Translations under genes and position numbers: made by a program
Notes under the pieces: model-generated
What the model saw: only the letters and a program-made list of their open reading frames with translations
What the model was told of the DNA's origin: nothing
Databases searched by the model: none
Shown: piece after piece, positions 1 through 37,295 of the stretch
How the letters are laid out: each line of letters starts with the position of its first letter
Numbering within the stretch: the first letter of the stretch is position 1
From: a virus
Taxonomy: Duplodnaviria; Caudoviricetes
IMG/VR virus record: IMGVR_UViG_3300036798_000217
Location: 1 to 37,295 of that record
DNA length: 37,295 nt
Direction: 5' to 3' (one strand)

Positions 1-127
1 TGTTATCTTCAATAAGTCCTTTTAAAAACAGAAAGATTTATTATGTAAAAGACCCTAGTCCCCTCTAGGGCTTTTTACATTCAAATAAAAATCCCGTTTA
101 AAACTGCACATATATTAAAAGCATACA
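1..127. repeat. Terminal direct repeat, copy 1 (circular contig overlap)
   Basis: 1-127 is identical to 37169-37295; 127 bp equals a common assembler k-mer. Confidence 0.95.
43..80. terminator. Long hairpin, probably a bidirectional terminator
   Basis: atgtaaaagaccctag-tcccct-ctagggctttttacat. Confidence 0.6.
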
Positions 128-194
128 TACACTAATCATAGTCACCTTTATATATAAATCTTGGTCATAGAGCGCCTTAAAAAGCGCTCTTTTT
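106..194 (+). ncRNA. Candidate small antisense RNA unit with SigK-like promoter
   Basis: GCACA-N15-CATACACTA, short ORF-less body, then agagcgc..gcgctct hairpin plus T-run. Confidence 0.35.
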
Positions 195-216
195 ATGTTT
201 AAATAAGGATTTTGTA

Positions 217-639
217 TTACTTATCTGCTAAAAAACTTTTCGCATCATTAAACAATTGACCCTTTGGAACAAAGTTAAATCCGTACTGATTAAAGAAGTC
301 ATCATTTGACATTTGAAACCACTCTTTTGCTAAATCCCATTTATTATGCCCTTTGAATGTTCCGTACCACTTACGTTGATGTGTTTCATTAATAGTGTTA
401 CTTGATTGAACTGTACTACTCATTTGCATAGGAGATTGCATTCCCATCACTAAACCTGTAACAAATCGTCTCCCAGTTTCATCTACATTTTGAGGTAATT
501 CGCTTTCTATTCCTTTCAAACTTTCAAGTACTTGATCTAATACCTGTGTGTCACCTAAAACTTCACGATTATTTTCTATATGCCAGACGATGTTTCCAAC
601 CTTTTTCTTCAGGATCATGTTTACCATTCCTTTCTCCAA
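217..639 (-). CDS. Hypothetical protein (accessory cassette); start probably near 627
   Basis: 140-aa ORF with GGAGAAAGGA RBS, bounded by 8-6-8 sites at 196-217 and 634-655. Confidence 0.75.
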   Translation of the reverse strand: MEKGMVNMILKKKVGNIVWHIENNREVLGDTQVLDQVLESLKGIESELPQNVDETGRRFVTGLVMGMQSPMQMSSTVQSSNTINETHQRKWYGTFKGHNKWDLAKEWFQMSNDDFFNQYGFNFVPKGQLFNDAKSFLADK

Positions 640-652
640 AATAACTATTTTG

Positions 653-1252
653 TTATAAAGTAACCGCTTCTGCTGCAGGCTTATTTTTTGTTAATTGTTC
701 AATTGCCATTTGTAATCCAACCCAGTAAGCAATTAATCTATATGGCATAACCTGTCCTAAATCGTATAGCCATTCCATATCATCTGTTTCTAAAGATGTA
801 TTTTCGTAAACATCCATTATTCCGCGTTGATATTCTCTGACATTCGCACTCTCTCTTATTACGGATGTGATTTGATTGTAAACATCCTTGCTGTCTTCCA
901 TATTATCCATCTCGTAATCATTCCAGTTTTCTTTTAAATCCCGTCTTGCTGCGTTATTATCAAAATCCCATCGATCATTACAGAATGCCGTTAATTTTTT
1001 TGTGAAGTAATGTAAACCAAAGTCATTGATGTTTTCTAAAGTCGCTAGGCAAGTTAAACTATAGACCGCTTCGCCAATGTCGCCAGAGATAAATACGTTT
1101 GCACCGGATAATACATATTTTGTACGATACATGTTTGTTCCAGGTTTCCCCCACTGAATAACCTGCAAGCCCTCTTCACCTGATATTTCAGCCACATGAT
1201 CCTTAAACCATCTTGTTTTAATTACCTCAATTGCTTTTTCGTTGTAATCCAT
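653..1252 (-). CDS. Phage hypothetical protein
   Basis: 199-aa ORF with AGGGGG RBS; stop codon lies inside the 634-655 site. Confidence 0.8.
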   Translation of the reverse strand: MDYNEKAIEVIKTRWFKDHVAEISGEEGLQVIQWGKPGTNMYRTKYVLSGANVFISGDIGEAVYSLTCLATLENINDFGLHYFTKKLTAFCNDRWDFDNNAARRDLKENWNDYEMDNMEDSKDVYNQITSVIRESANVREYQRGIMDVYENTSLETDDMEWLYDLGQVMPYRLIAYWVGLQMAIEQLTKNKPAAEAVTL

Positions 1253-1297
1253 TTTTCATTTCCCCCTTTTGTATTCAAATAACGCTTTGGTTATAAA

Positions 1298-1471
1298 TTA
1301 CATCAAATTATTTTCATGTCTGTATCGAATTTCTTCGCTTGCAATCTTTGATTTTTCATATGCTTGTTCTCGTATTTCTTTTACATGAAACTTATCCATA
1401 AATTCTTTATTTACTTCACAATACACTTTATCTAACTCCATGTTAGTTAGGTGTTCTAAAGGTCTTTTCAT
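1298..1471 (-). CDS. Small hypothetical protein, 57 aa (MKRPLEHLTN...)
   Basis: Manually translated; GGAGG RBS; not in the ORF track. Confidence 0.7.
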   Translation of the reverse strand: MKRPLEHLTNMELDKVYCEVNKEFMDKFHVKEIREQAYEKSKIASEEIRYRHENNLM

Positions 1472-1486
1472 AAAATAACCTCCTGT

Positions 1487-1663
1487 TTAGTTATGTCTTT
1501 CTGAACGTGGTGTATAAGACAATACTGGCTCAATTCTTCCTGGTGTATAGTCGATATCACCGCTACAATACGGACAACTTTCCGCTTCAAAACGTTCAGC
1601 TAACACTATTTTTCCACAATCTTCATCAGTACACTTAAATTCATACAACACTATTCCTGTCAT
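1487..1663 (-). CDS. Zinc-ribbon small protein, 58 aa
   Basis: Manually translated: MTGIVLYEFKCTDEDCGK...SCPYCSG (CxxxxC...CxxC); AGGGGA RBS. Confidence 0.7.
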   Translation of the reverse strand: MTGIVLYEFKCTDEDCGKIVLAERFEAESCPYCSGDIDYTPGRIEPVLSYTPRSERHN

Positions 1664-1687
1664 TTTTAGTCCCCTTTTCTATAAAAT

Positions 1688-2179
1688 TCAAATTTGGTCT
1701 TGCTTCACATCGACACGTTTTTGACTTGCTTCCCGACTAAATCCATCTGGGTATCTTGTTGCTAATTTAGAAATATTCATTTGAGCTATATCTTCTAATG
1801 TATACCCCATTTCGTGGGCCATAATGGAGATATAGTACATGATGTCCCCCAGCTCTAATGCCAACTTATGAGTATTCCCGTTCTCTTCTCCTGGACAATG
1901 AGCCGGATCAAATCCATGACCATGAAAGATAGCTTTTTTTACGATATCAGCAACCTCACCAGCTTCTCCCGTAAGCCCTAATGCTGCATTTAATACACGT
2001 CCACCGAAATCATTATTTGCATTCCATGTACGTAATGTTGCTTCCTGATATTGATCTAATTCACAAATTTGATTGATATTCATTACAGCTTGTCCTCCCT
2101 TTGATTCACTAACTAATTTAGTTGTTGCATATACACCGTTTTCCATTGCTTTCATTTTGATTTCTCCTCTCTTTAACAA
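1688..2179 (-). CDS. MazG-like nucleoside triphosphate pyrophosphohydrolase
   Basis: LGLTGEAGEVADIVKK...LELGDIMYY...NISKLATRYPDGF motifs; likely start at MKAMENG. Confidence 0.9.
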   Translation of the reverse strand: MLKRGEIKMKAMENGVYATTKLVSESKGGQAVMNINQICELDQYQEATLRTWNANNDFGGRVLNAALGLTGEAGEVADIVKKAIFHGHGFDPAHCPGEENGNTHKLALELGDIMYYISIMAHEMGYTLEDIAQMNISKLATRYPDGFSREASQKRVDVKQDQI

Positions 2180-2424
2180 ATCCCTAATCCTATCGGACGA
2201 TTTTCAATCATATATTTATCAGCTTGGTCTATTACGAGAAGTGCCACCTCTGATTGGTGTCTCCTTAATGCTTTTGCCATTTCTGGTAAACTCATATCTT
2301 GTTTCCACATTTCACGAAACCGTATAATGTCCCTTTCATCCCAAATGAAGTTAGCTTCTTCTAAAGCGATGTATATTTTCAAACGTGATTCCTTCATCGC
2401 TTCATGATTTATTGCTACGCTCAT
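2173..2424 (-). CDS. HTH-like phage protein
   Basis: WDERDIIRFREMW...EMAKALRR segment resembles a helix-turn-helix. Confidence 0.65.
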   Translation of the reverse strand: MSVAINHEAMKESRLKIYIALEEANFIWDERDIIRFREMWKQDMSLPEMAKALRRHQSEVALLVIDQADKYMIENRPIGLGIC

Positions 2425-2449
2425 AAGCGAACCTACCTTCTAAAAATGA

Positions 2450-2617
2450 TTATTTTATCTTTTCAGTAAACTTAGTATCCACGCGATCAACTTTACCGTT
2501 AACCCAAACCGCAACTTGTTCACCAAATCCGCTCACCGGTGGATTAACTGCTATAACATTTCCATCCTTAACTACATAGAGCTTATTGCTAGTAACATCA
2601 ATTTCTATTTTTTTCAT
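2450..2617 (-). CDS. DUF3954/XtrA-like small protein, 55 aa
   Basis: Manually translated MKKIEIDV...YVVKDG...PPVSGFGEQVAVWVNGKV; AGGAG RBS. Confidence 0.7.
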   Translation of the reverse strand: MKKIEIDVTSNKLYVVKDGNVIAVNPPVSGFGEQVAVWVNGKVDRVDTKFTEKIK

Positions 2618-2635
2618 ATGTCCATCTCCTTTTTA

Positions 2636-3016
2636 CTACCGCATGTACTCGACAACATCAGGTTTAAAGCCACTTCCTAAATAAATTCTTACCGGAATAG
2701 CTTCTTTTTTATCCCTTGCTGCCTTACACAATTCTTCAGCTGTCTCCCAATTAAAAAACTTATCTACAGCTCTTTGAAATCTCCAAATTGCCATTGTATA
2801 TTGTTCAAAGATGTCATAACGATCATCTTGTTTAGTTGTGCGTGGTAATTCATCCGTACCCTTTGCATTTCTTGGAACTTGGACACGTACATCAGCATAT
2901 GTAACGCGTCCAGTTCCTTTCTTCACATTTGCTTTCATTACATCAAACTCACAAATGGCTGGCTCTACATCAAAAATATTTAATTGCTTAGGCATGTGCC
3001 ATTCCACTCTTTTCAA
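2636..3016 (-). CDS. Conserved Bacillus phage hypothetical protein (likely start MPKQLNIF)
   Basis: ORF overlaps the stop of the AbrB-like gene. Confidence 0.75.
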   Translation of the reverse strand: MKRVEWHMPKQLNIFDVEPAICEFDVMKANVKKGTGRVTYADVRVQVPRNAKGTDELPRTTKQDDRYDIFEQYTMAIWRFQRAVDKFFNWETAEELCKAARDKKEAIPVRIYLGSGFKPDVVEYMR

Positions 3017-3266
3017 GAAGGTCCAGTAATTCAGTTGCGCCTTGCTTACTCAAAAACATTTGTCCGTCCAGCAATTCCATGTTTGATTCAGAAACTTCGC
3101 CAGTTACAAAGCATGACTTCTCATGTTTTCTTAAAACGATGTTTTCCCCATCAACATGAAAGTCTAATGCTGTTCCTTCAGCAATTCCCAAAGTTCTGCG
3201 TAACTCTACTGGAATTACTACACGCCCTAGCTCATCCACTTTTCTTGCAATACCTGTGTTTTTCAT
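2988..3266 (-). CDS. AbrB-family transition-state regulator-like protein
   Basis: MKNTGIARKVDELGRVVIPVELRRTLGI closely matches the AbrB N-terminal domain. Confidence 0.92.
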   Translation of the reverse strand: MKNTGIARKVDELGRVVIPVELRRTLGIAEGTALDFHVDGENIVLRKHEKSCFVTGEVSESNMELLDGQMFLSKQGATELLDLLEKSGMAHA

Positions 3267-3281
3267 CGTTACTCCCCCTTG

Positions 3282-3473
3282 TTAACTAGCTTTTTGCTGT
3301 TTCTGTTTTAATGATTGTTTCATTGATTCAAATTTTATTAACCATGCTTCCCAACGCTTATCATTTTCCTCTTGTTGTCGCTTTGCCACTTCACAATTAC
3401 AACCGTTCGTTTCAATTACACCTGGATAAGTTTCTTTACGAATAATTCCTGTATCATGACATAATACACACAT
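3282..3473 (-). CDS. Hypothetical Cys-containing protein
   Basis: CxxC...CxC; coupled between the loader and AbrB-like genes. Confidence 0.7.
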   Translation of the reverse strand: MCVLCHDTGIIRKETYPGVIETNGCNCEVAKRQQEENDKRWEAWLIKFESMKQSLKQKQQKAS

Positions 3474-3475
3474 TG

Positions 3476-4345
3476 TTATTCCCCCTTTTTAAAATTGCGT
3501 AATCTATAATTATCCCCATGCATTTCTAACATTTCGGCGTTTTCCATCATCCGACTAAAATCACGTTCCCCATACATTCCTGCTAATTCACCGATATTAA
3601 AATTAGTAGTAAACAAAGTACTCTTACCTATACGGCTATCTACGATTTCGTTTGTCTTCGTTTGCTTCCAAGTGACGCCTTCTTTATCTTTCTCTGTGAA
3701 TTCCGCTCCAAAGTCATCGATAATCAAGACATCAACTTTTGCTAGAAGGGACATAAGCTTGTCCTCTGTCATTTCACTGTTTTTATTCCAAGTTGATTTG
3801 ATTTTGGTAAATAGCTTATTCATTTGAATAAACATTGTACTGTGACCCTTTTTCATAAGTTCTTTAGTGGCTGCCACACACAAATGACTTTTCCCTACTC
3901 CGTAATCACCCGTTATTATCATGCTTGTTGGTTCTTCTCTATTGAATGAAGTAACAAAATCCATAATCGTTTCTTTTGCATCAGCCAATTCTTTTTTAGT
4001 TGGTACATAATTTTCAAATGTAGCTTTCTTGAGTTTGTCATTTATTAAGCTGTTATCAGCAAATGAATCATATAAATGAATGATTTCATTTTTCTTTTTT
4101 ATAGCTAGTGTCTCTATAGCTAATTTCTGATCTTCTTTTTCTACCGATCTACATTGAGGACAAAATTCCTCATTTGTTTCTATATCTATCAGCATGCGCT
4201 TACTGCAAACGTCTTTAAATTTTTCTTTCCCTACTAAAAAGACATTCTTACATCTATTAGGTGAAAGTACATATCTTTGACTAGCGTTTTGAGAAGTCGT
4301 ATTTTTGAATGAATTCATTGTTTTTGTGCTTTTTAGAGCTTGCAT
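3476..4345 (-). CDS. DnaC/IstB-like ATPase (helicase loader)
   Basis: Walker A GDYGVGKS, Walker B LIIDD, TLFTTN...FSRM. Confidence 0.92.
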   Translation of the reverse strand: MQALKSTKTMNSFKNTTSQNASQRYVLSPNRCKNVFLVGKEKFKDVCSKRMLIDIETNEEFCPQCRSVEKEDQKLAIETLAIKKKNEIIHLYDSFADNSLINDKLKKATFENYVPTKKELADAKETIMDFVTSFNREEPTSMIITGDYGVGKSHLCVAATKELMKKGHSTMFIQMNKLFTKIKSTWNKNSEMTEDKLMSLLAKVDVLIIDDFGAEFTEKDKEGVTWKQTKTNEIVDSRIGKSTLFTTNFNIGELAGMYGERDFSRMMENAEMLEMHGDNYRLRNFKKGE

Positions 4346-5168
4346 TTGAATTCTCTCCTTTTACAGTTTCATTTAAATAATTATCAAAGTGTTTCTGCGC
4401 AAATAATGTACTTGGTCTTAAATACCGATCGAGCGGTTTATTATCTCTATCAAACTGTCCAAACCATTGTGATACTTTGTTATCAATGACTGTTTTAAAA
4501 TTCTCAACTGTATAGCCTTCATTCCATCTGGCTCTGATTAGCTTTCTATGAGCTTCTGCTTTATGGTTAAAGTTCTTTTTAGCTTTTTCATTGAGATAAT
4601 CAAGAATTTCTTGATTAGGAATTGATACTTTTGTATCTGATTCGTCAGAAGAAGATGTATTAATTATTTCTAATTCTTTTTCTTTATCTAATTCTTTATC
4701 TTCTTCTATATCTGTTGCATCACGTGACGTCACGCAAACGTCACTTTCTTCACCATTGTTTTCTAGTGCTAATTGCTGTTCTTTCTTACGTTCACGATAC
4801 TTTTTGTTCCGTTCTGCGTTTAATTGTTTTACACGCTCTAGCCCATCAATGTTTTGGTGCTTTTCCCAATTTGAAATGCAAATGTATTGATCATCTGTTA
4901 TTTCAATCATTCCAAATCGATGAAATGTTTGAAGTGCCAATCTTACTGTTGCAATTGGTCTGTTAAAAAGCGTTGAAAGCATTTCATCAGAGTAAGGAAT
5001 GTTTTTACTAAGAAAAATATACCCACTTGCATTTGTTTTTCCGGCTTGCGCTAATAATCGAATCCATATAATTAGTAAGGTATCAGCTTCAGGCATGCTC
5101 TCGATTAAACGTATTTTTTCATCCTCAAACATACTTGTTGAAAGCTTTATCCATTTAACTTCTGACAT
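4281..5168 (-). CDS. Replication initiator (replisome organizer)
   Basis: N-terminal MSEVKWIKLSTSMFEDEKI; C-terminal YLRPSTLFAQKHFDNYLN; GGAGG RBS before ATG at 5168. Confidence 0.9.
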   Translation of the reverse strand: MSEVKWIKLSTSMFEDEKIRLIESMPEADTLLIIWIRLLAQAGKTNASGYIFLSKNIPYSDEMLSTLFNRPIATVRLALQTFHRFGMIEITDDQYICISNWEKHQNIDGLERVKQLNAERNKKYRERKKEQQLALENNGEESDVCVTSRDATDIEEDKELDKEKELEIINTSSSDESDTKVSIPNQEILDYLNEKAKKNFNHKAEAHRKLIRARWNEGYTVENFKTVIDNKVSQWFGQFDRDNKPLDRYLRPSTLFAQKHFDNYLNETVKGENSNASSKKHKNNEFIQKYDFSKR

Positions 5169-5173
5169 TGTAT

Positions 5174-5350
5174 TTACCTCCTCGTACAAACTGCCACATA
5201 TGCTTGTCCACTTTTGATAATTTTTTGAATTTCATAATGTGGATAACCAACACTGAAATACTCTTCAACCATTTTCTTTAATTCATCTTTGCTTTTTGCT
5301 AAGTCCCAGAACTTATTAGGCAATAGCACTTGATATTCAATTAAATCCAT
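5174..5350 (-). CDS. Small hypothetical protein, 58 aa (MDLIEYQVLLPNKFW...)
   Basis: Manually translated; fills the gap upstream of the initiator. Confidence 0.7.
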   Translation of the reverse strand: MDLIEYQVLLPNKFWDLAKSKDELKKMVEEYFSVGYPHYEIQKIIKSGQAYVAVCTRR

Positions 5351-5382
5351 GTACTATTTACTCGCTTCCCGTGATATACTTA

Positions 5383-5571
5383 TTACAAGTGTTTTTTTCT
5401 GAAGGACCCATTACCGTGGGTCTTTTTATTTTGCTTCACATCACTCCAAGCCCATCGTTTTATTGGCTCATAAGTGATATAAAGTAACAACATACCCATG
5501 GCAATTACTAGAGCGAAAATTGATAATGAAATTGTATCCTCTATCATGCTGTTGCACTCCTTTCTAACCAA
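5383..5571 (-). CDS. Small single-TM membrane protein
   Basis: Hydrophobic stretch ISLSIFALVIAMGMLLLYI, basic tail; likely start MIEDT. Confidence 0.65.
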   Translation of the reverse strand: MVRKECNSMIEDTISLSIFALVIAMGMLLLYITYEPIKRWAWSDVKQNKKTHGNGSFRKKHL

Positions 5572-5894
5572 TTAAAGAATGCATCTCTTGGCACTACTTT
5601 CTTACGACCAATCCTTACTAATGGAAATCCTTTTTGGTCCATAATGTCATAAGCTGTTCTTTGAGCTATTCCTAATATTTCTTTTACGTGGTCTACGTTT
5701 AACATAATCGGGTAATCATTTGCACTATCATTAGTAACCGAAATGTTATCTAACTTTTCTACAGTTGTTTGTCTTGCATCTTCTTTATTGAAACGAAGTA
5801 ACTCAATCGCCTCCCAAAATTCTTCATCGCTCCATCCTTTTTGAGCTGAAAACTTTGTGACTGCTAACGCTATTTGAACTGTTGAATTTTTCAT
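5544..5894 (-). CDS. Excisionase-like (HTH_17) DNA-binding protein
   Basis: C-terminal MLNVDHVKEILGIAQRTAYDIM...FPLVRIGRKKVVPRDAFFNWL. Confidence 0.8.
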   Translation of the reverse strand: MKNSTVQIALAVTKFSAQKGWSDEEFWEAIELLRFNKEDARQTTVEKLDNISVTNDSANDYPIMLNVDHVKEILGIAQRTAYDIMDQKGFPLVRIGRKKVVPRDAFFNWLERSATA

Positions 5895-6142
5895 GATTCC
5901 TCATCCTCTCTTTTTGTGTCGTCAATTTGACGAACATCATTCAAAAAAATTTCTTCAATAGTTACCCCTAGACTTTCCGCTAATTTTGGAATTTTATCGG
6001 CGTTTAGTTTGCGCTGACCATTTTCAATATAAGAGATAGCCGAAGAACCGCTAAAACCAAGCATTATTGCTAATTCTCCCTGAGTTATTTTCTTTTTTTT
6101 ACGTATATCACGTATTCTCATGCCTATAGACAAATGTTTCAC
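5891..6142 (-). CDS. Cro-like XRE transcriptional regulator
   Basis: HTH_3 (ITQGELAIMLG...ISYIENG); divergent from the repressor. Confidence 0.88.
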   Translation of the reverse strand: MKHLSIGMRIRDIRKKKKITQGELAIMLGFSGSSAISYIENGQRKLNADKIPKLAESLGVTIEEIFLNDVRQIDDTKREDEES

Positions 6143-6149
6143 CTCTAAG

Positions 6150-6291
6150 TCGTCATTTTGACGATTTGTTATTTTTATTATATGTCGTCATTCTGAAGAA
6201 GTAAACATGTTTTTTTGTCATTTTGTTATATTTTTTTTATCAATTTGATAAAAAACAGTGTAAAGTCGTCAGAAAGTATATATACTATAAT
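6150..6291. promoter_or_regulatory. Lysis/lysogeny switch: divergent promoters with TCGTCA-N3-TGACGA operators
   Basis: Operators at 6150-6164 (perfect), 6185-6199, 6215-6229, 6237-6251 and a half-site at 6266; another perfect copy at 5919-5933; leftward TTTACT-N17-TATAAT (6205-6177). Confidence 0.8.
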
Positions 6292-6355
6292 TAACAACAA
6301 TTCGAATGTAATGTAAAACACACATAGAAATTTATTTATAAAGGGGAATAAATTT

Positions 6356-6709
6356 ATGACTCTAGGAGAAAGATTGAGAGCCTGCCGTGAAAAAAGCGGC
6401 TACACACAAACGTATATAACTGAAAAACTAGAAATACACCGTGGGACTCTATCTAGTTACGAATCCGGGAGACGAAAACCAGACTATGATACTTTATCTA
6501 AACTAGCTGATATTTATAAAGTATCTGTAGATTTTCTACTAGGAAGATCCACTGATGAAAGATTAACTGCAGAACAAGATAAACAAGCAACAGCAATGGG
6601 GAAAAAGATTGAACAACTAATCTCTAAACTATCAGAAGAAGAACAGAAAAAAGCTTGGGAACAGTTAGAAATGTATGTACAGTATCAACAAAACAAAGAA
6701 CAAAAATAA
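6356..6709 (+). CDS. CI-like XRE repressor without an S24 autoprotease domain
   Basis: HTH_3 N-terminus, short helical C-terminus, only 117 aa; adjacent to the arbitrium locus. Confidence 0.88.
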   Translation: MTLGERLRACREKSGYTQTYITEKLEIHRGTLSSYESGRRKPDYDTLSKLADIYKVSVDFLLGRSTDERLTAEQDKQATAMGKKIEQLISKLSEEEQKKAWEQLEMYVQYQQNKEQK

Positions 6710-6739
6710 AAAAGCTAACCTCTATGGTTAGTCTTTTTT
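6710..6739. terminator. Bidirectional terminator between repressor and aimX
   Basis: aaaagctaacc-tctat-ggttagtctttttt. Confidence 0.75.
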
Positions 6740-6850
6740 ATTTTTAAACACATCGTCTAGTAAGTGTTTTAATTGTTCCTCAGTATTAGGATTATTTCCC
6801 TCTAATAACAACTTAACTGCTGCTTCTTTTGCTACTTGCTCTTTTACCAT
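6728..6850 (-). CDS. aimX: AimX candidate, 40 aa (MVKEQVAKEAAVKLLLEGNNPNTEEQLKHLLDDVFKNKKD)
   Basis: Manually translated; AGGGGG RBS; canonical position downstream of aimP and convergent with the repressor. Confidence 0.65.
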   Translation of the reverse strand: MVKEQVAKEAAVKLLLEGNNPNTEEQLKHLLDDVFKNKKD

Positions 6851-6924
6851 TGTAATTTCCCCCTACACCCTCTGTATATTTTGTTTGTAATTTAATAATT
6901 TTTTAGAGTTTCACTTTATAGCAG

Positions 6925-6992
6925 ATTATAATAACCATTAAATTCTTCATAAAAATAAAAATTGGTAAAAAATAGGTGTCGATTTTTTACCA
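6925..6992 (-). promoter_or_regulatory. aimX promoter with candidate AimR operator
   Basis: Perfect 11-bp inverted repeat TGGTAAAAAAT-N8-ATTTTTTACCA (6963-6992) upstream of a TATAAT (6930-6925) that has a poor -35. Confidence 0.55.
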
Positions 6993-7027
6993 CTTAACTA
7001 AAAACCAACATTCCCCAAAAAGTACGA

Positions 7028-7061
7028 AAGGACGCTGCGATGTACGCAACGTCCCTTTTTT
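7028..7061. terminator. Hairpin/terminator downstream of aimP
   Basis: aaggacgctgcg-atgta-cgcaacgtccctttttt. Confidence 0.65.
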
Positions 7062-7080
7062 ACTATTTATATTTTTAATA

Positions 7081-7224
7081 TTAATGTCCACCCGGTTCAA
7101 CCATCATATATTGTACTTGATTTTCAACTGGTTGTTCTTTAATTTCCTTAGTTGTTGCTCCAACATTTAATGATAGAGTGAAAGCACTCATAATACATAA
7201 AATTGCCATACTTATTTTTTTCAT
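7081..7224 (-). CDS. aimP: AimP arbitrium pro-peptide, 47 aa (MKKISMAILCIMSAFTLSLNVGATTKEIKEQPVENQVQYMMVEPGGH)
   Basis: Signal peptide plus C-terminal MMVEPGGH, similar to B. cereus-group (D/E)PGG arbitrium peptides; directly after aimR. Confidence 0.88.
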   Translation of the reverse strand: MKKISMAILCIMSAFTLSLNVGATTKEIKEQPVENQVQYMMVEPGGH

Positions 7225-7226
7225 CC

Positions 7227-16000: not shown

Positions 16001-17917
16001 AAATTTATCAGAATCAAGAACATAGTTTCTTACACCAACATTCGTGTTATTAACAGTTGTTTCTAGTTCGCTTAACTTTTGTTTTGTACCACTAGCTGTT
16101 GTTTCAATTTCATTTGTCTTATTTTGCAGTTTAGTTAAACCATCATTAGTTTTCGTGAGCTCTGACTTCTCTGCTTTCTGTGTAAGAGCTTCGTTTGTTT
16201 GTGTAATAGATGTATTAATGTCCTGGAATTTCTTAACGTTACCGTTCTTATCGGTCTCATAAACTTGCTTCCCTATAAATCCATCTTTAATTTCATCTTT
16301 TGTATAAACACCAGTTTGATCAGCCTTATCTTTTAATTGGTTATTAATCCACGTTTGATCTACTTTGTTTCCAACTTCTTTTGCTACATCAGCAACTTGC
16401 CCAGCTATTTCTTGCGCTTTGTTTTCCACAGTTTGTACTTTTTGATTTAACTCTGTTTTTGCGGACTCAATATCTTTATTAACCTGTTCCAATGTTTCTT
16501 TCTTTGCCTTTTCTACATCAGGAACTACCGGGTCCCATATACCATCTTTCCAAAGTTTTAAAATACCGGGCTTACCGTTAGAAATATCTAGCCACAATGT
16601 CTTTCGGTCTTTCAAATTACTTGTCGGTGGATTCTTTGCTTCAATGATTTCCACAGTGTTATTTTTTATGTTCTCTTGAACTTTTTCAGCTAGTGTCTTT
16701 GCTGCTTCTGATTCTTTCTTAGCATTACTAGCTGTTTCATTAGCTTCTTTCACCAATTTATCTAACTGATCTATCATTTCTTGTTTATTACCTAATGAGC
16801 TAAGTATTCGATTATAAATCTTTCTTAATTCCTCATTTGGATCAACAATCTCACGATAATCACCAAACACGTATTTATCTTGTGTAGGATCTTTAAAGGA
16901 TTCATCACCAGCGATTGTTCTTGCTTCTAAATACAATTTAGGCGTAAAGCCTGTATCTTTAATTTTGATTGTATCTCCTTCATTAATTAACTCGTGAGCT
17001 AGTCCAAATACACGACCAATTGATTGTGCTTGAACTTCATACGAAACGGATGTATTTACACGCTTTTTCAACTCTGTATTCATAAGAGTCATTAAACGTT
17101 TCGGATTCATATCTTGGTCTTCTGTCTCTGGACTATAGAAACCGAATTTATGCTGTCCTTTCTCATTCCATCTTTGGAAAGCATCACTGTCCACAAGATA
17201 AGGGACACCGTTATTTATTTCCGTAATAGTAACAAACTCTCCACCTTCTTTTTTCACGAAACCTAATAAGGCTGTACAAATGTTTTGAGAGTTTTCAATC
17301 CGTTTAATCCCCATCAAATCTTTACCGAGAGTTACTTCTTTCCCTGTTTCTCGACCACGCTTCTTAATCATATCAACATAACGACCAACGACTTGAGAGC
17401 CTACGACTTCAGCGCGATATTGGATTTCTAATTCAAACAATGAAGCTATCTTTTTAAGGAGAGTCAATGGATCAATGAATTCATCGATAGTCATAGAGCG
17501 GAAACTAGCATATTCTAAGTTCCCTTTCTTCCACTTCGTACCCGCAAGAGCTATATCCACCATTTCAATTACTGTCTTACCTTCTAGTTTTTGAGGAGGA
17601 ATAATTCCGGCTTTCGCAAGTTGAATCCATTCACCAGATGCATAAGCGATTACTGATCTATCATCAGAGTCTTTTTCAATTTCAGTAATTACATAAGGAA
17701 CGATACGACCATCACGCACTTCTTTTAATACTAAATTTTGCTGCATAAGTGTGGATGAATGCCTTGTATTATCAAATACTCGATACTCTAATGTATCAAT
17801 GTTATTTTTGATTTCCCAATGTCTTTTATCATCCCAATAATCTTTAGGCTGAATAGATGCTACAATTTGTTCTGTTTTAAAATCAACAACATGCAATTCA
17901 CCACTTGGCGTTCTCAT
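13058..17917 (-). CDS. Tail spike/central fibre (Tal-type N-terminus, two carbohydrate-binding-like modules, C-terminal S74-like chaperone)
   Basis: 1619 aa after Dit; VGVRNYVLDS..KIEIGNKVTDWTPAPED and VGSINLASDS..KFEEGNIRTTWQAANEE modules; SKREYKTNIRDI. Confidence 0.88.
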   Translation of the reverse strand: MRTPSGELHVVDFKTEQIVASIQPKDYWDDKRHWEIKNNIDTLEYRVFDNTRHSSTLMQQNLVLKEVRDGRIVPYVITEIEKDSDDRSVIAYASGEWIQLAKAGIIPPQKLEGKTVIEMVDIALAGTKWKKGNLEYASFRSMTIDEFIDPLTLLKKIASLFELEIQYRAEVVGSQVVGRYVDMIKKRGRETGKEVTLGKDLMGIKRIENSQNICTALLGFVKKEGGEFVTITEINNGVPYLVDSDAFQRWNEKGQHKFGFYSPETEDQDMNPKRLMTLMNTELKKRVNTSVSYEVQAQSIGRVFGLAHELINEGDTIKIKDTGFTPKLYLEARTIAGDESFKDPTQDKYVFGDYREIVDPNEELRKIYNRILSSLGNKQEMIDQLDKLVKEANETASNAKKESEAAKTLAEKVQENIKNNTVEIIEAKNPPTSNLKDRKTLWLDISNGKPGILKLWKDGIWDPVVPDVEKAKKETLEQVNKDIESAKTELNQKVQTVENKAQEIAGQVADVAKEVGNKVDQTWINNQLKDKADQTGVYTKDEIKDGFIGKQVYETDKNGNVKKFQDINTSITQTNEALTQKAEKSELTKTNDGLTKLQNKTNEIETTASGTKQKLSELETTVNNTNVGVRNYVLDSDKFILPPNTVQGFSFVNDLKDLQGKQVTVSVYVEIKNAKTGVNPSNRIGFEPSIRYSDNSIQHLGVWLRITDGMNFKGVISATVWIKDIGILKTEQNAVYIQCGGDYVKVGRPKIEIGNKVTDWTPAPEDQVSTTDFTKKTVEIETTIKGINTSVSNVQNEQGKLTDRVTKSEQTADGFKTSIESLTKKDTEISNKLNAVESTVEGTKQIISDVQQTTNNLTKTTNEIQNTATSNKQTIEQLQTNMSNISVGSINLASDSETGLNKQNIAGTWSDSKQMTLSNKINYRNKTFTISFLFTGKMTKLNTNLWFGVETAITYADGEQEWKSIRADGKLSLNVEYKDEPLYVTFKTKDKDVTKITFYYSGRNIDGNLNSHHAKFEEGNIRTTWQAANEEITSKSDFTKKTTEIEQSVDGVKTNVTNVQNSQAGFEKRMTTVEQTATGLSSTVSNLNNVVDSQGKKLTDANTKLEQQATAIGAKVEIKQVEDYVAGFKIPELKQTVDKNKEDLLGELANKLATEQYNQKMTQIDNRFTINEKGLDFKASKTEVYTQTQTDGKFATNTYVRDMEGRIQVTEKNILSTVKQGEIISSINQTAETVKIKAGKIELDGTTIAKYLEAQELKGTTIRTDNSVNYVHIQKQFIRLMESNLSRVYLGYYTNSANQLQPTIVLGGDSSFQDGSVVLSQQPTQGFLGIINGKDFNGDPYFVSSLSFKRSGDLNLNAGMNGNVTINSGKGIGHYAKGGSFWAEATDGVTLKGGAKSVWMDCQSSIVFNLKGKNMLDIVATPNSETDLRFQTVTLRNGNIDGYKTLQVKDGTGNAFNAVTASSFQTASKREYKTNIRDIQFNAIEKIMALPIQQYNLKTDIEDLYEKRMNRAEGDPILTTNDIETHYGWIADDENTPGCFVTKEKNAAEIYSSIAIQIKAFQEEKRTKDAEIQELNEKNKQTECRIEALEEENKQMNRRIEVLEQLLVQKLISEKPEQP

Positions 17918-19401
17918 CTGTATCTCTCCCTGTAACTGATTGTCGCTGTAACATCTGGTGGCATAATATCAATGCGATTATCTCCACGTATGATTTTAGG
18001 GAATTCACTAAATATATCTTTAATGTTAATAGCATCTTTACCATTGATCGTAACAAGGCTTCTTTCTGTATCGATAATCACTTTGTCTCCTGTATCGAAA
18101 ATATAAGGCTTTGTATTAGAAGGGACTTTATTTATCTTCCAAATCTTTAAATCATCAATTTGCATGGTATAAACAGGTGTATTTCTATCCCATCTACAAA
18201 TAGCAATCATGACTTGTGCAATTTTTCGTTCTGACATCGGATTACCTGTTTCATCAATCCAACGTTCAACAAGTGAAGCATCATCTATTTCTGTCCCATC
18301 TCTAAAACGTGCTACATAAACAGACCATTCTTTTCCTCTTCTAGCGATTCTAAGACGACCATAAAAATTGTTGAATGTATTAGGATGTGCCCCACTTGTA
18401 TCAACTAATTTCCGAATACTGTTTGGGGTTCCGCTATTGCCAACTTTCATATGAGCCTTTGTAATTTCAGCATCCCAATATAAATCATTGATGTTTATTC
18501 GAGATACAATATTACTCGCTTCATCCAAAAGTAAAACTTCCACCCGTCCCATTTGATCTATATTTTTAGACTGCAAATGTACTCGGGCTTCCATTTCAAA
18601 ATCTTGCATCGGTCCACCAGGTATACTTTTCTTTGCAATACCACCATGAAATTCTTTCGTACCCTCTTCACCGTAATACGGACAATAAATAGCTGTCCCA
18701 TCTTTTACTTTAAGTTCCCCTGTACCTTTCATGTCATCAAAAACTCCAGTAACAGGAGTCCAACCTACAACGGATGACATTTCATCCCACAAGACTCGTT
18801 CTCGCTCTTGTACAGTTGATTCTTCCACAGTTAATGGATAACCAATACGGAAATAGTTTCGCTCTAAAGGATATGCACCAAACCATACATCTAAGAAGGT
18901 ACTTGGTTTTTTCACAATCATTTCAATTGTTGCCGGAGCTTCTACGCTACCTTCATTAGTAAAATTAGAAGTTATTTCTGTAGACCAATTTTGAGTAAAG
19001 GTATGTGTATTTGTTTTCCCTAACTTATAAGGCATTGGACAAATAAATTTAATAACTCCTTGTCCAAGTGTTACAAATTCATCTGGATCAAAGCTATCAT
19101 CCACAACAGCTAAATACGTTCTATCCGGCTCTACATCGAAAATAAGCTCCGCTGGTTGCTCTGTAATTAACCAATTTGCGATTTCTTCTTTTAATAGTTC
19201 TAAGTCTCCACCATCAGGAACAATAATTCCGAAAGGAATAGAAAGAACACGAATTTCAGTTTGCGTATTTAATAACCTTGCTCCGGGATAACCTGGAACA
19301 CTTAATAAATTCCTCTTCAATGGCGCCCAAGTCGGTCTTTTCCATCCTTTTTCTATTTGAACAAACTCTTTACGTTCCTTGTTAAATGTAAAAGAAGTCA
19401 T
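17914..19401 (-). CDS. Distal tail protein (Dit)
   Basis: Between TMP and tail spike; LIFDVEPDRTY, FICPMPY. Confidence 0.88.
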   Translation of the reverse strand: MTSFTFNKERKEFVQIEKGWKRPTWAPLKRNLLSVPGYPGARLLNTQTEIRVLSIPFGIIVPDGGDLELLKEEIANWLITEQPAELIFDVEPDRTYLAVVDDSFDPDEFVTLGQGVIKFICPMPYKLGKTNTHTFTQNWSTEITSNFTNEGSVEAPATIEMIVKKPSTFLDVWFGAYPLERNYFRIGYPLTVEESTVQERERVLWDEMSSVVGWTPVTGVFDDMKGTGELKVKDGTAIYCPYYGEEGTKEFHGGIAKKSIPGGPMQDFEMEARVHLQSKNIDQMGRVEVLLLDEASNIVSRININDLYWDAEITKAHMKVGNSGTPNSIRKLVDTSGAHPNTFNNFYGRLRIARRGKEWSVYVARFRDGTEIDDASLVERWIDETGNPMSERKIAQVMIAICRWDRNTPVYTMQIDDLKIWKINKVPSNTKPYIFDTGDKVIIDTERSLVTINGKDAINIKDIFSEFPKIIRGDNRIDIMPPDVTATISYRERYR

Positions 19402-19442
19402 TTTGACACCTCATTTCTCTATAAAGTAAAAGAAACCCAAAC

Positions 19443-21812
19443 CTAAAAGGCTGAGTTTCTTTGTTCTTCTCGTTCTTGATACTCTTTTGTATATCGATAA
19501 GTGCCGCGTGCCACATCTCGCCCCTCTAAAACAACAGGAACCTCAACTACCAAGTCACCACCAAGCATTGGAATTGCTCCGCCACCAGATGATCCAGACG
19601 AGTAATTAGATACTTGATTTGATACACTGCTTGTCATGGCTTGTCTGCTATTTGACATACTGCCATACACACCACTCATTACACCTTTTAAACCTGATAA
19701 CTGGCTCATAGAACTATCCATCATACGACTCATATCACCCATTAATTGACTCATAGATCCAGTAGTCCCAATCATGGTTTTAGCAATACCTTCACCAATA
19801 GATCCAAGTGTTTTTTTATTTAATGGTAAAACCGCTTCTGGTCCAGCTTCGCCAGCACCTTGCAAGTTTCCACCATTCATTCCAAAGATAGTTGGTTTAG
19901 TGAAGATACCACCTTTTGCATACCAGTCCACATTAAGCCCAGATGGAATAGTAATATTTTTCCCCATAAACGTCATTGTGCTAGTTTGCAGACTAAAGTG
20001 TGGAAGCTTCGGCATTGTTGGGCTCGGAATTGTCAATTTTAAATTACTAAAGAATCCTTTGATTTCATCAATAAACCCCTTTACCTTACCAACCGCATCT
20101 TTTATCGGATCGATAATAAAACGTTTAGCTGCTTCGAATTTTTCTTGTGCTGCACTTTTCACAGCATCAAATTTTTCTTTCGCTGAATTATATAAATCAG
20201 TAAATTTTTGTTTAGCTTGATTATACGTTTCAGTGACTGGATCAATTACATATTTTTTCACCAAATTCCAAGCTGTAAGTGTATAGGATTTTATAGTTTC
20301 CCAATTTCCTAATATCCAGTTGGCTAAGTCTGTAAGTTTTTGCTTCGTTGTAGTCCACAATTCTTGTACAGGCTGAATAACATACTGTTTTATCAAATTC
20401 CAAGCCATAAGGGTGTAAGATTTCGCTGTTTCCCACTGTGAACCAAGCCAAGAAACTAAATCACTAAATTTTTCTTTCACTAAGCTCCAAGTTTCCTGTA
20501 CTGGTTGAATGATATATTGCTTAAATAAACCCCATCCAATTTGTGCTGCGGCCTTTGCTATTTCCCATTGTGTACTTAGCCAGTTAATTAATTCGCCAAT
20601 TTTTGCACTTACCCAATCGTAAGCTTCTTGTATTGGTTGAATGATAAATTGACTTATTGCTGCCCAAGCAATTTGTACTCCGGCTTGAATGAGTAACCAA
20701 CCTGCTTCTAAAACTGTGGAAATCAATGAAATAATAGGGGCTAAGATTGTTAGAATTGTATTCCAGGTTTCTTGCCATGCTTGTGTTAGCGTTCCCCATA
20801 ATTCAGATGCGGTTTCAACTAAAGAAGACCACCAGGAGGAAGCTGTTTCAACGATTCCAGACCATAAGTCGCTAAAGAATTGACCTATTGGGTCAAAGAA
20901 ACTGTGCATCATTTCTGTAAATGAAGACCACGCCCCAGAAAAGAATTCAACAGTAGAATTCCATGCATCGCTACATGCCTGCTTTACACCCTCCCATAAA
21001 TCACTAAAAAATTGACCTATCGGATCAAAAAATTCATGCATCGTTTCTAAAAATGAAGACCAGGATTCGCTACAGGATTGGACTATACCGTCCCAAAGAC
21101 CTATTAAATATTCTTTAATAGAATCCCATGTTTCTATTGTCCAATTTTTGATATCCTCCCAGTTTTTGTAAATAGAAATTCCTAGAGCCACTACGGCTGC
21201 TATAATTGCGGCAATTCCTGCTATCCATCCCATCATGGCCAACCCTATACTGGATATGACAACAACAATCGGTGCCAAAGCCATAAACGCCCCTGCAATT
21301 ACTCCAATAGCTACTGCAACGGCTGCTAGTGTAGCTGCTAGTTTTGGATTATTTGAAATCCAATCAGCAATTTTAGCAATAACATCAGCTATAACACTAA
21401 GAACTGGCTGGAGAGCAACTTGTAAATCTTGCATAGCTTTTTGGAACTTTATAGCTGGATTTGCATCCATTTTCTTAATTGAGTCATTCAATTGATCTTG
21501 GTTATTCTTAAAATCAACTGTTTTTTCTTTTGCATCTAGTAAAGTGTTAATGATATTTTGCCCTTGATCTTCGTACATCGTACCAAAAAGCTTTACCCCT
21601 AATTCGTTCTTCTTCGTTTCATCTTCTACTTGTGATAACGCTAGAGCAATATCAGTCATAGCAGCTGAACCTTCTCGACCACCATTAGCTACAGCTTGTC
21701 CCCATTTTTGCAATTGTTCAGCTGAAATGTTTGTTCCCTCAAGCGTTTCCTTCATAGCTTTATCGACACCTTGAGCGAATTCAGCCGCTTTGATACGACC
21801 TTCTTTCAGACC
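19443..21812 (-). CDS. Tape measure protein, exon 2 (GLKEGRIK...)
   Basis: Trp/Phe 11-residue repeats; joins exon 1 in frame to give 1198 aa. Confidence 0.92.
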   Translation of the reverse strand, partial: GLKEGRIKAAEFAQGVDKAMKETLEGTNISAEQLQKWGQAVANGGREGSAAMTDIALALSQVEDETKKNELGVKLFGTMYEDQGQNIINTLLDAKEKTVDFKNNQDQLNDSIKKMDANPAIKFQKAMQDLQVALQPVLSVIADVIAKIADWISNNPKLAATLAAVAVAIGVIAGAFMALAPIVVVISSIGLAMMGWIAGIAAIIAAVVALGISIYKNWEDIKNWTIETWDSIKEYLIGLWDGIVQSCSESWSSFLETMHEFFDPIGQFFSDLWEGVKQACSDAWNSTVEFFSGAWSSFTEMMHSFFDPIGQFFSDLWSGIVETASSWWSSLVETASELWGTLTQAWQETWNTILTILAPIISLISTVLEAGWLLIQAGVQIAWAAISQFIIQPIQEAYDWVSAKIGELINWLSTQWEIAKAAAQIGWGLFKQYIIQPVQETWSLVKEKFSDLVSWLGSQWETAKSYTLMAWNLIKQYVIQPVQELWTTTKQKLTDLANWILGNWETIKSYTLTAWNLVKKYVIDPVTETYNQAKQKFTDLYNSAKEKFDAVKSAAQEKFEAAKRFIIDPIKDAVGKVKGFIDEIKGFFSNLKLTIPSPTMPKLPHFSLQTSTMTFMGKNITIPSGLNVDWYAKGGIFTKPTIFGMNGGNLQGAGEAGPEAVLPLNKKTLGSIGEGIAKTMIGTTGSMSQLMGDMSRMMDSSMSQLSGLKGVMSGVYGSMSNSRQAMTSSVSNQVSNYSSGSSGGGAIPMLGGDLVVEVPVVLEGRDVARGTYRYTKEYQEREEQRNSAF

Positions 21813-22920
21813 CGTAATGTTCAGCAGGATTCGCAACGCCCTGCCAGTTCTCTTATGAACTTCTGTATATCACTATACAGACCAGACTATATCATCATCT
21901 AGGCAATAAAAAAGAGAGCCTAGATGCTCCCTATTTCCACTATCATTAACTTATAGTGTACGTCTCTCGACTAGTCGTTACACCTTCATTTAACAAATCG
22001 AATTTATACCCTTCTAAATGACGATATTTATTTTTTTCTCTGTTAAAATCTTTTTCAACGGATATTTTTTTTCCCATTAATTTATTCAATAAATAATAAC
22101 TCATCCTAAAATGTTCAGTAACCTCTTCTTTAGAAGCAAATATAGTGACACTCCCACTACTATCAGTAGCTCTTATTTTTATAGAACTAGGATTATTTTC
22201 TCCGGATATAGCTGCTCCATTACCGAAATTAGGATTATTTTCTCCTGCATAATCTCTATTCAAGCAATGAATTTTAAGTTTCAACTTATGCTCTTCTGAC
22301 TTTTTCTTACCTTCAAGTGCTTTACTGATTTTTTGCTTCCTCACTTCTGTGGCTTTTCTTCCATATAACGGACTTAAATTACCCTTTCTTCCGTACATTG
22401 GATTAGAATCACCAGAGGCTGCACCATATCCACCGTCATCTAAATTCACAAGTTTGTAATTAAATAAGTGCTTATATTCGTAGATATACCACACTTCAGC
22501 CTCGTACGCTTCTTTCTCAGTAAGATTATCAGCTATAACCCTAGAAATAGCACCATGTACCTTGATTGTATTTTTAAACCATTCACTTCTCCCTCTGTGT
22601 ATATCGTTCACTCGATTTCCACAGCCTTTTCCTACGTAAAATGGCTCTCCTGTATCTAGTCTTATAAATTCGTAAACGTAGAACCGTTTGTCCACCTACT
22701 CACCCCATATTTACAATCCTTAATGATACCTATATTGTATCATTTACTTTAGAGGAAGAAATGTTTGAACAATTAGGAATGGTATTTTTAATAAAAAAAT
22801 AAATTCGTCGTCGATTTGTTAAAAGCTTGGCTCGGTATTGTCTCAATGAAAAGTCACTGAGAGTTTCACCGAATTAAAGGAGTTTGCTATGAATGTCACC
22901 ATTCATAGGGACAATTTTTT
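21813..22920 (-). mobile_element. Group I self-splicing intron (IA-like), 1108 nt, in the tape measure gene
   Basis: Exon ends in U with P1 GGAUAA/UUGUCC; P2 with GUGA loop; P AAUUCGGUGAAA; Q AAUACCGAGC; R GUAACGACUA; S AUGAUAUAGUC; P9 GUGA loop; terminal G. Confidence 0.93.
21946..22695 (-). CDS. Intron-encoded GIY-YIG homing endonuclease with NUMOD3-like repeats
   Basis: FYVY...FYVGKG..R...E...N nuclease motif; NPMYGRK, SPLYGRK, KKSEEHK repeats. Confidence 0.88.
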   Translation of the reverse strand: MDKRFYVYEFIRLDTGEPFYVGKGCGNRVNDIHRGRSEWFKNTIKVHGAISRVIADNLTEKEAYEAEVWYIYEYKHLFNYKLVNLDDGGYGAASGDSNPMYGRKGNLSPLYGRKATEVRKQKISKALEGKKKSEEHKLKLKIHCLNRDYAGENNPNFGNGAAISGENNPSSIKIRATDSSGSVTIFASKEEVTEHFRMSYYLLNKLMGKKISVEKDFNREKNKYRHLEGYKFDLLNEGVTTSRETYTIS

Positions 22921-24147
22921 ATCCAATAAGTTATCAATATTCCAAGTACCTGTTTCAACCCCGGCTTCCATTATTGCTTGGACTTCTTCAGCGTTGTATC
23001 CTGCTCGCGTTAGCTGTCCACCATATTCGGCGATAATATCTAATTGCTCTGGTGGAAAGCCTATTTTAAGCAAAGCGTTCGTCATACTAAGAGCGCCTTC
23101 TTGTGATATACCTAATTCATTACCTATTTCATTCACTTCTTGAATTAATTCGGTAAAATCTATACCTTCATAAGATTGAGCGATTGCCGCTGCACCTTTA
23201 ACAACTGCTGCATTTGCTTCATCACTAACACCTTTATTCAAAGCCCATTGCCTACGCACACCTTCCAAAGATGCTTCAGCATCAACACCATAAGCGGTTA
23301 TACCGCGCACAGCTTCTTCTACTGATTTTTTTGAAGAATCCGGAACATCGAAAGTTATATCAATCTTTGTTTTTAACTTAGACATATCCATTGCTTTTTC
23401 AATTGCACCAGCTATACCGCCACCAGCAGCCATACCACCTATGACGTTTTCTAATCCTATCTTTAAGCCTTCGAACTTTTTCTCTGTCCTGCCAGCTTCT
23501 TGCTGTAAATCTCTTAACTCATTTCGTACTTGTTGTATTGAGTTTCCAGCATCCACAGAGCGAAGCGCACGTTGTAACTTTTCAATATCCGCTTCAGTTC
23601 CTAATGCTTCTCGGCCGATAATTCCAATCGCTTGTTCTAACTGCCGGCTTGTAGCTGTTCCACTTTTAATTGCATTCACAAGACGATTTCCTAACGCTCC
23701 TGCAAAATCATCAACACTTTTTCCTGTAGCCCTAAATAATGTTTCTAATTGTCTAGTTGAACTTGCTACATTTTCTTGCTCGGCTTTCATGCTTCCTAAT
23801 TTATTTTTAAGACCATTAAGCGACCCTTCTGTAAATTCAATTTCACGCCTAAATGCACGATATTGTTCTTCAGAAATTTTACCGTTTTGAAATTGCGCTT
23901 GTACTTGTTGTTCAGCAGCCTTTAACTTATCTAGTTTTTCAGTTGTATTTTCAATTTGTTGTGTTAATAATTTTTGTTTTTGCGCTAATGCTTCCACATT
24001 GCCTGGATCGAATTTCAAAAGACGTTCTACATCTTTTAATTCTTTTGTTAGATCATTGCTGCGTTTATTAACATCTTTTAAGGCGTTTTGTAAACCGACG
24101 GTATTACCGCCAATTTCAACCGTGATTCCTTTAATTCTTCCTGCCAT
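22921..24147 (-). CDS. Tape measure protein, exon 1 (...WNIDNLLD)
   Basis: MAGRIKGITVEIGG TMP N-terminus; 409 codons. Confidence 0.92.
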
Positions 24148-24164
24148 ATTTTCACCTCATTTCC

Positions 24165-24383
24165 TTAGAAAGAATCGTAATCTTTTTGATTCGCTTTTCT
24201 TACTTTTTCTTTATCTGGATTTTCCATTTCAGCAAATTCAGCAATATAATCAAAGCAATCACCAATAGTCATTTCTTCTAAATCACCATGTGACAATTTC
24301 GCTTTATAACAAAGAGCAAGGAACGTATCAGTGGTTAATTCTTCATCACCGAAAGTCCCTTGCTCTCCATTATTTTTCTTTAT
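24165..24383 (-). CDS. Tail assembly chaperone -1 frameshift extension (gpGT-like)
   Basis: A10 slippery run at 24383-24392; -1 frame stays open for 72 codons (IKKNNGEQ...MTIGDCFDYI...DYDSF). Confidence 0.8.
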   Translation of the reverse strand: MKKNNGEQGTFGDEELTTDTFLALCYKAKLSHGDLEEMTIGDCFDYIAEFAEMENPDKEKVRKANQKDYDSF

Positions 24384-24742
24384 TTTTTTTTTGCTCCCAT
24401 AGTAACTTGAACTAATTCCATGACTTCTGGCATAATTTCTTCAATCGGGAATTCTTCAAAACCATCTAGCCACGTCATAGGATCAGGAATACTTGCATCA
24501 GCTGTTTTAGCGTATAACCAAGTCAAATCATAAATAAGTTCAAAATCCACTTTACTTATATCAACATTTGACATATCAATAGGTTGTTCTGATCCATCTG
24601 ATGAAGTTAAAGCATTAATCGCCCCTAACCCCATCAAATCTGCAAATAAATTGCGTCTAAATTGCGCTTTATAACGTTTAACCGTTGCTGCAGTAACTTT
24701 TAATCTGACTTGTTTTCCGTCAATTGTAATTGTCTTTTCCAT
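24380..24742 (-). CDS. Tail assembly chaperone (gpG-like)
   Basis: Between major tail and TMP; ends GAKKK. Confidence 0.85.
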   Translation of the reverse strand: MEKTITIDGKQVRLKVTAATVKRYKAQFRRNLFADLMGLGAINALTSSDGSEQPIDMSNVDISKVDFELIYDLTWLYAKTADASIPDPMTWLDGFEEFPIEEIMPEVMELVQVTMGAKKK

Positions 24743-24746
24743 TTAC

Positions 24747-25331
24747 TTATGCTCCTTTTGGTGCTTCTGTTTTTTTAACGTACACTTCGTTGTTCCAACC
24801 ATCATAAATAGCTTGAGTGGTATTAGAAGTTGTTTTTGTTTTAACTACACGTTTCCCGTTAAGATTGATAGGACTAGCAACGAATTTTAACTCATTTGTA
24901 TTAGGTTCAGCAGAGTTTGTTTTAGTTTTAGACGCAAGTGTTGGACGACTCGCTGAACAGTTATACATAACATGGCGAGTTGCTTTTTTATCGCCATCAA
25001 ATTCAAATAGCAATGCGAATGATTTCCCTTTTGCATCCGCTAACTCATTTAATACGCCATCAACTTCATCTAGCTGTTCGCCTAATGCATCAATAGCGAA
25101 TTTCTCTGGAATACTAGCAATACTTAACGTTCCATCATAACCTTGGTTATTACTTGCAGCGTAATAAAGCATGTCATCCGCATAGAATTCAATTAAATCT
25201 CCACGTGGTTCGAATGTCAGTTCAACCCCACCTGGTAGAGGAGTTGGTGTTTCAAATGTAACCACACCGTTTTTCTCTTCAAATGTTGCATAATGAACAT
25301 TTTTTAAACCAAATTGCACTTTGTTCTCCAT
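24747..25331 (-). CDS. Major tail protein (phi13 family)
   Basis: NKVQFGLKNVHYA...FYADD...FALLFEFDGD. Confidence 0.9.
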   Translation of the reverse strand: MENKVQFGLKNVHYATFEEKNGVVTFETPTPLPGGVELTFEPRGDLIEFYADDMLYYAASNNQGYDGTLSIASIPEKFAIDALGEQLDEVDGVLNELADAKGKSFALLFEFDGDKKATRHVMYNCSASRPTLASKTKTNSAEPNTNELKFVASPINLNGKRVVKTKTTSNTTQAIYDGWNNEVYVKKTEAPKGA

Positions 25332-25661
25332 CTATAACAACCTCACTTCATATGTTTTTTGATACATTTTTTCAGATTCAATAAAAGCCTCAAATGATTC
25401 ATAAGGTATCTCATGATCGTCTAAGGCTTTTTCTAATTTGGATTCAACGACTAAATCCTTTTTAATTGTGTAAAGTTCAATGGTTACATCATTTATTTTG
25501 TGATGGACCTTGTTATCAGCGATCATGTTTGGCGAGCCGTCCACAAGATAACAAATATATGGTGGCTTTGGTATCGGATTACCTGGTAATGCTGTGAAAT
25601 GCGAATAAGCCACAGGATAACCTGTAGCATCAAGAATCTTCTTTAATTCAATTAAATTCAT
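25332..25661 (-). CDS. Tail terminator/completion protein
   Basis: Synteny and PPYICY motif. Confidence 0.7.
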   Translation of the reverse strand: MNLIELKKILDATGYPVAYSHFTALPGNPIPKPPYICYLVDGSPNMIADNKVHHKINDVTIELYTIKKDLVVESKLEKALDDHEIPYESFEAFIESEKMYQKTYEVRLL

Positions 25662-26014
25662 TGTTGAATCGCCCTTTCAACTCGCTCTACAAATTCATTT
25701 ATTGCTTTTTCTTCAGCTGGAGCTATATGAACTTGAGCTGGTACGCGTCCACCGTTGGCTTTTGCATGTCCCTTTTCTAACAAGTGTGTAAGTTGTGGTT
25801 TCAATGCATTATGGACAATGATTGCATCGCCATCTTTCTTCTTACGCCATCCTTTACGATACTTACCTGTATTCTTTGGACTTTTTTGTTGTAATTCGTC
25901 CACAAGATTCTTTGAAACTTCTTCTTTAGCAACTTCCAAGTCTTCTTCTACTAGATGAGTGTACCTTTGTAATTCCCTAGTAATTTCACTAGCTAAATCA
26001 TTAATACTAGCCAC
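25658..26014 (-). CDS. HK97 gp10-like neck protein
   Basis: SPKNTGKY...THLLEKGH...HIAPA. Confidence 0.85.
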   Translation of the reverse strand: MASINDLASEITRELQRYTHLVEEDLEVAKEEVSKNLVDELQQKSPKNTGKYRKGWRKKKDGDAIIVHNALKPQLTHLLEKGHAKANGGRVPAQVHIAPAEEKAINEFVERVERAIQQ

Positions 26015-26306
26015 CGGCTTTCACCTCACAATATAGCTCGATTTTTTCATCATCTCTTTCATATGTGCGGTAGATACTATATTCTTTCTCCCTATATTGA
26101 ACTTTTCTTTCGTCTTGGTAGTCCAAAACATGAACGATCAATACACAACTTGCTTTGATATCGTTTTGCCCAGCTTGAAAGAATTCTGATTGTGGTACAG
26201 ATTTCTTTTTACAAAATACTTGTCTACTAAACGTTTCTGTTTCTTCTTTTTGTCCTAATTCATCTTCAACAATTGTAACGATTGGAAAATGTAAAATGTC
26301 ATTCAC
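26007..26306 (-). CDS. Head closure/head-tail adaptor
   Basis: DELGQ...SVPQSEFFQAG; synteny. Confidence 0.8.
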   Translation of the reverse strand: MNDILHFPIVTIVEDELGQKEETETFSRQVFCKKKSVPQSEFFQAGQNDIKASCVLIVHVLDYQDERKVQYREKEYSIYRTYERDDEKIELYCEVKAGG

Positions 26307-26575
26307 TTGTAATCACCTGCTAGTGTTAGATGATTTTTAAGCATGTTATACGATAATTGGAATCGCTCAGATTCCTTAGCATCCGGGATGAAATTAGCTT
26401 TCGTATAAGTGATAATCGTACGCTTGATTAATGGATCTGTATCATCATTAGATTTAAATCCAGAAACGCCCGATAACTTCAAATCATATCGGGCCGCTTC
26501 AATTAAATCTGAAATTTCATCATCCAGAGCATCATGCGAGACGCGTAATGCCTTCTTAACGGTTTCAAGCATCAT
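26303..26575 (-). CDS. Head-tail connector (gp6-like)
   Basis: LETVKKALRV...DDEISDLIEAA. Confidence 0.85.
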   Translation of the reverse strand: MMLETVKKALRVSHDALDDEISDLIEAARYDLKLSGVSGFKSNDDTDPLIKRTIITYTKANFIPDAKESERFQLSYNMLKNHLTLAGDYK

Positions 26576-26577
26576 AT

Positions 26578-26835
26578 TTATTCACCAACTTGCTTCAGTT
26601 CTTTTAAAGCTTCAAGTGCAGCTTCTTTACCTTTGATTTTTTCACCATTAGGTAGTTGATAATATCCACCCCCTACATGTTGAGGTCCTTCAGAATCCTC
26701 TTGTTTTACTTTAAGGAATCCTTCTTCTTGTAAAAAAGCGATGCGTTCCGGGTCTTCTGACTCGTACACATCGCCTTCTGAATACCCTATTTGTGTATCC
26801 TTATCGATAAACGGCTTAATTACTAAGCTTTTCAT
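26578..26835 (-). CDS. Small head-associated hypothetical protein
   Basis: Directly downstream of the capsid gene; AGGAG RBS. Confidence 0.7.
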   Translation of the reverse strand: MKSLVIKPFIDKDTQIGYSEGDVYESEDPERIAFLQEEGFLKVKQEDSEGPQHVGGGYYQLPNGEKIKGKEAALEALKELKQVGE

Positions 26836-26849
26836 TTATTATCAACTCC

Positions 26850-28028
26850 TTAAACTGCAGCTGCCTTTTTAAGAACTACTAATGAGTTAGTATCGACAAC
26901 CTTACCATCCACAATCATGATTGCTTTTGTAACCATGTCGTCAGTTTCGTTATCTTCATATTTTTTAACTCCCATTTGATAGTTAGTGTTAAGAATATAA
27001 TCTTTGTAGTTAAATAAGAATGCAAATGGTTTACCAGTCGCTGCAGTTGAGAAACTATCAACATAGTTGCATAAATTAACTGGACGACCTAATAAAACTC
27101 GTTCCGGTTTACCAGAGATACCATAATTAGTACGTGCAATTGGTTGCCCTGCACTATCTGTCATAGCTGAAAATGCCATAAATGTTTTCTTCGTCATTGT
27201 CCAAACAGCATTTGCTTCATATTCAAGTGGTAATGCCGCTTCTGCATCAATGAGCGTTTTGTATTCGATTTTAGCGATATCTAATGCTTGTCCTGTAACA
27301 GGAGTTTCAGTCAAAATACCTTTTGGTTGTCCAGAGCCAGTTCCGCTGATAATTGATTGTTCAATTGCTTTTGTCATTGCTTCCACAATATTGTTGATCA
27401 AAGTAGACTCAAAGACTGTTAGTGCCATAGTATCTACTTCAAGAGAAACAGCTACAGCACAACGTAATTTATTGTAGTTAAAAGTAATATTGCCAGTAGG
27501 TTTCTTCTGTTTATCACTTCCAGCACTTTCAGCTACCCATGTTGCAACTGGTTTAACAGCTGAAGTCGGAACAGTTACTCCGCCTTTAATAGCTGTACGT
27601 GTAACTAATGGAAGAATCATTCCAACAGCTTCGATTTTTTCAATAATTTGATTCAATACAGTTTGTGGAATGACAGATCCTACATCGCCAGTTTTTGTAA
27701 CTGCATTAGCGCGAAGTTCAGTGGGAATTGATTCTCCACGTAGAACATAATTCATGAATGCATTACGATATTCTAATGAATCTGTTCCGAATTCACGCAC
27801 TTCATTTGGTTGAGTGTTAAACGTTTGAATTGTACGAGTTTCAGGTGATCCACCTTCATTGATAGCACTAGCTTCTTGCAATAAACGTTGACGTGTTTCA
27901 ATTCCATTTTGTTCTTCACTTAGTTCACGTAATTCAGTTTCCAATGCTGCTAAATCAACTTCTCCATTACCTTCTAATGCTGTGCGGATTTCCGCTTTAC
28001 GTTGTAAAATTTCTTGTAAACGATTCAT
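26850..28028 (-). CDS. Major capsid protein (HK97 fold with delta domain)
   Basis: Coiled-coil N-terminus, WVAE, GTGSGQPKGI. Confidence 0.93.
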   Translation of the reverse strand: MNRLQEILQRKAEIRTALEGNGEVDLAALETELRELSEEQNGIETRQRLLQEASAINEGGSPETRTIQTFNTQPNEVREFGTDSLEYRNAFMNYVLRGESIPTELRANAVTKTGDVGSVIPQTVLNQIIEKIEAVGMILPLVTRTAIKGGVTVPTSAVKPVATWVAESAGSDKQKKPTGNITFNYNKLRCAVAVSLEVDTMALTVFESTLINNIVEAMTKAIEQSIISGTGSGQPKGILTETPVTGQALDIAKIEYKTLIDAEAALPLEYEANAVWTMTKKTFMAFSAMTDSAGQPIARTNYGISGKPERVLLGRPVNLCNYVDSFSTAATGKPFAFLFNYKDYILNTNYQMGVKKYEDNETDDMVTKAIMIVDGKVVDTNSLVVLKKAAAV

Positions 28029-28042
28029 ATTATCATTCTCCT

Positions 28043-28627
28043 CTATAAATAAGTTTTTAATATTAGTATTTTGCGTAATTCATCTTGCGCACGATCTTCT
28101 ACAAAATGTTTGTAAGGATCATAACCTCTTGCGCTAACCTCGGAATCTGGATACGCTGGAAAAGCAACTGCGCTAACTTCTAATAATTTAGCTTTGGTTA
28201 CAGTTCGCAACATAAGGTCATCGTCAGGTTCGTCAATTTCCTCCGTAATCATGCTGAATCCAAAACTAACACCATCAACATCTCCACGCTTGATTGTTTC
28301 GTATGTGTCGTTACCAAGTGTGGTCTTAGGTAAATCTAATTCAAAACGTAATCCGATTAAATCTTCGGTCAATCGCAAAGTATTATTTTTTGTTCTTCCC
28401 AATACTTTTGATGTGTCGTGTGCCCATAAAAAACGTTGATCATCTTTTTGTAACGACTCTACAAACGCACCTTGCCTGAATTGCTCGCGGAATTTTCGAT
28501 AATAACCCATAACTACTGAATTCTTTTCCCATTTAACCGCATAGCCAGTTAGTGTTCTATTTCCGTCGTCGCCTTCTCTAATTTCAATCTGTTGTGTTGT
28601 TAGTTCCCTCAGTTCCGTCTTTTCCAC
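28043..28627 (-). CDS. HK97 prohead protease
   Basis: GYAVKW, H..LGRT, GVSFGF, EVSAVAFPAY; GTG start after GGAGGTG. Confidence 0.92.
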   Translation of the reverse strand: MEKTELRELTTQQIEIREGDDGNRTLTGYAVKWEKNSVVMGYYRKFREQFRQGAFVESLQKDDQRFLWAHDTSKVLGRTKNNTLRLTEDLIGLRFELDLPKTTLGNDTYETIKRGDVDGVSFGFSMITEEIDEPDDDLMLRTVTKAKLLEVSAVAFPAYPDSEVSARGYDPYKHFVEDRAQDELRKILILKTYL

Positions 28628-29807
28628 TATTCTCACCTCCTTTACTAGTAACATTTCCATCTTTAACTAGTGCTGTATCTAATCGACGGATTGGTTTATC
28701 TCCGCCTTCTATTGGTCCAAGAGAAAGAATTGAACGCCATTCATTCGGTGTCATTGACCCTCTATCAACCATCTGAACTAAATTCATTTTGGTAGACATA
28801 GAAGCATATTGAAGACTTGCTGCTTCAAAAATTATCTTGTTACCAAATCCACGTTCGCGACGTGAAAAAAGCTTCCTGGTAAATTCTCCAGCAAGCTGCA
28901 TCGCCAATGGTTCAATTTCAGATTCGTAATATGCATTCCAATCATCTTCTGTATACTTACTTTGTATAATTTTTTCATTTGTATTGAAAAAGTTATATAT
29001 TCTTTGAGTTGTTTCTTGCATTTGTTTAGAATCTGGAACAAATGCCTCATTCTTAACTTGATCTAAATCATAACGAGGATCAGTAGCCGCCGCACCTCCG
29101 TTTACATTATCAATACTTAGATAATTCTTAACGAAATTGCTAACCTGCATATCAATATCATCTTGCTTCAATACAGATTTGAATTTAAGAACCCATTTAA
29201 TGATTGCACTGTTTTTAATCGCTTTTACAATACCTTGGTCAGTAGTTGAAACGATGTCCATAAGAGATGCCAATGATTTACCAGGATGTTCACCAAAAAA
29301 ATCATCTTCATTATAATCTTTTCGTAAATGAATGATATCTGTGTATGGAACAGTCATTCTTTTACCATTCTTAAAATAAAACTTTAGGAATATATCCCCT
29401 TGTACGCCTTCCACAACTTCTATATTCATACATGGAATAGGATAAATTTCAGTAGCATAACCTAATTCATCACGTTTGATATAAGCAAATGCATTATGAT
29501 TCAGTTCTAACTGAACTGTCATTTTTTCTTGAAACATCTGTCCCGTCATCAATGGGTTCGGCTCTTCTAAAATAAAGCGTATATAAGGATCAGGATTCAC
29601 CTTAAATTCCGTTGTATTATCTCTAATATGTTTAGCGACCAATTTACCGACAGCCTTCGCCTTAGGTCGTATACACGATCGAATAATGTCACTTTGATAT
29701 ATATCACCATTCCATGAAAAAAAACCGCCCCCATTATCGTTCACCATTTCAAAACGAGTTGTTGTAGGTGCTTGCTTCTTGCCAAACATCTTATCGAATA
29801 ATCCCAA
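28584..29807 (-). CDS. Portal protein (HK97 family)
   Basis: EPNPLMT, DIIHLR, MTPNEWR...LGPIEGGD. Confidence 0.93.
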   Translation of the reverse strand: MGLFDKMFGKKQAPTTTRFEMVNDNGGGFFSWNGDIYQSDIIRSCIRPKAKAVGKLVAKHIRDNTTEFKVNPDPYIRFILEEPNPLMTGQMFQEKMTVQLELNHNAFAYIKRDELGYATEIYPIPCMNIEVVEGVQGDIFLKFYFKNGKRMTVPYTDIIHLRKDYNEDDFFGEHPGKSLASLMDIVSTTDQGIVKAIKNSAIIKWVLKFKSVLKQDDIDMQVSNFVKNYLSIDNVNGGAAATDPRYDLDQVKNEAFVPDSKQMQETTQRIYNFFNTNEKIIQSKYTEDDWNAYYESEIEPLAMQLAGEFTRKLFSRRERGFGNKIIFEAASLQYASMSTKMNLVQMVDRGSMTPNEWRSILSLGPIEGGDKPIRRLDTALVKDGNVTSKGGENSGKDGTEGTNNTTD

Positions 29808-29820
29808 TTTATCACCTCCC

Positions 29821-31509
29821 TTAAATCATATTTAAATAATCATTTCGTTTCTCTTGAAGGACTACATACGCATTTAAAAGTGCTGCTGTGCCATCAATAC
29901 GACGACGCTGATTTTTCGTTTTGTTTGGTTGTATATTTAAATTCTTATCAATATCAACCGCGGTGTTAGACAAGCACCATTTGTCGATAGGATTATTGTT
30001 ATAATTGATTAATTTCGATTCTAAGTCAGCTCCTAAAAGCTTCATTGGGCTTGATAATGTCTGTTTACCTTGTGCTACTGGAATCATAGCTTCTTTTCCA
30101 AAATACCCTTCCATTTCCTCGACCCAATAATTCGCACTCCATCGATCATAACCAATCCAAGGGAGATAAATACCGTATTCATCACGTATTTCTAAGAACC
30201 ATTCCGTTACATATTTATAATGAACTGAATTACCAGGAGTAGTTCTTAGTAATCCTAAGTCATGCCAACGATTATACGGTATTTTATCTTCTGTACTTCG
30301 TTTTTCTAACAAGTCTTCCGGAAGCCAGTACATCTGTTTAACATATATATATGGGTCGCCAGAAATCATAAAAATAACCTTCGCTGCTGTTAAATCGGTT
30401 GTTGAAGATAAATCACAACCACCAATTCCATACGAAGGTTTTAGTTCATTAATATTATAAGAAGCTAAATTATTTAATTGTTCAAATGTTAACCATGCTT
30501 CCGATGATGTTTCACGAATGTTAAAGTCTTTAGTTAATAAATTGCTAACTAAAAGAGAATTAGCTTTAGCTTTATTTACTTTCGTTTCTAAGTTATCTAT
30601 TTTCTTTATGGTACCTAAACCTGGATTAGCTTTAGACCATTTTGTTTTGTCAGTCCATTCTTCTCTTTTATCAAGTTCATAAATAACAGGTAAAAAACGA
30701 TCGTCTTTATAACCCTCATCATCATCCAATCCATTCAGTAACATTTCCGCTTCATCATACTTCATATCATAAACGGATTCTCTTACTGTTCCGGCTGTTG
30801 TAATCATAAGAATTAATGGTTGCTCACGTGCCGACGTACCATCGACAATTACGTCATATAAATTCTTATCTTTCCATGCATGAATTTCATCCAATGAAGC
30901 TCCATGAACATTTAATCCATCTAATGTATCGCTATCGCTACCAACTGGTTTAAATACACTATCGTTAAAATCAGCAGTTAATTCTTTAACTAAAGTTTTT
31001 ATCCTCTTTGATAAAGCGGGTGACTTTTTCACCATTCTTTTGGATTCCGACCACACAATTTTAGCTTGCTGTTCCTTGGTTGCTACTGCATAAACTTCTG
31101 AACCGCCTTCTCCATCTGCAACTTGTAGATACAAACATATACCAGACGAAAGTGTAGACTTACCATTTTTACGTGCAACCACTAAAAGTGCTTCTCGGTA
31201 TTTTCTGGTTCCATCAATTTTATGAACAAAACCAAAAGTAGCAGCCAAGAAAGCCTGTTGCCAAAGTTCTAAATCAATTGGTTTCCCTGCCCATTTTGCT
31301 TTGCTATGTTTACAAAAATTTTCGATAAATTCAATAACATGATTGGCTCGATTAGGGTCATATTCATACTCTGAATCATTGTTATAAACATCATCAACAA
31401 GCTTCTTATAAATACGTTTAACTTTGTAGCCTACTACAATTTCACCGGATTCGATTTTATTGTAATACTCTATTATAGGGTTATGTGATAATGGATATTG
31501 TTTCCTCAT
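29821..31509 (-). CDS. terL: Terminase large subunit
   Basis: VARKNGKS Walker A, LDEIH Walker B, ITTAG, RIDG. Confidence 0.95.
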   Translation of the reverse strand: MRKQYPLSHNPIIEYYNKIESGEIVVGYKVKRIYKKLVDDVYNNDSEYEYDPNRANHVIEFIENFCKHSKAKWAGKPIDLELWQQAFLAATFGFVHKIDGTRKYREALLVVARKNGKSTLSSGICLYLQVADGEGGSEVYAVATKEQQAKIVWSESKRMVKKSPALSKRIKTLVKELTADFNDSVFKPVGSDSDTLDGLNVHGASLDEIHAWKDKNLYDVIVDGTSAREQPLILMITTAGTVRESVYDMKYDEAEMLLNGLDDDEGYKDDRFLPVIYELDKREEWTDKTKWSKANPGLGTIKKIDNLETKVNKAKANSLLVSNLLTKDFNIRETSSEAWLTFEQLNNLASYNINELKPSYGIGGCDLSSTTDLTAAKVIFMISGDPYIYVKQMYWLPEDLLEKRSTEDKIPYNRWHDLGLLRTTPGNSVHYKYVTEWFLEIRDEYGIYLPWIGYDRWSANYWVEEMEGYFGKEAMIPVAQGKQTLSSPMKLLGADLESKLINYNNNPIDKWCLSNTAVDIDKNLNIQPNKTKNQRRRIDGTAALLNAYVVLQEKRNDYLNMI

Positions 31510-31880
31510 CGTTTCTGCACAAACTTATCAAATTCATCATCAATTTCTTCTTTTTTCTTTGGATCCGGTTTAGGAACGTAATCACCTAATTGCTTCATGA
31601 TACTCTGGTAGTTTTTATTCATCGATATATACCGACGAGCTTGTGGACGTTCTCTTTCATATGGCTCTTGATTCTCAGACTGTGAGAACATTTCATCATA
31701 ACCATTCTCATCGAGATCTTTTCGAATATCTTCTAATCGAACTCGTAGGTCTGCAGCTTCAACAATTAATCCCTCTACAACCAAGAGGGTATCTTTTGGC
31801 ATTTCTTTATATATACGTTTAAGTCTGTTTATTTCTTTTTTAACTCGCTCTTCTTTTGTTAACTCTTTTTTTATCGCCAT
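31506..31880 (-). CDS. terS: Terminase small subunit
   Basis: Overlaps the terL start; size and synteny; GAGGTG RBS. Confidence 0.8.
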   Translation of the reverse strand: MAIKKELTKEERVKKEINRLKRIYKEMPKDTLLVVEGLIVEAADLRVRLEDIRKDLDENGYDEMFSQSENQEPYERERPQARRYISMNKNYQSIMKQLGDYVPKPDPKKKEEIDDEFDKFVQKR

Positions 31881-31899
31881 CAATAACACCTCATTTCTT

Positions 31900-32000
31900 C
31901 ATTTTGGGGTAGGGGGGTCACGCGAAATGACCTGTGTGTTACGTGAAGGTTCCTCATCGGTCCCTATCAGGCCCTATAATTTATTTTTTATAGGGGGGAT
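31900..32000. other. Probable cos region
   Basis: GC-rich intergenic island with G-runs at both ends, between the HNH genes and terS. Confidence 0.5.
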
Positions 32001-32009
32001 TGCTCTTCT

Positions 32010-32288
32010 TTATAACCATCTATCTATTCTTCTTTTCAATCGACAAAAGAAAGATGGACAATATTGTTTGTAATTCTCTTTATCTCTCTTTAATAGATGT
32101 TCAATTGAATTTCCGAGAAGATACTCTTGTGAGTAAGGCATGAATGTTTGTCCGTATAGTTTGTAATACTTAAAGTGTCTTACACCTACTCCAATGTTCT
32201 CCATATGTTCTAGATGTTTGTTATATACTTCATCATCTATACGAGCCAGACCAAGCGCATCTATCTTCCTTTGTAGACTCTTACTCAT
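32010..32288 (-). CDS. Hypothetical protein
   Basis: 92-aa ORF with AGGAG RBS after the HNH gene. Confidence 0.7.
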   Translation of the reverse strand: MSKSLQRKIDALGLARIDDEVYNKHLEHMENIGVGVRHFKYYKLYGQTFMPYSQEYLLGNSIEHLLKRDKENYKQYCPSFFCRLKRRIDRWL

Positions 32289-32291
32289 AAC

Positions 32292-32588
32292 CTAATCACT
32301 CCTAATCAAATCACCATTCTCATCAAACATGACACCCTCAACAACAGGACTATTCTTCTCATGATGTTCACGGTTATGACAGTCCTGACATAATAACTCT
32401 AGGTTACTAAAGCTCAGTGTAATCTCTGGATCATTAATGTTCTCAGGCGTTATGTAATTCTTATGGTGAACTATTTTCCCTGGGTCTTTACATCTTTCAC
32501 ACAACCCATGCCTGAAGTTGAAGTATGACTCTCTGCACTTCTTCCACGCTGTCGACTTGTAGAACTTCTTTGCATATTCCTTTGCCAT
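32292..32588 (-). CDS. Packaging-associated HNH endonuclease (HK97 gp74-like)
   Basis: CERC...VHH...NLELLCQDCHNREH. Confidence 0.9.
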   Translation of the reverse strand: MAKEYAKKFYKSTAWKKCRESYFNFRHGLCERCKDPGKIVHHKNYITPENINDPEITLSFSNLELLCQDCHNREHHEKNSPVVEGVMFDENGDLIRSD

Positions 32589-32616
32589 TCACCCACCTCG
32601 CTATCCGCACTCCTTT

Positions 32617-32889
32617 TTAACAAACTGTCCTTACTCTTATACATCTAGGTTTACGATCTATAACCTGTGACTTCATTAGTTTGTGTTCAACATATCCATA
32701 TACTTTCCGTTGTGGCTGTTCTAACTTATACTCTATATACTTTGCTGTAAGTTCTTTAATCTGTTCCCAGTAATCTGAAACAAACTGAACGATTCTTTTA
32801 TATAATTCATTAGCTAACTTGATAAAGGCTTCTCGAAGTAGTTCAAAATTAACTTTCATACCCTCACTCATTATCATCACTGTCCGCAT
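32617..32889 (-). CDS. Hypothetical protein (true start probably near 32859-32871)
   Basis: ORF track; follows the 43-aa ORF. Confidence 0.65.
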   Translation of the reverse strand: MRTVMIMSEGMKVNFELLREAFIKLANELYKRIVQFVSDYWEQIKELTAKYIEYKLEQPQRKVYGYVEHKLMKSQVIDRKPRCIRVRTVC

Positions 32890-32995
32890 ACAAATCTTCT
32901 TCTTTCATAGGTCTCACTAATATCGGTGTACCAAATGTCCCATCCTCATTACGTACAGCAAAATAGATTTCTTTTGCAACATCTTTAGTCGGCAT
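32864..32995 (-). CDS. Small acidic protein, 43 aa (MPTKDVAKEI...)
   Basis: Manually translated; GGAGGAGG RBS. Confidence 0.65.
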   Translation of the reverse strand: MPTKDVAKEIYFAVRNEDGTFGTPILVRPMKEEDLYADSDDNE

Positions 32996-33014
32996 CCTTC
33001 ATCCTCCTCCAAAA

Positions 33015-33340
33015 TAAAAGGCACCCGAATGGATGCCTTGTTCTCAATTATTATTTTGTACTTTGATTACGGTAAATGAAGTTTTATTCTTCTTTCAGCT
33101 AACAACCACGACAGACGCTCTCGGCTGACTTATCAGGTCACCCTCATTCTGTCTACCTAGGATGTTGTTAGCTCAAAGAAGAGCAAAAGCTCTCCCTCGT
33201 ATACACAACATGAACTTCAATTGGATGTGAAATCAAGAAACAACTGTTCATCCAATCTACAACCATCGCCACCGGTAATGACGATCCATTTTCGATTATC
33301 TGGAATCTTGTGAGCAATGTTTTCCGCCACTACTCACAAT
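33015..33340 (-). ncRNA. Structured leader/ncRNA of the late operon
   Basis: At least five consecutive hairpins, no convincing ORF, ends in a terminator-like hairpin at 33016-33039. Confidence 0.45.
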
Positions 33341-33343
33341 ACA

Positions 33344-33410
33344 AATATAACACGCTATATCCAAAACAACCGGCACATTTCCTGCCAAAAAGCGGTCATG
33401 ACTCTGCCAC
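33344..33410 (-). promoter_or_regulatory. Putative late promoter with activator (ArpU) repeats
   Basis: TGnTATATT at 33352-33344; CTGCCA direct repeats 22 bp apart (33382, 33404). Confidence 0.5.
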
Positions 33411-33449
33411 TTATTTTTATTCTTCACTCTTATGTACTTTATCTTAATG

Positions 33450-33563
33450 ACTTACCCATATCTTATATTGTGTGTAACTGCCCCCTTCGCTGAATCCCTT
33501 GCTATCATTGATTTCATTTAACTTTCTCTTTTGAGTTACACAGTACGAAATTTATGAGTAACT
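33450..33563. repeat. Paired recombinase-type inverted-repeat sites
   Basis: acttaccca-N12-tgtgtaact (33450-33479) and agttacaca-N12-tgagtaact (33534-33563). Confidence 0.6.
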
Positions 33564-33592
33564 GTATAAATTTAAAAAGAAAAAAGCAATGA

Positions 33593-34135
33593 TTAGATTT
33601 TAAACCTAGTCATTGCTTTATCCATCGCATCTTGGTTTACACCTATATAACGTAACGTGACCTTCTCTGACGAGTGATTGAATATCTCCATGAGTAATGC
33701 TATGTTTTTCGTTTGCATGTACATATGGTACCCGTACGTCTTTCTTAGCGTATGTGTTCCGATTTCATCTAAACCAAACTCTGCTGCGGCTATACTTAAT
33801 ATCTTATATGCCATGCTACGACCAATAGGACGATTCTTTCCTTGTCTACTTTGCAACAAATACTCATGATCTTCTCTTTCTTCTATAAACCATTTAAGTT
33901 CTCTTTTTAATGCTGCAGTAATTTGTATTCGTTTCTGTTTCCCTGTTTTCTTTTCCCTCATAGATATATGACTGCTTTTGACATCCCCTACCTTCAATTT
34001 CAAAATATCTGATATTCTAAGACCTGTATTAATACCCATAATGAAGAGAATGTAATTACGTAAGCTCTTTTCCTTAAAATACTCTTTTAGCTGCTGTATT
34101 TCTTCTGGATCACGTATTGGCTGAACAAAATTCAT
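33593..34135 (-). CDS. Minimal tyrosine recombinase (catalytic domain only, 180 aa)
   Basis: NTGLRISD, EKKTGK, HTLRKT, FNHS...TLRYIG. Confidence 0.92.
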   Translation of the reverse strand: MNFVQPIRDPEEIQQLKEYFKEKSLRNYILFIMGINTGLRISDILKLKVGDVKSSHISMREKKTGKQKRIQITAALKRELKWFIEEREDHEYLLQSRQGKNRPIGRSMAYKILSIAAAEFGLDEIGTHTLRKTYGYHMYMQTKNIALLMEIFNHSSEKVTLRYIGVNQDAMDKAMTRFKI

Positions 34136-34617
34136 TATTCATTACCTCCAGTCTTTTCTGTCTCGTAAACTTCTAATCCAAGTGCAAAAGCAAGTTTATA
34201 AAACGCTTTAGACTTCCAACGTCGATAAGTACGCTCTGACATTCCTATTTCGTTATAAACCATGTAATCACATACATCCTCTTCTTCTAAATAACGTTTA
34301 TAAATAATATCTCTTTGGTTACTTCCTGCACGTCCGTTTCCTAGTCGATTTAGAAACTGATCAATACGTAATGACATTCCTTCAAGCCATTCTTCTCGTT
34401 TACTTTGTTGAATATTTGCTATGGCAACATCTTCTAATGGCTTTCCAACTGCATGTGTAGGACCGTGCTCACGCATTTCATAAGAAGGAGTGACTTTCAT
34501 TTCTTTACGCATCATCCCAAATTGCCTATGTATACGTACACTTTCCAAAACACCTTCTAATTCCTCTTGTGTTGCTGCTCTATCGATTTTTGGTAAGAAA
34601 GATAATTGTTTAGTCAT
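34135..34617 (-). CDS. ArpU-family late transcriptional activator
   Basis: KVTPSYE...IIYKRYL...SERTYRRWKSKAFYKLA. Confidence 0.85.
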   Translation of the reverse strand: MTKQLSFLPKIDRAATQEELEGVLESVRIHRQFGMMRKEMKVTPSYEMREHGPTHAVGKPLEDVAIANIQQSKREEWLEGMSLRIDQFLNRLGNGRAGSNQRDIIYKRYLEEEDVCDYMVYNEIGMSERTYRRWKSKAFYKLAFALGLEVYETEKTGGNE

Positions 34618-34644
34618 GTAAGACCACTCCTTTTTATTTTTAAA

Positions 34645-34815
34645 TTACTTTTGTCTTAATGCTCCACGTCTACGCTCATAACGCGGTCCACGAATCCCCA
34701 TTAAGTCTTCAATATCACGAGTACTTAATTTCTCTTTTCGCTTTTTCTTGTTTTTCTTTTTCACTTGATTAGATTGCTTTTTCCATTCACGTAATTGATC
34801 TCTTAGCACCTTCAT
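34645..34815 (-). CDS. Basic small protein, 56 aa (MKVLRDQLREWKK...)
   Basis: Manually translated; LSTRDIEDLMG..GPRYERRRGALRQ. Confidence 0.7.
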   Translation of the reverse strand: MKVLRDQLREWKKQSNQVKKKNKKKRKEKLSTRDIEDLMGIRGPRYERRRGALRQK

Positions 34816-34930
34816 TTCCCCATCTCCCTTTTCAAAATAAAAAGGACACCTATTCCTAAAACAGCTGTAATTACTGCTTTAATGAATTGGTGTCCTCTAG
34901 TTTTCTAGCCGGACTATATTCAGTTTCTTT

Positions 34931-35053
34931 TCACTTTAAAATGCCAGCTTGTACAAAAATGTTTCTCCAAGCATTTTTAACTCTATATTTTTCAAAAGAT
35001 TTCGCACGTCGAGCAATAGCTTTTCTGGTTTTCTTTTTCTTTAATTTAGACAT
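34931..35053 (-). CDS. DUF3983-like small protein, 40 aa
   Basis: Manually translated KKKKTRKAIARRAK...AWRNIFVQAGILK. Confidence 0.7.
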   Translation of the reverse strand: MSKLKKKKTRKAIARRAKSFEKYRVKNAWRNIFVQAGILK

Positions 35054-35071
35054 TTCTCTTAACCTCGCTTT

Positions 35072-35245
35072 CTATTCCATTTGTCCTTTGCACTCTTCAA
35101 GAAAATCAATAACTTCCTGAATATGCTCCTTTGTTGTCATACTCTCCATTACGTATCCTTCATTGTTATAAACATTAATCTTATTCCCTTTAAACTCCAT
35201 TCCACACATTCCGTCTGCACCTAATAGCTTTACATTACCTTCCAT
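35072..35245 (-). CDS. Small hypothetical protein, 57 aa (MEGNVKLLGADG...)
   Basis: Manually translated; GAGG RBS; flanked by 24-bp direct repeats. Confidence 0.7.
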   Translation of the reverse strand: MEGNVKLLGADGMCGMEFKGNKINVYNNEGYVMESMTTKEHIQEVIDFLEECKGQME

Positions 35246-35274
35246 TCTCTTAACCTCACTTTCTATTCAAAGGA

Positions 35275-35643
35275 TTATTTTGTTACAAAAAGTACTTCTT
35301 TTAACTTCCGTAATTCGATAAGTGACATCTTATCCACCGTATCCTTTAATTCTTTTCTTAATTGAGTCTTTTCTTTACCACGTTCAACCATTCCCCAATA
35401 CTCATTTTCTGTAATATACGCTTTGTAATTTTCTCCCCATCCCGTTCTATACATAAAATCTTTTTGGCTAAATCTTCTAGGTCTCCAATCAGAGTCTTCT
35501 GGCATAGCATAAAAGCTTGTGCCATTCGCTTTAACTACGATCCACTTCTTCAAGTTAGGTTCTGACTTTGAATACCAGCCACCTAAATGTGTAACGAATA
35601 TTTCTTGTCCTTCTACTATTTTGATTTTGGCCATTCCTCTCAT
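35275..35643 (-). CDS. Hypothetical protein
   Basis: 122-aa ORF with AGGAGG RBS; stop inside the 35264-35285 site. Confidence 0.75.
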   Translation of the reverse strand: MRGMAKIKIVEGQEIFVTHLGGWYSKSEPNLKKWIVVKANGTSFYAMPEDSDWRPRRFSQKDFMYRTGWGENYKAYITENEYWGMVERGKEKTQLRKELKDTVDKMSLIELRKLKEVLFVTK

Positions 35644-35649
35644 TCCTCC

Positions 35650-35747
35650 TGAATAAAACTCAATATTCCGTCAATACTGTAGATACAGTTTCTGATTTTC
35701 CTTCATACCCGAAGGCTTAGCAGTTAGCTTTTGCTAGCTGCTCTTTT
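35650..35747 (+). ncRNA. Antisense sRNA unit 1 (SigG/SigE-like promoter plus shared terminator)
   Basis: TGAATA-N17-AATACTG; agcagttagc-tttt-gctagctgct-ctttt. Confidence 0.55.
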
Positions 35748-35979
35748 ATCGTTTTGGATGGCCACACGCTTCTGCATAATCCCAATATCCTTTACATTCA
35801 GTTGAATTAGGTGTCATTTTGAAGTCTGCTAAGCTTTCTGATACACATTCCTTCGATTTATTACGATTAGGAAAATACATATTCCAATAACACTCAGTGC
35901 AACAACAGGTTAATTCTTGATCACCCTGCACTTGAGCCACTTTTGTAAATAACGCTTCAAATTCATCCATCATATCCAT
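35746..35979 (-). CDS. Cys-rich small protein
   Basis: CCCTECYWN..C..C..C; AAGGAGG RBS. Confidence 0.7.
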   Translation of the reverse strand: MDMMDEFEALFTKVAQVQGDQELTCCCTECYWNMYFPNRNKSKECVSESLADFKMTPNSTECKGYWDYAEACGHPKR

Positions 35980-35986
35980 TCCTCCT

Positions 35987-36092
35987 TGAATAAATTCCTA
36001 AATCTTGTCCATACTATAAATACACTTAATGATTGAACTTCCTTCTTAACTTTTCGTTTGAGAGCAGTTAGCTTTTGCTAGCTGCTCTTTTT
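35987..36092 (+). ncRNA. Antisense sRNA unit 2
   Basis: TGAATA-N17-CATACTA (SigG consensus); same terminator hairpin. Confidence 0.6.
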
Positions 36093-36100
36093 ATGTTTTG

Positions 36101-36217
36101 TGAATAAAATTCTAAACATTGCCTAACACTGTAGATAAGGCTTTAAAAAGTCGATTTCTCCCACTCTAGCTCTCTTGGTCGAGAGTCGAGCAGTTAGCTT
36201 TTGCTAGCTGCTTTTTT
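36101..36217 (+). ncRNA. Antisense sRNA unit 3
   Basis: TGAATA-N18-AACACTG; same terminator hairpin. Confidence 0.55.
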
Positions 36218-36551
36218 ATTTTAAATCCGGTTCATATTTATGTTTCTTCTGTATAAAGATCTCATGAACCAATTTCACGCAAAAATCTACGACATCCTCA
36301 TCACTTGTAATATTCGCACCAATGTTAGCATTCTGAAATTCTTTTATATCCTGTATCATTTTTGTATTAGGTATCTGCTTTTCTAACATTTTTCGAATCA
36401 CTTTAGATTGGCTCTCTCCATCGTATTCACATAGAAACTCAATCTCACTCCATAACTCAGTCGGTAAAGTTAACGATACTTTTCTTGTCTCACCAATTGC
36501 TTTACGCCCTGCTCCTTCTCTTTTCCCACCACGATTGTTTTGTTCAGTCAT
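36216..36551 (-). CDS. Ribbon-helix-helix-like DNA-binding protein
   Basis: RGGKREGAGRK plus RKVSLTLP..LW..I...SQSKVIRKML. Confidence 0.75.
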   Translation of the reverse strand: MTEQNNRGGKREGAGRKAIGETRKVSLTLPTELWSEIEFLCEYDGESQSKVIRKMLEKQIPNTKMIQDIKEFQNANIGANITSDEDVVDFCVKLVHEIFIQKKHKYEPDLK

Positions 36552-36565
36552 TATATATCTCTCCT

Positions 36566-36616
36566 TTGAATAAAGTTACTTTATTCAATTGTATTCTTCG
36601 TGGTAAACATTATCAA
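36566..36616 (-). promoter_or_regulatory. SigA promoter with operator palindrome at +1
   Basis: TTGATA-N17-TACAAT (36616-36588); TTGAATAAAG-N3-CTTTATTCAA (36566-36588). Confidence 0.7.
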
Positions 36617-36726
36617 TTGATTTTAGTAACTTCATTCAAAAAAAGATTTCTACAAAATGAAATTTTTATTAAAAACCGAACATTTCCCTTAAACTACAGC
36701 TGCAAACTTAAATCAAATTCCGAACA

Positions 36727-36843
36727 TTAATACTCATAACTAATATTATTTGCTTCCATCCAGTTTTCTCGTTCTGCTTGTACGATCATTTCTTGCTCCG
36801 CTTCAATTTCTAAACGCTCTTGCTCATTCCAAGTGTCTTTCAT
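36727..36843 (-). CDS. Acidic small protein, 38 aa (MKDTWNEQERLEIEAEQEMIVQAERENWMEANNISYEY)
   Basis: Manually translated; AAGGAG RBS. Confidence 0.65.
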   Translation of the reverse strand: MKDTWNEQERLEIEAEQEMIVQAERENWMEANNISYEY

Positions 36844-36879
36844 TTCATATTCTCCTTTTCTAACAAAATAGCGTTTTTA

Positions 36880-37101
36880 TTAAGCTTTATTTAGCTTATT
36901 TAAATTAATTGCTGATTCCATCCAAAAACTGCAGATGAATTCTACAGATACATTTTCGACTTGTTCTTCTGTATATTCATAAAAATCCACCGCTACATTT
37001 TTAGCGAATCTCTCTGCATATTCATCTTCTTTTCTAGAAACAGAAACTATAAAGCTCATGTGCTCGTTATATACATGGTATTGATAAATCGTGTTAGGCA
37101 T
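36880..37101 (-). CDS. Hypothetical protein (start MPNTIYQ)
   Basis: AAGGGAG RBS; stop at the end of the 36861-36882 site. Confidence 0.7.
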   Translation of the reverse strand: MPNTIYQYHVYNEHMSFIVSVSRKEDEYAERFAKNVAVDFYEYTEEQVENVSVEFICSFWMESAINLNKLNKA

Positions 37102-37168
37102 TTTATTCTCCCTTTCTCTCAAATAACGATTTTGTTCACTTTTTCGATACATTTATGAAACATTCATG

Positions 37169-37295
37169 TGTTATCTTCAATAAGTCCTTTTAAAAACAGA
37201 AAGATTTATTATGTAAAAGACCCTAGTCCCCTCTAGGGCTTTTTACATTCAAATAAAAATCCCGTTTAAAACTGCACATATATTAAAAGCATACA
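37169..37295. repeat. Terminal direct repeat, copy 2
   Basis: Identical to 1-127. Confidence 0.95.

What the first reader, a model, noticed from the sequence alone, without database searches (positions are those of the whole stretch)
196..2460. Cassette-array architecture, left part: 8-6-8 sites at gene boundaries of the early accessory region
Seen: five same-orientation 22-bp sites: tgtttaaa-taagga-ttttgtat (196), ctccaaaa-taacta-ttttgtta (634), tattcaaa-taacgc-tttggtta (1272), ctataaaa-ttcaaa-tttggtct (1679), tctaaaaa-tgatta-ttttatct (2439). Four more lie across the contig join (see 35264-37137). Each overlaps or abuts the stop codon of the upstream minus-strand gene, and most sit just before the next RBS. 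Nine sites cut ~4.4 kb into eight 1-3 gene units. Known: inverted arms around a 6-bp asymmetric spacer are the geometry of tyrosine recombinase core sites. Inference: an integron-like gene-shuffling array in a phage. Alternatives are regulator operators or RNA-processing signals. The motif is AT-rich, so its position matters more than its sequence.
Basis: partly seen in the sequence, partly recalled or inferred. Interest (0 to 1): 0.85.

Follow-up and report, generated by a model that had tools for sequence, protein, structure and literature searches.

The report
Position-barcoded crossover sites in Bacillus phages
Nine look-alike DNA sites between the small accessory genes of this Bacillus phage each carry their own six-letter centre, in an order kept across more than a hundred related phages whose genes between the sites differ, so the sites likely let a recombinase, probably one lent by other phages, swap genes slot for slot.

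Summary
The nine sites are real (AAYAAAA-N6-TTTKR; 1.27 per kb in 119 related arrays, 0.006 per kb elsewhere). It is not an integron. Each site has its own 6-bp spacer, and about twelve spacers keep one order (3170 of 3272 pairs) while the cargo varies (422 protein families). The left arm follows the upstream neighbour, the right arm follows the downstream one, and the spacer follows both. 71 of 100 ends of near-identical shared segments lie at sites. Both ends of the published gamma-phage fosfomycin island lie at two such sites. The adjacent 180-aa recombinase is probably not the enzyme: four site-bearing phages encode no tyrosine recombinase, and 45 phi105-like loci have it without arrays. 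The best candidate is a YomM-like 322-aa recombinase, absent here but present in at least 12 of 80 relatives; 49 of 64 of its upstream regions hold such a site. Best reading: spacer-matched, in-register exchange between phage genomes. The enzyme is inferred, not shown. This scan noted the same system earlier on other DNA (e1-8179752, e1-5343663, e1-6277642; SPbeta-like phages). Ten literature searches found no description.

The parts
2439..2460 (-). Site 1, spacer TAATCA (transcript strand); holds the stop codon of the DUF3954 gene; weakest site
1679..1700 (-). Site 2, spacer TTTGAA; holds the stop codon of the MazG-like gene
   Evidence: 96 of 1009 sites carry this spacer
1272..1293 (-). Site 3, spacer GCGTTA
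634..655 (-). Site 4, spacer TAGTTA
196..217 (-). Site 5, spacer TCCTTA
37116..37137 (-). Site 6, spacer TCGTTA (across the join)
36861..36882 (-). Site 7, spacer ACGCTA
36650..36671 (-). Site 8, spacer ATTTCA
35264..35285 (-). Site 9, spacer TAATCC; last site of the array
11715..11736 (-). Tenth site outside the array, just after the endolysin stop; spacer GAATAG, shared with Wbeta and BtCS33; behaves as a crossover point in relatives
2450..2617 (-). DUF3954 gene, conserved upstream anchor of the array
1688..2424 (-). Unit TAATCA-TTTGAA: 83-aa gene and MazG-like pyrophosphatase
1298..1663 (-). Unit TTTGAA-GCGTTA: 58-aa and 57-aa genes of unknown function
653..1252 (-). Unit GCGTTA-TAGTTA: 199-aa gene (phrog_5051); in relatives the family sits in this same slot in 6 of 7 cases
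   Evidence: family represented by L009:2429-3031, 200 aa, matched by length and slot only
217..639 (-). Unit TAGTTA-TCCTTA: ORF of up to 140 aa (phrog_22662)
1..195 (.). Part of the non-coding unit TCCTTA-TCGTTA (continues at 37138-37168); terminator-like hairpins
36880..37107 (-). Unit TCGTTA-ACGCTA: 75-aa gene (phrog_31095)
36727..36843 (-). Unit ACGCTA-ATTTCA: 38-aa ORF
35275..36551 (-). Unit ATTTCA-TAATCC: 111-, 77- and 122-aa genes plus a second repeat family
33593..34617 (-). ArpU late regulator (34135-34617) and intact 180-aa catalytic-domain tyrosine recombinase (33593-34135); downstream anchor, probably not the array enzyme
33534..33563 (.). Separate 12-6-12 dyad just downstream of the 180-aa recombinase, unlike the array sites; its likely own target
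   Evidence: a looser pattern for it found within 400 nt downstream in 49 of 119 loci
13021..13057 (-). Empty junction between the tail gene and the lysis genes; relatives carry the YomM-like 322-aa recombinase and its TACGGC site here

Best explanation
The sites are crossover points whose 6-bp centres act as fixed addresses, and a tyrosine recombinase, likely the YomM-like enzyme carried by a minority of related phages and absent here, likely recombines two phage genomes only where both have the same centre, so two crossovers would swap the genes between matching sites in register. Shown: the sites exist; spacers are ordered and slot-specific; the arms follow their own neighbours; exchange ends lie at the sites; genera that share no recombination gene share the addresses; the YomM-like gene has its own site. 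Inferred: (i) a dimeric protein binds the roughly 11-6-11 dyad; (ii) strand exchange needs matching spacers, and one-base mismatches are sometimes tolerated, giving skips, duplications and hybrid spacers; (iii) partners are an infecting or induced phage and a resident prophage, joined and resolved at two different addresses; (iv) unique spacers within a genome prevent self-deletion; (v) the enzyme works in trans and, lying between tail and holin genes, would be made late in lytic growth, which would spare chromosomes carrying several prophages with the same addresses. My odds: in-register crossover points 0.9; tyrosine-recombinase chemistry 0.7; YomM-like family as the enzyme 0.5.
For:: in 547 pairs sharing only the upstream neighbour and 505 sharing only the downstream one, the variable left-arm positions (1, 2, 4) follow upstream (identity 0.91-0.97 vs 0.38-0.72 in downstream-sharing pairs). 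Positions 18-22 follow downstream (0.83-0.92 vs 0.35-0.60). Spacer positions 9-14 follow both (0.69-0.99 and 0.78-0.99; background 0.32-0.79); 3170 of 3272 pairs in order, 96% in split-half cross-validation; same-spacer sites with unrelated neighbours are barely more alike in the arms; identical spacers within an array 59 vs 264 +/- 15; 71 of 100 ends of >=99%-identical segments at sites (6.6% of bases) vs 15 at site-less gene ends (10.2% of bases); neighbour switching 0.88 vs 0.52; 6 of 1009 sites deep inside ORFs; 12 of 38 replacements have both ends at same-spacer sites, e.g. L022 vs L033 differ in three slots with 100% identical DNA between; gamma and Wbeta are identical over the compared flanks, and the 1,361-bp island runs from the TTTGAA site to the TAGTTA site; same addresses in Wbeta, Negev_SA, Booya and phBC6A51, which have no PF00589 gene; roughly 11-6-11 dyad. 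YomM-like 322-aa recombinase with R167, K194, H265 and Y300 invariant in 7 aligned; 49 of 64 distinct upstream regions hold a site at -75 to -84 vs 0 of 64 shuffles; sites enriched in YomM-family carriers SPbeta (28 vs 2.3), Tsamsa (19 vs 2.0) and weakly Enterococcus 9183 (7 vs 2.7); 0-1 in 5 of 5 control phages.
Against: No recombination, binding or cleavage was shown. Because positions 5-8 and 15-17 are invariant, a crossover anywhere in a 13-bp matching core gives the same pattern, so microhomology recombination is not excluded. 16 of 38 replacements have neither end at a site and 10 have one. At 85-92% identity, ends fall about as often at site-less gene ends (2363 of 6849) as at sites (2607). 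The Fah deletion (Wbeta 32323-35025) does not end at sites. 40 of 107 arrays break strict order, and only 51% and 69% of neighbour-sharing pairs have fully identical spacers. Two of five YomM-family carriers (Ldl1, Lactococcus 949) show no enrichment. The candidate enzyme is in only 7 of 104 host-family genomes. For the window's own array, 40 of 95 homology ends but only 12 of 184 starts lie at its sites (starts in the conserved tail were not separated out). Pairs are not independent events, and the arrays were collected through two anchor genes.
Confidence: 0.6

Rival explanations
1. Same addressed joints, but the enzyme is host XerC/XerD (CodV/RipX) or the ArpU-linked 180-aa recombinase acting in trans.
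For: XerC and XerD are in 5 of 5 host genomes. The left arm read outward matches the inner XerD arm of the host dif at 7 of 8 positions, with 11-6-11 geometry. The 180-aa gene is intact and lies downstream in 77 of 80 DUF3954 loci; two of the other three are cut by the contig end.
Against: Both arms differ from dif at the third base from the spacer almost without exception (dif base at 0-2%). The 180-aa enzyme has its own different dyad, occurs without arrays in 45 phi105-like loci and phi3626, and two clades (103 arrays at >=80%, 16 at <60% identity) use the same spacers. Host paralogues of 176 and 188 aa have the catalytic Arg replaced by Lys.
Confidence: 0.15
2. The sites are conserved short linkers used by homologous or microhomology recombination; no site-specific enzyme is involved and the order reflects descent.
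For: A matched core of 13 bp explains the inheritance pattern equally well. Phage-prophage exchange by relaxed homologous recombination is documented for lambda (PMC3945230, passages). Many older breakpoints are not at sites.
Against: It does not explain why all slots, and phages of other genera, share one symmetric arm sequence, which should favour deletions; why slot identity is confined to 6 bp; or why a recombinase gene carries the same site. No annealing protein was among the 35 window proteins scanned.
Confidence: 0.15
3. Integron-like array: units excise as circles and reinsert, shuffling order.
For: 21 adjacent same-spacer pairs exist among 893 units. Out-of-order spacers occur (102 of 3272 pairs). 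One low-support contig joint runs from site 36650 to site 37116, middle not known.
Against: Flanking spacers differ, identical spacers are depleted, order is fixed, gene families keep their slot (mean 72% in the modal slot over 54 families), the arms do not covary and do not fold stably, and there is no integrase in cis.
Confidence: 0.04
4. Regulator operators or RNA processing and termination signals.
For: The sites are intergenic, strand-oriented and often 15-18 nt before a start codon (390 of 1009 within 60 nt). A recombinase-fold repressor exists in SPbeta (PMC10516654, passages).
Against: An operator would not have slot-specific centres or arms inherited from different neighbours. There is no stem covariation. 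The motif shared by the ten MrpR-bound promoters is a different sequence.
Confidence: 0.04

Closest known systems
pdif sites and dif modules of Acinetobacter plasmids, XerC/XerD (PMC13141974, 12 passages seen; PMC6449649, abstract and Discussion)
   Same: Many 11-6-11 sites flank accessory modules; recombination needs identical or near-identical 6-bp spacers; the enzyme acts in trans; single-module exchange by cointegrate formation and resolution is a proposed route.
   Different: Here the sites are in phages, all in direct orientation (pdif sites alternate), the arms are not XerC/XerD boxes, and the spacers form a conserved ordered address series shared across genera.
Integrons (IntI, attI, attC); features recalled, not read here
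   Same: Arrays of small units of zero to three genes bounded by oriented sites, often with the stop codon in the site.
   Different: No hairpin attC, no attI, no integrase in cis, no order shuffling; units are replaced between addresses.
PeSL cassettes of T4-type phages (PMC2839356, abstract and outline only)
   Same: Repeats in phage accessory regions at which modules are exchanged.
   Different: PeSLs are promoter plus terminator elements that yield mini-circles; these sites are 22-28-bp dyads with unique centres and no promoter enrichment.
Heterospecific lox/FRT sites in recombinase-mediated cassette exchange (recalled)
   Same: Non-cross-reacting spacers allow replacement without deletion.
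   Different: That is an engineered two-site tool; here a natural series of about twelve addresses, plus two or more in the lysis region.
SPBRE/MrpR operator of SPbeta (PMC10516654, 12 passages; supplement not readable)
   Same: A repeated intergenic element in a Bacillus temperate phage bound by a tyrosine-recombinase-fold protein.
   Different: Different sequence, promoter location, repressor function.

Membership tests
Integron | IntI integrase next to the array | tested here: not met
   The 180-aa protein scores 32.7 bits vs cut-off 265 for TIGR02249; four site-bearing phages have no PF00589 gene.
Integron | attC-type single-strand hairpin formed by each site's own arms | tested here: not met
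   No arm covariation (273 paired vs 274.4 expected at positions 4/19, n=707); window sites fold at 0 to -3.3 kcal/mol. Rfam: 0 matches in the window.
Integron | Cassettes excise, reinsert and change order | tested here: not met
   3170 of 3272 pairs in fixed order; circles themselves not testable with contigs.
pdif/dif modules | 11-6-11 geometry | tested here: met
   Extended logo from 916 distinct sites.
pdif/dif modules | Partners share the 6-bp spacer | tested here: met
   fully identical in 51% and 69% of neighbour-sharing pairs vs 8% between arrays.
pdif/dif modules | XerC and XerD binding boxes | tested here: not met
   Against the host dif (identified by a recalled pattern, one copy per chromosome in 5 of 5), the third base of both arms differs in about 98-100% of sites.
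pdif/dif modules | Alternating inverted orientation | tested here: not met
   810 hits on one strand vs 26 on the other; no reverse-complement spacer among the 12 common ones.
pdif/dif modules | XerC/XerD dependence | not testable with these tools
   Needs mutants.
PeSL cassettes | Repeat is a strong promoter plus terminator stem-loop | tested here: not met
   4 promoter-like hits in 1-2700 vs 11.3 expected; terminators only in the non-coding unit.
Tyrosine-recombinase site (general) | Cleavage with a 6-nt stagger by a tyrosine recombinase | not testable with these tools
   Geometry and inheritance fit; enzyme inferred.
SPBRE/MrpR operator | SPBRE sequence in promoters | tested here: not met
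   The motif shared by 10 of 10 MrpR-bound regions differs.

The most novel reading that the evidence does not exclude
Firmicute temperate phages of several genera share a dedicated gene-exchange system. A YomM-family tyrosine recombinase, carried by a minority of phages as a public good, recombines different phage genomes at address-coded sites, so that unrelated phages draw on one slot-indexed library of accessory genes. The gamma-phage fosfomycin island would be a recorded product of it.
Probability: 0.45. Interest if true: 0.93.

Novelty: new variant of a known kind. Interest (0 to 1): 0.82.

Why it matters
How phage genomes become mosaic while keeping gene order is a standing question: limited homology versus illegitimate recombination plus selection (PMC3945230, passage). 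This offers a third, site-specific route with exact predictions: named sites, named spacers, and a named candidate enzyme with a homologue in the model phage SPbeta. It explains how moron-like cargo (MazG, dUTPase, BclA-like collagen, methylase, Mrr, GNAT) moves between Wbeta-like, phBC6A51-like and lambdoid B. cereus-group phages. It also places the classic gamma-phage island between two defined sites. If the enzyme is confirmed, it is a natural recombinase with a dozen or more orthogonal spacers, useful for multi-slot cassette exchange.

Tried and rejected
Matrix from the five window sites alone: weak. 180-aa recombinase as the cis enzyme: rejected. Main Int: no tyrosine integrase in four site-bearing phages. 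Host 176- and 188-aa paralogues: the 176-aa one is conserved (80 of 105 genomes), but both have Arg-to-Lys at the first catalytic position and no site array near them. A phage gene shared by the window, Wbeta and phBC6A51: only repressor-type HTH and tail proteins. RNA or single-strand hairpin: rejected. Identity with SPBRE: rejected. Laboratory phi3T/SPbeta hybrids (2 genomes): the large switches fall in identical blocks of 1.4-13 kb that contain sites, so they are uninformative; the small switches (<=291 bp) contain none and may be strain differences. Exact-palindrome de novo scan: finds SPbeta, Tsamsa and 9183 but misses the window and Wbeta, so it is insensitive. Public runs: contigs only, no RNA holder listed. 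Joints 215>639 and about 1293>1681 have unknown middles and short sides (21-30 nt), and one joint, 2518>2798, is not at sites; no circle could be shown or excluded. Donor of the gamma island: not found in the phage collection or in my loci. Literature: searches gave nothing describing these sites. The library lacks most subscription papers, including the original gamma/Wbeta genome papers, which I saw only through a review.
Full report
Setting. The window is a complete circular temperate siphophage of the Bacillus cereus group: 37,168 bp plus a 127-bp terminal repeat, with best DNA matches in B. cereus-group phages. The array lies on the early transcript between a DUF3954 gene (2450-2617) and the DUF3983, ArpU and 180-aa recombinase genes (33593-35053), across the contig join. 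The host species was not determined.

Observation. All nine sites are present. I fetched 160 IMG/VR loci with two anchors and one GenBank phage. With the window, 140 had both anchors and 119 remained after removing near-duplicates. A matrix re-trained on the 118 others gives AAYAAAA-N6-TTTKR on the transcript strand. At >=13 bits it finds 810 hits in 638 kb of arrays, 4 in 673 kb upstream, 5 in 773 kb downstream, 26 on the other strand and 4 after shuffling. Seven window sites score 19-26 bits and nothing else exceeds 8.1; 1679 scores well on arms alone; 2439 is weak. Seven of nine touch a stop codon; 36650 and 37116 do not. Across arrays, 420 of 1009 sites had a called stop within 30 nt (a simple caller that under-calls) and only 6 lay deep inside ORFs. 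Weak symmetry extends to about 11-6-11.

The spacers are addresses. Ten spacers make up 753 of 875 sites in the first site set; adding TAATCA and TTTGAA gives the order TAATCA, TTTGAA, GCGTTA, TAGTTA, TTCTTA, TCCTTA, TCTTTA, TCGTTA, ACGCTA, ACTTCA, ATTTCA, TAATCC. 3170 of 3272 within-array pairs follow it (96% when learned on half the arrays and tested on the rest), and 67 of 107 arrays follow it strictly. The window uses nine of the twelve, in order. Identical spacers in one array are depleted (59 vs 264 +/- 15). Cargo is very diverse: 1138 called genes in 422 families, 268 of them singletons, and families of four or more members keep their slot (mean 72%). Named cargo among 62 proteins scanned includes MazG, dUTPase, YopX, BclA-like collagen, sulfotransferase, cupin, C5 methylase, Mrr, GNAT and MarR. 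I reached this reading, before consulting earlier scan notes (onward).

The sites are crossover points. In pairs sharing only the upstream neighbour (547) or only the downstream neighbour (505), the left arm follows upstream, the right arm follows downstream, and only positions 9-14 follow both. Same-spacer sites with unrelated neighbours are barely more alike in their arms. Ends of shared segments fall at sites more often the more recent the sharing: 2607 of 6849 at 85-92% identity, 1183 of 2647, 405 of 807, and 71 of 100 at >=99%, against 6.6% of bases. Site-less gene ends (10.2% of bases) take 2363, 865, 159 and 15. Of 38 replacements between >=97%-identical flanks, 12 have both ends at same-spacer sites, 10 have one and 16 have none. 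These pairs are not independent events. The arms do not covary, so there is no hairpin.

Across genera and a historical case. Wbeta, Negev_SA, gamma, Cherry, Fah and Booya (Wbetavirus) and phBC6A51 carry the same sites. Negev_SA has ten addresses, three with one-base changes, in the canonical order; phBC6A51 and Wbeta deviate in part. Gamma and Wbeta are 100% identical over the flanks compared (280 and 4,733 bp). A 1,361-bp segment replaces 2,823 bp; identity ends 5 nt past the TTTGAA site and resumes at position 5 of the TAGTTA site. A review gives these sizes for the fosfomycin-resistance island gained by gamma from its parent Wbeta (PMC4113786, five passages). Against: the Fah deletion does not end at sites. 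SPbeta has 31 exact TAAAA-N6-TTTTA words in 99 kb against about 1.6 expected, each with a different centre; they are not the MrpR operator.

The enzyme. Negev_SA, Wbeta, Booya and phBC6A51 have no PF00589 gene. 45 phi105-like loci and phi3626 have the 180-aa gene and only chance-level arm hits. Two clades of it share one spacer set, and it has its own different dyad at 33534-33563 (lead from e1-5343669). Host XerC/D fit the geometry but not the third arm base. The host 176- and 188-aa paralogues look catalytically degenerate. Following notes on SPbeta-like phages, I searched with SPbeta YomM and found a 322-aa full-length tyrosine recombinase (BtCS33 gp15 type, 27-29% identical) between the tail and holin genes of B. 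cereus-group siphophages. It is in 100 IMG/VR stretches, in at least 12 of my 80 DUF3954 contigs (a floor) and in 7 of 104 host-family genomes, and it is absent from the window. In 49 of 64 distinct upstream regions the best arm match scores >=8 bits, nearly all at -74 to -84 and mostly with spacer TACGGC, against 0 of 64 shuffles. That site, and a GAATAG site after the endolysin (window 11715-11736), show the same arm-neighbour pattern. Among five YomM-family carriers, SPbeta (28 vs 2.3), Tsamsa (19 vs 2.0) and weakly 9183 (7 vs 2.7) are enriched; Ldl1 (1 vs 1.3) and 949 (4 vs 2.7) are not. SPP1, A118, B4, phi11 and phi105 have 0-1; of these, only PF00589 content was checked. This is association, not proof.

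Mechanism. Most likely (0.6 for the whole statement) a recombinase dimer binds each site and exchanges strands between two phage genomes where spacers match; a second crossover at another address, or by homology elsewhere, completes an in-register swap. Unique spacers block self-deletion. Occasional one-base tolerance would give the skips, the 21 adjacent duplicates among 893 units and variant spacers. One host chromosome carries three clusters of same-orientation addresses, so activity must be limited; the candidate gene's place in the late region would do that (inference). The data cannot separate a 6-bp overlap from a 13-bp microhomology (0.15), or this enzyme from host Xer or the 180-aa protein in trans (0.15). 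Integron-like excision (0.04) and operators (0.04) fit poorly.

Comparison and novelty. It works like Acinetobacter pdif modules, where spacer identity picks partners (PMC13141974), but fails their XerC/D-box and alternating-orientation tests. It also fails the integron and PeSL tests. Ten searches found no description; subscription papers and one supplement were not visible. Earlier notes of this scan report the same system on other DNA; they are leads, not support. What is added and tested here is the gamma island mapping, the recombinase-free genera, the extra lysis-region addresses and the YomM-like candidate with its own site. Verdict: real, a new variant of spacer-addressed site-specific exchange, enzyme unproven; interest 0.82.

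Noticed in passing
window 35645-35749, 35984-36092, 36100-36222: A second repeat family inside the last unit: three copies of an AT-rich promoter-like stretch followed by the same terminator-like hairpin. Many contig joints and loose ends in soil runs fall at its edges, so it may be a second, PeSL-like exchange point.
   Followed up: partly
window 37138-37168 and 1-195: Non-coding 227-bp unit with terminator-like hairpins, partly shared with Wbetavirus phages; no Rfam match. Possibly an sRNA cassette.
   Followed up: partly
window 33534-33563: Xer-like 12-6-12 dyad downstream of the 180-aa recombinase; a looser pattern finds it in 49 of 119 loci.
   Followed up: partly
window 9928-9949, 14919-14940, 6947-6968: Further arm-like matches (11.5-13.5 bits) near the integrase, inside the tail gene and in the lysogeny region; not tested as crossover points.
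   Followed up: no
L163:15802 and L368:2711: An arm match with spacer TGTCTC inside the large tail gene of Negev_SA and Waukesha92; could mark a domain-swap point. Too few cases to test.
   Followed up: partly
L183:3520-4050 and L184:3214-3780: Two chromosomal small tyrosine-recombinase-like genes with Arg-to-Lys at the first catalytic position; the 176-aa one is in 80 of 105 family genomes, mostly at 91-100% identity. Possibly repurposed regulators.
   Followed up: partly
window 34840-34930: Long hairpin-like stretch between DUF3983 and the 56-aa gene before ArpU; no Rfam match.
   Followed up: no
window 7227-8462: AimR-like arbitrium receptor (PF22871).
   Followed up: no
L470-L473 (Lactobacillus phage Ldl1): Different enriched gapped palindromes, TGCA-N9-TGCA (13 vs 1.0) and CATG-N9-CATG (10 vs 0.6).
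   Followed up: no
L514-L520 vs SPbeta: Several long identical blocks shared by phi3T and SPbeta begin or end at TAAAA-N6-TTTTA sites.
   Followed up: partly
L055, L065, L050, L042: A few loci with the 180-aa recombinase have no or only one or two array sites.
   Followed up: no

Follow-up and report, generated by a model that had tools for sequence, protein, structure and literature searches.

Three short plus-strand units in the early region of a temperate Bacillus cereus-group phage belong to a family of cassettes that we read, at a probability of roughly 0.55, as SigG-driven forespore RNAs of 60–110 nt that would block translation in trans by pairing with the start codon and the Shine-Dalgarno (SD) sequence. 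That the units are transcribed as sporulation RNAs at all is a safer claim, which we consider very probable. Each cassette has a constant SigG-type promoter and a constant terminator hairpin around a variable body without an ORF. The family is real and conserved, and apparently undescribed: a full-text literature search, covering mostly journals outside subscription, returned no description of it.

The stretch of DNA analysed here (37,295 nt, hereafter the window) has the gene content of a temperate B. cereus-group siphophage according to PHROGs and Pfam searches, with an integrase, two opposed repressor-type genes, AimR, a DnaC-like loader, terminase, tail genes and an amidase_3 lysin. Its early operon lies on the minus strand, and the three units (35650–36218) are found on the plus strand near the far end of that operon (Table 1). 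A preliminary description had reported three plus-strand units antisense to the early operon, each with a TGAATA-N17/18 promoter and an identical 24-nt hairpin, and all of them are where it placed them. The hairpin is present in three copies in the window and in none of 100 shuffles; the promoter pattern matches three times, each time 5′ of a hairpin, against a chance mean of 0.06. A T run follows every one of the three hairpins, which are also the strongest terminator predictions within 33000–37295, and the unit 3 promoter is directly 3′ of the unit 2 terminator. A sigma70-type site was sought in the three units and none was found. Rfam 15 covariance models gave no match at gathering score in the window, and only group II intron matches on three cassette loci from elsewhere (L256, L258 and L261). 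A phage sigma factor, of which the preliminary description had seen none, is not named among the 42 of 112 listed ORFs that were searched against PHROGs either.

Table 1. Predicted features of the three units and of the genes around them (window coordinates)
Feature	Position	Strand	Details
Transcriptional activator	34135..34617	-	phrog_248; 1.0-1.6 kb downstream of the units along the early operon
Accessory gene, 122 aa, phage ProQ-C-like	35275..35643	-	Pfam PF24203; SD abutted by unit 1 -35 box
Unit 1 SigG-type promoter	35650..35680	+	TGAATA 35650-55, 17 nt, AATACTGT 35673-80
Predicted sRNA 1, ~65 nt	35684..35748	+	CCUUC/GAAGG hairpin in body, terminator 35719-35742, U tract; inferred start
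Accessory ORF, 77 aa, between units 1 and 2	35746..35979	-	no PHROGs family; SD abutted by unit 2 -35 box; stop codon inside unit 1 U tract
Unit 2 SigG-type promoter	35987..36017	+	TGAATA 35987-92, 17 nt, CATACTAT 36010-17
Predicted sRNA 2, ~73 nt	36021..36093	+	unstructured body, conserved GAACUUCCUUCUU core, terminator 36063-36086
Unit 3 SigG-type promoter	36101..36132	+	TGAATA 36101-06, 18 nt, AACACTGT 36125-32
Predicted sRNA 3, ~83 nt	36136..36218	+	5′ hairpin, free CCCACUCU core, CUCUC/GAGAG hairpin, terminator 36189-36212
ORF, 111 aa	36216..36551	-	phrog_35980; stop codon inside unit 3 U tract

The SigG consensus combines a -35 element GHATA with a CATACTA-like -10 element at a distance of 17–18 nt, while that of SigE has a shorter spacer and CATACA. 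Across 172 cassette promoters the spacer measures 17 nt in 153 and 18 nt in 19, the -10 box reads (A/C)ATACT(A/G)T and its T at position 6 is present in 100%. We built a promoter matrix from 70 distinct box pairs and ran it on the 200 nt upstream of 2455 genes, namely those called in 2.4 of the 5.4 Mb of host genome G011. The ranking is headed by spoVT, with Ku in seventh and sigG in eighth place and a Ger(x)C gene and Fin within the top 36 (37 proteins were checked by domain search); it is partly circular as a test, because a SigG-like score had been used to choose the promoters and the ranking had no SigE genes as a control. The gene in second place has no NCBIfam match and is presumably alpha/beta SASP-like, and several of the top matches are unrelated genes. 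Judged by the consensus and by this partly circular ranking, the cassette promoters are pointing to forespore SigG rather than to SigE, in keeping with the assignment made from the three window promoters. SpoVT, for its part, is given as forespore-specific in the accessible text of PMC5061766.

The hairpin is present in about 520 IMG/VR stretches, of which 131 were fetched. The unit region is matched by 50 phage records, 42 of them named Bacillus, and unit 1 by 303 plasmids, all of them from Bacillus. Among B. cereus-group genomes, the exact hairpin is found in 66 of 71 and a strict pattern for the whole cassette in 42 of the 71; in the rest of the taxonomic family none of 34 genomes has the strict pattern. 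Outside Bacillus, hairpin look-alikes from a GTDB search are without the promoter, by inspection. Besides prophages and their remnants, plasmids and a single syntenic site on the chromosome have cassettes, so that the original notion of a phage-borne family holds for phages but is too narrow. The chromosomal copy (L256:8185-8300, L257, L258) lies upstream of an SMR transporter pair; two of the genomes have SDR/MerR genes beside it and the third lacks them, while the cassette is kept in all. A prophage remnant (L261:7700-8200) carries three tandem cassettes, of which the middle one belongs to the unit 2 family and the outer two to the unit 3 family. The hairpin is not merely an ordinary ORF terminator: a promoter and an ORF-less body precede most copies, the strict promoter pattern being found 5′ of the hairpin in 96 of 151 distinct exact-hairpin units. 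Of 370 hairpin readings, with both orientations counted, 142 have a promoter scoring at least 11 in front of them, versus 2 of 1850 in shuffles. In a minority of cases the hairpin does terminate an ORF; examples are collagen/BclA_C morons, where a conserved 50-nt 3′ region precedes it (L269:7249-8650; L035, L044, L067). Phage phBC6A52, which has a cassette beside BC2571, also encodes two collagen-repeat genes, on the same strand as the cassette.

The hairpin has a polarity. It folds at -15.6 kcal/mol on the plus strand and at -10.7 kcal/mol on the minus strand, and whole units follow suit (z of -4.1 to -4.9 versus -1.6 to -3.0), so the plus-strand preference deduced from a single U-G pair extends to the whole unit. 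In 53 hairpin variants we counted 60 changed pairs, which are not independent events: 27 can pair only on the plus strand, 7 only on the minus strand, 17 on both and 9 on neither. The bodies, too, fold slightly better in sense (mean z -0.40 versus -0.14, p 0.019). The terminator is 100% paired in 29 distinct relatives of unit 3; the compensatory-change signal in the unit 3 family is not above that of shuffles (346/500).

A constant promoter and terminator around a variable, ORF-less body had been postulated from three examples, and the arrangement is now seen in 224 units, which yield 190 bodies of 28–84 nt in 67 families. A sense SD followed by ATG was sought in 116 phage bodies and found in none (0/116). 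The region from 30 to 8 nt before the hairpin is 72% pyrimidine. When the bodies are read in reverse, an SD, 5–13 nt and an ATG (that is, CAU plus an anti-SD in the RNA) are found in 45% of the 67 families, compared with 18±4% in 300 dinucleotide shuffles (p ≤ 0.003). CAU occurs 91 times in the bodies versus 61±6 times in shuffled ones, and AUG is not enriched. The anti-SD character ascribed to the three window bodies is therefore borne out family-wide, with an anti-AUG element added to it. One seed, ANARCYCAU, the complement of AUG RGY UNU, recurs in 14 of the 67 families (shuffles: mean 0.2, maximum 2), and shared descent may explain part of this recurrence. An opposite-strand mini-ORF as the content of the bodies was considered and rejected, as by inspection its frames differ between families.

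Predicted structure leaves these elements accessible. The unpaired fraction is 0.77 for the seed, 0.69 for the anti-SD and 0.56 for the rest of the body, and in the commonest family a C-rich loop is predicted on a CUCC/GGAG stem. Within families the core is invariant and the flanks vary: the core is GAACUUCCUUCUU in the unit 2 family (15 distinct bodies) and CC(C/U)ACUCU in the unit 3 family (found in 37 IMG/VR stretches), where one of the two alignments was fetched by a pattern containing the core and invariance is unbiased in the other only. Of the CU-rich tracts that had been noted in each body, those of units 2 and 3 are predicted to be free, whereas the CCUUC of unit 1 is predicted to pair with GAAGG.

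We propose that host SigG would fire the units in the forespore. The resulting short, stable RNAs of 60–110 nt would, to judge by the body statistics, act in trans, pairing with the start codon and SD region of mRNAs and so lowering translation. As the modularity suggests, their bodies would be swapped by recombination, with the conserved promoter and hairpin as the arms. The likely purpose would be to silence the prophage and the pool of accessory genes and to tune forespore translation, so that the element survives in the dormant spore. Action in trans, rather than in cis only, is suggested by the persistence of copies on plasmids and at a chromosomal site with a changing neighbour gene. Action in cis and in trans is not mutually exclusive, and the antisense position of the phage copies within the early operon makes a further effect in cis possible. 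More tentatively, and with appreciably less confidence, prophages and plasmids of the B. cereus group might share the cassettes as a naturally reprogrammable sRNA toolkit, in which anti-start guides are swapped between the arms. Every element would thereby have a set of its own for blocking translation in the developing spore, aimed at host energy metabolism (adk), at phage regulators (abrB-like genes, the arbitrium peptide) or at the lysins of rival prophages.

The location of the phage cassettes bears on a different explanation. Where genes are called on both sides, 73 of 88 cassettes are antisense to both neighbours; the median distance is 16 nt to the next start codon and 5 nt to the stop codon before the cassette. 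With respect to the transcriptional activator, which we take to be 'ArpU-like', 50 of 51 cassettes are antisense to and upstream of the activator homologue, at a median of 1.0 kb, a statistic that leaves out 65 of 116 cassettes with no homologue in view; 53 of 53 lie upstream of terL. The loci behind these counts were fetched by one promoter variant or by lysin, and since a single promoter variant was used the position statistics may be biased. Such a placement would be expected if SigG-driven convergent transcription, or a perfect antisense duplex formed with intergenic early mRNA, cut or stalled the early transcript just before the late-gene activator, leaving the prophage unable to go lytic in the forespore and making the body sequence secondary. 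Arrest of the lytic cycle during sporulation is indeed known to occur via Spo0A boxes, as far as the accessible part of PMC12991052 goes. However, a shut-off in cis leaves the conserved single-stranded cores, the recurring seed and the anti-AUG bias unexplained, together with the gene-less tandem units (units 2–3; L261) and the retention on plasmids and the chromosome, and the accessory zone before the activator may simply tolerate insertions. We consider it unlikely as the whole explanation.

Exchange of bodies between constant arms is most clearly indicated by the PF24203 gene (35275–35643): in four of four homologues, in the window and in three IMG/VR relatives, the same promoter stands beside the gene with four different bodies, one for each phage. 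All three of these relatives are also directly behind a cassette. A role for the gene as a dedicated sRNA chaperone was rejected: there are only three related loci for some 520 hairpin stretches, so the ProQ-C-like gene is not required. Such exchange is compatible with translational control in trans and also with a second alternative, in which the promoter and the hairpin serve as blocks of homology at which accessory genes are shuffled, as in PeSL cassettes, with any RNA as a by-product. The promoter spacer is kept letter for letter (about 160 IMG/VR stretches have an exact copy of the 28-nt promoter core of unit 1), there is free variation in the bodies and in the genes next to them, segments of the window are joined across the arms in contigs of related phages, and the PeSL cassettes themselves offer a precedent (PMC2839356, in the part accessible). 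Here, however, the promoter is directed away from the genes, with nothing but a non-coding body under its control, while the strand-biased hairpin changes and the body cores indicate selection on the RNA; we regard recombination alone as distinctly improbable. Poorest of all are the prospects of the view that the cassettes are relics, either the leftover promoter and terminator of spore-expressed morons after ORF loss or the starts of opposite-strand genes: although the hairpin ends spore-type morons (collagen/BclA_C in L269), of 12 hairpins without a promoter 7 come after an ORF on the same strand and the bodies read SD-spacer-ATG on the other strand, lost ORFs should leave a sense SD or ATG (0/116), the opposite-strand mini-ORFs are in different frames by inspection, and decay would not keep near-consensus promoters in 67 families.

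If the RNAs act in trans on translation, their targets should be sought at ribosome-binding sites (RBSs). The best host target of each family beats shuffles weakly (mean p 0.40; 12 of 67 families at the floor versus about 6.7 expected) in duplex searches that covered 45% of the chromosome (2.4 of the 5.4 Mb of G011). The gapped duplex ranking was noisy and without a clear winner, and a convincing duplex for the three bodies, sought inside the window, was not found. The window's bodies are outside the commonest family, and the seed ACAACCCAU is absent from the window.

For that commonest family the adk RBS ranks at the top of 2455 with z -7 and offers 19 contiguous pairs, three of them G-U. Outside cassettes, a 15-letter wobble complement of the commonest loop is found at the adk RBS alone in four of five genomes and nowhere in the fifth; by hand estimate the chance of the wobble pattern is about 0.1 per genome, before allowing for 67 families. 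Some variants of the family break the adk pairing. The window encodes a phage AbrB-like gene (2988–3266, minus strand, PF04014 + PF18277). Among 50 IMG/VR records, GAGCAAG, the abrB-like RBS variant that gives the best pairing, occurs in three of five that have both an abrB-like start and the commonest loop, and in 0 of 10 without the loop (Fisher p about 0.02 by hand, uncorrected for kinship and multiple tests). We treat the adk RBS and the phage abrB-like RBSs as leads, that is, as candidate targets of the commonest family.

Lysin starts were examined as well. The start of the MGCF amidase, a lysin family that had been fetched on purpose, is the best anchored match of the commonest body (score 47, next 41, mean 22.5), with 13 pairs plus 7 at the SD. 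GH25 lysin starts vary, and their start pattern was parsed in fewer than half of 80 loci. A phage's own lysin was rejected as a target: among ACAACCCAU-seed records with a detected lysin start, 0 of 11 match MGC/MGY perfectly, versus 2 of 6 others.

For the window's own families, an exact 14-nt match to the complement of the unit 2 core, near 199 kb in four of five genomes, was rejected because it is antisense within a coding gene; the same core fits two phage RBSs elsewhere. A conserved unit 3 match near 3.88 Mb was also set aside, being within a long coding sequence. The window has an arbitrium pair at 7081–8462 on the minus strand, consisting of AimR (PF22871) and then a 47-aa ORF (7081–7224) that ends in ...QYMMVEPGGH and that we infer to be AimP-like. 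This aimP was rejected as a target of unit 3: a 9-nt match at its RBS is within chance (7 of 100 shuffles), and none of the three contigs with that RBS is among the 37 unit 3-family carriers. The complement of the unit 3 seed is not enriched before ATG in carriers (21/36 versus 16/36). The leaders of two phage accessory genes (L415:13030 and L456:2842) begin with TGTCGAA, followed by a complement of the unit 3 core, 13 nt long in L456 and 23 nt before the start codon; TGTCGAA is the 0A box as quoted in the accessible text of PMC12991052.

Contigs of eight sequencing runs, mapped to the window and to L258, the copy on the chromosome, gave no discrete signal at the level of assembled contigs. 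In run X11 the contig depth was 217 over the cassette and about 220 in the flank, and several of the runs look like DNA.

RoxS, FsrA, RsaE and RNAIII are C-rich anti-SD sRNAs of Firmicutes. The cassette RNAs share with them C-rich loops or free tracts, here predicted to pair with G-rich SDs. However, those sRNAs are single chromosomal genes with fixed seeds, whereas the cassette units are borne on mobile elements, have SigG-type promoters and dozens of body variants, and are without an Rfam match. Short phage antisense RNAs within an early or immunity operon are represented by lambda OOP, P22 sar and P1/P7 c4; these are single, have fixed targets and are under vegetative or LexA control, while the cassette RNAs are developmental-type and modular. 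The behaviour of temperate phages in the forespore and in dormancy is largely explained via Spo0A boxes and phage sigma factors. If our reading is correct, prophage silencing and spore physiology would gain a new control point in an RNA layer driven by the host forespore sigma factor. With its constant scaffold and dozens of natural guide variants, the family would also serve as a model for the evolution of sRNA seeds and as a ready chassis for forespore-specific knock-downs in laboratory strains.

The PeSL cassettes of T4-type phages resemble ours in having a repeated promoter and stem-loop between accessory genes and in being likely recombination sites, but according to the accessible text their promoters are sigma70 early promoters that lie upstream of the genes under their control and face them, and the stem-loop is within the promoter or close to it (PMC2839356); cassette promoters face away from genes, are sporulation-type and enclose a non-coding body. 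Another short B. cereus-group sRNA, BtsR1 of Bacillus thuringiensis YBT-1518, is 51 nt long with its own terminator and a CU-rich 5′ part and blocks an RBS by a 13-bp pairing (PMC5758910). In the parts of that paper accessible to us, it differs from the cassette RNAs in sequence, its supplement is without the hairpin motif and its probe is unlike the family; it comes from one lysR-merR locus, is expressed from exponential to late stationary phase, and is no member of a swappable family. XrrA/B are described as AtxA-controlled and Hfq-independent in the accessible text of PMC7843513. The bcr1–bcr18 and Bant-1 repeats are likewise interspersed, intergenic and confined to the B. cereus group, and some are predicted RNAs; the described sizes (about 155 bp for bcr1, 310 bp for bcr5 and 72 bp for Bant-1, of which there are 104 copies) and contexts in the accessible text of PMC3184786, PMC3446304 and PMC2267715 set them apart, and overlap with one of them is possible. 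Compared with known anti-RBS sRNAs, the cassettes are unusual in their forespore-type promoter, their distribution on mobile elements and their swappable bodies.

Several further features of the window and of related phages were seen. The tape-measure gene (21836–22903, minus strand) is apparently split by a homing-endonuclease ORF (21946–22695, phrog_314); the interruption suggests an intron, for which Rfam gave no match at gathering score. Directly after the activator gene lies a second, short tyrosine recombinase of 180 aa (33593–34135, minus strand), the main integrase being at 10061–11224, and a 25-nt inverted repeat (88%, 57 nt apart) is found at 33082–33188, between the early and packaging regions. 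Finally, the thermophile phages A403 and AP45 (L655:1190-1230, L656:1160-1230) have a related hairpin, GCAGTAAGC-TTTT-GCTTGCTGC, which lies antisense in the early operon after an antirepressor. In AP45 a TTGACA-18-TACAAT promoter is present about 16 nt 5′ of this hairpin, which is a possible vegetative counterpart of the cassette.
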